Shown here in pieces: positions 1 through 64,000 of a stretch of DNA of 64,000 nucleotides. The notes under the pieces were generated by a model. That model saw only the letters and a list, made by a program, of their open reading frames with translations, did no database searches and had not been told where the DNA came from. Made by a program: the position numbers and the translations under genes. Position 1 is the first letter of the stretch. Each line of letters opens with the position of its first letter. The stretch comes from Octopus sinensis (Eukaryota): positions 13,949,360 through 14,013,359 of the forward strand of contig NC_043019.1 of assembly GCF_006345805.1 (NCBI RefSeq), written 5' to 3'.

Positions 1-1102
1 GACCGCGAGTCCGCTGCCCTAACCACTGAGCCATTGCGCCTCCATCGATAACATAAGTACTAGTTGAATATTGGGGTCGATATAATCGACTTACCCACCC
101 CACCCCGACAAAATTGCTGGCCTTGTACCAAAATTTGAAGCCAATATATTTCTTCACAAGAAAATCAAACAGGATTTAGTGAAAATAAATAGAATTATTT
201 CGAAAAGAGAACTTGGTCCGTTGTTACATTCTAAATTCGTGATGCAATATAGACGGAATAGCGACGAAGGGATTTCACAGGTTCACACGATGCATTTGAT
301 ATCTAACTCCCTTTTGACCTTTGCTTTGCTAGAACCTTCCCTCGGCTGTTGAGAGATAGAGAGGTGAGGTGAGACAGCTTCGACTGTGACAACAGAGAAG
401 ATTATTAATAAACAAATGAAAGAAAGCTAGTGGTGAGTTGTGACGGAATCAAATGATGGAACAACTGTGCTGTTGTGTTGTGGCTGACCTACACAAGTCT
501 CGGATCACTTCCAGCACTAATGACTCCTTGTCTTCACCGAAATAAATCTTTAGAAGATGACGTGAATAAAGTTGGCGCTTATCAAAGAGGAAATAGCAAC
601 GGCAACTCTAGACAGAGGGCTGGACCTAATAAATAAGTAAGCAAACACCAAACTATTAACAGGTTCAAGGCGAGCAGTGATTTGCCGGCTTTCATAGAGA
701 ATTAACTTCGCGGCGAGGTAGGGCCTGGCCCTGTTGGTTTGATTTCTATGACAAATAGCTGCGGATAAGGTGGAGAGCTGGCAGAAACGTTAGCATGGCG
801 GGCGCAATGATTAGCGGTAGTTTGCCTCTATTTCATGTTTTGAGTTCAAATTCTGCCAAGGTCGACTTTGCTTATAGGTTCAGGAGTGGCCGTGTGGTAA
901 GTAGCTTGTTTACCAACCACACGCTTCCGGGTTCAGTCCCTTTGAGTGGCACATTGGGCAAGTGTCTTCTACTATAGCCTCGGGCCGACCAAAGCCTTGT
1001 GAGTGGATTTGGTAGACGGAAACTGAAAGAAGCCCGTCGTATATAGGTATATATGTGTGTGTGTGTGTGTGTGTGTATGTGTGTGTGTGTATGTGTGTGT
1101 GT

Positions 1103-1139
<37 letters not shown>

Positions 1140-2022
1140 GACAACCGATGCTGGTGTGTTTACGTCCTCGTTACTTAGCGGTTCGGCAAAAGAGACCGAT
1201 AGAATAAGTACTGGGCTTACAAAAAGAATAAGTCCCGGGGTCGAGTTGCTCGATTAAAGGCGGTGCTCCAGCATGGCCGCAGTCAAATGACTGAAACAAG
1301 TAAAAGAGTAAAAGAGTATATATCAATGCTTGCGTTCTTTCACTGGTTTTAGCTAGTGGTGTACGCCCATGCTGGGGCACAACTTTGAAGAGGCTTTAAG
1401 TTTAACCTATTGATTGAAGTGCTTCAGTTTGGCTCATGTTTTAGAGTACACTATTTGTCAACCCGCGTGGCTAAGTGGTTAGGGATGTTGAACTCATGAT
1501 CGTAAGGTTGTGGTTTCGATTCCTGAACCGGGCGATGCGTTGTGTTCTTGAGCAAAACACTTCATTTCACGTTGCTCCAGTCGACTCAGCTGGCAAAAAT
1601 GAGTAATCCTGCGACGGACTGGCGTCCCGTCCAGGAGGAGAATTTCTACGCCACTGAAACCGGGGAACCGGCCCTTATGAGCCTGGCATGGTTCAAAAAG
1701 GAACATTTTAAAAAAATTATTTGTCAACCCGCCAGGTTACGGGACTCATAAAAGGAACGCAGCGTTAAAAATGCCCGTTTGGTAGAAGGGAGAACGTACA
1801 CAAACATGTATAAATGTGTGGGTGTATGTATGTGGGTGTATATAAATGTGTATGTATGTGCGTGTGTAAATAGCACATGGCTCAGTGGTTAGAGCGTCGA
1901 CTGACGATCGTGAGGTTGTGAGTTCGATCTCCGGACCTATTTCTCTTCATGAATTGAAATTTCGAACTATAATCGAACAAATGAAGTCCTAAACATTGAT
2001 ATGTCCTGTTCTATATACAGCA

Positions 2023-2063
<41 letters not shown>

Positions 2064-2226
2064 AATATATATATATATATATATATACAAACGTGAGCGC
2101 GCGCAGAGGCACATGTATTTATGTGTGTATGTTACATATATGCATATACACACATGTATATGTATTTATGTGTTTATATACTTACACACGTATTATACAC
2201 ACACACATCTACATAGATCTATATAT

Positions 2227-2271
<45 letters not shown>

Positions 2272-2291
2272 TATATATATATCTTAGATAA

Positions 2292-2500
2292 TCTTATATA
2301 AAGGCAGATATTCTCTACCTGTTGCCATGTTTCTTTTTAATACAATTCTACAATATAGAATTTCATCAATTGGAATTTACCTATGATTTTTCCAAGTAGA
2401 TTCAATTGGGTCATAGCATAAAAAGTTTTTTCAATCCCCCCCCCCAATTAAGCAAAAATTCGAGAAAACTCAATATTTTACGATTTCCCTTTCTCATGAG
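2292..2500 (+). mobile_element. Helitron-like 5' end (TCTTATATAAAGGCAG...), homologous to 5744-6270
   Basis: a|TC start; ~200 bp closely similar to 5744-5940 and partly to 6075-6210. Confidence 0.6.
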
Positions 2501-2819
2501 CCATTAATACTGGTCATCCTTTTTGCTAGAGGAAGATCCGCTATGATCTTATATGCTACACCACTGGTTTTCAATTCATATTAATCAAATTAATATTCAA
2601 TTTTTCACCCTTATTATGTGTGTGTGTGTGTGTATTAGCAATTCGTATAAAATTGCATCAATGACTTGAACTTGAACAAGTGGTTTCACATAAATGGTGA
2701 TAAATTAAAAAGGTTTGTTGTTATTATTATTACTGTTTGACTATTGTAATCACGTTTGTTGGTTCCTCGTCAGGGAAACGTTGTTGTGTTGCATTTGTTA
2801 AATAATTGTAAACCGTAAC

Positions 2820-3900
2820 CCTCCCCCTTTCGGAGAAGTGGCTGTGTGGTAACAAACTACGTTCGAAGATACTGTACTTGATATGTGCGGTAGTGCCTTG
2901 CCGGTCTATGGCCTACCTTCAACAAACCGGGAAGGCACAAACACTCTGTCTTCACATTTGCTACGTGAGACATGTTTTAATGTTGACGAGCTTGCCGAGT
3001 ACATAGCCGACAATGAGCCAAAGCTCCTTCCAGAACAGCAGTTCGCTTACAACTCCGTTGTTAATTCAGTCCGGGCCAAAGCTGGGGGGGGGGTTCCTGG
3101 ACGCTCCTGGGGGCACTGGGAAAACTTTTGTCAACAAATTAATATTGGCTGAGATTAGGCGAACACAAGGCATTGCCCTAGCTGTGCCATCATCTGGAAT
3201 TGCGGCTACTTTGTTGCCAGGCGGCAGGACAGCTCACTCCACTTTTAAGCTTCCGCTTGACTTAGCGAAGACTGAGACACCAACTTGCAACATCAGTAAC
3301 AGCTCCGATCAGGCAGAAGTCTTCAGACGATGCAAGCTTATCGTTTGGGATGAATGCACGATGGCCCATAGAGGTGCTCTTGAGGCACTAGATAGATCTC
3401 TCAGAGACATCAAACACTCTTCAGCTCCCATGTCAGGCATAACACTTCTTCTTTCAGGGTACTTCCGACAAACACTTCCCGTTATTCCCAAAGGGACTAG
3501 AGCTGATGCAGTAAGTGCGCGTCTTAAGTCATCCACATTGTGGCCACTGATGAAGACTCTCAAACTTCACACCAATATGCGTGCTCTCATATGCGACGTA
3601 ATATCACATCAGCAGCATTTTCTCACACCCTCCTTTCACTTGGAGAAGGCAAAATACCAGGGGATGAAAATGGTAATATTGCCATCGATTCCATTTGTAC
3701 CATTGTTAAAACGCCTTCTGATCTCAGAGATGCAGTGTTCCCAGATCTACAAGCTAATTATCAGAATATAGATTGGATTGACCAAAGGGCTATTCTGGCC
3801 CCGAGGAATAAAACTGTTCACCATATTAATGATGAAATGCAAAAACTCATTCCTGGGGATGTCTATGTATATAAGTCTATCGATACAACTCCTGAGTGTT
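2820..3900 (+). pseudogene. Helitron RepHel PIF1-family helicase fragment (frameshifted, truncated)
   Basis: FLDAPGGTGKTF (Walker A), SSGIAATLLPGGRTAHSTFKLP, LIVWDECTM (Walker B), G(D>Y)FRQTLPV and RAILAPRN motifs, spread over three frames with shifts near the G-run at ~3085 and at ~3590. Confidence 0.9.
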
Positions 3901-4633
3901 GAACCTTAAAGGCCAGCTAAGGAGAATCATATGTGTAACCAACCATGAAGAACAAATCAACAGTATAAAGAAATAAAATATCAATCTCTTTAAAACGGCA
4001 AACACATTAAGGGTACGAGAATCACCATCCCACTACACTTACGTATTCAAAGCACTATGAATACGTAAATAGGCTGTGTGACTACTACTAAATTAAGGTC
4101 ACAACAGAGATATAGAATGTTCTTGAAGCCGAGGATTTTAAATTTACAGAGACAATATTTACATATCACCTGAGGAAACACAACTAGACCTCTTAATGCA
4201 GGGAAATAGTTTCTTAATCAAGTACCTGCACATCTGGAGAACTACGTTGCGTGCAAACAATTGTAGTGATTAAAAAATAAATGTCCAACCGTACCCTTCT
4301 TGTTGACTCCAATTTTTTCAATTATGTATTCACACACGTGAGATGCCCAAATGCAAACCTGGAAATACATATAATACTACTACTAGAAAGCACAGTTTAA
4401 ATGTAAAAGTGAACGAGCGAGCTTTATACTGTATTCTACTATGTTCTTAACAGAATATACTATAATTACATATATACATATATAAGACGGGCTTCTTACG
4501 GTTTACGTCAACCAGATATACTCACAAGTCTTTGGTCGGCCCGAGTCTATGCAGAAGACACTTGCCCAAGGTGTCACGCAATAGTACTGAACCCAGAACC
4601 TTGTGGTTGGGAATACATATATATTTATATATA

Positions 4634-5743
4634 TCTGTATATATATACGGCAAGATGTGTGTGTGTGTGTGTACGTGATTGTAATTTATGCACATCCACA
4701 AATTAGCACGCATGTCGCTCAAATTTTAGGAGGACATTCGTCAACATCCTATCTGGATTTTGTCAACTTATGTTTTTCCCGAGGGCACCGCGGATAGCGG
4801 TAAAAATCTATTTTCAGCCATAACATTTAGCGGTAAAAATCTATTTTCAGCCAATCTTTTGACGGCGATCTAACAAAAAAAAAAAAAAGATAAAGAAAAG
4901 TGGAAGAAGAGAGGCAGAGAGTTTCACGGGGAAAGACAAAGTGAGAGAGGGAGAGAGAGTAAGTGACGACGTTCATAAAATATAAAATGTAAAATTTTTG
5001 TCTTTTCTTAAACACGAGATATAGTGTTCAAATTCAGGATGTTTTTGAAAGACACTATATTTTATAATCATAGTATATATACTTTCTCACACAACAATTA
5101 CACTATATTTATTTTAAATCATTTATTTATATTAAATCGTTCATCTTTCTCCCCCCCCTCTCTCTCACTCACATTACTTTGGGTGCGAAAGAGTTTTGTT
5201 TTTATTTTACGCCGAGTAAAAAAGTGTTTTGTTGACAATCCATTTATTTAACAATAAAGAAACAAAGAAGTGAGTAGCAATTTGTCAGTGAATTGCACAG
5301 TATAAATGGGTACAATTTCCGGGGCTTCCAACCACACCACTCCGATTCACGGACCCACAAAAGGTTTTGTAGCATATTAGTAGTGATTCACGCAAAAGAA
5401 AACGATTATTTCTTAGTGAAAATCGTGCGAGTGTTAATCTACAAATTTAACAACATTTTTCCATTCATTTCTGTTTATGAACATGTATGCATGGACAAAA
5501 CATGCAATAGGTGTACGTACATACATGTGTGTTCGTGTCTGTTGCCCATATATATTTATATTATATTATATTATATTATATTATATTATATTATATTATA
5601 TTATATATATATATAATATAACCAATTTCAACGGATTCTGCCCAAATTTGACGTCGATATTACTTAGTTTGGTTTGAAATAAAGAACTTGATTAGCTTAA
5701 TAATCGTAACTTAATCCCGGGCAAGGCCGGGTTATACTGCTAG
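4634..5743 (+). mobile_element. Non-autonomous Helitron (5' TC ... 3' hairpin + CTAG)
   Basis: a|TCTGTATATATATACGGCAAG start; CCCGG-gcaagg-CCGGG hairpin at 5716-5731 followed by CTAG|t at 5740-5744; the 5' part has an inverted copy at ~36000-36120. Confidence 0.7.
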
Positions 5744-6270
5744 TCTTATGATAAAAGGCAGATTTTCTCTGCCTGTTCCCATGTTCCTTTTAATACAATT
5801 ACAATATAGAATTTCTTCAATTGAATTTACCTATGATTTTTCGAAGTAGATTCGATTGGTCATGGCATATAAAGTTTTTTCAATTTGACCCCCAATTAAG
5901 CAAAATTCGAGAAAACTCAATATTTTACGATTTGCCTCTCTAATTTCAACTGCCTTCACTCCTGCTATTACCATACTTTCTCCTACTTTCTCTTTGCAAG
6001 TGTACCTTAAAAACCCTACAAAAAAAAAAGAGAGCAAACAGAAACAAATAAATACATAACGATTTATTCCTCACACAATTTCTTCAATTGGAATTTACCT
6101 ATGATTTTTCGAAGTACATTCCACTCGGTCATGGCATATATTTCTTTCAATTGACCCCAATTAAGCAAAAATTTGAAAAAATCGATATTTTACGATTTCC
6201 CTCTCTCACTTCAAAGGCTTTACTCCGCCTATTAGCACACTTTCTCTTTACACACATAGACACGCAAACA
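5744..6270 (+). mobile_element. Second Helitron-like element abutting the previous CTAG end, with an internal duplication
   Basis: Starts TCTTATGATAAAAGGCAG (same family as 2292); 5810-5940 is repeated at 6077-6208. Confidence 0.55.
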
Positions 6271-6321
6271 TATACATATATGACAGTGTCAATTGTTGAA
6301 AGAAAATTGTAAGCTAAGAAG

Positions 6322-6354
<33 letters not shown>

Positions 6355-6689
6355 CGTGTGTGTGTGTGTGTGAGTGTGTGTGTGTCTGTGTGTGTGAGAG
6401 TGTGTGTGTGAGTGTGTGTGTAGGAAGTGAAGGATAAAAATATGGCAAGAAGTGGACAGATGTACATATATACATACATACATCCATACATACATAGATG
6501 TGTGTGTGTGTGTGTGTGTATGTGTATTAATGTGTGTGTGTTATCTCTCTATATATAAAGCTGAAGTTGTCTGTGTATGGCAGGTTTGGTAGCCTTCAAC
6601 TAACACTATCTCCTCCGAGACCCCGCTTTCTAGAGCGGCCAAGAATAGAGAAGGGAAGCGGTTCTCTATTCTTGGCCGCTCTAGAAGCC

Positions 6690-7435
6690 CTTCAGCCTTA
6701 AGATTAAATAGCTACAGCCTCTTGTGAATAGCAGTATGTGATTAATGTGGCAAATACCTAATCATATAACAAGGATTGATACCTACCTCATTGTGTTCAA
6801 CCATTGAAAAATTTATCGCCTGTGAATATGAAATTCATCTCCATTTCTCTGGAATTTACATCTACACCATTGGAATTTGTGCATCTATACAAAGGATTAA
6901 TTCACCCTCTCTGTAATGCTAATAAGCAGGAATTGAGACCCACCTCGTTGTAATTAACAATGGATAAATTTGTCTTCTGTGAGTATATAATCCCTCATCA
7001 TATCTATGGAAATGCATATGGATTAGGTCACCCTTCTCTGTGATGCTATCAAAACTTTTTTAAAATTCTGTGATAAGACTGTACATCATCTTTAAAGAAC
7101 TTTAATGAACTTTAGAAATCTGTTTATTTACTTATATCTACATTACTTCATGAGTATAGCCTCAAACACTAGGATGTCTAGAGAACTCACATGTATTTTA
7201 GCTGATGAGTACGGGACTCGTTTATATGCTGTAATCTTTGCAACTTTTAATAAAACCTGTCTTTGTATGAAACGATCGTACTAAAAACCTATCCATTCTT
7301 GTTGCTTCTTTCTCGCTTATAATCACCCCACATTACTGTATTGTTAAAATCAGTATAGTTTTTTTTTGTGCATCTAAGTTAGGTACCATATTCAGTAAAT
7401 TCATTTAAATTAACTTGATCTTTATTGCTCTTTTT
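6690..7435 (+). mobile_element. Penelope-like element (PLE) 3' region/pseudo-LTR carrying a hammerhead ribozyme
   Basis: Contains the HHR at 7196-7286; 7240-7420 is homologous to the fold-back element at 26255-26531; ends in (TA)n. PLE assignment is inferred from the known HHR-PLE association; no RT ORF is seen. Confidence 0.55.
7196..7286 (+). ncRNA. Type I hammerhead ribozyme, canonical core
   Basis: Stem I TTTTAG/CTAAAA; core CTGATGA (7202-7208); stem II GTACGGGAC.../...GTCTTTGTAT; GAAAC (7269-7273); palindromic stem III ACGATCGT; GUA cleavage triplet ending at 7280. Confidence 0.8.
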
Positions 7436-7471
7436 AATATATATATAATTATATATAATATATATATATAG

Positions 7472-7505
<34 letters not shown>

Positions 7506-8916
7506 ATATGTATTATGTATATATACATATTATCTTTAATCTTTTGTTTCAGTTATTAGACTGTGGCCATACTGGGGTACCGCCTTGAATTTTTAGTCGA
7601 ATGAATCGACCCCAGTATTTCATTTTCTTTGTTTAAGAAGTGGTACTTATTCTCTCGGTCTCTTTTGCCGAACCGCTAATTTACGGGGACACAAACACAC
7701 CTACACCAGTTGTAAAGTGGTGGTGAAGGGACAAACACACACACACACACACACATATATGTATACATATATACGACAGGCTTCTTTCAGTTTCCGTCTA
7801 CCAAATCCACTCACAAGGCTTTGGTCGGCCCGAGGCTATAGTAAAAGACACTTGCCCAAGGTACCACGCAGTGGGACTGAACCCGGAACCATGTGGTTGG
7901 GAACCAAGCTTCTTACCACACACACACGCCTTACGCTTGCGTATATCCACTTGTTTGGTACACTCGTCCACCCTCATTTCGTCACTCCGTACTGAGTGCC
8001 ACCCCGTTTACTCAGACATAAATCTCACTAAACACTTTTACCCAATCCTTCTTTCCCTAGATCTCTATGCCTCTGAAAACCGCTGTCTATCTACCTATTT
8101 CCTGAAACTTAACGTCTACCCTCATCACAGAGAGGCCCTGTAAAGGTCGTGAGTACTGCTCTCCTTTCCTGACTAACCCATAAAAAAAAAAGAAAGAAAG
8201 AAAGGAAGAAAGAAAGAAAACAAGACGGTCCGCTTTCGGGGTAAAATTGCACTCGAAAGTGCGAAAGCCCTAATTCTAAACCTGCTATTACTTTTCAGAT
8301 AACTCTAGGAGGTCCCTATTGTGTTAGGTAGTTGTGGGCACATGGAGAGCGCTCGTATCAAAAATGAATGGTAAATGCATTTTGAACCATCCCTAAAAGC
8401 ATTGAATTCTTGGGTCTGTAATCTTGGTTAATGATACTGCAAATGCTGCTAAACCAATTACAATCCCCTCCATCTCCCCCACTCTCTCCCTTTCTCTCAT
8501 AAAAAAATGTATGTGTATACACACACACACACACATACACATACATTTTATTCGTTTGCTTTATGTCAATCATTGGACTGTGGCTACGCTGAAGCACCGC
8601 TTTGAAGGAGTTAGCCAATGGAATTACTTCTGGCTCTTAGTTTAAGTACTTACTTTTATCGAAGACTTTTACCGAACCGCTAAGTTATATAACATGTATG
8701 TACTCATACACTCGCTCACACCTACGCACACGCGCGCGTACACTTCTAGTTTATTTTTTGCTTGTTTCAATCATTGGATTACAGCCGAGCTGGAGCACCG
8801 CTTCGACGGGGTTTAGTCAATGAAATTACTTCGTGTTCTTATTTTAAGTCTAGTACTTACTTCTAGCGATGTCTTTTACCGAACCGCTAAGTTACTCGAG
8901 GCTATAGTAGAAGATA

Positions 8917-9330
8917 AGGCGGCGAGCTGGCAGAAACGTTAGCGCACCGGGCGAAATGCTTAGCGGTATTTCGTCTGCCGTTACGGTCTGAGTTCAAATT
9001 CCGCCGAGGTCGACTTTGCCTTTCATCCTCTCGGGGTCGATAAATAAAGTACCAGTTTCGCACTGGGTCGATGTAATCGACTTAATCCCTTTGTCTGTCC
9101 TTGTTTGTCCCCTCTGTGTTTAGCCCCTTGTGGGTAGTAAAGAAATAGGTATTTCGTCTGCCGTTACGTTCTGAGTTCAAATTCCGCCGAGATCGACTTT
9201 GCCTTTCATCCTCTCGGGGTCGATAAATAAAGTACCAGTTTCGCACTGGGTCGATGTAATCGACTTAATCCCTTTGTCTGTCCTTGTTTGTCCTCTCTGT
9301 GTTTAGCCCCTTGTGGGTAGTAAAGAAATA
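8917..9330 (+). mobile_element. tRNA-derived SINE family B, head-to-tail dimer (183-bp unit) nested in a family A SINE
   Basis: Head GGCGGCGAGCTGGCAGAAACG...GAGTTCAAATTCC; 14-bp TSD TATAGTAGAAGATA at 8903-8916 and 9331-9344. Confidence 0.88.
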
Positions 9331-9931
9331 TATAGTAGAAGATACATACGCAAGATGCCACGCAGTGGGACTGAACCCGGAAGCATGTGGTTGGGAAGCA
9401 AGCTTCTTACCACACATCCGCGCCTCACTCCTGCATATATATACACTCGTTTGGTACACCCGTCCACCCTCATATCCATCCTAATCAAATCAACACATCA
9501 GTCAAACTGTGACACATGCACGCACAAGCACATAAACAACACACACATATGACAGGCTTCCACACAGTTTCCGTCTACCAAAATCATTCATAAATCATTG
9601 GTCTGATAGCGCTAAAGTAGAAGACACTTGCACTAGGGGTGCCGCGCAATAGGATTGAAACCGAAGCCTAGTGGTTGCGAATTTCGTCACCACATTGCAA
9701 GAACTCCACTGAGAATTGAAATTAATTATTTGTTTACAGTTCTTACAAATCCCTTTGCTTCCTCATGTTACCAATAAAGTTTTGATTTATGTAGGTTCTT
9801 CACTTTTTTTTTATTTTTAGTTTTAACCATTTAATTCCGACGCTTTTTTTTGTTTTTTTTTTTTAAGCAGAGAGACCTTCTTGACTCCTTCAACCTTGGC
9901 TAAGCGAAACAACCAAGATGCGAGGGAGAAG

Positions 9932-10620
9932 TAAAGAGAGAGAGAGAGAGAGAAAGAGAGAGATTGGGAGAGAATAGAGAGAGGAGGAAAAAGAAAGCGG
10001 AGGAAAAAGAAAGCGGAGGAAAAAGAGAGAGGAGGAAAGAGAGAGAGAGAAGAGACAGTAAGAGAGGAGGAGGAGACAGACAGAGGAGACAGGGAGAGAG
10101 GACTAGGAGGCAGACAGACAGAGAGAAGAGGAGGAGGCAGACAGAGAGAGAGAGGAGGAGACAGAGAGAAAGGAGAATCCAGAGAGGAGGAGAAGCCAGA
10201 CAGAAGGAGTAGGAGACAGACAGAGGAGAAGACAGACAGAGGAGGAGAAGACAGACAGAGGGAGTAGGAGACAGACAGAGGAGGAGAAGCCAGACAGAGG
10301 GAGTAGGAGACAGACAGAGGAGGAGAAGCCAGACAGAGGGAGTAGGAGACAGACAGAGGAGGAGAAGACAGACAGAGGAGGAGGAGACAAACAGTGGAGG
10401 GAGAGAGGAGAAAGACAGAGAGAGAGGAGGAGACACAGAGAGGAGGAAATACAGAGAAAGGAGAGAGAGGAGGAGGAGACAGAGAGAGGAGAAAGACAGA
10501 GAGAGGAAGAGGAGACAGAGAGAGGAAGAGGAGACAGAGAGAGGAGGAGGAAACAGAGAGAGGAAGAGGAGACAGAGAGAGGAGGGGATGAAACAGTGAG
10601 AGGGGGAGGAGACAAGAGAG
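9932..10620. repeat. Purine-strand (GA/GGA/GACA) low-complexity tract with a ~39-bp higher-order repeat
   Basis: GAGTAGGAGACAGACAGAGGAG recurs at ~10208, 10262, 10301 and 10340. Confidence 0.85.
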
Positions 10621-10868
10621 CTGCTTAAGTAGCCGGTTGGCACCCATTACAGCTGAGTAACGAAGCAATATGAAATGAAGTATCTTGCTCAAGAAGGCAT
10701 AACTTTTTGGGGCTGTAACAGCGAAGCTTCGCCTGTAGTGACGGTACCACTACTAACAAAACTTCGGAGTTACTGTCAATAAACTTATTAACATTTAACT
10801 CTACCTCGCATTAAATCTTCTTCAGTTTTAATTTATATATTTTAGGATCACAAAAATATCCTTTAAAA

Positions 10869-10911
<43 letters not shown>

Positions 10912-12227
10912 TAGCTGTGTGGTAAGTAGCTTGCTTACGAACCATATGGTTCCGGGTTCAGTCCCACTGCGTGGCACATTGGGCAAGTGTCTTCTGCTAT
11001 AGCCTCGGGCCGACCAAAGCCTTGTGAGTGTATTTTATAGACGGAAACTGAAAGAAGCCCGTCGTATATATGTATATATATGTGTGTGTGTATACGTTTG
11101 TGTATCGGTGTTTGTGTGTCTGTGTTTGCACCCCACCCCCCACATCGCTTGACAACCGATGCTGATGTGTTTACATCCCCGTAAGTTAGCGGTTCGGCAA
11201 TATAGAACGATAGAATAAGTACTAGGTTTACAAAGAATAAGTCCTGGGAGTCGATTTGCTCGACTAAAGGCGGTGCTCCAGCATGGCCTTAGTCACATGA
11301 CTGAAACAAATAAAAGAGTATATATACTCTTTTACTCTTTTACTTGTTTCAGTCATTTGACTGCGGCCATGCTGGAGCACCGCCTTTAGTCGAGCAAATC
11401 GACTCCCAGGACTTATTCTTTGTAAACCTAGTACTTATTCTATCATTCTATATTGCCGAACCGCTAACTTACGGGGATGTAAACACATCAGCATCGGTTG
11501 TCAAGCGATGTGGGGAGTGGGGTGCAAACACAGACACACAAACACCGATACACAAACGTATACACACACACATATATATACATATATACGACGGGCTTCT
11601 TTCAGTTTCCATATCTCAAATCCACTCACAAGGCTTTGGTCGGCCCGAGGCTATAGCAGAAGACACTTGCCCAATGTGCCACGCAGTGGGACTGAACCCG
11701 GAACCATGTGGTTGGTTAGCAAGCTACTTACCACACAACCACTCCTGCGCCTATACATATATAGGCAGAAAGGTGGCTGTGTGGTAAGAAGCTTGCTTCC
11801 CAACCACATGGTTCCGGGTACAGTCACACTGCGTGACACTTGCCGAAGGTGCCACGCAGTGGGATTGAACCCGGAACCATGAGGTTTGGGAAGCAAGCTT
11901 CTTACCACACAGCCACACCCTACGCCTGGGTATATAATTTGAGAGAGATTCTGACTGGTGCGTCTGGCATCTTCATGGTTACATGGCGGTGTGTGAGTGA
12001 AAGGAGGGAAAGCGGTAGAGTGGAATAGACGGGAAAGGCATGGGGGGATGGACGGTGGTCGTTCGTTAAGAGACAAAGAAATAAATTAAGATTTAATGTC
12101 TTCTGTCTGTGGATAACATAGTAATTGTCTAATCCCCTGTTCGGGAGACTCTCGTATCTTATGAGTTGCTGCCATTACTGACCACTCCCATCGACAAACA
12201 TCTAACTACGTAATTTCCATAACAATT

Positions 12228-12302
12228 ACCATCATCATCACCACTACCACCACTACCACCACAACCACCACCACCACCACCACAACCATCACCACACCCA
12301 CT

Positions 12303-12333
<31 letters not shown>

Positions 12334-12674
12334 CCACCACCACCACCACCACCACAACCACCACCACCACCATCACCACCACCACTATCATCATCATCGT
12401 CATCATCATCATCACCACCATCAACAACTACAACCAACACTACAACCGACACCGCCACTTCCACCATTAAAACTGTCAGTATGAAGAAACGTTTGTCCCA
12501 CTACCACCATCACCACTACCATCATCACTACCAGTACAGTACCACCACCAACAACAAGAACAACAACAAGAACAACACCAACTGCAACTGTCACTATGAA
12601 GAACAACTTCCCCTTCCCTAGTACCACCCACCACCACCACCACTATCATCATCATCATCATCATCACCACCACC

Positions 12675-12705
<31 letters not shown>

Positions 12706-12722
12706 CCACCACCACCACCACC

Positions 12723-12756
<34 letters not shown>

Positions 12757-12800
12757 TCATCACCACCACCACCACCACCACCACCACCACTATCACTGTT
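12228..12800. repeat. Mixed (CAC)n/(CAT)n trinucleotide tract
   Basis: Direct inspection; source of the poly-His, poly-Gly and poly-Val pseudo-ORFs. Confidence 0.9.
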
Positions 12801-13099
12801 ATTTCTACGAAGACCATTGTGTCTGTAATTCATCACCAACACCACAAAAGAAAAAAAAAACTCCAGGACCACTATATCACGGCTACCTTAGCTGTCGTTA
12901 ATGCCACCATCGTCGCAGAGGGAGCTTCTACGTGGTCGCTCAACCCTGCTAGAAACAGCAGCCAGATTATCCTCAAATCACGGTACCTTAAATCAGGTGT
13001 GTGTGTTACATGCAATGAACAAATATAAAGAGACAACACAAGAGGGATAAATTCAACAAATACAGTATTAGTTTAATAGTGAGAAGAAGAAAAGAAAAG

Positions 13100-13134
13100 T
13101 TTTAACGTTTCGGATGTTAGTCCTTCGTCAAAAG
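13100..13134 (-). ncRNA. Minimal type I hammerhead motif (variant core), PLE-like
   Basis: Minus strand: tt-TTGACGA-a-GGA-ctaaca-TCC-GAAAC-GTT-aa; C3>U relative to the consensus. Confidence 0.5.
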
Positions 13135-14619
13135 GGAAAAAATAACAGAAGAGGAATGAGAAAGAGGAAACGTGGTTGTGAGAAATGGAAAGAAAGGAAA
13201 AATCGATTGAGGGGTTAGAAGCCAGGTGGGAATAAAGCTCTATGGGAGGGAATTAAGAAGGGAGGAAGGAGCGGCGTGTGTGAACACATATAGGAGCGTA
13301 TCCGTGTTTTGATATAGGTATAAAGGGGAGTGAGTGGAGTTCAGGCAGAACAGCTAGAAATTAAACGAAGAAATAAAACACTAACGTATCTATTCATAAT
13401 ATTAATACGTTCTGGCAGACTCGAATTGAACCCGGAACCATATGGTTGAGAAGCAAGCTTCTTACCACACAGCCACGCCTACGCCTACATTGTATAAAAA
13501 AAATTGTATAAAAAAATTGAAAATATTTTGTGTATTGTAGAATACACAAATAAATTCTAGGATTGATTCGTTCACCTAAACCATTGAAAGCAGTGCTCTA
13601 GTATGACCTTAATAAAATGACTGAAACTATGTGACTCTGTGTGTGTGTGTACGTGCGAAGGAGAAAGAGAGAGAGAGAGAGAATGGGTGTTCTTCACACC
13701 GCTTGGGCATCCCGGCGTTGGTTTGTTTACGTCCCTGTAACCTAGCGGTGCAGTAAAGGAGGCCGACAGAGTTAAGTTTCATACTTTAAAAAAAATAAAT
13801 TCTAGGGTTGATTCGTTGGCCTAAACCACTGAAAGCAGTGCTCCAGTATGACCTTATTCAAATGACTGAAACTATGTGACTCTGTGTGTGTGTGTACTCT
13901 TTACTCTTTTACTTGTTTCAGTCATTTGACTGCGGCCATGCCGGAGCACCGCCTTTAATCGAGCAACTCGACCCCGGGACTTATTCTTTTGTAAGCCCAG
14001 TACTTATTCTATCGGTCCCTTTTGCCGAACCGCTAAGTAACGGGGACATAAACACACCAGCATCGGCTGTCAAGCAATGCTAGGGAGACAAACACAGACA
14101 CACAAACACACACACACGCATATATATACAGATATACATATATAGGACGGGCTTCTTTCAGTTTCCGTCTACCAAATCCACTCACAAGGCTTTGGTCGGC
14201 CCGAGGCTATAGTAGAAGACACTTGCCCAATGTGCCACGCAGTGGGACTGAACCCGGAACCATGTGGTTGGTTAGCAAGCTACTTACCACACAGCCACTC
14301 CTGCGCCTGTGTGTGTAAACGTTACGTTTTAATTTTATTCTAAACATATCCTTGGGATTCACACACGTATCAAACGGGTCCTTTTTTTATGTCTGACATA
14401 CAGTTACCATTTTTGTGGTTGTCTGAATGTACGACGACAGACAATAAAAACAAGATATATAAGAAGACCCTGATCCGCCGTCATCTCTTAACGTCTCAGG
14501 AACAACTTTATTATCTTGAGAGAAAATCATAATTCACTGAACACCGAGGTCCTGTCAAGGTGACTGCGCGCGCACTCACACTCACACACACACACACACA
14601 CCACACACACACACACACA

Positions 14620-14670
<51 letters not shown>

Positions 14671-14952
14671 TCAGCTCCACTTACAATGTGTGTGTGTATA
14701 TATTCTTTTATACTTTTGTTTCAGTAGTTTGACTGCGGCCATGCTGGAGCACCGCCTTCAGGAGAGGTGGGTTAGTCGAAGAAATCGACCCCACAACTTA
14801 ATCTTTGTAAGCCCAGTGCTTATTCTATCGGTCTATTTTGCCGAACCGCTAAGCTACGGTGACGTTAACACACTAACCATCAGCTGTCAAGCGATGGTGG
14901 TGGGGTGTCAAACACAGACACAAACACACAAATACACATACATACACGCATA

Positions 14953-14986
<34 letters not shown>

Positions 14987-16429
14987 TATACACGATGGGC
15001 TTCTTTCAGTTTCCGTCTACCAAATCCATTTACAAAGCACCGGTGTTGGTGTGTTTACGTCCTCGTAACTTAGCGGTTCAGTAAAATACACCGATAAAAT
15101 AAGCATTAGGCTTAGCAAAAACAAAATTACAAAAATAATAAGTACAGAGTTAGAATCGTTCGACTAAAAATTCTTCAAGGCAGTGCCCCAGCTTGACCGC
15201 AGTCTAATGACTGAAACAAGTAAAAGATAAAAGATAAAAGATGTGTGTGTGTGTGTGTGTGTGCGTACACACACATCTATATACATACGTATACACACAT
15301 AAACGTATATATGCACACTAATACCCGCGAATTACAACGGGGGTTTAAAATCACACACACATTAAGTCACACATTGATAGTCATACACACACACACATAC
15401 TCGCATACATGCCTATTACAGCCAAATACGTACACATATGCGTGCGTGCACACCCACACATACACATACATACATACACATTGGAAGCTTTACACATGCA
15501 TAATATATATAAATCTACACATTACACGAACGTGTATACACACACGGACACGCCCACACGCGTAGATCCATACACAAGAGAAAGAAAAAGCGAAGGTTGG
15601 GGTGGATGTTAGGGTCTGAATGTGGGTTGTAGGGGACTACTTGTAGTTGACAGTGGACCCTATGTTTATGACCTTGCAATTCATAGCCTCTAAACAGCCC
15701 CTAAACAACCCTTAAATGGAACTTTAAACAAAACGTGGCCGCTCTTTTTTAAAGGCAACTAAACAGGCGAACCTATAGTAAATTAGGATGGCCCCTTTTT
15801 TCTTTATTCCTTTTTTTTTTTTCTAAGTTAGAAACCTTCAGATGTGATTTACCTACACAGCTACCCCGAAGATGACACCACTGCTACTACACCCCACAGC
15901 CCACCTGCAGCACCCCTCTACGACCACTCTGGCTATCGCACGACCCCTCTCCGACACCACTACCATTATACAGGGCTGGCCAAAAGTCACCCGACAGTAA
16001 ATCAAAACCCATTTAATTTCAAGATTAAAATAAAATTATTTTATATGAAACTTCGCTAATAGGCTAAGGAGTGGCTGTGTGGTAAGTAGCTTGCTTACTA
16101 ACCACATGGTTCCGGGTTCATTCCCATTGCGTGGCACCTTGGGTAAAGTGTCTTCTACTATAGCCTCGGGCCGACGAAAGCTTATTCTATCGGTCTATTT
16201 TGCCGAACCGCTAAGTTACGGTGACGTAAACACACTAACCATCAGCGGTCAAGCGATGGTGGTGGGGTGTCAAACACAGGCACAAACAAACAAATACACA
16301 TACATACACGCATACTCTCTCTCTCTCTCTCACACACACACATTCTTTCAGGGTCGATAAGATAAAGTACCAGTACTGGTACTTTATCTTGACAGGATTT
16401 GAACTTAGAGTGTTTGAGTGGTTTTCCTA

Positions 16430-16625
16430 CTAAAGACGAAACAACTGACACGATTTTTTAAAATCTTCGTCCGTTTCAGAAAAAAAGGGGCAGACGAACA
16501 AGGAGGCCTTGATCTCTTCGTGTTATTCATAGATCTAACCAAGGCATTTAAGACTGTTATTAGTGAAGGTCGGTGGAAAGTACACTCTGAAATTGGCTGT
16601 CCACTCGGTTTTGTCGATATCCTTT
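16430..16625 (+). pseudogene. Non-LTR retrotransposon RT fragment (RTE-like)
   Basis: LFVLFIDLTKAFKTV...WKV...IGCP..FVDIL matches the RT motif FIDLxKAFDxV. Confidence 0.7.
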
Positions 16626-16627
16626 CG

Positions 16628-16709
<82 letters not shown>

Positions 16710-16818
16710 TTAATATATATAACATAACATTATATACGAGCGCGTGTGTGTGTACACATATTCATATAGACAAATAGACGAATAAACTGACATACATTTA
16801 TATATTTTACACACACAC

Positions 16819-16893
<75 letters not shown>

Positions 16894-16894
16894 G

Positions 16895-16956
<62 letters not shown>

Positions 16957-16971
16957 GAGATAGATAGATAA

Positions 16972-17042
<71 letters not shown>

Positions 17043-17134
17043 CACACGTGAAATACAAACTTATAAACATACACACATTTAAACATAGATATACATATAT
17101 ATTTACACACACACATACATGCATACAGACAAAC

Positions 17135-17165
<31 letters not shown>

Positions 17166-18345
17166 TGTATGTATGTATGTATGCATGTATGTATGCATGT
17201 ATGTATGTATGTATGCATGTATGTATATATGTATGTATGTATGTATGTTTTTATAGATGTTTGTACGTATGTATGTATGTATGTATGTACGATCTCTCCA
17301 TAACATTGATACGATAACGCACTGTCACCATCACACTACACGAGAGCTTTCATTTCATTTGATCAATGCTTTTAATTTCGACATCGAAACATCGCCAGCG
17401 ACATCTCACCACCATCTCCCACAGCTCAATGTCACCGATAGCATCACTTCATTCGCCATTTATCATCTGCAATAGCCGCAGCTTCTTTATCGCTGCTATC
17501 ATCACTTTCTTTACATCTATCGCGGTTTGTATTCATGGCCGATTAGACGTCGCTCTGAACATCGAGGCAAAAGAAAACCACTTCATTCATATATGCTTCC
17601 AATTTCTAGCTAAGATCTGGGGCCGATAAATTCCTTTCGTCTCCCTTACTCTATACAAATCGACGTCATTATTATCATTTTTCTCTATCTCTTCGAATAT
17701 AAAATATTAAAAAAAAATTGTCCGTGTTGTTTACGCATCGCTGATAAGGTCTCATAATGATGAAACATGTGAATGGCATTCCGTCGGTTGCGACGACGAC
17801 GAACGTTCAAGTTGAACCGATCAACGGAACAACCTGCTCGTGAAATTAACGTGCAAGTGACCGAGTACACCATAGACACGCTTACTCTTAACGTGGTTCT
17901 CGGGGAGATTCTCTGTGGCACAGAATGTAACAAGGCTGGCATCTTTTTGAAATACAGGTACAACTCATTTTTGCTAGCTGAGTGGACTGGAGCAACATGA
18001 AATAAAGTGTCTTGCTCAAGGACACAACACGCCGCCGGCAATCGAACTCACGACATTACGACTGTGAATTGAATATACCTAACCACTAAGCCATGCACTT
18101 TCATGAAACACTACCAGAGTTATCACAGAACAACCAATGAGATCAGACACACATCCGAAAGCACTTTATGTTTAGGCGCAGGAGTGGCTGTGTGGTAAGT
18201 AGCTTGCTTACCAACCACATGGTTCCGGGTTCTGTCCCACTGCGTGGAACCTTGGGCAAGTGTCTTCTACTATAGCCTCTGGCCAACCAAAGCCTTGTGA
18301 GTGGATTTGGTAGACGGAAACTGAAAGAAGCTCGTTGTAGATATG

Positions 18346-18410
<65 letters not shown>

Positions 18411-21400
18411 TTGTGTCTGCGTTTGTCCCCTAAATAGCGCTTGACAACCGATGCTGGTGTATTTACGTCCACGTAACTTAGCGGTTCGGCAAAAGAGACC
18501 GATAGAACAAGTACTAGGCTTACAAAGAATAAGTCCTGGGGTCGATTTGCTCGATTAAAAAGGCGGTGCTGCAGCATGACCGCAGTCAAAGGACTGAAAG
18601 AAGTAAGAGAGTAAAAAGAGTATATTGACAGGTCCCTTAATCCCTTACACAAGGGGCTCTGCAGCCATGCAGAGTATCTAGAGCGAGAAAGCCTGGTGGA
18701 CCCCTATCCCTCGAAAGGCTACACTCATTTCTACAGCTGAGTGAACTGGAACAACGTAATCGCCAGGTCCAGGAATCGAAACCACAATCTTACACAGTTA
18801 CCGCCTACCAAATTATTTTAGAAGGCCCGGGGTTACGCTAGAAGAAAGACACTTGCACAAGGTTCCACGCCAGGGCGAATTGAACCCGTAACCACGTAGT
18901 CGCAAAGCGAGCTTATTAACCACACGATTTTTCTATTTCATTTAAACGCTTCTTCGCGTGACTCTAGTTAAGTAATACGAGGTTTTTGCAACGGAGTTCG
19001 GGTTTGATTTCTGTTGCTTTCAGTAAATTATAAAAAAAGCAAAGCAACATTGCTAATTGACGAAACGGTTCAGAAGGACACGAAGCAGTGTAGCAGATTG
19101 GTTTTTCTGAGAGCTTATCACACACACATAACAACGCTTTCATTAAATGCAGGGCTATTAAGCTATGTAAAGAGGCCTGTGTATTTTCGTTTTGACTCTA
19201 TTATATTAGATGTATAAAATATACAAGGCTGTCACACTTGATATAAAATGATGATGGCTGAGAGAGGGAGGGGGAGTGAAGAGAGCGAGCAAGAGGGGAA
19301 GAGAGAGGAAAGAGAGCTGTTTCCATGTAGCGTGATACGACAGAGAGAAATAATCTAATAATTTACCTACTTCGACGCAACAATATATATATATACATAT
19401 ATATATATATACACATACACACACACATATATGTATGCGCATATACATATACACATTTATACTTATATATATATATATATTATATATAGATATATTTATA
19501 CATATATATATATATATATAATATACATATATATATATACATATATATATACACGTTTATACTCACATATATATACACATTTATACTCATACACACAGTC
19601 ACACACACACACATATATATATATATATAAACACATACGTACAGACGTACATACATAGCTAACTAGGTAGATATACACATACATGCATGTTTCCACACAC
19701 ATACACACACACACACACAACACACACACATATGCGTGTACTCGCGCATGCGCATCCGCGTATCGGCAGAGAACAACAGGAAGATAGCGGGGTGTTTGGT
19801 TTACAAGTGTGGAGATTTAGTTAAAGCTTGTAAAGAACATGTCCTAGAGATAAACAATATCAAAGTACGTTATTTTCATTGTGTGTCGTTGGGTTTCGTG
19901 CCGGTTTGAAGTCAGCAATGGACGGTTTGTGAGTTAATAGCTTCGAGCCCCAGAAACTTGACACAGGATCAGAATAACGAGAAATTAAAAGAAGAAAGTT
20001 CTGCAAAACGGGGCGAGGCGAGGAAAAGAAAGGGTGGCTGGCTTTTAAACGGAAACGGCATAGACGGAAAGTTCCTTTGAAAAGTGAAGTCGCCGTTGAT
20101 GTCTGCACTTGGTTTTCAACGTTTGTTTTTAGGGGCAGCAAATTTTGTTGGTGACCAAAGGAAAAAAATTTTAAATAAAAAGAATAAAAGGAAAAAAATT
20201 GAATAAATGAAATAAATAATTTTTTTTAAATGAAAATCAAAAATATATCAAAATCTAATGCATTTTGAAAGTGTGTGTGTGTGTGTATATATACATATAT
20301 ACATACATATATATATATACTCTTTTATTTACTTGTTTCAGTCATTTGACAGCGGCTATGCTGGAGCACCGCCTTTAGTCGAGCAAATCGACCCCAGGAC
20401 TTATTCTTTTGTAAGCCCAGTACTTATTCTATCAGTCTCTTGTGTCGAACCGCTAAGTAACGGTGACATAAACACACCAGCATCGGTTGTCAAGCAATGC
20501 TAGGGGGACAAACAAAACACACAAACACAAACACACACACGCATATATATATTATAGATATATATACACTAATATATACGACGGGCTTCTTACAGTTCCA
20601 TCTACAAATCCACTCACAAGGCTTTGGTCGGCCCGAGGCTATAGTAGAAACATTTGCGCATGGTGCCACGCAGTGGGACAGAACCCGGAACCACGTGGTT
20701 GGTAAACATGCTACTTACCACACAGCCACTCCTGCGCCGATATATACTCATTTATTTTATATATACTCTTTTATATATTATATATATACTCTTTTATTTA
20801 CTTGTTTCAGTCATTTAACAGCGGCCATGCTGGAGCACCGCCTTTAGTCGAGCAAATCGACCCCAGGACTTATTCTTTGCAAGCCTAGTACTTATTCTAT
20901 CGGTCTTTTTTCCCGAACCGCTAAGTTACAGGGACGTAAACACACCAGCATCGGTTGTCAAGCGATGTTGGGGGGACAAACACAGACACACAAACACACA
21001 TATATATACATATACATATATACGACGAGCTTCTTTCAGTTTCCGTCTATAAAATACACTCACAAGGCTTTGGTCGGCCCAAGGCTATAGTAGAAGACAC
21101 TTGCCCAAGGTGCCATGCAGTGGGACTGAACCCGGAACCATGTGGTTGGTAAGCAAGCTACCAAACAGCCACTCCTGCGCCTATAGATATATACTATTTT
21201 TTGTTCCAGTCATTGGACTGCGGCCATGCTGGAGCACCACTGCCTTGAAGGAGTTTTTAGTCGAACGAATCGACCCCAGTGCTTGTAAGCCTGTTACTTA
21301 TTCTATCGGGCGTTTTTTTTGCCGAACCGCTAAGTTACGGGGATGTAAACAAACCAAAACCGGTTGTTAAGCGGTGGTGGGAGACAAGCACAGACACAAA

Positions 21401-21454
21401 GACAGACACACACATGCACATATATATACATATATACATATACATTCATACACG

Positions 21455-21705
21455 ATAAGAAAATGGAGGAAAAACTACAATGAGAAGTGTGTCTTCGGTG
21501 CTAAAAACCCATTATTTAATTACTTAAGCCAGGTGAAGTTAAGAGTGAGCTTACGGCTGTTTCTGTGTACCATGTTGAGGTAAATATGTATTTAAATACA
21601 TATTTATCTCAACATGGTACACAGAAACAGCCGTAAACTCACTCTTACCCTCACTGGTTTAAAACACATCTCGTTGTTATGTTTCCCTCCATTTTGTTTA
21701 TCTTC
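21455..21705. mobile_element. PLE-like fold-back element with HHR 3' half (GAAACAGCCGTA)
   Basis: Palindrome centred at ~21594 (arms ~21541-21650) plus outer imperfect inverted termini. Confidence 0.55.
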
Positions 21706-21863
21706 TATTATATACATTAAACTACGTTTACTTTAAATACCTGCAGCCGTATGCCTCACACCAAGGACCTTACTTAATGAAGTAATTACTAGGGTGCCTT
21801 TGGATACATCTATCTCTTAGGGGGGTTTAAAACACATCTAACTAAAACTATACATGCATATAC

Positions 21864-21926
<63 letters not shown>

Positions 21927-22057
21927 CTATATATATATGTATGTATGTATGTAGTATGTATGTATGTATGTATGTATGTGGGTATATATATATATATATA
22001 TATTGTGAGAGTATATATATATATATATATATATATAGAAAAATTATTATATTATTA

Positions 22058-22094
<37 letters not shown>

Positions 22095-22096
<2 letters not shown>

Positions 22097-23300
22097 GGCA
22101 ACGAGCTGGCTGAATCGTTATCACGCCTGGCAAAACGCTTAGCGGCATTTCGTAAGTCGTTACGTCTAGGGTTCAAATTCCGCCCCGATCGACTGTGCCT
22201 TTCATCGTTTCAGGGTCGATAAATTAAGAACCAGTTGAGTACTGGGGTCCATGTGATCGACTGTCCACCTCCCAACAGAATACGGGCCTATAATAAAAAG
22301 GATTAATATTTCTTTATTGCCTACAGGGGGCTAAACAAAGAGAAGACAAACAATGACAGATAAAGAGATTAAGTCGATTATATGGATCCCAGTGCCTAAC
22401 TGGTACTTGTTTAATTGACCCTGAAAGGCAAAGTCGACCTCGGTATGTTATCTACCTCTTATTGTCTACCGAGTAGAAAAGATTATTATTATTACCATTC
22501 AAGGTGGCGAGCTGGCAGATTCGTTAGCGCACTGGACGAAATACTTAGCGGTATTTCGCCCGTCGCTACGTTCTGAGTTCAAATTCCGCCGAGGTCGACT
22601 TTGCCTTTCATCTTTTCGGGGTCTATAAAATATGTACCAGTTGAACAATGGGGTCGATGTAATCGAATCATCTCCCCCTCCCCAAATAACAGCCCCTGTG
22701 GCCAATCATGAAATCATTATTATTATTAAGGCGGTGAACTAGCAGAATCGTTATCACGCCAGGCATAATGTTTGGTGGCATTTCGTCGGTTTTAGGTTCT
22801 TAGTTCAAATTCCACCGAGGTCGACTTTGTCTCTCATCCTTTCGGGGTCGATAAAACAAATACACGTTGAGTACTTATTTCTTTACTGCCCACAAGGGGT
22901 CGAACATAGAAGGGACAAACAAGGACAGACAAACGGATTAAGTCGATTATATCGACCCCAGTGCGTAACTGGTACTTATTTAAACGACCCCGAAAGGATG
23001 AATGAAAGGCAAAGTCGACTCGGCGGAATTTGAACTCAGAACGTAGCCAGCAGAGAAATACCTATTTCTTTACTACCCACAGGGGCTAAACACAGATGGA
23101 CAAACAAGGACAGACATAGGTATTAAGTCGATTACATCGACCAGTGCGTAAGTAAATGGTACTTAATTTACGAAATACCTAAGCATTTCGACCGGCGTGC
23201 TAACGTTTCTGCCAGCTCGCTGCCCTATGCGTTGAGTACTGGGGTCGATGCAATCGACTTACTCCCGCCCCACAAAATCCAGGTCTTGTGCTTATAACAG
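22095..23300. mobile_element. SINE family B cluster including a minus-strand dimer (22876-23225) nested in a plus-strand copy
   Basis: TSD CGTTGAGTACT at 22865-22875 and 23230-23240; junction gaaatacc|tatttctttac at ~23063. Confidence 0.8.
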
Positions 23301-23375
23301 AAAGGATTATTATTATTATCATTTTATAGTTTTAAGAGAGAGAGAGAGCACTGTCAATTGTTCATATACACACAT

Positions 23376-23406
<31 letters not shown>

Positions 23407-24225
23407 GATATATATATAAATATATATACACATATATATATATACACACACACACACACAAACATACACACACACACACATATACATGTGTATGTGTGAG
23501 AGAGAGAGAGAGATTTCCTTTCGTCCCTATAACTTAGCTGTTCGGCAAAAGACACCGATAGAATAAGCACAGGTCTTGAAGAAAATCATTCATGGGGTCC
23601 ATTTATTCGATTAGAAATTCTTCAAAGCGGTGCTCCAGCATGGCCGCAGTCTAATGAAGTCTAATGACTGAAACAATAAAATAAAAAGGATGATAGACGG
23701 GAAGGGAGTTAGTCGATACAAGCGGTCGCCAGTATTTGACTCTTACTTTATTTCATGAACCTCTAAACGATAATAAGCAAAGTTGAACACAACGGTATTT
23801 GAACTCATGACGTTCAGTGCCGTGACGAGATATCCATAATTTACGAAATAATTGTTCGACCCTCTAACGGTTTAGCCGAGTCCACTTACGTAAGAGTAAT
23901 CCAAGGAACAACAAAAAGCCAATAGTGCAAGGGAGATAACTCACAATTTACAAATTATTTATTTTAGCCTCGTTTTTTTTTCCCAGTCCTGAAGGAACCT
24001 TTTCCTTTATTCTTTAACTTTTACTTGTTTCAGTCATTGGAGTGCGGCCATGCTGGAACACCGATATGAAGGATTTTTAGTCGAATGAATCGACCTCGTT
24101 GCTTTTATTTATTTTTTTTAAAGCCTGGTAATTATTCGATCGGCTCTCTTTTAACCGAACCGCTAAGTTACGCGGACATAAACCCACCAACACTGGTTGT
24201 CAAACGGTGGTGGGGGACACACACA

Positions 24226-24263
<38 letters not shown>

Positions 24264-26173
24264 AATATATATATATTAATATACGACGGGCTTCTTTCAG
24301 TTTCCGTCTACCAAATCCACTCACAAGGCTTTGGTCGGCCCGAGGCTACAGTAGAAGTCACTTGCCCAAGGTGCCATACAGTGGTACTGAACCTGGAACC
24401 ATGTGGTTGGGAAGCAAGCTTCTTACCACACAGCCACCCCTGCGTCTAACGTTAGGGGTATACAAATACACTCCTATTTCATTATGCCGGATACCACGTA
24501 GTGGGTCAGTTTGTCGGGGTTGCATCATGGTTATACCGATATTAAGTACGATATGTATGTATGTATGTGGCTGTGTTGTAAGATGCTTGCTTCCCAACCA
24601 CATGGTTCCGGGTTCAGTCCCACTGCATGGCACTTTGGTCAAGTGTCTTCTACTATAGCCTCACGCTGACCAAAGCTTGTTAGTGAATCTGGTAGACGGA
24701 AACTGAAAGAATCCCGTCGTATATATATATATGTGTGTGTGTGTATGTATTTGTGTGTCTGTTTGTTCCTCACCATCACTTGACAACTAATATTGGTGTG
24801 TTTACGTCCCCGTAACATTAGAGGTTCGGCAAAAGAGACCGATAGAATAAGTACTAGGATTATAAAGAATATGTCCAGGGTGCGGGACGATATGTTCGAC
24901 TAATGGCGATGCTCCAGCATGGCAGCAGTCAAATGACTGAAACAAGCGAAAGAATAATACACACACACACACACACACACCACACACACACACATATATA
25001 TATATGTATGTATGTATATATATACTTATGCACGTGTATTTATTATATATGAGAGCGTGAGTGTGGGTGTGTATGTTATATTAATAATGAGTTTATTGAA
25101 TACACCGCTCAGGTGCAACATCAGCTAAACTGATTAGAAAGTATGGAACTGGACATTTGCGTGGTCAGCATGACGATCTAACCAGCTGAACTAGAAGCAG
25201 GCACACACACACACACACACACACACAGAGATATTATATAATGTAATACTTTATTATATTATGAGATATCATATCATATCAAATTATATAATAATTGTTG
25301 CCTTGAGAAAGTATTTTGTCGAGCGCTTTAAAGAGATCAACGAGAGATAAGCAGAGACGGTCTGGAGAACGTGCAAGGGAGATAACTTCGAGTGGACTAA
25401 AGGAAAGTTTGGTGACGTTTAACTCGTTCATTTGACTGCTGCAGACTTCACTTCATAGCTCTGAGCATGCGATAAAGCTACACACACACCACACTCACGC
25501 ACCACCACACACACCACACACTACCACAAACACACACACACACACACAAACTCACACACACACACACTCACACACACCCACACCCACACACACACATACA
25601 TACACACACACATACACACACCCACACCCACACACTAACACACAAACACACACCCACACACTAACACACAAACTTACACACACACACACAAACTCACTCA
25701 CACACACACACACACACACGCTCACACACAAACTCACATACAAACACGCCCGCGCACATACATACAAACACACATATACTCACGCGCAAACGCGCACACA
25801 CACGCATTCATACAGTTATGAGCACACACACACACACACACACACACGCACATACTCATACGCATTCACACACAGTTATGGCCACACACACACACACACA
25901 CACACATGCATTCACACACTTCCACAAGTGTGTACCGCCCTGACTTTGTTTCCTCATAACTTTCAGAAGATTTTATATTTTTTACTGAAATTTTCTACAA
26001 ATACCTTTCGGTTGGTGTAGATTACGACTATTGAGGAATCTAATGCGAAATAAAAATAATAAGAAGAAGAAAAACTGGTGACCGCACACCTCACATAAGT
26101 TTTTCATACATACTAACACACTTCAGATTTTTTTTTTAATTCGAGCTTCATTTTGAGATATAGGTATATATAT

Positions 26174-26217
<44 letters not shown>

Positions 26218-26254
26218 TATATATATTATATATATTATATATATATATGTAGTA

Positions 26255-26531
26255 AAAACAATTAAGATTCAAGTCAGTTCTAATGAATTCACTTGAATGC
26301 GGTACTTAACTTAGATGCACCAGAAAACTATATGGTATTAACCATACAATAATGTGGGGTGATTAAACGAGAAAAAAGCAACAAGAATGGATTAGTTTTT
26401 TTAGTACAATTGTTTCATACAAAGACAAGCTTTATTAAAAGCTGCAATATTTGCAGCTTTTAATAAAGCTTGTCTTTGTATGAAACAATTGTACTAAAAA
26501 AACTAATCCATTCTTGTTGCTTTTTTCTCGT
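26255..26531 (-). mobile_element. PLE-like fold-back element; near-perfect palindrome at 26367-26531
   Basis: ~80-bp arms around a 3-nt loop; each arm carries the HHR 3' half GAAAC-AATT-GTA-CTAAAA; flanked by (TA)n. Confidence 0.65.
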
Positions 26532-26744
26532 ATATATATATATATATATATTACGGAGATGTACTTGCATAGCAAGTGACCTGATCTGGGATCGTGTGCT
26601 GGAACGAAAACAATTGCAGCGTGGAAGGTGTTTATAAGCCATTTAAGAAACACACAAAATCCGTTAGATTCACTTAAACATTTAAATTATATATATATAT
26701 CTATATACACACCTACATAGATGGATAGATAGAGAGAGAGATAA

Positions 26745-26781
<37 letters not shown>

Positions 26782-26815
26782 TAAAGAGAGGGAGAGAGAG
26801 AGATAGGTAGGTAGG

Positions 26816-26872
<57 letters not shown>

Positions 26873-27151
26873 GGATGGATATATTCTTCTTTTCTTTTAC
26901 TTGTTTCAGTCATTTGACTGCGGCCATGCTGAAGCATATACCCGTCTCTTTTGCTGAACCGCTACGTTCGGTAGACGTAAACACACCAGCATCGGTTTCA
27001 AGCGATGGTGGGAGGACAGACGCACAAACATATACACACACAGATATATATATATATACGATGGTCTTCTTTGTAAGTTATGGAGACATAAACACACCAA
27101 CATCGGTTGACAAGTGGTGGAAGAAACACACACTCACACAAATATATATAT

Positions 27152-27185
<34 letters not shown>

Positions 27186-27191
27186 ATATTT

Positions 27192-27727
27192 ATACGGGTT
27201 GGACAAAATAATGGAAACACCTAGCATCATAGCATCATAACTTTCAAGTATCTATGCAACAGTCAAAAGCTTGTTTATTTTTGTTTTTTGATATATTTTT
27301 AGTGTTGCTTAATATGTTTTGCTAAAACTGTTGTTTCGTTTCAGATATCATCAGAAAAGGTATTAAAATTCATTAAAATGACAGATCTATCTGGCTTTCA
27401 AAGAGGTCAAATTGTTGGTGCTCGTGAGGCAGGCGCTCGCGTAACGAAAACAGCCGAAATGTTTGGTGTATCAAGAAGTACTGTCTCGAAAGTGATGACA
27501 GCCTTTGAGAAAGAGGAAAAGACCTCCTCGTCGAAACGAAGTTCCGGAAGACAACCAAAACTCTCAGATAGAGACCGTCGGACTCATCCACCACTACAAG
27601 AACTGGAAACTGTTTTAGCTGAAGAATGGACAAAAATTCCTTTGGAAACAATTCAAACTTTGTACGAGTCCATACCCCGTAGAATTCAAGATGTAATTAC
27701 TACCAAAAGCGGTCCCACCCCATATTA
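27192..27727 (+). mobile_element. Internally deleted Tc1-like transposon (N-terminal HTH fused in frame to the C-terminus; DDE domain lost)
   Basis: TA|CGGGTTGGACAAAATAATGGAAACACC TIR-like start; MTDLSGFQRGQIVGAR...GVSRSTVSKV...GRQPKL then LQELETVLAEEWTKIP...SIPRRIQDVI..KSGPTPY. Confidence 0.85.
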
Positions 27728-28017
27728 TATATGTATATATGTATGTATATATGTATGTATGTGTGTGTGTGTGTGTGTTGTGTATGTTTGTGTGTGTGTG
27801 TGTGTGTGTTTGTCCCAACACCCACCCCACTCCCAACATCGCTTGGCAACCGATACTGGAGCGTTCACGTCCCCGTAACCTAGCGGTTCGGCAAAGGAGA
27901 CCGATAGAATACGTACTAGGCTTGCAAAGAATAAGTCCTCAGGTCTGTTTGCTCCACTAAAGGCGGTGCTCCAGCATGGCCGCACTCAAATAACTGAAAC
28001 AAGTAAAAAAATAAAAG

Positions 28018-28061
<44 letters not shown>

Positions 28062-28084
28062 TATGTTATATATATATATATATA

Positions 28085-28130
<46 letters not shown>

Positions 28131-28141
28131 TATATATATAT

Positions 28142-28560
28142 AGGCGTAGGAGTGGCTGTGTGGTAAGTAGCTTGCTTACCAACCACATGGTTCCGGGTTC
28201 AGTCCCACAGCGTGGCACCTTGGGCAAGTGTCTTCTGCTATAGCCTTGGGCCGACCAAAGCCTTGTGAGTGTATTTTATAGACGGAAACTGAAAGAAGCC
28301 CGTCGTATATGTATATATATATATATATATATGTATGTGCGTGTGTTTGTGTGTCTGTGTTTGTCCCCCCCCCCAACATCGCTTGACAACCGATGCTGTT
28401 GTGTTTACGTCCCCGTAACTTAGCGGTTCGGCAAAAGAGTCCGATAGAATAAGTACTAGGCTTACAAAGAATAAGTCCTGGGGTCGATTTGCTCGACTAA
28501 AAGGTGGTGCTCCAGCATGGCCACAGTCAAATGACTGAGCCAAGTAAAAGAGTAAAAGAG
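28142..28560 (+). mobile_element. tRNA-derived CORE-type SINE, family A (representative full copy; ~35 full or partial copies, e.g. 882-1318, 10910-11320, 11325-11752, 13905-14308, 18174-18620, 20318-20737, 20790-21183, 24015-24443, 36145-36580, 38288-38763, 43399-43805, 53595-54015, 57624-57957, 62625-63090)
   Basis: A-box TGGCTGTGTGG, B-box GGTTCAGTCCC, CORE-like CACCTTGGGCAAGTG, internal variable (TA)/(TG) microsatellite, (AGTAAAAG)n tail. Resembles described octopus tRNA-SINEs; named-family assignment not verified. Confidence 0.9.
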
Positions 28561-28852
28561 TATATATATATATATATGTATGTATTCGTTGCTCACCTAT
28601 TAACAAGTCAGTCACGCTTTCTCTACGAAATCAATAAACGCATACACAGTCGCCCACGCAATATCTTTGTAGTCAGTCACGCTATTCTCTTGGCAATTGG
28701 TAAATACGTAGCACCGCCTCCGCATTATTCTTGCGTTCTGATTTGTTCGACGAAAATCGGCCACGCTTTTCTTTTGAGCAAATTGATCACTTAACTGACG
28801 ACAGCCAATTCCCCAGCCAGCGGTGCTTTTATTTGGGGTAATCAGTCACGTG

Positions 28853-28887
<35 letters not shown>

Positions 28888-29067
28888 ACAGTGTGACTGC
28901 GTGGTAAGAAGTTTGCTTTCCAGTCATACGGTTCCGGGTTCAGTCCCACTGCATGGCACCTTAGGCGAGTGTCTTCTACAAAAGCTCCGGGCCGACTAAA
29001 AGCCTTGTGAGTGAATTTAGTAGAGGGAAACTGAAAGAAGCCCATAGAGTTCATATACACACACACA

Positions 29068-29113
<46 letters not shown>

Positions 29114-29117
29114 ACAC

Positions 29118-29167
<50 letters not shown>

Positions 29168-29517
29168 TATATATATATATATATATATACATACCTGGCT
29201 TAGTGCAATTGACTTGTCTCTTCTCATACATATATATATATATATACAACATGTATGTATGTATCTATGTATGTATGCATGTACGTATGTATCTATACAC
29301 ACACACATACACAATATAACTGTGTGTGTGTCGTTCTCCAGCACCACTTGGTTTGTTTACGTCCTCGTAACTTAGAATTTCGGCACAAGAGACCGATAAA
29401 ACAGAATCAGTACCAGACTCTAAAAAAGAAGTACTGGAGTAGATTTTTTCGACTAGAACCCTTAAGATGGTGCCCCCAGCATGGCCGCAAACCGTTGACT
29501 GAAAACAAGATAAGAGA

Positions 29518-29587
<70 letters not shown>

Positions 29588-30289
29588 CTAACCAACGCAT
29601 CATTTGCGGTGTGTAGTCAATCAGTCACGCTTTAGTCTCAGTAATCGATGAATAATTGATCATAATAACTCCCCAGCTACCCGTGTATTCATTCGGGTAC
29701 ATAGTCACGCATTCTCCCAAACAATCGATGCATATGTAAGCCATAAGTATTTCGTGAACCAAACACCCACCCACCCACGCTGTATTTGCGTTGTATAGTG
29801 GAGTCAGATGGCCACGCTTTCTCACAAAAATCGATAAATAATCGATAATATATTTCCTCAGCTACCCACGCATTTATTCGGGTATGTCAGTCAGCCAGTC
29901 AATCTGTCAGTCACGTTTCACACGCGTGTCTCTGCGATCGAGAGGCTTACACCTCATGAATAATTCAGCAGCCACCCACGCGCTGTTTTGTCAAGCAGCA
30001 AGTCAATAACGCCTTCAATCTGCAACAAAAGTTCGATTTATAGACATAAACAAATACATCGAAATATCGTCCAATGACCGAAACGAGTCGATAAGATCTT
30101 TAAAATTAGGTTGTCGTTATTCTTTCTACTTGTTTTGGCCACTGGACTGAGGCCATGCTGGGGCACCTCCTGGATAGGTTTTAGCCGAATAAATTGACCC
30201 CCCAAGAAATTATATATATATGCCCGACGCCATGATAGATCGTTAGCTCCCACACGCATTTTTTTCTCTCCTTGTTTTTTTTCTGTGTA

Positions 30290-30327
30290 TCTTTCTGTCG
30301 AAGAGCGTAGGCTCGAAACGTAAAAGA
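30290..30327 (+). ncRNA. Minimal type I hammerhead-like motif (non-canonical core)
   Basis: TCTTT-CTGTCGA-a-GAGC-gtag-GCTC-GAAAC-GTA-AAAGA: 5-bp stem I, 4-bp stem II, ACGT stem III; A6>U. Host element ~30232-30423 ends in (TA)n. Confidence 0.55.
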
Positions 30328-30421
30328 CTTGCTCTATTCTATTCCTGAGCGCCATACTAATACATTTATTTATTTGTACTCCACCTGCCTTCGTCTTGTT
30401 TTATTTTCGTAAACCTTCCCG

Positions 30422-30467
<46 letters not shown>

Positions 30468-30611
30468 TATATATATATTATATATATATATATATATCAG
30501 CCGAAATTGCGAGGATGATCCGGTTCTTGACTGAAGATTAAAGGCTTCGAATGACCAGTCCGTGTTTTTTGTATCGTCCATCTGGATGTTTTGCGTTCTT
30601 GTCCCATTTTG

Positions 30612-30665
<54 letters not shown>

Positions 30666-30682
30666 AGAGGGAGAGAGACAGA

Positions 30683-31030
30683 GAGAGCAATAAGAAAATG
30701 GAGGGGATCAATAGATGGTTCATTAACTTTTAGACATTATATTATGTCTATTTATTTATTTATTAACTAAAATGACAATTACAAGAATATACATACATGT
30801 ATAACATATTATGCTTTTCATATAAAATATATAAAGATACCAGTAATTATTAAAATATATAACATACAGGAATAGAAACTGGGAAAATATCTTACAGCTG
30901 TTTCAGGCAAGAGGCAAAAATACTTCATTCTACCTTTATCCTTCCAGTAGACTGAAGTAATTAGTCGATAAAATTGAGGTAAAGTTGATGAACCACCTCT
31001 TGATCCCCTCCATTTTCTTATTGCTCTATA
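30683..31030. mobile_element. PLE-like element with ~45-bp inverted termini and HHR 3' half (minus-strand GAAACAGCTGTA at ~30893-30904)
   Basis: agagcaataagaaaatggaggggatcaa... / ...ttgatcccctccattttcttattgctct. Confidence 0.55.
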
Positions 31031-31619
31031 AATTAATGGTAAAATATCTCTTTACCCTTACCCATTTAGTACACTCGGTAATGTAATTGCAATCCTTCAA
31101 GGCGATGCCCCCAGCGTGGTCAAAGTCAAATGACAGTAAAAGGGCGAAAGGTCATTCAACGGGTAATAACTCTGTCTATATGATAAATATCACACAAAAA
31201 TTTAACGGCCGATAACGATTCAGTCTCTTAAATGACCGATGCGGTGCTTTGTCCACTTGAAACACCAACCATCAGACAGTTTTGAGGCCGAATTTTATTG
31301 CTAGACATAAATAATATATATTGATTACTCAATTTGGGATGGCAATCATACAAGATAACTTGTTGCTCGATTGATTAGGAGATGCAAGCCGCAAACACAA
31401 TATTGGGAAATAAATATTTTTAGATCTTTTTCTTTTTGGTAATTTTTTTTTTCACTAGAGCGAAAACTAAATATATTATAAACTACGTTATGCATAATTC
31501 CCAAAGGATTTCAGTCAAAAAATAGTTTTCGAAACACATAAATCAGATAAAAAAAATAATAAAAACATACATACATATAACAGGTCACTTGAGAAACTTG
31601 GGCGACGGACGTATCATAC

Positions 31620-31680
31620 ATAGATATATAAGTATATGTGTATATATATGTATATGTGATATATACATATATATTATATA

Positions 31681-31736
<56 letters not shown>

Positions 31737-32037
31737 CATTTATATACATATATATATATACATATATATACATATATATATATATACATATATATACATA
31801 TATATATATATACATATATACACATATATATATACACATATATATATACATATATACATATATATATATATACATATATACACACATATACACATATATA
31901 CACATATATACATATATACACATATATACACATATATACATATATACACATATATATACATATATATACATATATATACATATATATACATATATACATA
32001 TATATATATACATATATATACATATATACATTTATAT

Positions 32038-32075
<38 letters not shown>
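31620..32075. repeat. Long (TA)/(TACA) microsatellite (others: (GATA)n 16821-17042, (TACA)n 39705-39910, 47770-48104, 54310-54808, 60380-60710)
   Basis: Direct inspection. Confidence 0.95.
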
Positions 32076-32077
<2 letters not shown>

Positions 32078-32941
32078 TCCGTTGTTATGGAATTATTGAA
32101 AGTGAAGCTAAACAAAGTTAATGTTGATCATAAAAATAATGGTTGATTAAAGATGATGTAACCGTTAAAAATGATTATAAACATACATTATTCATATATA
32201 TATACAACAAATCACTTGTGAAATTTGAACGACAACAGATATCGTATTTGATGGCATAAAAGAATCACGGGTATATTAGATGCATCCCGATTTCAGCAGC
32301 GAAGATTCAGTAAAAATGTTGTTTTTTTTCATACATTAAAACTAATAAGAGGCCCAACTTGGCATATAAGGCCCAGGTAGTTTTTTTTTTTTTTTTTTTT
32401 AGACATTTTCTTTCAGAAAACTGCATTTTATAAGCCATCAAATAAGTTTAATATTTTGCTATCGAAACAATGAATGTGAAAGTACATAAAGTTAATGTTG
32501 ATCATAAAAAAATAATTCGTTAAAGTTGATTTAACAGTTAACTTTTGTTTTTTTTAAATAAAAATACACATTAATCAAATATATAAATTTGAGCGATAGA
32601 TTCATATTTCTGCTATCAAAACACTGACTATGAAGTTAAACATGGTTAATGTTGATAGTAAAAAAATTGTTGATTAAAGAAGATTTACAGTTAAAAATTA
32701 TTGCATAGCTTCAGATGTGCCCCCCCCCCCATACACACATACTTATAAACACATAAGACTTTGTTTCCTCATAACTTTCTAAAAAAAAATGAATATTTTT
32801 TTTTAGATAAAATTTTCAACAAATACGTTCAGATGGCGAAGATTACAATTATATTGAATTTGAGTGAAGGGGAAGAATAATTTTTTTTGTGTGTTTGCGG
32901 AAACAAAGTGAAGATGTGCGAATTATCCGACCCCCATCCCC

Positions 32942-33349
32942 GGATCTTTTCGGTCTGAACGGCAGTTTTAAACATAATTTCCACGTAACTAAACACTTTT
33001 AAACTTCGTATACTGGTAGAATGTGTTTATAAAACATCTCTTTCTCTTGGCTTTATTGAGAAAATTCTATAGTTTGTAAGATATTTGTTGTTTTTTCTTC
33101 AATTTCTGCAACTTCAACCAATCAATGACGTCCATTGAGGTGAAAGCATTCTGTGCCGTATGAATAAGTCCCTCGTTTAAGAAACAGATTGGGTTTATTT
33201 ACATTTGTGAAGAAAAAAAAATACCCTTCCCCCCACCCCTAACCCTAAAACAGATTGAAATGCCATAGATCGATATTAGGGTCATAATTATGGGTGACAA
33301 TTTCATATGACAACGCTAGAAAAAACTGCCGGTCAAACCGAAAAGATCC
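32942..33349. mobile_element. MITE with GGATCTTTTCGGT TIRs and an internal CCCTAA repeat
   Basis: GGATCTTTTCGGTCTGAACGGCAGTTTT / AAAACTGCCGGTCAAACCGAAAAGATCC. Confidence 0.8.
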
Positions 33350-33501
33350 TTTTTTTTTCTGTGTTGGTAATGGATTCACACACCTCACCAAAACGTTTGA
33401 GGAAACAAAGTGAAGATGTGCGAATTATCCGACCCCCATCCCCAATTATCCGCAAGGGGTCTTCCACATCAAATTTAGATGGTAATTTTATACCATCTAA
33501 A

Positions 33502-33929
33502 GGCGATCTTTCGTCTCTAGTAGACCTTTCCGTCGATTTCCGTAAAAAAAATTTTTTTTTTTACATATGGGCTTGCGGGAACTTTTGAAGTAATATACAT
33601 ACATATACACATACACTGAGTAAAAAATTTCAGTTATCTCTTTCTTTCACACATTACTCTGTCTCTTCACACACACTAACAGAAGCACTTCACTTACACA
33701 ACATACTGCCTGTCTCCCACACCCCATCAAACACACACACACACACACACACACGTACATCAATGCTTGCCATGCACGGTAACTTCAAAAGAACTTCCCT
33801 CGTCATAAAATGGCTTTCTCTTAGTCTCTTTCGCTCTCATTACTTCAAAAGTTCCCGCAAGCCCATATGTAAAAAAAAAAAATTTTTCCGGAAATCGACG
33901 GAAAGGTCTACTAGAGACGAAAGATTGCC
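33502..33929. mobile_element. MITE with ~92-bp near-perfect TIRs
   Basis: GGCGATCTTTCGTCTCTAGTAGACC...GAAGTAAT mirrored at 33839-33929. Confidence 0.85.
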
Positions 33930-34384
33930 TCCATCCTCCCCACCAACGCCATATCAGGAAAATTTTTCTCATAACAAATCCCCTAACCCCTAATCTACGC
34001 CATCTTAAATGTATCTCTGGAAAATTTCATTGACAAATATGCATCTTTCTGAAATTTACAGAGAAACAAATTCGCTGGAGGTGACGCATATCTGTAGCTT
34101 ATGCCAAAATTATTATAAAATACACATAAATTAAATAAACATAACATGATCACTTGTTATATTTGAGCGACAGACATATTCTGCTATCAAAATATTGATA
34201 TTTAAAACAAAATTTATGTCGATCATCAAAAATGGCCGATTAAAGCTGATTTAAGCATGTTTTTATAATAATTTTTAATCAAATGTTTTTTTGTAAATAA
34301 TGCTTAAAATATTTATTTTAGAATACAAATTTCCTTGCGCTTTATTTATTATATATATTTGTTTTAGATATTAACGGCTCATAA

Positions 34385-35530
34385 TGCAGTGAGATGGCAG
34401 AAACGTTAGCACGCCGGGCGAAATGCGTAGCGGTATTTCGTCTACCGTTACGTTCTGAGTTCAAATTCCGCCGAGGTCGACTTCGCCTTTCATCCTTTCG
34501 GGGTCGATTAAATAAGTACCAGTTACGCACTGGGGTGAATGTACTCGACTTAATCCGTCTGTCTGTCCTTGTTTGTCTACTCTGTGTTTAGCCCCTTGTG
34601 GGTAGTAAAGAAATAGGTATTTCGTCTGCCGTTACGTTCTGAGTTCAAATTCTGCCGAGGTCGACTTTGCCTTTCATCCTTTCGGGGTCGATTAAATATG
34701 TACCAGTTACGCACTGGAGCCGATGTAATCGACTTAATCCGTCTGTCTGTCCTTGTTTGTCTCCTCTCTGTGTAGCCCCTTGTGGGTAGTAAATAAATAG
34801 GTATTTCGTCCGTCTTTACGTTTTGGTTTCAAATTCTATGGACGTCGACTTTACATTTCATTCTTTCGAGATCGATAAAATAAGTACCAGTTGAGCACTG
34901 GAGTCGATGTAATCGACTTATCAGTCTCCCGAATTTGCTGGCCTTGTGCCAAAATTTGAAGCCAATATTATTTTTGTGAATGTTAGGCAGCGAGCTGGCA
35001 GAATCGTTAGTACGCCGGGCGAAATGCCGGTCGACTTTGCCTTTCGGGGTTGATTAATTAAGTACCAGTTACGCACTGGGGTCGATGTAATCGACTTAAT
35101 CCGTTTGTCTGTCCTTGTTTGTCCCATCTGTGTTTAGCCCCTTGTGGGTAGTAAAGAAATAGGTATTTCGTCTGCCGCTACGTTCTGAGTTCAAATTCCG
35201 CCGAGGTCGACTTTGCCTTTCATCCTTTCGGGGTCGATTAAATAAGTACCAGTTACGCACTGGGGTCGATGTAATCGACTTAATCCGTTTCTCTGTCCTT
35301 GTTTCCCTTCTCTGTGTTTAGCCCCTTGTGGGTAGTAAAGAAATAGGTATTTCGTCTGTTTTTATGTTCTGAGTTCAAATTCCGCCGAGGTCGACTTCGC
35401 CTTTCACTCTTTCGAGGTCGGTAAATTAAGTACCAGTTACGCACTGGGGTCGATGTAATCGACTTAATCCGTTTGTCTGTCCTTGTTTGTCCCCTCTGTG
35501 TTTAACCCCTTGTGGGTAGTAAAGAAATGG
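34385..35530 (+). mobile_element. SINE family B multimer cluster (two arrays of three units, 184-bp period)
   Basis: Unit starts GGTATTTCG at 34432, 34616, 34800, 35162 and 35346; the third unit is older and carries an alternative tail. Confidence 0.88.
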
Positions 35531-35823
35531 GTAAAATGTTTTTACGTCTCACCTGAAAAGAAAGGCGGGGCTGGAGAGAAGGGGTCTGTCACAGAGTGTG
35601 CTTCAAAAACGATGGACACGTGTTGCACACATGTTGGGAGTGAAAGGCCCTTCGCAAGCATGTCATAACGGAAATGCAAGGTGGCGGTAAAAAGGGCAGG
35701 GTTCGTGGGGTCGGAGCAAATCTGTCTTCTTTTAACCTCATGCTGCCCTCATTGTTTGTTAATATCTTTTGTGCCCCATTCGATGTTATGTTTTTATAAA
35801 TTTTTAACCAACTCATTCGTTGT

Positions 35824-35981
35824 ATATGACCCCCAGATCATATTGCATATGACCCCCAGATCATATTGCATATGACCCCCAGATCATATTGTATATGACC
35901 CCCAGATCATATTGCATATGACCCCCAGATCATATTGCATATGACCCCCAGATCATATTGCATATGACCCCCAGATCATAT
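35824..35981. repeat. 23-bp minisatellite x7 (ATATGACCCCCAGATCATATTGC)
   Basis: Direct inspection; lies within the minus-strand Helitron-like copy ending ~36120. Confidence 0.9.
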
Positions 35982-36308
35982 CGATGTTCGTCTGTATGGA
36001 CAATAATAAAATCGAATGTCCTCCTATAATTGGAGCGACATGCGAGCTAATTTGTGGACGTGCATAAGTTACATTCACGTACACACACACACATCCTGCC
36101 TTTTATATATAAACAGATAATTTCATAATAAAATCTTAAATAATAGGCGCAGGAGTGGCTGTGTGGTAAGTAGCTTGCTTACCAACCACATGGTTCCGGG
36201 TTCGGTCCCACTGCGTGGCACCTTGGGCAAGTGTCTTCTGCTATAGCCTCGGGCCGACCAAAGCCTTGTGAGTGGATTTGGTAGACGGAAACTGAAAGAA
36301 GCCTGTCG

Positions 36309-36356
<48 letters not shown>

Positions 36357-37056
36357 GGTGTGTATGTGTGTCTGTGTTTGTTCTCCCACCATCGCTTGAC
36401 AACCGATGCTGGTGTGTTTACGTCCCCGTCACTTAGCGGTTCGGCAAAAAGAGACCGATTGAATAAGTACTGGGCTTACAAAGAATAATTTCCCGGGGTC
36501 GATTTGCTCGACTATAAAGGCGGTGCTCCAGCATGGCTGCAGTCAAATGACTGAAACAAGTAAAAGAGCAAAAAGAGTAATAGACACACTTAACAATGGT
36601 GAGCATAACGATCGTCTGTCGTCTGGATGTGGCCGAACTTCGCTGAGACAAATTTTGCAAACAAGTACATTTCTGCGCACACCCACAACAAAAAAATTGG
36701 AGGGGAATTTTGTTCATAAGAACCAGCAAGAGAATGGACAGAGCCATTTATTTCATATAAACCAATAAAGTGAAATAAAACAAAAATAAATTAGGGAACC
36801 TATGAGGTCATTCGATATGCTAGAAATAGCAGCCAAATCTGCTTCGATTCACTCACTGCCACATTTCTTTTTTTCTTTTTAAAGAAGATAAGACATCAAA
36901 TAATATAGTTTTAGGTCCCATAAGATTGGATGGTCACGGCCGGTATGAGTTTGATTACATGTTCGCTGAATCAGGGCTAACAAGAACAAACTTTGAATAC
37001 ATTTAGCCAAACATTATAGTCTTTTGTCCGGTTTTTATAAGCGAGGAAACGAAAAT

Positions 37057-37090
37057 ACTGACATTTTGAGCATAGCCCTTCGTCGGAGAG
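37057..37090 (-). ncRNA. Degenerate hammerhead motif
   Basis: Minus strand: ct-CCGACGA-a-GGGC-tat-GCTC-aaaat-GTC-ag; GAAAC has decayed. Confidence 0.35.
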
Positions 37091-37534
37091 AATATATATT
37101 CATAAAACATAAAATATTTAGATCAATTTAAACATAAAGTTTGTATCAAAGGACCAAGGGTGGTCTCAAACAGGGTGGCATCAAAATATGTAGCATTTTT
37201 GACCAGTTCCCAATAAAATACATGGGTCGTAATTATATCTTTTTTATTTTGTCCTACATGTGAGTCGTGGGAACCCGAAATCCATAGATTATTATTCCCA
37301 CACGTTGCTATACTGTATGGAGTTAGACTTACCTCGTCAGATTCATTCTTAAGATTTCATCTGTGACATTAATCGATAATTTCCTGCACGTTTATCGCTC
37401 CATAATCGAAATATTTAATCCTCTTCTTCCCTATTTTTGTTTTTTTTTTAATTTGTTTTTAGTGGTAATTATAAAGTAAAATGTTATTCGGATTTTGACA
37501 GACAGAAAAATCATACGAAGATGCCTAAAAGTTT

Positions 37535-37942
37535 GGTACCACTTGAGAACAGTGGTCCCGGTGCGCGCTAGTCATGACTAGTCGATCCTTACTTTGTGTT
37601 TTTGTGTTATTTTGTTTTAAAATTATTTACTTTGTGCTTTTGTGTTTTATTTAGTGTTTAACAAAAATTATTTACTTTGTGTAAAAAAAAAAATATTTAT
37701 TTTGTGTTTTATTTACTTTGCTAGGTAGTCATTGTAGGATCGACTAGTCACGACTAGCTAGCGCGGATGCACGAGTGCGCGCACCTGGACCACTGTTCTC
37801 AAGTGGTACCTATTTCTTTACTACCCACAAGGGGCTAAACATAGAGGGGACAAACAAGGACAGACATAGGTATTAAGTCGATTACATCGATCCCCAGTGC
37901 ATAACTGGTACTTAATTTATCGACTTGTTCTCAAGTGGTACC
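37535..37942. mobile_element. Merlin-like MITE, with a SINE B insertion that duplicated part of its TIR
   Basis: TIR GGTACCACTTGAGAACAGTGGTCC; 8-bp TSD AAAAGTTT at 37527-37534 and 37943-37950; related half-element at 38116-38285. Confidence 0.75.
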
Positions 37943-38550
37943 AAAAGTTTAATGGTGGCCCCCCTCCATATACGTTTCATGACAGCATATGGAGGGCCCT
38001 TCACGATGTACATGAATGATTATATATAATATCAACGGTATTGAAATGACAAAAAGTTTTAGTTTAGTTGCTTGACCGACTCAATGAAGCTTCTAAACTT
38101 CTTTTAACAAACTTCGGTACTTCTAGCGAACAGTGGTTCCGGTGCGCGCACTCGCGCATCCGCGCTAGCTAGTCGTAAGTAGTCGATCCTACAACGACTT
38201 TTTAACCCTAACTCTAACCTTAATTTGTTTATAAAAGTAATTTGTTTACTTAGTTTAAGAAATTATTTACTTTGCGTTTTATTCACTTTACTCTCTTTTA
38301 CTTGTTTCAGTCATTTGACTGCGGCCATGCTGGAGCACTGCATTTTTTTTTAATCGAGCAACTCGACCCCGGGACTTATTCTTTGTAAGCCCAGTACTTA
38401 TTCTATCGGTCTCTTTTGCCGAACCCCTAAGTAACGGGGACATAAACACACCAGCATCGGTTGTCAAGCAATGCTAGGGGGACAAACACAGACACACAAA
38501 CACACACACACGCATATATATATATAATATATATATATATATTATATATA

Positions 38551-38599
<49 letters not shown>

Positions 38600-39056
38600 T
38601 ATATACGACGGGCTTCTTTCAGTTTCCGTCTACCAAATCCACTCACAAGGCTTTGGTCGGCCCGAGGCTATAGTAGAAGACACTTGCCCAAGGTGCCACG
38701 CAGTGGGACTGATCTCGGAACCATGTAGTTGGTAAACAAGCTACTCACCACACAGCCACTCCTGTTTCGAAAAATATTAGGATCTTTTCGGTTAGAAGGG
38801 CAAAAATCAATATTCTGACATTTCTGCTATTATGTAGTAATGATGATGATAATTATTACCATAATTATTATGACATAATATGGAGAATTGGTATACCACT
38901 AGATGAATTGTATAAAATCCCATTTGGGTCAGCTTTGTCTTTCATCCTTCATAATAAATGTCAGGCAGATACTGTAATTGCCCTGACAAGAAAAAAAAAA
39001 CGTGTTTTGTGCCAATGTTAGTCGAGTTATATCGAAGGAATGCCTAAACATTTTAT

Positions 39057-39223
39057 GGATCTATTCTATCTCATGCACAAAGTGTTTACTTAGAAAAAAA
39101 ATTGGATCTTTTCCTTTTGAAGAAAGTGTTTAGTTAACTAGAAATTGTGTTGAAATCTGGCCTTCAAAAGGAAAAGATCCAAAAAATTAATTAAGAAACC
39201 TGTGCATGAGATGGAACAGATCC
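39057..39223. mobile_element. Nested miniature MITEs (77-bp element 39104-39180 inside a ~90-bp element)
   Basis: Inner TIR GGATCTTTTCCTTTTGAAG with 8-bp TSD AAAAAATT; outer TIR GGATCTATTCTATCTCATGCACA. Confidence 0.7.
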
Positions 39224-39880
39224 AAAAAAAAAATAAATAATAGAAAATGTGGAACGGATCCAAAAAAAATTGAAATTTTGATTTTTTTTTTTTAAACAAT
39301 TATATCAAACGTTTAAAATATAATTTTGAATAAAAAAAATAATGAGAATTCGTAAAAGCAGAATGTCAAAACGAAAACATTACTGAAAGCAACACGAGGA
39401 AGAAATTTTCATTTTGTTTTGTTATTTTCCGCATAGAATCGTAATTAAAGGTAAAGAATACGCACTCGGGGTGTTTAGGGTTAGGGTTACGCCGAAAACG
39501 GAGGGTGCGCGTGTTCTTTACCCCCGCCACTATTAAAACAAATACATCGAATGAAATATTACGGTTTTTTTTTTCTTTTGTGGGTTAGATAATTTCCGAC
39601 TCTATTCTCTTAGATTACCCTTTCATATATAATAGAATACGTATTAAAATAAGTAACAACCACCAAGCTTCATTTAATTGAATGAATATATACACGCGTA
39701 CGTACACACATACACACATACATACATACATACATACATACACACACACACATACATACATCATACATACATACATACATACACACACATACATACATAC
39801 ATACACACGTACATACATACATACATACATACATACATACATACATACATACATCATACATACATACATACATACATACA

Positions 39881-39911
<31 letters not shown>

Positions 39912-42063
39912 GTAGGGGACATACTTGTGTGGGGGGGATACTTATATGTGCCCACCCCCGCCGACTTTGTTTCCTCGTAACTTCCAGAAAAATGGGTATT
40001 TTAAAATGAAATTTTCTATGAATACTTCAGATGGTTTAGATTCCGATTATATAGGAATTTGATGTGAAGAGGAAAATATTGAGCATGCACAAATACATAA
40101 CAATACACATCACAATTTTTTTTCCCGAAATTTCAAGTTTCATTTTGTAGAAAAATGTGACGTGTGTTAGTAATGTGTGTGTACGAGCCCACAAAAAGTT
40201 TGTTTTTTCATATTAAGTTCCAATATAATCATTATCTATACACTCTGAAATATATTTATAGAAAAATTTCATTGAAAATTACCCATTTGTTTCAAAGTTA
40301 TGAGCGATGAAAGTCGTCTCATGTAAATTTTCCGAAACTCCTCATCCCGCCTTCGGAAAAAAAATATTTTTTCGCCACATATTCCGTTATATAATCAAAG
40401 TCGGCGAATCTATACTATCTGAAGAAAATTTGTAGATAATTTCATTAAAAAATATCCATTTTTCTGGAAATTATGAAGCAACAAAGTTGGTGAGGCACCC
40501 ATGTGGAAGTATGCCTTTATAAGTATGTCCTATTAAAAACAAACGTAATAAATATTATTATACAATGGTCGGTGAGAAAAGCGTTGATTTGATTTCTGGC
40601 GTCGTTTTTTCCAGCAGCGTTTTGTTGGTGGAAGACCTTCTTTTATTGTAATGGACATTATCACTTATTTGAGTGTAATATAAAAATAAAAGAAAATAAA
40701 AAACCAGCAACGTTGTACCCACGACAAGATTTCGTGACAGATACATTCAGTTTATTATGAATGGAGCCGATAACTAGGAAACAAAGAAATGGTTAATTGA
40801 TTGATTATCTTTAAAGCAATAGGTATTTTCATTTCTCTTTCCTTCTCTGTCTTTCTTCTGTGTATTTTTACCAGCTCAATGTTTTTAAAGATCAGAATTC
40901 CAAAAGATTCAATTATAGAATTCTCCACGCCATATTGGCAACCGCGTTTTTAAGTATTTAAAACCAAATTGACCATTCTTCTTGCTTAATTTAGCCGTTA
41001 GGATAAGAAACGAAAACGAGAAACAGATTGGAAGCAAATTATTTTAGAATAAAATGTCTTATTAATGTATTATTTCTTGGGTGTCTGTGTCTTCGCTCCT
41101 AAACTCACATTGGTCTTTTAATATGGTTCTACGTCTGTATTTAAGTCTCTTCCGTTGTTATTTGGTTCTAGGCTCATCGCCAGACTTTGGTGCCTGGGGG
41201 TGCTTCAGAACATTCCGGGTGGACAATAATTTGTAATAATGCTAAAGTGGAGTTACTAATGTGAAGTAAATCTGAGGGTACCCCATTGAATTAGTGAGGG
41301 GGGCAGTGCCACCCAGTGCACCACCTTAGCGACGGGTATGGCTAATTCCCAGGGAGCTGGGCTTTCGCTCATTGTTATTTATTATTATTATTATTATTTA
41401 TTTTGTAATTATATTCACAATTTTAGCTTCGTTAATTAGTTTTTAAGGGGAACATACACAACAGTTAATGGCGGAAGTTTATCAAGAGTGAAAGATGAAG
41501 TCGACACCCACAACGAAACAGTAAGGTATCGAACAAATCGGTGTTACGTTAAGGGTATATGATTTAATAATCAATCATTAAAGCCAATGTTCTTATCTGA
41601 CGGAAAAAAAAAGGAAATTTAAAATGAAATAAAAACAAAATCGTTGGCGACTCTCACACAATCTTGTACATGGCTTCACACACCTTTGTACATGTTCGTC
41701 TCATGTACTCCTAACTTCGTCAGTGACCACCAGATCCCCAACTGAAGACCTCTGTAGAAGTGTTTTTCCAGGTCAACAAATGCCAGGAACAACGGCCTAC
41801 TCAAAACGTCTGCAATTGTTTCCCTGGGAAGACGACATCTGTACTACTCCTTCCTGGTACAAAGCGAAACTGCATCTTATCTAGGCTAACACTCCTTAAT
41901 TTATTGAGCAATAACCCATTCCATGATTTAGTCTAGCAATTTGATACCCCTGTAATTACTTCTCTCTAAGGTATGTTTTACCCTTATAGCAGTTATTTGT
42001 AATGTTGTTATACCTGTCATAAGGTATGATACATTCTTGGATAACTAATGCACATCCTACTCC

Positions 42064-42311
42064 TTGAAAGGTAAGAGAGTCCAGTTTGCTGGACATTGTT
42101 GTAGAGCTGAAAAAGAGGTAATTTCTACTCTTCTCCTCTGGAAGCCATCTACTCGCAACACCAGAGGGCGCACACTCTCCTACCCTGATGTAATCTCCAG
42201 GGATACAGGCATCCAGCAACAGGACCTCCGTAATGCTATGATGGACCGTGAAGTCTGGCGTAGCATGGTAAATTCCATTGTCTCAACCACGGTCGAACAA
42301 TGATGATGATG
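42064..42311 (+). mobile_element. 5'-truncated RTE-type LINE 3' end
   Basis: RVQFAGHCCR...LLLWKPS...RG...MMDREVWRSMV followed by a (TGA)n tail. Confidence 0.8.
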
Positions 42312-42543
42312 GTGACTCTTTCAGATATTTTGAACATAGGCCAGGGAGCTTTTTCTGCCCTTATATCTTTAATTGCTTTATCAATCCTACTCTTGTCTAC
42401 TAAAATAGCCTCTATTAGGTTCACACTGGAAAGTTCCTCTTTCTTCCATGCATTCTATATATTTAATACCCTTTCGTAGTAGCACTTCTATGACTCTCTG
42501 TGTAAACTGCCAACAATGTCACAATTGTCACTGGTGCACTACC

Positions 42544-42760
42544 TATTTATTTACTACCCACAAGGGGCTAAACACAGAGGGGACAAACAGATTAAGTCGA
42601 TTATATCGACCCCAGTGCAAAACTGGTACTTAATTTATCGACCTCAAAAGGATGAAAGGCAAAGTCAACCTCGGCGGAATTTGGACTCAGAACATAACAG
42701 CAGACGAAATACAGCTACGCATTTCGCCCAGCATGCTATCGTTTCTGCCAGCTCACCGAC
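42544..42760 (-). mobile_element. SINE family B monomer (others at 55424-55650, 56960-57160, 37811-37925)
   Basis: TSD TCACTGGTGC(A/T)CTAC at 42528-42542 and 42761-42775. Confidence 0.85.
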
Positions 42761-43859
42761 TCACTGGTGCTCTACTTTGCAATCAGAAATACTTCTCTCC
42801 TCTGATCCCCATGTTGTAAATCATTGGCCAACCCCTAATGTTCTGCTTCTCTCCTTGCTAAATACTCCTGTTACTTAGGTTCTCTTTTAGCTACCTGGCA
42901 TAATTATTTGCTGCCCCCTTTCATCCAAGCGTATCTCTTTGCTTTTATTGCTATGACTACCTCACAGTTCTACCACTGCTTCCCCTTCAGTCTAGCTGGA
43001 AAAGCTTGCACCAGCCACAGATTATGTCTATAGCCCTCAGCAGGTTGTCTTATACAAACTTCCAGTTGTCCTCAATGCTCTCAATTTATCAACAAGCCAT
43101 TAGCATTACAAAACTCCAGAAGCCTTATTCTCCTCCTCTTTGCCTGAGCCAAAACCAAATCAATATTGATTTCCTTTTCTGGGACCTCCCAGTTATAAAT
43201 CTGAACTCACTAACCATTCCTGTTTAAACTGGCCATATCCAGCCCAAATATTCCACCTGTTTTGTGTTCTGTATGGTGAGATTTGGCCTCTCACACCTAC
43301 CCTGCAATGTCATTCTAAAAATAAACATTCACATCATCAAAATCTTGAAACTGTGAGATAATGCCTGATTAATTCAAAATAATGTGAATAAATGATATAG
43401 GCACAGGAGTGGCTGTGTGGTAAGTAGCTTGCTTACAAACCACATGGTTCCGGGTTCAGTCCCACTGCGTGGCACCTTGGGCAAGTGTCTTCTACTATAG
43501 TCTCAGGCCAACCAAAGCCTTGTGAGTGGATTTGGTAGACAGAAACTGAAAGAAGCCTGTTGTATATATGTATAATATATATGTATGTGTGTGTGTATAT
43601 GTTTGTGTGTCTGTGTTTGTCCCCCCAACATTGCTTGACAACTGATGCTGGTGTGTTTACATCCCCGTAACTTAGCGGTTCAGCAAAAGAGACCGATAGA
43701 ATAATTACTAGGCTTACAAAGAATAAGTCCTGGGGTTGATTTGCTCAATTAAAGGTGGTGCTCCAGCATGGCCACAGTCAAATGACTGAAACAAGTAAAA
43801 ATAAAAAAATAAATAAATAAGCATCACATGTGACAAAGGAATCTGAAAGCTAAAGAGTC

Positions 43860-44400
43860 AACTGCTTCAACTAGTATTTCAGTAAATTTCTATCTTCTGA
43901 ATCTTTAAGATTTAATATCTTCCCTTTGAAGATTGATTTCCTTTTCTGGGACCTCCTTGTTAGAAATCTGAACTCACTAACCATTAAACAATGTTGGGAC
44001 ATGCATTCTTCACCAGAGAAAGACTTCACATTCACAGTTATTTGTTTGTATTGTGTCTTGAAGTGAATGAAGTTTATCTGGCTTGCGTGTTCACCAGATT
44101 GATAGGTGATTGGGTAGCTGGCTGGCTTCTTGCAGTTAGGGTTGAAAATCAACAAGCCATTTGCATTACAAAACTCCAGAAGCCTTATTCTCCATCCTCT
44201 TTGCCTGAGCCAAAACCAAAGCATGGACACATTGGAATCCACCAGAGTATTTTCAACATGTTTGTTGAAGTAACCTGCCACGATGATGGGGTCATTGTCA
44301 TTTGTTATCAAGGTAGTCTGCATGAGGGCCTCATAAAATTGGTGCTTCAGTTTGTCTGCCAGTCCAGACAGGAGCATAAGCAGAGAGAATTATCACAGTT
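43860..44400 (-). pseudogene. LINE APE-endonuclease fragment (RTE-like); partial duplicate at 43085-43225
   Basis: IIVAG(D>Y)FN.HV, RLLEFCNANGLLIFN, ITYQSG..SQI(D>N)FI, QH.LMVSEF motifs. Confidence 0.75.
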
Positions 44401-44704
44401 AACCAAGATTACCTCGATCAAAATTTATACCTTTGTTCCATGCCATGTCACTGGTGCCAAGCTGTATTGGCCCCCTTTGCCTTTCCTTTCGATAACACTG
44501 GTGGCGTGGAGAGGGGAGGCTGGTAAGCATGGGCGACTGATGGCCTTCCACAAACAACCTTGCTTGGGCTTGTGCCTAAGAGGATAACCTTCTTGGTGCA
44601 ATCCCATTGTCATTCATAATTAAAGGGGCTCTACACTTACTTGTTGTTCCTACACCTGTTATCTTTGTTTCTCTATCAATTTGAAGTATATATATACATA
44701 CATA

Positions 44705-45025
44705 TAGGAGCACTCCATCGGTTACGACGACGAGGGTCCCAGCTGATACAATCAACGGAACACCTTGCTCGTGAAATTAACATGCAAGTGACTGAGCAAT
44801 CTACAGACATGTGTACCTCTAATGTAGTTCTCGGGGAGATTCAGCATGACACGGAGTGTGACAAGGCCGGCCCTTTGAAATACAGGTACAACTCATTTTT
44901 GCCAGCTGAGTGGACTGGAGCAACATGAAATAAAGTGCCTTGCTCAAGGACACAACGCGCTGCCGGGAATTGAGCTCACAACCTTACAATCGTGAGCAGA
45001 ATGCCCTAACCACTAAGCCACGCTT
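44705..45025 (-). mobile_element. tRNA-derived SINE family D (second copy 17770-18100); shares head/body with family C, different 3' half
   Basis: Two ~320-bp homologous copies; tRNA-like head on the minus strand. Confidence 0.75.
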
Positions 45026-45399
45026 ATGGGCTTCTCTCAATTTCCATCTACCAAATCCACTCACAAGGCTTTGATTGGTTCAGGGCTATAAGTAGAAGAC
45101 AATTGGCAAAGGTACCATGCAGTTGGGCTGAAGTATGGAATATAGTCCCTGCCTTTAATTCCAGTATGGAGTGATATTGTCTGTCCATGGAGACATTGAT
45201 TGTTTAAGCAAATGCTATTAACAGAGGGAAAAGAAAAGCTGGTTGGGGGCCCATAAATGAGTAAAAAAGCCAAAACAGTTACACTGAGACAGCGTAGGAA
45301 AATAAACCTTTTTTAAGTTCAATATTGATGATTAGTAGAGTTAACAGTGAATATGATGTTGTTGTTGCTATTGCAGGTTATATTTTGAATGGTGCTTGA

Positions 45400-45448
45400 A
45401 TGGCAGCCCTTTTCAAATTATACCTATTTATCTGGACCATGCTGTCAT
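45400..45448 (+). CDS. Coding exon 1 of a secreted multi-TSP1-repeat protein: signal-peptide-like MAALFKLYLFIWTMLS (exon 45377-45448)
   Basis: ttgcag acceptor at 45376; ATG at 45400 directly preceded by in-frame TGA; hydrophobic 16-aa stretch; T|gtaagt donor in phase 1, matching the phase-1 acceptor of the next exon (joins as ...MLS-Y-NWVDRNLY). Not in the ORF track. Confidence 0.75.
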
Positions 45449-45713
45449 GTAAGTAATAATTTTCTACTTTGCCCTACACTTTATCTATCTGTTCCATAGT
45501 TTATGTTACATAACCTTTGTGTTTTTACTCCCAAATGTATCTATACTCAAGGAATAAATAATGGCTAAAACTACATTTATAAGAACGAAAGAGATCTTTA
45601 CCGCAAAGGAGATAAGATTATACCTAAAATTGAGGCTGGTAGACTGTTATGTTTTGCCTGTTGTCTTCTACGGGGCAAAAACTTGGACAATGTACAGAGC
45701 AATGAAGAAGATA

Positions 45714-45978
45714 GTGGAGGCGCATGGCCTAGTGGTTAGGGTGTCAGAATCATGATCATAAGATTGTGGTTTCGATCCCTGGACCGGGCGACGCGTTGTG
45801 TTCTTGAGCAAAACACTTCATTTCACGTTGCTCCAGTCCACTCAGCTGGCAAAAATGAGTAACGCTGCGATGGACTGGCGTCTTGTCCAACTGGGGAATA
45901 CATATGCCATAGAAACCGGGAAACTGGGCCCATGAGCCTGGCTAGGCTTTAAAAAAGGGCGCATTTATTTTTTATTTT
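45714..45978 (+). mobile_element. tRNA-derived SINE family C (second copy 1463-1710) inserted into a LINE RT fragment
   Basis: A-box TGGCCTAGTGG, B-box-like GGTTTCGATCC, V-domain-like CTGCGATGGACTGGCGTC; 13-bp TSD AATGAAGAAGATA at 45701-45713 and 45979-45991. Confidence 0.8.
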
Positions 45979-46049
45979 AATGAAGAAGATAAAGGCCTTT
46001 CGGATGGGGATCTTTTGCAGGTTGAGAGGGCTAAGCTGGAAAGACAGGG

Positions 46050-46320
46050 TAGCAAACATTGCTGTTCTAGAAAAGCTGAATGTGTCTTATCAAGTACAGC
46101 AAATAGCCACATCTCCTGGTCCCTTGTCGCTTCCTCAGTGAGGCTCAGCCCCCGAAGATCCTTTCTCACCACTTCAACCAGCATCTTAGGTTTACTCCTG
46201 CCACAGGTACCCTCCACAATTAGGGATCGGCACTTCATTATGCAGCTGTCCTCATCCATGCACATCACGTGGCCAAACCAGCTCAGTCTTCTCTCTTGCA
46301 CACAGCATCTGATGCCTCAA
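46050..46320 (-). pseudogene. RTE LINE C-terminal fragment (other LINE pieces at 45550-45713, 52230-52340, 63090-63690)
   Basis: RRLSWFGHVMCM...VEGTCGR.KPK...VVRKDL motif. Confidence 0.75.
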
Positions 46321-46604
46321 ATCCACACATACACATATACAAACATACATCATAACTTTTTAACTTCCACTTTTCTATCCTTGCATGGTTTGGGCAGAGT
46401 TTTTTTTTTTAGGGAGATTTTCCACAGCCTTAGGCACTTCCTGTCACCAACCCACCATTCCAAGCCCCTGTCACCAACATCCTTGGAAATTAGTGACACC
46501 GCTTGTATGACAGCGACACTCATTCACAACTATCACATGGTATCAAGACAAGGAGGCATAAGCATACACTCACACACATGTACATATATGCATACACACA
46601 TGTG

Positions 46605-46638
<34 letters not shown>

Positions 46639-46907
46639 GCTGTGTGGTAAGAAGCTTGTTTCCAAAATACATGGTTCCAGGTTCAGTCCCTTTGTGTGGG
46701 ACCTTGGGCAAGTGTCTTCTACTATACCCATGAGCTGATCAAGCTGAAAGAAGCCCATCATATATATATATATATATATATACCGGAGTAAGCACATAAA
46801 TGTGAAACAAGGTGGAAAAAAGAGTACTCAAATACCAGAGGTAGAGCAATATGCTTTATTTAAAAGCAGCTGTCATCGGACAGTTATGTTAAAATATTTT
46901 AACAAAA

Positions 46908-46945
46908 CTGTCCGACGAACGGGAACGTGAAACTCTGAGTAACAG
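46908..46945 (+). ncRNA. Minimal type I hammerhead motif (U4>C core) in intron 1 of the TSP1 gene, within fold-back element ~46783-46983
   Basis: CTGT-CCGACGA-ACG-ggaa-CGT-GAAAC-tctga-GTA-ACAG; an inverted partial copy (CCGATGA) lies at 46873-46895. Confidence 0.6.
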
Positions 46946-47110
46946 CTTTTATTATATTTCTGCTGCTTTTAAATAAAGTATGTATGTATGTATGTACGTA
47001 CATACGTATGTATGTACTAGGGTACTACATAAGCATCTACTTCATTAAAAGTAGAAGTCAAAATACTTCTAAGCCACATATATATATGTATGTATGTATG
47101 TGTATATATA

Positions 47111-47547
47111 CAGGTCATCATTGACTTAAGACCACAATTGGTTCCGACTGACTGGTCGTAAGTCAATTTGGTTGTAAGTCAGCCTATAGGCCTACATAGC
47201 TTTCTTTTATATGTTGACATTCTTAAGGGAAATTCTCAGGTAAAAGTCACACACAGCATTCTGTATTATATTATTATACTGGCGCTAGTCAAAAATTTCA
47301 GAATCTCAAGCAGTCGTCTTATAAACAAATACAAGGTTGCCTTGATGTCTCTGCGACAGGATAGCCATCCAACACAGTGGCGACCAATAACCAAACCTAG
47401 GAGAAGCGTTTGTTAGCTGACATCATCTGTAGATGGGTTAATTTCTAAGATATTAAACTCATTAGATTCAACTGGACTATTATCACTGCCAGGAGGTGGT
47501 GTGCCAATCGTTGTAAAGTTGGTCAGTCATAAGTCGATGATGACCTG
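47111..47547. mobile_element. pogo/Tigger-like MITE
   Basis: TIRs CAGGTCATCATTGACTTAAGAC / GTCATAAGTCGATGATGACCTG; TA target duplication. Confidence 0.75.
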
Positions 47548-47770
47548 TATACGACCTGTATAAGCAAGCCTGTCTGCTTCCAGTTTTCTGCAAGAAACAT
47601 ATCAAATTAAGGGAAGATATTACCTTTCTTTTCCACTTCTTTGGTTCTTCTTTTTAAATTCTTCTTCTTCTCCTCCTCCTCCTCTTTCTTCTTCTTCTTC
47701 TTCTCCTTCTCCTTCTCCTCCTTCTCCTCCTCCTCCTCCTCTCACCTTCCTTCTTTATTTTACAATGCCT

Positions 47771-47814
<44 letters not shown>

Positions 47815-47934
47815 TAGATATATATGTATGCATATACACACATGCATGTATATACATACATATATATGTATGCATGCACACACACACACATATACATATA
47901 TATACATACTTATATATACACACATGCATGCATG

Positions 47935-48012
<78 letters not shown>

Positions 48013-48041
48013 TACATACATACATACATACATACATACAT

Positions 48042-48081
<40 letters not shown>

Positions 48082-48175
48082 ACATACATACATACATACA
48101 TACATGTTCTTGGGGATCAGGGGGAGAGAGTTAGTAAAAGATAACCCTTCTGGCTTTTTTTATTTGTATTTTCAG

Positions 48176-49846
48176 ATAACTGGGTGGATAGAAATCTTTA
48201 CTCTGTGGCCTACAGCAAGAATGCTGAAAGCATCGATTCTGATGAATTGGAGGACTATGTTTATAGTCGATGGTATAGGAAAGTTCCAAAGCCAATTCTG
48301 AAAAAGGCCTCCGGCATTTTTATTAAAAGAGATCAGACAGCATGGAAGAACATGCCCAACAGAAAACATACGCCTTGGGTATTGCTAAAAAGCGACATGG
48401 TTAGACACAATGGTGATGACGATGATGATAGTTATATGCGAGATGGTTCAAGCGACAATGATGAGGATGATGTGTCAGGGGAAGAGGAGGAGGAAGAAGA
48501 AGATTCGATGTATGATCGCAGCGGCAATAGAAAAGATGTTAACAGCCATCATAATGATGATGATATACAAAGCTATTATCTTCTGCGTGAAAAGATCTAT
48601 AAAGACATTGATAACCTAGCTCACAAATGTTCGTTGCCGTTGAAAACGAGGTGTCTTTCGACCGTGTTTTACCATGTTTTCAAAAACCTCATGAAGAACA
48701 AGAATATGGAAAATATATTTAAAAGTAAGGAACAGAATGTGCTTATGCATCAAAGTTTGTCTCCTTCTAAATCCTTGCACCAACTTCTAGAAGATGTTTT
48801 TTTAAAGAAATTCGGTTTTCTTCCCCATTCATCAGGAGTTCAAAATCAAAACTTTTCCGACGAAGACAGAAATAAACTCTTGCTAAAGATTATTTCTGTA
48901 ATCCATGAAGATCATCACACTGACACCTCTAAAAACCTCTCGACCAATCCGAATGCTGCTGACCTTCATAAGCAAACTGAGGACAAAAGCACAAATGGAG
49001 GGTCTAAACAATCACTCATCCCATCCTCCTCTGAAGCTTCAATGGAAGAACCTCAAATTTTAATTCACAAACCAATGCAGAGCAAATGGAAAAGGGTCAA
49101 ACCTGTTTCACGTTCTGAATGGAAACGTCCTGAGATTAAAATTTCATTTGATGGGAATGAACTGAATATGAATAAAGATACATATTTGGGCCTTGAATAT
49201 TTCTACAAACTTATTGGTATACTGAATGATCTCAAAATCAATTTTACATATTCTCCTCAAAGAAAAGCTATATTTGTAAATCCTCAAAGCTTACTTGCAG
49301 CCGAAATGCAGAGGAATTTTTTGAATATTCAGAATTTAGGTTGGCAAAAAAGAAAACCGTTTAAAGTTCAAATTGATTTCCATAAAGACACCGCCAACAA
49401 CTCACAAATAATTTTAAAGACGGGTAAAAATTCCAAAAATGACAGCGATAGTTCTGAAATAAAAATTGAATTTCTTCAGCCTGTGAAGAATGTAAGTGTG
49501 AAACCAACAGCAGTTAATGTCCAAAGCAAAACTTCGTTCACTCCACAGCCCGATACTATGACAACAACACAACCACCACCACACACAGAACAACCACCAC
49601 CACCACACACAGAACAACCACCACCACACACAGAAGAACCACCCCCACCAACAGAAGAACCACCCCCACCATCACCACCACTACCACAAACAACAACAAA
49701 CCATTCATCAATGGACGTGAACATTAATATCAATGTGAACGACAATTATATAAACAAGTCCCTGAAAGTAAGCAAAAAGAAAGTGATCAACATAACTCAT
49801 ATACACACTGATCCAAAGAAGGCTCATGGAGCTAAACATCCCACAG
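48176..49846 (+). CDS. Coding exon 2 (1671 nt): acidic D/E tract, unassigned ~330-aa region, Pro/Thr-rich HTEQPPP repeats
   Basis: tttttcag acceptor at 48175; coincides with the 601-aa ORF 48184..49989, the only long non-repetitive ORF in the window; ACA G|gtacgt donor in phase 1. Confidence 0.9.
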
Positions 49847-50384
49847 GTACGTATGATATCTTCTTAGTATTACTACTACTAACAGTCATTCCTAACATGG
49901 CCACAAGGCCTGAAACAAAGCCTGTGCGATTATGGGAGGGTATTTGTCAGATTGTCCTCCAGTACTTGACTGGTACTTTATCTCATTAAGCCTGGAGGGG
50001 GTACAAAGCAAAATTAACCTTGGCAGGACTTGGAAGATTCCAAAGAAAAATTGCAAACCATTTTCCTGGCGCTTTAATGCTATTTTTCAGTAGCATTAAT
50101 ATTGTTATTCTTTGCCTTGTGAGTTACTTGGTGACCCCCTCTAGTGCTGGTGTCATGTAAAAAGTATCCTGTTCACACTGTAAAGTGGTTGGTATTTGGA
50201 AGGGCACCCAACTGTAAAAAATCATGCCAAAACATACCTTACTTGTCCTGGTCCCACATAAAAGACACTGTCCTCCATGTAAGGTGGATGGGCCTAGGAA
50301 GGGCACCCAGCTGTAACAACCATACCAAAACATGTCTGGCAGTCATGACTGTGTTCTCCTGTTTGTGGGGCATTGTACAGAGTC

Positions 50385-50848
50385 CTCTTACCAGACATAG
50401 GGTCTTCCACCAGCCACCCTGTTGACCCAGGGCAGCACTACCTCCCCCAGGCACTTTATGTAGACCTCCTTGTTGAGTCTGAGGCCGTGTGGGAAGATGA
50501 ATGGAAGCATAATGTTGCCATCACTTGTGATCACTTGAAACACCATGATGTTGACTGGATGTTTGATTTTTATCACTCTCGGTACACATCCTCAGATTGC
50601 ACTGTCCTCAGATTGACACCCAGACACCCTGAAATGTTCGTATTGGAGCTTCTGGCACAAATGCCATGCAGTACAGCATGTCGTTTCCAAATTTATGGCA
50701 GGGTGAATTGCGTCATGGTGCTGTTTTTCTCACTGACAGTATCCAACTGGCCCTACAATACTGTGTAGTTGACAAAATCAAAAACAAACAATACACAAGC
50801 ACGAAATTAAAAATATAAAACAGCGACAACTTATCCATTGCACCCTGT
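50385..50848 (-). mobile_element. Tc1/mariner transposon relic (transposase catalytic-region fragment plus 5' TIR)
   Basis: KHPVNIMVFQVITSDGNIMLPFIF...YIKCLGEVVLPW...GRPYVW(*)EDS; TA|CAGGGTGCAAT terminus at 50848. Confidence 0.75.
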
Positions 50849-51173
50849 ATATCACTACACACACCAAGGCTTCTTTCAGTTTCCATCTACCAAATCTACT
50901 CAGAAGGTTTTGGTTCGCTTGAGGCTAATCTTGAAGATACATTGCCAAGGTGAGTGAGACTGAACCCGGAACCATGTGGTTCGGAAGCAAGCTTCTTACC
51001 ATCCAGCCATGCCTACACCTAAATGATCAAGTATTTAAAACAAACAAAAAAAAAATATTGGTCAATAACAAAAAAAAAAAAAAGGAATTCTGCAATCTTT
51101 GCCATTGTTCCTTCCACGCTGCCACTTTCATTTATTAGCATCTCTCCCTACAACTCCGTCACTTTAGCAACAA

Positions 51174-51216
<43 letters not shown>

Positions 51217-51232
51217 ACACCAACACCACCAG

Positions 51233-51277
<45 letters not shown>

Positions 51278-51535
51278 CACCACCACCACCACCGCCACCA
51301 CCGCCACCACCACCACTACTACTACCACTACAAGAGTTGATTATGTAGGTACCTGAACATGCAACTACCACCACCATCACCCTAACCATTACTCGCAATA
51401 TGCAGTCCTCTTCACTTATCCCCTTTTCCAATCAATCCTCTTCTTTGCAGTTGTCCCCTACATTTACTTCATACCCACTCAGCCAACCAGATGTGCTTTT
51501 TTCCTTCCTCTCTTCATTTCATTTTCTTCTTTCAG

Positions 51536-51709
51536 TACCATCAGTGACCCACCTCGGTGAATGGACTGTCTGGTACAAGTGGTCTCCATGTTCAACATCC
51601 TGTGGAATCGGTCACAGGAAGAGGCATCGGATGTGCCTACCACCAGGTTTCTATTGCCCCGGCAACCATTCAGAGAAGGCATCCTGCTTTAAGAGACACT
51701 GTGACTTAG
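51536..51709 (+). CDS. Exon 3: thrombospondin type-1 repeat 1 (WTVWYKWSPCSTSCGIGHRKRHRMC...C...C...C)
   Basis: Polypyrimidine tract plus cag acceptor, G|gtaaag donor, 174 nt, phase 1-1; WxxWxxW, CSxSCG, RxRxRxC and six Cys. Confidence 0.93.
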
Positions 51710-51824
51710 GTAAAGTAATTCTCTGTGGATGGTCATTTCAAGATTTGCAGTACTAGAATTGTCAATAGATGTTACATTCTTTATTTACATTATTTACAAT
51801 TGACGGATATTTGTCCTCATCTTG

Positions 51825-51870
<46 letters not shown>

Positions 51871-52136
51871 GTGTTGTGTGTGTGTGTGTGTGTGTATGTG
51901 TGTGTTTGTATATATATATGGCATTGCAAAATGAAGGAGGAAGGGAGAAGAAGAAGAGAAGAAGAAGAAGAAGAAGAAAAAGAAAGAAGAATGAAGAAGA
52001 ATTGAAGAAGAAGAAGAAGAAGAAGAAGAAGAAGAAGAAGAGAAGAAGAAGAAGAAGAAGAAGAATAATAATAAGATAATAATAATAATAATAATAATAT
52101 AATAATAATATAATAATAATTTAAAAAGAACCAAAG

Positions 52137-52177
52137 AACGTTTCGGCTGATATACCCTCCAGCCTTCATCAGGTATC
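52137..52177 (-). ncRNA. Hammerhead motif with canonical core but missing 3' strand of stem I
   Basis: Minus strand: gatac-CTGATGA-a-GGCTG-gagggtatat-CAGCC-GAAAC-GTT. Confidence 0.55.
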
Positions 52178-53259
52178 TTGGGGAAATTTCAAACCTGGGT
52201 TCTCATTCCTAAGATATTTTTCGATGTTGTTGTTGTTACACTTACACTCTGTCATATGTGCACAGACAGTGCACGTCCAGCGGAGCATGCTAGCTTCATT
52301 TCTTTCAAGCCTTCGCATGTCCTCTGCAGTCACAGCTGATATTTCACTACAAATTGAGGAAATCTTTTCTTTCAAACACTTGGTAACCTACTAGTGGTCA
52401 GCATTTGGAAGGACACTGACCTCAGAAACCAAGCCAAAAGCAGACACTGGTGCACAACACAGCCCTCTGACCTGTTAAATCTTATTAAACCAGCCAAGCT
52501 GTGCCAGCATTAAAGACAAATGTTAAAAGATGATGATGATGATGATGATGATGATGATATATGACAAGCTTCCTTGCAGTTTCCATCTACTGAATCCAGT
52601 GACAATGCATTAGTCAGCTCGGGCCTGTAGTAGCAGAAGTCACTTGCTTAAGGTGACCTCCAGGCATGACTGTGTGGCAAAAAGTTTGCTTCCCAACCAC
52701 ATCATTCCAGGTTCAATTCCACTGCGTGGCACTTTGGGCTAGTGTCTTTTACAATTGCCTCAGGCCAACCAAAGCCTTGTGAATGGATCTGGTAGAAGGA
52801 AAATGAAAGAAGCCTATCGTATATGTGTATATGTATATCTGTGTGTGTGTGTGAGTCTTTGTATCTGTGTTTGTCCCCCCACCACAACTTGACAACTGGT
52901 GTTGGTACATTTACGTCCCCATAACTTACCTGTATGTCATAAGAGACTGATAGACTAACTACCAGGCTATTAAAAAAACAATGTCCTGGGGTCATTTCAG
53001 TTAACAAAAATTCTCCAAGACAGTGCCCCAGCATGGCCACAGTCTAATGAGACCGAAACAAGTCAAAAATAAAAGAAACCATAAAAGATACAGGGGGATT
53101 GAACCCCAAAACATATGGTCTGGAAGTGGACTTCTTACCATGCAGCCATTCCTGTGACTACTTATTTATTTATTTATTTATCTATTTATCTATTTATTTA
53201 TTTATTTATTTATCTATTTATTTATCTATTTATCTATTTATTTATTTATTTATTTTCAG

Positions 53260-53433
53260 GCGCAACAGCTCTGCCTTCAGGGCATTTGACAGCATGGAAC
53301 ACATGGTCCGAGTGTTCCGTCACATGTGGCACGGGCCAGAGGAACAGACAACGGCTGTGTTTACCGTTAGGTTCTCATTGTGAAAGCAACATGACACAAC
53401 AGACCTTTTGCAAGGTAGTAAGCTGTAGTGATG
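53260..53433 (+). CDS. Exon 4: TSP1 repeat 2 (LTAWNTWSECSVTCGTGQRNRQRLC...)
   Basis: ttttcag acceptor, G|gtaagt donor, 174 nt, phase 1-1, six Cys, CSVTCG motif. Confidence 0.93.
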
Positions 53434-53754
53434 GTAAGTTTTGAAGGGTCATTAAGCCATTTTATCTTTGTCCACAAGCGCCTAGGAACTTCTCACATTG
53501 TTCCAGCCTTACACAACTACATTCTTTGAAGTTATACCACACGATATTTCACCAAAACTCCATTGTATATAGATAAGAAAATATACCACAACATAGGCGC
53601 AGGGGTGGCTGTGTGATAAGTAGCTTGCTTACGAACCACATGGTTCCGGGTTCAGTCCCACTGCGTGGCACCTTGGGCAAGTGTCTTCTACTATAGCCTC
53701 GGGCCGACCAAAGCCTTGTGAGTGGATTTGGTAAATGGAAACTGAAAGAAGCCC

Positions 53755-53788
<34 letters not shown>

Positions 53789-54315
53789 ATGTGTGTGTAT
53801 ATGTTTCGTGTGTCTGTGTTTGTCCTCCCAACATCGCCCCACAACCGATACTGGTGTGGTTACGTTCCCCGTAACTTAGCGGTTCGACAAAAGAGACCTA
53901 TTAGAATAAGTACTAGGCTTACAAAGAATAAGACCTGGGGTCGATTTGCTTGACTAAAAGGCGGTGCTCCAGCATGGCCACAGCCAAATGACTGAAACCA
54001 GTAATAGAGTAAAAGAAAAGAGCATAATTTTACACAATCAAGTAGATTGATTAATACCTGGGCGTATGTGTGTTCACACCTGTATGAGTAGTGTTTGTAT
54101 GCGTGTGTGTGGTGTGTGTGTGTATGCAGACATTATAGACACTGTGCTGTAATTTCATCTTTTGCAGGTACATTATTTCCAGGTTTCATGTCAATAAAGG
54201 TTAATGGCCAGATAATTGCCCTGGGCTTGCGTGACACTCAACTAAAGCTGATGTGAAAATTGAATATTCTAGCGTCAGTGACAAATCACACTGACTTATA
54301 TTTGTGCAGCACACA

Positions 54316-54346
<31 letters not shown>

Positions 54347-54443
54347 TACATATACAGTATATATACACATTTATATACATACATACATATATATATGTTT
54401 GTATTTATATATACATATATATATATGCATATATATATATATG

Positions 54444-54489
<46 letters not shown>

Positions 54490-54546
54490 TTTATGTATGT
54501 ATATATATGTATAATATATGTATATATATATGTATATATATATATG

Positions 54547-54587
<41 letters not shown>

Positions 54588-54614
54588 CACACACAACATT
54601 TCAAAATAAGATTA

Positions 54615-54648
<34 letters not shown>

Positions 54649-54737
54649 ATACATACATACATACATACACACATACATACATATATACCTACATATATGT
54701 ATGTGTGTATATATGTATGTATATATATGTATGTATG

Positions 54738-54771
<34 letters not shown>

Positions 54772-55045
54772 TGTATGTATGTATGTATGTATGTATGTAT
54801 GTATGTATGGACACATAGATTTCTGTTGTTTGCAAATACATCTTTTTTTCCACTAAAATCGAAAGTTAAATTGCCTGTGTGCATAATACAAAGTATTAAG
54901 CTGCAGAAATTTTCCTCGTTAATTTTTATTACAGTGAGAAAAAAGCAACACTAAGCTTTATTAGATTTTGAGATTATTTATTTTTTATATCAAAATAAGA
55001 AAATGAGATGACAGAGAAATAAACAAATATCTTATGAGCTCCATT

Positions 55046-55126
55046 AGCTTACAGCCGTTTCTGCTATAGGGCACAGTGGACTCATAGTTGAGTGCCTGAA
55101 TAACATTTTAGAGCTTCATCAGAGCT
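55046..55126 (-). ncRNA. Type I hammerhead ribozyme motif (PLE-like element ~54990-55150)
   Basis: Minus strand: AGCT-CTGATGA-aGCT...AGCa-GAAAC-ggct-GTA-AGCT; same family as 59849-59929. Confidence 0.65.
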
Positions 55127-55813
55127 TTGAATACGAAGTGCAGTTTTATTTAAATTGACATAAGCAGGCATTCTGTATGGCTAAGAATTGTACTAGGATG
55201 CAATTTGTTCCAGTAAAACCCTCAAGGTAGGGCCCAGTGACTGAACCAATAAATGATAAAAAATAACAAGGGTTAACTCAGTGGTTTTCATCTGCTTACA
55301 AAGAATAAGTCCTGGGGGCGATTTGCTCGACTAAAGGCAGTGCTCCAGCATGGCCACAGTCAAATGACTGAAACGAGTAAAAGAGTAGAGGATTTTTTTA
55401 AAACATTGAATGGCTGTATATGGTGGGCGAGCTGGCAGAATCGTTAGCATGCTGGGCGAAATGCTTAGCGATATTTCGTCTGCCGCTACGTTCTGAGTTC
55501 AAATTCCGCCGAGGTCGACTTTGCCTTTCATCCTTTCAGGGTCGATTAAATAAGTACCAGTTACGCACTGGGGTCAATATAATCGACTTAATCCGTTTGT
55601 CTGTCCTTGTTTGTCCTCTCTGTGTTTAGCCCCTTGTGGGTAGTAAAGAAAGATGTATATGGTGGGGGAGGTGTCAATCCAAGTAAAATAGGAACCAGGA
55701 GGACCCATAGCTAAAAAAAAATGGTTGAGAAAGAAACACTGAGTTAAATAGTTACCATTTTATTCATCTTACACAATTTCAATTGTCTGTTCAATGTTTT
55801 TTTCTTTTTATAG

Positions 55814-56035
55814 TCGCTACCATCGAATTATCAGCGCCAACAACGAAGAAAGAGGCTTCTGTCAAAATGCTTATTCCAACAGGACACTGGACCATATGGC
55901 AAGGATGGTCCCAGTGTTCCAGCTCGTGTGGGCTCGGGATCAGAAAACGCACGCGTGTATGTTTGCCCTATGGTTTTCACTGCGAGGGTGACCTGCTCGA
56001 AATGGCTTCATGCATAATGCAGACATGTGATTCAG
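55814..56035 (+). CDS. Exon 5: linker plus TSP1 repeat 3 (WTIWQGWSQCSSSCGLGIRKRTRVC...)
   Basis: ttttatag acceptor, G|gtaaag donor, 222 nt, phase 1-1, six Cys. Confidence 0.93.
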
Positions 56036-56879
56036 GTAAAGAAAAAATGCTTATACTGCTCTGGTAGTTAATTGTTACCCCCCTTACATTCTGTTTTTTT
56101 TTCACAACCCTTATATAAACGCAGGGTAGCTGTGTATCATCTCTATAGCAATACACCTCTGTCTCTGCTTGACTCTGGCATGAAAATTGCCTCACCACCC
56201 CCTCAAATACTCCTCCCACTTAGTTGAGAACAATCCATCCAATGTCCTCACACCTATTCCCAACTCCCTGCTTCTCCCTTTTGTTGCTCTTTCTTGTGTC
56301 GCAAACTACTTGGCAACCCCATAAATGTCAGCGACATGCAAATCAACTGAGGTCGATTTGTTCGACTAAAAGGCAGTGCTCCAGTATGGCCACACTCAAA
56401 GAATACAAGAATATATAACAAAACAGGATGGTGGAAAGTATTTTTGGTATTATTTATTCTCCATTACACATGTTTCATTAACTAATAGGAATTACGAAGT
56501 TGTACGTGTTGGATAAACATGCAAGGAATTTCCTATTAGTAAGTCTCCAGAGTGGATTGTAATATTGGAATAAGCAGATGTACTTCAAGAGGACACAGCT
56601 TGGATTTTCCCCTACATATAGTATATATCATCATTTAATGTCCGTTTTCCATGATGTATGGTTTAACAGGAGCTGACCAGCTGAAGTGCTGAAGGCTTCT
56701 TGCCTGTTTTGGTATGATTTCTATAGCTGGATGCCCTTCCTAGTGGCAAGCACTTGACAAATAAAGAGCTGTTTATTTATTAATTCAGGAACAATTAATT
56801 CGCTCGGTCAAACAACTGAATTCTTGCTATCAAGCACTGAAGATCCAATGTCATCTGCTATGATGTTTGTGTGTGTGTG

Positions 56880-56924
<45 letters not shown>

Positions 56925-57230
56925 TTGTAGTTGAAATTTTGCAGTTATTGCTATTTCATCTTTCTTTACTATCCACAAGGGCTAAACACAGAGAGGACGA
57001 ACAAGGACAGACAAACGGATTAAGTCGATTACATCGATCCCCAGTGCATAACTGGTACTTATTTAATTGACCCTGAAAGGATGAAAGGCAAAGTCGACCT
57101 TGGCGGAATTTGAACTCAGAACGTAGCGGCAGACGAAATACCTATTTCTTTACTACCCACTTAATTCAGTGACTTCCCTCTTTCCCTCTACATTTTCTTC
57201 TGTTTGACATTTTTTTTTTTTTTTTATTAG

Positions 57231-57584
57231 CGAACAAAGTAATACCAAAACTGACCACGAAAACAACAAAACAAACGAAAGCAACAAATCCGATAAGAAC
57301 AACAACAGCAAAACCGACCACGACAACAACAAAAAGAACAACGGCAAAGCCGGCAGTGAAAGCACAAAGACCACCAGCAAAACCGGCAGTGAAAGCCACA
57401 CGACCACCACCAAAGACAACGACAATGTTTTCACTTGGCAAATGGAAGGCCTGGCACGAATGGTCAGAATGTTCAGTCTCCTGCGGTTACGGCATCCAGC
57501 GAAGGGAGCGTATTTGTTTAAATTCACACTGCATCGGTTTTTCTACAGAAACTGTGCAATGCATGGAACGACACTGTGAATCAG
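57231..57584 (+). CDS. Exon 6: Thr/Lys/Pro-rich mucin-like linker plus TSP1 repeat 4 (WKAWHEWSECSVSCGYGIQRRERIC...)
   Basis: Poly-T plus tag acceptor, G|gtaagg donor, 354 nt open in phase 1-1. Confidence 0.92.
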
Positions 57585-58396
57585 GTAAGGTCACGTTTTG
57601 ATTATATGAATAATTAAAAATCTAGGCACAGGAGTGGCTGTGTGGTAAGTAGTTTGCTTACCAACCACATGGTTCCGGGTTCAGTCCCACTGCGTGGCAC
57701 CTTGGGCAAGTGTCTTCTACTATAGCTTCGGGTCGACCAAAGCCTTGTGAGTGGATATGGTAGACAGAAACTGAAAGAAGCCCGCTGTATATATGTGTAT
57801 ATATACATGTATGTGTGTGTATATATGGTTGTGTGTCTGTGTTTGTCCTCCCTAACATTGCTTCACAACCGATGCTGGTGTGTTTACGTCCCCGTAACTT
57901 AGCAGTTTGGCAAAAGAGACCGATAGAATAAGTACTGGGGTCGATTTGCTCGACTAAAGAGTGTGGAAGCAATAACGAAGTCAAGTGTGGATGGCCGATG
58001 GATGTGTGCTACTGAGGAAGATTCTCTATAGTTCTGTATGATTATGCAGCATTAGTACTACTATCATACATCAGATATAAACTGCTGCTAAGGGGGAAGA
58101 CATGGCTGTGCTGTGTGGTTGAGAGAAGTTTGTTTCCCAGTCACATGTCCTTTGGTTCAATCCCCCTTTGTGGCACCTAGGGCAAGTGTCTTCTACTATA
58201 GCACTGGGCCAACCAAAGCCTTGTGAGTGGATTTGGTAGGTGGAAACTGATGGGAAATTTATCAAGTAGTTAGCGTGAAAAACCTCATAAGGGAAAAATC
58301 CATCAATTATTCCTCTTAAATATATTTACATATATTAAGGGCATTACTATACATAAATGCCTCACGCTAGGAGGGACTGTTAAAGTCAAAACTACC

Positions 58397-58447
<51 letters not shown>

Positions 58448-58726
58448 CAAAATAAGAAAATGGAGGAATAGATTCCTTTCAATCATCAACTTCCAGATAA
58501 TACCAATTCATATAAGCAATAACCCCTATCTCACTTTGTATATATATATATATATATATATATATGCATACACAAATAAAGAGAATGAGAGGGTGTGCCT
58601 TCATGCACATCTGTAGACAATAGCATACATAAATTTATGCATATCTATGATTGTATGCTGCCGTAAACCAACATCGAATTAATACAATTTAATAATGGTC
58701 ATCTGTTCACAATTTACTTCTTTTAG

Positions 58727-58876
58727 AGTGGACTTCGTGGAATGAATGGTCAGTTTGCTCAGTGACATGTGGCAATGGTCATCGCAGCAGAAATCGCGTC
58801 TGTTTGCTGAGTAGCTCTACATGTATTGGTGTCGTCAAAGAGGTCGGACCCTGTGTCCAGCCTCTCTGTGTCCATG
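58727..58876 (+). CDS. Exon 7: TSP1 repeat 5 (EWTSWNEWSVCSVTCGNGHRSRNRVCLLSSSTCIGVVKEVGPCVQPLCVH)
   Basis: Translated by hand (not in the ORF track); cttttag acceptor, G|gtgagc donor, 150 nt, phase 1-1, six Cys. Confidence 0.92.
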
Positions 58877-59848
58877 GTGAGCATGTATTTGAAATGATTT
58901 TCTTGAAAAAGGTCTTTTATTTAAAAAAATTTTTTTGAAAAATACCTGTTTCCTCTAATGGTTACAGCTGTTTCGTTTCCTTGTAATACAAAACAAGGTT
59001 ATCATCGTTTAACGTCCGCTTTCCATGCTAGCATGGGTTGGATAATTTGACTGAGGGCTGGCGAACCAGATGGCTGCACCAGGCTCCAATCTGATCTGGC
59101 AGAGTTTCTACAGCTGGATGCCCTTCCTAACGCCAACCACTCCAAGAGTGTAGTGGGTGCTTTTACGTGCCACTGGCACGGGGCCAGTCAGGCAACGACC
59201 TTGCTCGAATCTTTTACACATGCCATCGGCACAGGTGCCAGTAAGGCAATGCTGCTGTAAGACGATGAAATTCAAAATTGAAATTAAGGACCGAAAGTGT
59301 ACAATCGTGAATACAAGGCGCCAAAATGAGGTTCTGCCAAAAAGTCTCTGTATTGATATTACCCAATAGGGTTCATGTCTCAGAGATCAGGGAGTCTCTC
59401 CAGGTCAAGCCACTACTTCTTTGTGTTGAGGGGTCACAGCTCTGGTGCTGTGGATGTGATTAGAATGTTGTGTGTGTGTGTGTGTGTGCATATGTATCTG
59501 CATGTGTGTGTGCATGTCTATGTCTGCATGTGTGTATGTGTGTGTGTCTCTTTCTCTCTCACACACACTCTCTCTCTGGCTGTGTATCTATCTATCTATC
59601 TGTCTGTCTGTCTGTCTATCTGTGTGTGTGTGTGTATTGATTTTTCACTTAGGCATAGTGATACTAATACCACAGTCTTAAAACCCAGTATACATATGCT
59701 CAGAATAAAGCATTAGTTGAGTACAGAGCACAATTATGAAATTAAGTAAATGACAAAAGAACAGGAAATTATACAATGAACTGTTTCTGCTATAAGATGT
59801 CATTCACCTAGAGTTTCTAAAAATGAAGTGCACTACTTCATTTTATAA

Positions 59849-59929
59849 AGCTCTGAGGAAGCTATAAGGTGATGCACAAGCACCCAGCTCTGGTTGCATT
59901 GCATCTTATAGCAGAAACTGTTGTAAGCT
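59849..59929 (+). ncRNA. Type I hammerhead ribozyme motif, sense to the TSP1 gene intron (fold-back element ~59745-59971)
   Basis: AGCT-CTGAGGA-a-GCTATAAGGTG...CATCTTATAGC-a-GAAAC-tgtt-GTA-AGCT; the element has inverted termini. Confidence 0.65.
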
Positions 59930-60408
59930 ATTGAAGCTCATTGCATAATTTTCTGTTCTTTTGTCATTTATATACATATATATGTTTGTCTTTTACTTGT
60001 TTCAGTTATTGGACTGCAGCCATACTGGGGCACTGCTTTAGAAGGTTTTAATCAAACAAATTGACTTATTTTATCAATCATTTTTGTCGAACTGCTAAGT
60101 TACTGGGATGTAAACAAACCAATGGCAGTTGGCACATAACGCAAAAACACACATGCATATACAATCAACATACATATATAATCAACAGGCTTCCGCACAG
60201 TTTCTGTCTGCCAAATTTACTCACAAGACATCGGTCAGCTTGGGGATTGTAGTAGAAGACACTTGTCAAAGGTAGGACTCGACTCAAGCCCTGCAAAAGA
60301 ACTCAGAATATTGGGCTTCCAACCAGGCCTTTCATGATACCTTCAAAGCCAGGAACTTTTCAGCACCCCTTCAGATATACTTATATATATATATATATAC
60401 ACACCACA

Positions 60409-60454
<46 letters not shown>

Positions 60455-60662
60455 CATACACATACACACACACACACATATATATATATACATGCACACA
60501 CACACACACACACATATATACATACATACGCATGCACACACACACACACATATATATATATATTATATATATATATATACATATACATACACATACACAC
60601 ACACACACATATATATATATACATGCACACACACACACACACATTATACATACATACGCATG

Positions 60663-60698
<36 letters not shown>

Positions 60699-60895
60699 CA
60701 TACACATACTCATCATCATTTAATGTCCATTGACCGTGGATTGGACACCCTTGCATGGGTTGGACTGTGAGGAAAGAAACATGACCACTCCAGTTAGAAA
60801 AGAGAGAGATGTTGATGATGATGAAGTATCAGGCTGTACCATCAAGTTGCAAGGAGGTGATATTATCTTGGTTAATTGTGACAATAAGTGCTTAA

Positions 60896-61281
60896 CTCTT
60901 TAGATTTCAGATTCTTCTGTCAAATGTATTGCTTGTTTGTTCACATTGTTTTGAATTAATCATGCGTTATCTCGTAGCTTCGACATTTCAATGATGTGAT
61001 TGTTCGTGTTTAGAATAACATTGTAGGGTAGGTTTGAGAGGTCAGTTGCGTCTGGTTTAATCATGTAGCATTCGTGTTACTCTGTCGAATGTAAAGTTTG
61101 TTTGTTCACATTGTTTTGAATTAATCATGCGTTATCTCGTAGCTTTGAGAGTTCAATAATGTGATTGTATATTATTACAATGACATTGTTAGGCTGGTGT
61201 GAAAGGCCAGATCTGGTCACTTTGAACATAAAACAAGTAGAAAATTTTGGACCAGATATGGCCAGTTTAAATTCTAAAGGA
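60896..61281. mobile_element. piggyBac-like MITE (related fragments at 43225-43860 and 62427-62580)
   Basis: TTAA|CTCTTTAG...CTAAAGGA|TTAA; internal tandem duplication. Confidence 0.6.
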
Positions 61282-61484
61282 TTAAAAATAGTTTTACCCG
61301 TGTGTGTGTGTGTATGTGTGTGTGTGTGTGTGTGTGTGCTTGTGTGTGTATGTGTTAAATGCCTAAATCTCTGGAGAGCCTTTACAGAATGTCTTTTACA
61401 TCAGTTCAATCTAATTTCAGGTTGATCAACTTATCAGCAGGCTCTCTTGATTTGGTAATCTGTCATTTTATTTATCAATAACAG

Positions 61485-61676
61485 AGCAACAACATCCCAT
61501 AGCTGCAACCGGATACGCCAATGAACAGTGGAGCTCATGGACTGAATGGTCTGATTGCTCAGTGAAATGTGGCTCTGGCCACCGAACTCGATATCGTACC
61601 TGCAGTAAAAGCGTAACCATTTGTGCTGGTCATAACTCTGATGTTGAAGCCTGTGTCAAGGAGAGCTGTTTTGTAG
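61485..61676 (+). CDS. Exon 8: TSP1 repeat 6 (EQWSSWTEWSDCSVKCGSGHRTRYRTCSKSVTICAGHNSDVEACVKESCFV); the gene continues past the window
   Basis: Translated by hand (not in the ORF track); acag acceptor, G|gtaagg donor, 192 nt, phase 1-1, no stop. The window ends on an acceptor-like ggtttttgtttaatag (63985-64000). Confidence 0.9.
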
Positions 61677-61750
61677 GTAAGGATCATATTTATAACTTTT
61701 GTAAATAAAAATTAAATGGAAATTGTAGTTGTGTTACCCGTGCCAGTGGC

Positions 61751-62326
61751 GGTCATTCGGAATGCTCACAGCAGCCATATTCCTACCACTCTATGTCATG
61801 CTGGTGAAACCCATATTGGAGTACGGGATTCAAGCCTCTTCTCCTTATCTCCTCAAAGACATACAGCATCTCCAAAGAGTCCAGAAGTTGGCTACCCACA
61901 TGGTTCTTGGTCTCAAGCATTTGTCTTATGAAGAAAGGTTGAAGACGCTCGACCTTTATTCTCTAGAAAAACGACGATGCCGTGGTGATCTCATTCTTGC
62001 TCACAACATCATAAGCGGAAAGTGTAACCTCTCAAAAGAGCTGTTCTTCACTCCTGCTCCAGAGCGTCGGCTGCGGGGTCACCCCGAAAAGCTCTATCTG
62101 CGACGATTTCATCTCAATCGAAGGAGAGGGGCTTTCTCCGTCTGGGTTGTGGATCAGTGGAATAAGCTGCCGGACGAGATAGTGAAGATGCCGATGACCG
62201 CTCGGTTCAAAGTCTCCCTTGACCACAAGTGGCCTGAACTCTTTACATGAACACCACCCTGTACATAACTCCATGTCCCCCTACATGGCTTTGCTTTTTG
62301 AGCCAAAAAATTAACTAACTAACTAA
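61751..62326 (+). mobile_element. 5'-truncated CR1-clade LINE
   Basis: LY..LVKPILEYG....SPYL.KDI..LQRVQKLAT...LSYEERLK.LDLYSLEKRR.RGDLI; short 3' UTR and (TAAC)n tail. Confidence 0.88.
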
Positions 62327-62853
62327 CGTAAAAAGCACAATCCGATGCCATCGCTGTCTTGACTGGTGTCTGTGCCAGTGGCACGTAAAAAGCACCAACT
62401 GCTAAGCACCAACTAAGAAGACCTTTAAATTCTTTAGCGTTTAAACCAGCCACATCCAGCCCAAATATACTGTTTTATGGTCAAGTTGGCCAGGTTCATC
62501 CTATCACACCTATCCCACAATGTCATACTAAAGATAAAAGCATGTCATCAAAATCTCAAAGCTATGAGATAATGCATGATCATCAACATCAACATTTAAC
62601 AGCCATTGTCCATGCTGGCACCTAATCGACCCCAGGACTTATTCTTTGTAAGCCTAGTACTTATTCTATTGGTCTCTTTTGCAGAACCGCTAAGTTACAG
62701 GGGCATAAACATACCAGCATCAGTTGTCAAGCAATGTTGGGGGGACAAACACCGACACACAAACATATACACTCACATACATACATACATACATACATAC
62801 ATACATAAATACATACATACATACATACATATATACATACATACATACATACA

Positions 62854-62915
<62 letters not shown>

Positions 62916-64000
62916 CTTATATACGACGGGCTCCTTTCAGCTTCCGTCTACCAAATCCACTCACAAGGCTTTGGTTGGCCCAAGGCCAACCAAAGTAGAA
63001 GACACTTGCCCAAGGTGCCTCGCAATGGGACTGAACCCGGAACCATGTGGTTCATAAGCAAGCTACTTGCCACACAGCCACTCCTACGCCTTTTGAGAAA
63101 TCTTTTAAATGTACAGGTAGCAGTTTTTGATTTTGTCCAGCATGTTCTTGAGAATTTCCAGTTATTCTAATGTTGTTCTTAAGAGTCTGTTGAAAGCTTT
63201 TAGTAATTTTCTTGGAAGCATGCAATCCCAATTAAGTTGAAGAGATAAGATTTGAATTGATGCAGCAATTTGTAGTGAGAGAATTATCTTTGTCCAAGTC
63301 TTGAAAGCATCTTTGTTCTTTCTCATCCTCCAAGTGGTTGAGAGTAAGATGCATTCCATAAATCCGTGCCAGGAATCTCTGACCTCCATTAGCTTTAATT
63401 GGTCCTTAATCTAATGTTGTGAGTTTTTATCAATACCATCCAATGTAGTTGAGTGGTCTTTGTCCTCTATTAAGATGCAGAAGGAACTGAAATATAGCAT
63501 CTAATATGGCCTGTTGTCCACAACGATAGCAGTGACCAGCAAAGTCTATTCTGTGTTGGGCAATTATAGAGATGGGTTGAACATGTCCATAAATCTCCTT
63601 CTTGGACCTCGTGTTCACACCATGAGATGTGCCAGTGAAAGGTAGATGACCACAGTAGGAACACTTTTGATGACAGGTCTGCTCAGTCAGACTTGATGCA
63701 GAACTAAACGAGAATTCTTATCAGGAAGGGTAAGGGAGTGAACTCCAAATCTTAAATTGATAAAAAATGTGAATGAAGATTGAGAGAGAGAGAGAGAGAT
63801 AGAGACCTGACATGAGAGAGATGAAGGGCAGTTCAGTGCTTTTATTATCAGATGTTAGAACCTTTCAGCACATTCTGCTCTTGACCCCAACAAACATACA
63901 CACACACCACCCATCTTTTGCATCAGACATTTCAAACACATCTCGTTGAGATAAGTAAAATTGTTGTTGGACAGTAAATTAACTGGTTTTTGTTTAATAG

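What the first reader, a model, noticed from the sequence alone, without database searches (positions are those of the whole stretch)
8917..9330. SINE that propagates as fixed-junction multimers: possible circular or concatemeric RNA template
Seen: family B forms head-to-tail 183-184-bp units whose junction is always ...AAATA|GGTATTTC, at independent loci (9148, ~23063, 34616, 34800, 35162, 35346, ~57143). The junction falls in the 6-nt loop of a 10-bp hairpin (GGCGAAATGC-ttagcg-GTATTTCGTC) in the tRNA-like head, between the A and B boxes. At 8917-9330 both units share variants absent from other copies (cctctcgggg, agtttcgcac, ctgggtcg, atccctttg) and one TSD brackets the dimer. At 56960-57160 a truncated copy starts inside the previous unit's tail. 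These units have no TTTT Pol III terminator. Inference: insertions were copied from one multimeric or circular RNA (retrozyme-like behaviour without an evident ribozyme), e.g. loop cleavage plus RtcB-type ligation, or read-through of self-nested copies.
Basis: partly seen in the sequence, partly recalled or inferred. Interest (0 to 1): 0.72.

Follow-up and report, generated by a model that had tools for sequence, protein, structure and literature searches.

The report
Self-targeting SINE, not circular RNA
This short jumping element forms head-to-tail chains with one main joint at tens of thousands of places, and a related long jumping gene lands at exactly that base inside the short element's own head, so the chains likely start when copies are inserted into older copies, not from a circular RNA.

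Summary
The arrays and joint are real: 27,479 exact AAATA|GGTATTTC joints genome-wide. The joint is preferred, not invariant (3,106 joints at head nt 15). The 8917 variants mark a young subfamily, with 98-99% units elsewhere. A circular template is not supported: 84 of 107 multimers begin with a head that lies outside the repeat unit, dimers are mostly heterogeneous (9.4% within, 10.4% between arrays), and no ribozyme was found. An L1/Tx1-type LINE whose 3' end resembles the SINE tail sits at the same base of SINE heads: 124 of 136 exact ends, with ~16-bp TSDs, LINE copies 0.3% apart and host SINEs 8.7% apart. The joint is therefore a retrotransposon target site in the SINE's own head. Multimers are likely seeded by self-insertion, copied as linear read-through RNAs, and expanded by DNA recombination. 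SINE tail haplotype predicts the first target bases (GGTA versus AGAA; replicated blind), hinting at flank-guided priming. The exact SINE partner was not found. The scan noted this system before on other DNA of this genome.

The parts
8903..8916 (+). 5' target-site duplication (14 bp, begins TAT), inside another SINE that lies on the minus strand
8918..8964 (+). 47-nt SINE head, present once per array; A-box-like stretch ~8928-8939 (box label recalled, not from a tool); nt 15 is the second insertion site
8950..8975 (+). head hairpin; insertion site (nt 47|48) at 8964|8965; positions 43 and 48 co-vary (T-G 73, G-C 36, other 5)
8965..9147 (+). unit 1 (SINE nt 48-end); B-box-like GTTCAAAT at 8992-8999 (label recalled); last ~60 nt resemble the 3' UTR ends of L1/Tx1-type LINEs
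9148..9330 (+). unit 2, 98.4% identical to unit 1; member of a young, mostly monomeric subfamily whose flanks begin TAT
9331..9344 (+). 3' target-site duplication
22872..23224 (-). heterogeneous dimer (d=0.11; first unit internally deleted), joint ~23063, TSD beginning AGTA read by eye
34391..34965 (+). head + two B units + family-A body starting at nt 48 (34800); the A body carries more rare variants than the B unit (0.138 vs 0.043)
34985..35529 (+). second array: head with internal deletion + three B units; flank begins GGTA
37811..37924 (-). 5'-truncated B monomer with 17-bp TSD beginning GGTA
42544..42761 (-). B monomer with TSD beginning (G)GTA
55426..55653 (+). B monomer with TSD beginning TGTA
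56959..57160 (-). 18-nt tail remnant + one unit, no head, no convincing TSD: truncated copy of a multimer RNA or later deletion

Best explanation
The fixed joint is the insertion site that an L1/Tx1-type LINE uses inside this SINE's own head, and the SINE, which carries a similar 3' tail, likely borrows such enzymes and inserts into older copies of itself, seeding headless multimers. Shown: a young LINE (intact copies encode ORF1 509 aa and ORF2 1133 aa) is inserted de novo at SINE nt 47|48 with a ~16-bp TSD. The SINE tail is similar to the 3' ends of this LINE and its relatives. SINE ends are exact (GAAATA|) with ~15-bp TSDs, and SINE joints fall on the same base. Inferred steps: (1) the SINE RNA is reverse-transcribed from GAAAUA at a nick before nt 48 (or nt 15) of a resident copy; (2) because its 5' part is homologous to the target's head, the cDNA usually joins seamlessly, so the duplication is hidden and the head appears once; (3) lacking a terminator, such loci give linear read-through RNAs that are retrotransposed whole or 5'-truncated, spreading the same joint; (4) long arrays grow and homogenise by unequal exchange or conversion. 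The 8917 dimer is most simply a young copy of, or a locally homogenised member of, a subfamily that has both monomers and nt-48 multimers.
For: LINE site: 30 of 30 fetched copies join SINE nt 48. 124 of 136 exact LINE ends are followed by SGTATTT. 20 of 20 copies read at the 5' side have the SINE head upstream, with the nt-48 base (G or C) the same on both sides in 20 of 20 and a duplication of >=13 bp in 17 of 20; truncated copy L123 shows the same. LINE copies differ by 0.3%, their host SINE bodies by 8.7% (35 loci). Near-identical LINEs sit in both G and C heads (p=0.48 for association), so the hosts pre-existed. Tail similarity. SINE: 42 of 91 terminal ends have a TSD >=12 bp starting at the tail end, median 15.5 bp. 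A B trimer sits at nt 15 of an old A copy with a visible TSD (L072+ 6970). In 39 B..A composites the downstream A body carries more rare variants (0.078 vs 0.048, p=3e-4). In 26 B-B dimers the downstream unit carries more (0.032 vs 0.024, p=0.007) and subtypes do not pair (Mantel r=0.06, p=0.20). Arrays of >=4 units are homogeneous and mosaic (47 of 66 nearest neighbours in own array; mosaics seen).
Against: The LINE found ends AAATT, not AAATA, and carries the tail base that in SINEs goes with nt 15, so it is probably a sister of the true partner. A search for a closer partner gave 1 hit, L206, which was not examined. SINE joints almost never use 48C heads (237 vs 27,479; 0 of 198 sampled), although 20 of 40 monomer heads are 48C and the LINE uses both. 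15 of 76 multimer heads are 48C above a G joint, which fits inheritance through multimer RNA better than fresh insertion. Direct traces of SINE self-insertion are few: one clear visible TSD among 184 arrays; only a weak hidden-TSD signal (0.853 vs 0.837, p=0.026, one of six windows, uncorrected); and head divergence did not track A-body divergence (rho -0.02, n=23). The 74 C1 stretches were chosen by an exact joint match, which biases unit-1 versus unit-2 comparisons; in the blind set the downstream B unit was C-type in only 2 of 8 dimers. The share of joints made anew versus inherited is unknown.
Confidence: 0.75

Rival explanations
1. One or a few ancient nested insertions made multimer master loci. 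All later joints are inherited by retrotransposition of read-through RNAs and by unequal exchange, and fresh SINE self-insertion is rare.
For: Joint base is almost always G despite many 48C heads. Headless truncated multimers with TSDs exist (L085+). A position-specific variant (113T) marks last units of one subfamily. Long arrays are mosaic.
Against: Downstream units are varied and often more mutated, including several different old A copies at nt 15. Subtypes of unit 1 and unit 2 do not pair. The same base is hit de novo by the LINE. This rival differs from the best reading only in proportion.
Confidence: 0.15
2. The reverse transcriptase stalls at the head hairpin (nt 48) and jumps to the 3' end of the same or a sibling linear RNA, iterating units during one insertion.
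For: Fits the 8917 dimer: near-identical units, one head, one intact TSD whose TAT start matches its subfamily while the inner joint is GGTA. Partial head duplications in front of full copies suggest template jumps (L064-, L074-; L227, L233). GAAATA is the reverse complement of TATTTC just inside the unit (sequence).
Against: Only 8 of 88 dimer units have their nearest relative in their own array. Some homogeneous dimers share rare variants over part of the unit only (L098-, L100-). It does not explain why a LINE with a different 5' end uses the same base with a TSD.
Confidence: 0.07
3. A circular 183-nt RNA, made by loop cleavage and ligation, is copied rolling-circle fashion.
For: Dominant joint at a hairpin loop; a few homogeneous arrays.
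Against: The head outside the unit starts 84 of 107 multimers and 3' ends are not permuted. Dimers are heterogeneous, with mixed joints and families. No ribozyme match. The joint equals a DNA target site.
Confidence: 0.03

Closest known systems
Tx1-Mar LINEs and SINEU of crocodilians; Tx1L in Tx1D; Keno, Kibi, Koshi (Kojima 2015, PMC4494074; passages and section 16 read)
   Same: Sequence-preferring Tx1-clade LINEs and SINEs share insertion sites inside another repeat; two preferred positions are used by different families; tandem SINE insertions occur.
   Different: There the target is a Mariner transposon and tandems keep a TSD between full copies. Here the target is the SINE's own head, so the passenger supplies the landing site and the units lose the head.
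Alu self-insertion hotspot at Alu position 133 (Levy, Schwartz and Ast, PMC2836564; abstract and passages read)
   Same: A SINE inserts in sense at one nucleotide of its own family, explained by endonuclease sites plus RNA-target pairing.
   Different: Alu uses the poly(A) linker and a non-specific L1; 15,759 cases are reported. Here there is no poly(A), the LINE is site-specific, and about half of sampled tails are joints.
SINE-derived tandem arrays: squamate sSats and jerboa Dip multimers (PMC10702118, passages); TSD1-(SINE)n-TSD1 arrays of the blood clam (PMC11481361, passages)
   Same: One head, head-truncated repeated units, one outer TSD; long arrays more uniform.
   Different: Those passages invoke unequal recombination and mention repeated insertion only in general; no site-specific LINE is given. 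Clam inner units are also 3'-truncated; here every unit has the full tail.
RTE-related SINEs whose TSD first base correlates with the RNA's 3' repeat (PMC6007223, abstract and passages)
   Same: Target start correlates with the RNA 3' end.
   Different: There it is a microsatellite tail with 1-2 bases of homology. Here no repeat tail exists and the correlation is with subfamily and the junction-like flank.
Metazoan non-LTR retrozymes (PMC7761336, passages)
   Same: 150-300-bp tandem units in animal genomes.
   Different: Defined by hammerhead ribozymes and circular RNAs; no ribozyme was found here and the arrays carry a head outside the unit.

Membership tests
non-LTR retrozyme | hammerhead or other self-cleaving ribozyme in each unit | tested here: not met
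   Rfam: 0 matches at E<=10 in 8800-9450; two weak non-ribozyme matches in 34300-35650
non-LTR retrozyme | insertions made only of the circular unit, units identical at insertion | tested here: not met
   84 of 107 multimers start with a head outside the unit; dimer units differ by a median 9.4%
non-LTR retrozyme | abundant circular RNA | not testable with these tools
   only assembled contigs, none on record as RNA
SINE with LINE-derived tail | short, non-coding, interspersed at high copy number, with TSDs | tested here: met
SINE with LINE-derived tail | 3' end shared with a LINE | tested here: met
   alignment to the L036 LINE end; a 23-nt identical stretch read by eye in the L057 relative; relatives ending AATAAAGAAAT(A/T)
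SINE with LINE-derived tail | tRNA-derived head with Pol III boxes | tested here: inconclusive
   ARAGORN 0 and Rfam 0; A- and B-box-like motifs judged from recalled consensus; 43/48 covariation supports a hairpin
SINE with LINE-derived tail | Pol III transcription and trans-mobilisation by the LINE | not testable with these tools
   needs assays
L1 group, Tx1 clade (the LINE) | ORF1 plus ORF2 with APE endonuclease, RT and C-terminal zinc motif, closest to L1 ORF2p | tested here: met
   Pfam PF03372, PF00078, PF13966; ORF1 PF00098; human L1 ORF2p E 2e-64 vs R2 1e-20; intact ORFs in L149 and L147
L1 group, Tx1 clade (the LINE) | sequence-specific insertion into a multicopy target with TSD | tested here: met
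L1 group, Tx1 clade (the LINE) | RT phylogeny inside the Tx1 clade | not tested
   no named Tx1 references were returned (one search hits are unnamed apart from two generic labels); the label Tx1 is my inference

The most novel reading that the evidence does not exclude
Heritable, RNA-guided target choice. Having no terminator or poly(A), each SINE RNA runs past GAAAUA into its own flank, and those bases pair with the nicked target, so daughters inherit the source's landing motif (GGTA, AGAA or TATA lineages). A lineage that once landed in the head at nt 48 then homes to its own family, in a loop with a LINE that targets the same base: a LINE-SINE pair in which the passenger manufactures the landing sites and turns into satellite-like arrays.
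Probability: 0.35. Interest if true: 0.75.

Novelty: new variant of a known kind. Interest (0 to 1): 0.55.

Why it matters
It gives a concrete route from a dispersed SINE to tandem arrays: a site-specific retrotransposon nick inside the SINE's own head. In known Tx1-SINE pairs the target is a third element; here the SINE appears to be both passenger and target, a feedback that could help explain its copy number and why about half of sampled tails are joints. Intact, very young LINE copies make target choice (endonuclease versus RNA pairing) directly testable. It also warns that fixed-joint multimers and joint-spanning RNA reads are not evidence for circular RNA.

Tried and rejected
RNA evidence: no RNA holder listed. 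Four guessed-RNA contig sets were laid; contigs of a repeat whose joint exists in DNA cannot show circles, strand or ends, so nothing was drawn from them.

Ribozyme and tRNA scans were blank.

RTE-like and other LINE fragments in the sample (L090, L095, L092, L056, L040; clade labels recalled) showed no B-like 3' end.

Search for a LINE with the exact B tail: 1 hit, not examined. The AGAA-targeting LINE relative was not found at nt 15 of this SINE (0 hits), so it is not shown to make the nt-15 joint.

Head-origin correlation in B..A composites was null and the hidden-TSD test weak. Association of LINE lineage with G or C target was null, against first-base RNA guidance for the LINE itself.

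My interim idea that the 8917 subfamily exists only as multimers was overturned: 21 of its 23 nearest outside loci are monomers.

Literature: six searches listed no paper on a self-targeting octopus SINE or Tx1. Repbase, Dfam, most subscription papers and all supplements were not seen and may describe these families.

Full report
Observation. The 8917 element is a 47-nt head, two 183-bp units 98.4% alike and a perfect 14-bp TSD. The genome (G000, 2.72 Gb; octopus-like, my inference) has 27,479 exact joints, control 0. The joint is not invariant: a nt-15 joint has 3,106 exact matches. In 304 kb not chosen for joints, 66 tails split into 30 at nt 48+-2, 4 at nt 15, 4 other and 28 terminal, with one 3'-truncated hit set aside. 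A blind 400 kb gave 29, 1, 8 and 24 of 62, with one dropped. Units 98-99% identical to unit 2 exist elsewhere (40 of 805 candidates scored), and 21 of the 23 nearest outside loci are monomers, 22 with flanks starting TAT and one TGT.

Sample. About 1.09 Mb was parsed: the window, 20 neighbouring stretches, 9 best hits, 74 C1 stretches centred on exact joints (a biased set), 4 stretches beside best hits and 2 around best hits. The 9 best-hit loci L002-L010 were left out of most counts.

Against a circle. 84 of 107 multimers start with the head, which is not part of the repeat unit; 6 that continue an upstream array were set aside. 3' ends stop at GAAATA, and 42 of 91 terminal ends have a TSD of >=12 bp starting there. 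Adjacent units in dimers differ by a median 0.094 (n=41) against 0.104 between arrays, and only 8 of 88 dimer units have their nearest relative in their own array. Arrays of four or more are homogeneous (47 of 66) and show mosaic tracts (read by eye; that output was cut). Arrays mix nt-48 and nt-15 joints and often end in a family-A body (output partly cut). Rfam gave no ribozyme. Retrozymes are defined by hammerheads and circles (PMC7761336, passages).

The LINE. In L036 a LINE 3' end similar to the SINE tail is joined to SINE nt 48. Copies L149 and L147 carry intact ORFs of 509 and 1133 aa with zinc knuckle, APE endonuclease, RT and zf-RVT domains, closest to human L1 ORF2p among solved structures. 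'Tx1' is my label, not tested by a tree. All 30 fetched copies join nt 48, and 124 of 136 exact ends are followed by SGTATTT. Twenty copies were read at the 5' side, two chosen because they missed that pattern. All 20 have head nt 1-47 upstream and the same nt-48 base on both sides, and 17 show a duplication of >=13 bp; the host SINE's own outer TSD is visible by eye in at least five. LINE ends differ by 0.3%, host bodies by 8.7% (35 loci), and near-identical LINEs occupy G and C heads alike. In several copies the 5' duplicate follows the family majority rather than the 3' copy's private bases (L142, L143, L147, L152), which suggests homologous 5' joining (inference). Relatives share the tail. 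One family ends AATAAAGAAAT(A/T) with varied flanks; another is followed in 9 of 12 loci by the head of a different SINE at (A)AGAAGC or AAGTAGC, a site where three B copies also sit.

The SINE's own behaviour. One tail base predicts what follows. T goes with nt-48 joints (177 of 179) and GG-starting flanks (20 of 22); C goes with nt-15 joints (13 of 15) and AG-starting flanks (15 of 17). The blind set agrees (28/28, 11/11, 1/1, 2/2). These first bases are in both TSD copies where a TSD was found. For T-type terminal ends 17 of 37 match the nt-48 sequence for >=3 bases, against a 1.2% background for GGT.

Evidence for SINE self-insertion: a trimer at nt 15 of an old A copy with a visible TSD (L072+), and more mutated downstream units with unpaired subtypes. 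Evidence for inheritance through multimer RNA: headless truncated multimers in one TSD (L085+); a last-unit marker in one subfamily; and G joints under 48C heads. 48C joints are 237 against 27,479, though half of monomer heads are 48C. Tests that failed or were weak: head-versus-A-body correlation and the hidden TSD.

Mechanism. Best reading (0.75): self-insertion at a LINE target site seeds the joint, read-through RNAs spread it, and DNA recombination enlarges long arrays. The LINE's site use is shown. The SINE's mobilisation by such a LINE, seamless joining and read-through transcription are inferred. The LINE found is probably a sister of the true partner (its end and tail base differ). Whether target choice comes from different partner endonucleases or from pairing of the RNA's read-through flank is open; the SINE data fit pairing, the LINE data do not require it. 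For 8917 itself I cannot separate copying of a homogeneous dimer, local conversion and a template jump.

Known systems. Closest is Tx1-Mar with SINEU (PMC4494074; passages and section 16), where the shared target is a Mariner. Alu has a self-insertion hotspot (PMC2836564; abstract and passages). SINE-derived arrays are described in squamates and a clam without a site-specific LINE (PMC10702118, PMC11481361; passages). TSD start tracks the RNA 3' end in RTE SINEs (PMC6007223; passages). An O. vulgaris repeat paper (PMC13282606; first third read) lists active L1-Tx1 and SINE families; that part says nothing on targeting. Six searches listed no description of this pair; repeat databases and supplements were not seen. 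My reading was noted before (notes); that call showed eight unreviewed or unchecked AI notes on other pieces of this genome with similar readings, which are not independent support.

Verdict. Observation partly confirmed; circular-RNA reading not supported; a new variant of a known kind; interest 0.55.

Noticed in passing
window 8903-9344; L219, L225: The young TAT-flank subfamily sits at the same site of another SINE (GAGGC|TATAGTAGAAGAC-like) in 3 of 24 loci examined.
   Followed up: partly
L194-L205; L002+ 749, L056- 5173, L101- 6205: A second L1/Tx1-type family is joined to the head of the other abundant SINE at (A)AGAAGCTTGC in 9 of 12 loci; three B copies use the same site.
   Followed up: partly
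L022+ ~4100, L086- 3393/3568, L014+ 2994, L029-: A family-A subtype ending GTAGAAAAGAAT also joins the next copy at head nt 15; LINE relatives at L031 and L022 end like family A and sit before (ATT)n.
   Followed up: no
L186-L193, L196/L200: LINE relatives whose 3' region continues into CAGACGACGAAATACG-like sequence, resembling the reverse complement of the SINE's nt-48 site.
   Followed up: no
L103+ 5232-5717; L105- 3143-3625: Full-length B copies in tandem separated by a TSD-like spacer, a second kind of multimer.
   Followed up: no
L064- 710, L074- 4579; L227, L233: Short duplications of the head in front of full copies, a possible sign of template jumping.
   Followed up: no
L002, L058, L078, L259, L266: Joint variant with an extra GAAATA before GGTATTT.
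   Followed up: no
L254- 8144 and 8523: Array units carrying a TTAGGG-like insert just after the joint.
   Followed up: no
window 3007-3768 +: 254-aa frame matching PIF1-like helicase (E 3e-53), perhaps a Helitron fragment (label recalled).
   Followed up: no
window 48145-49986 + and 45946-46647 +: Open frames of 614 and 234 aa without a Pfam match.
   Followed up: no
window 35820-35981 and 9935-10614: A 23-bp minisatellite (7 copies, 97%) and a purine-rich minisatellite tract.
   Followed up: no
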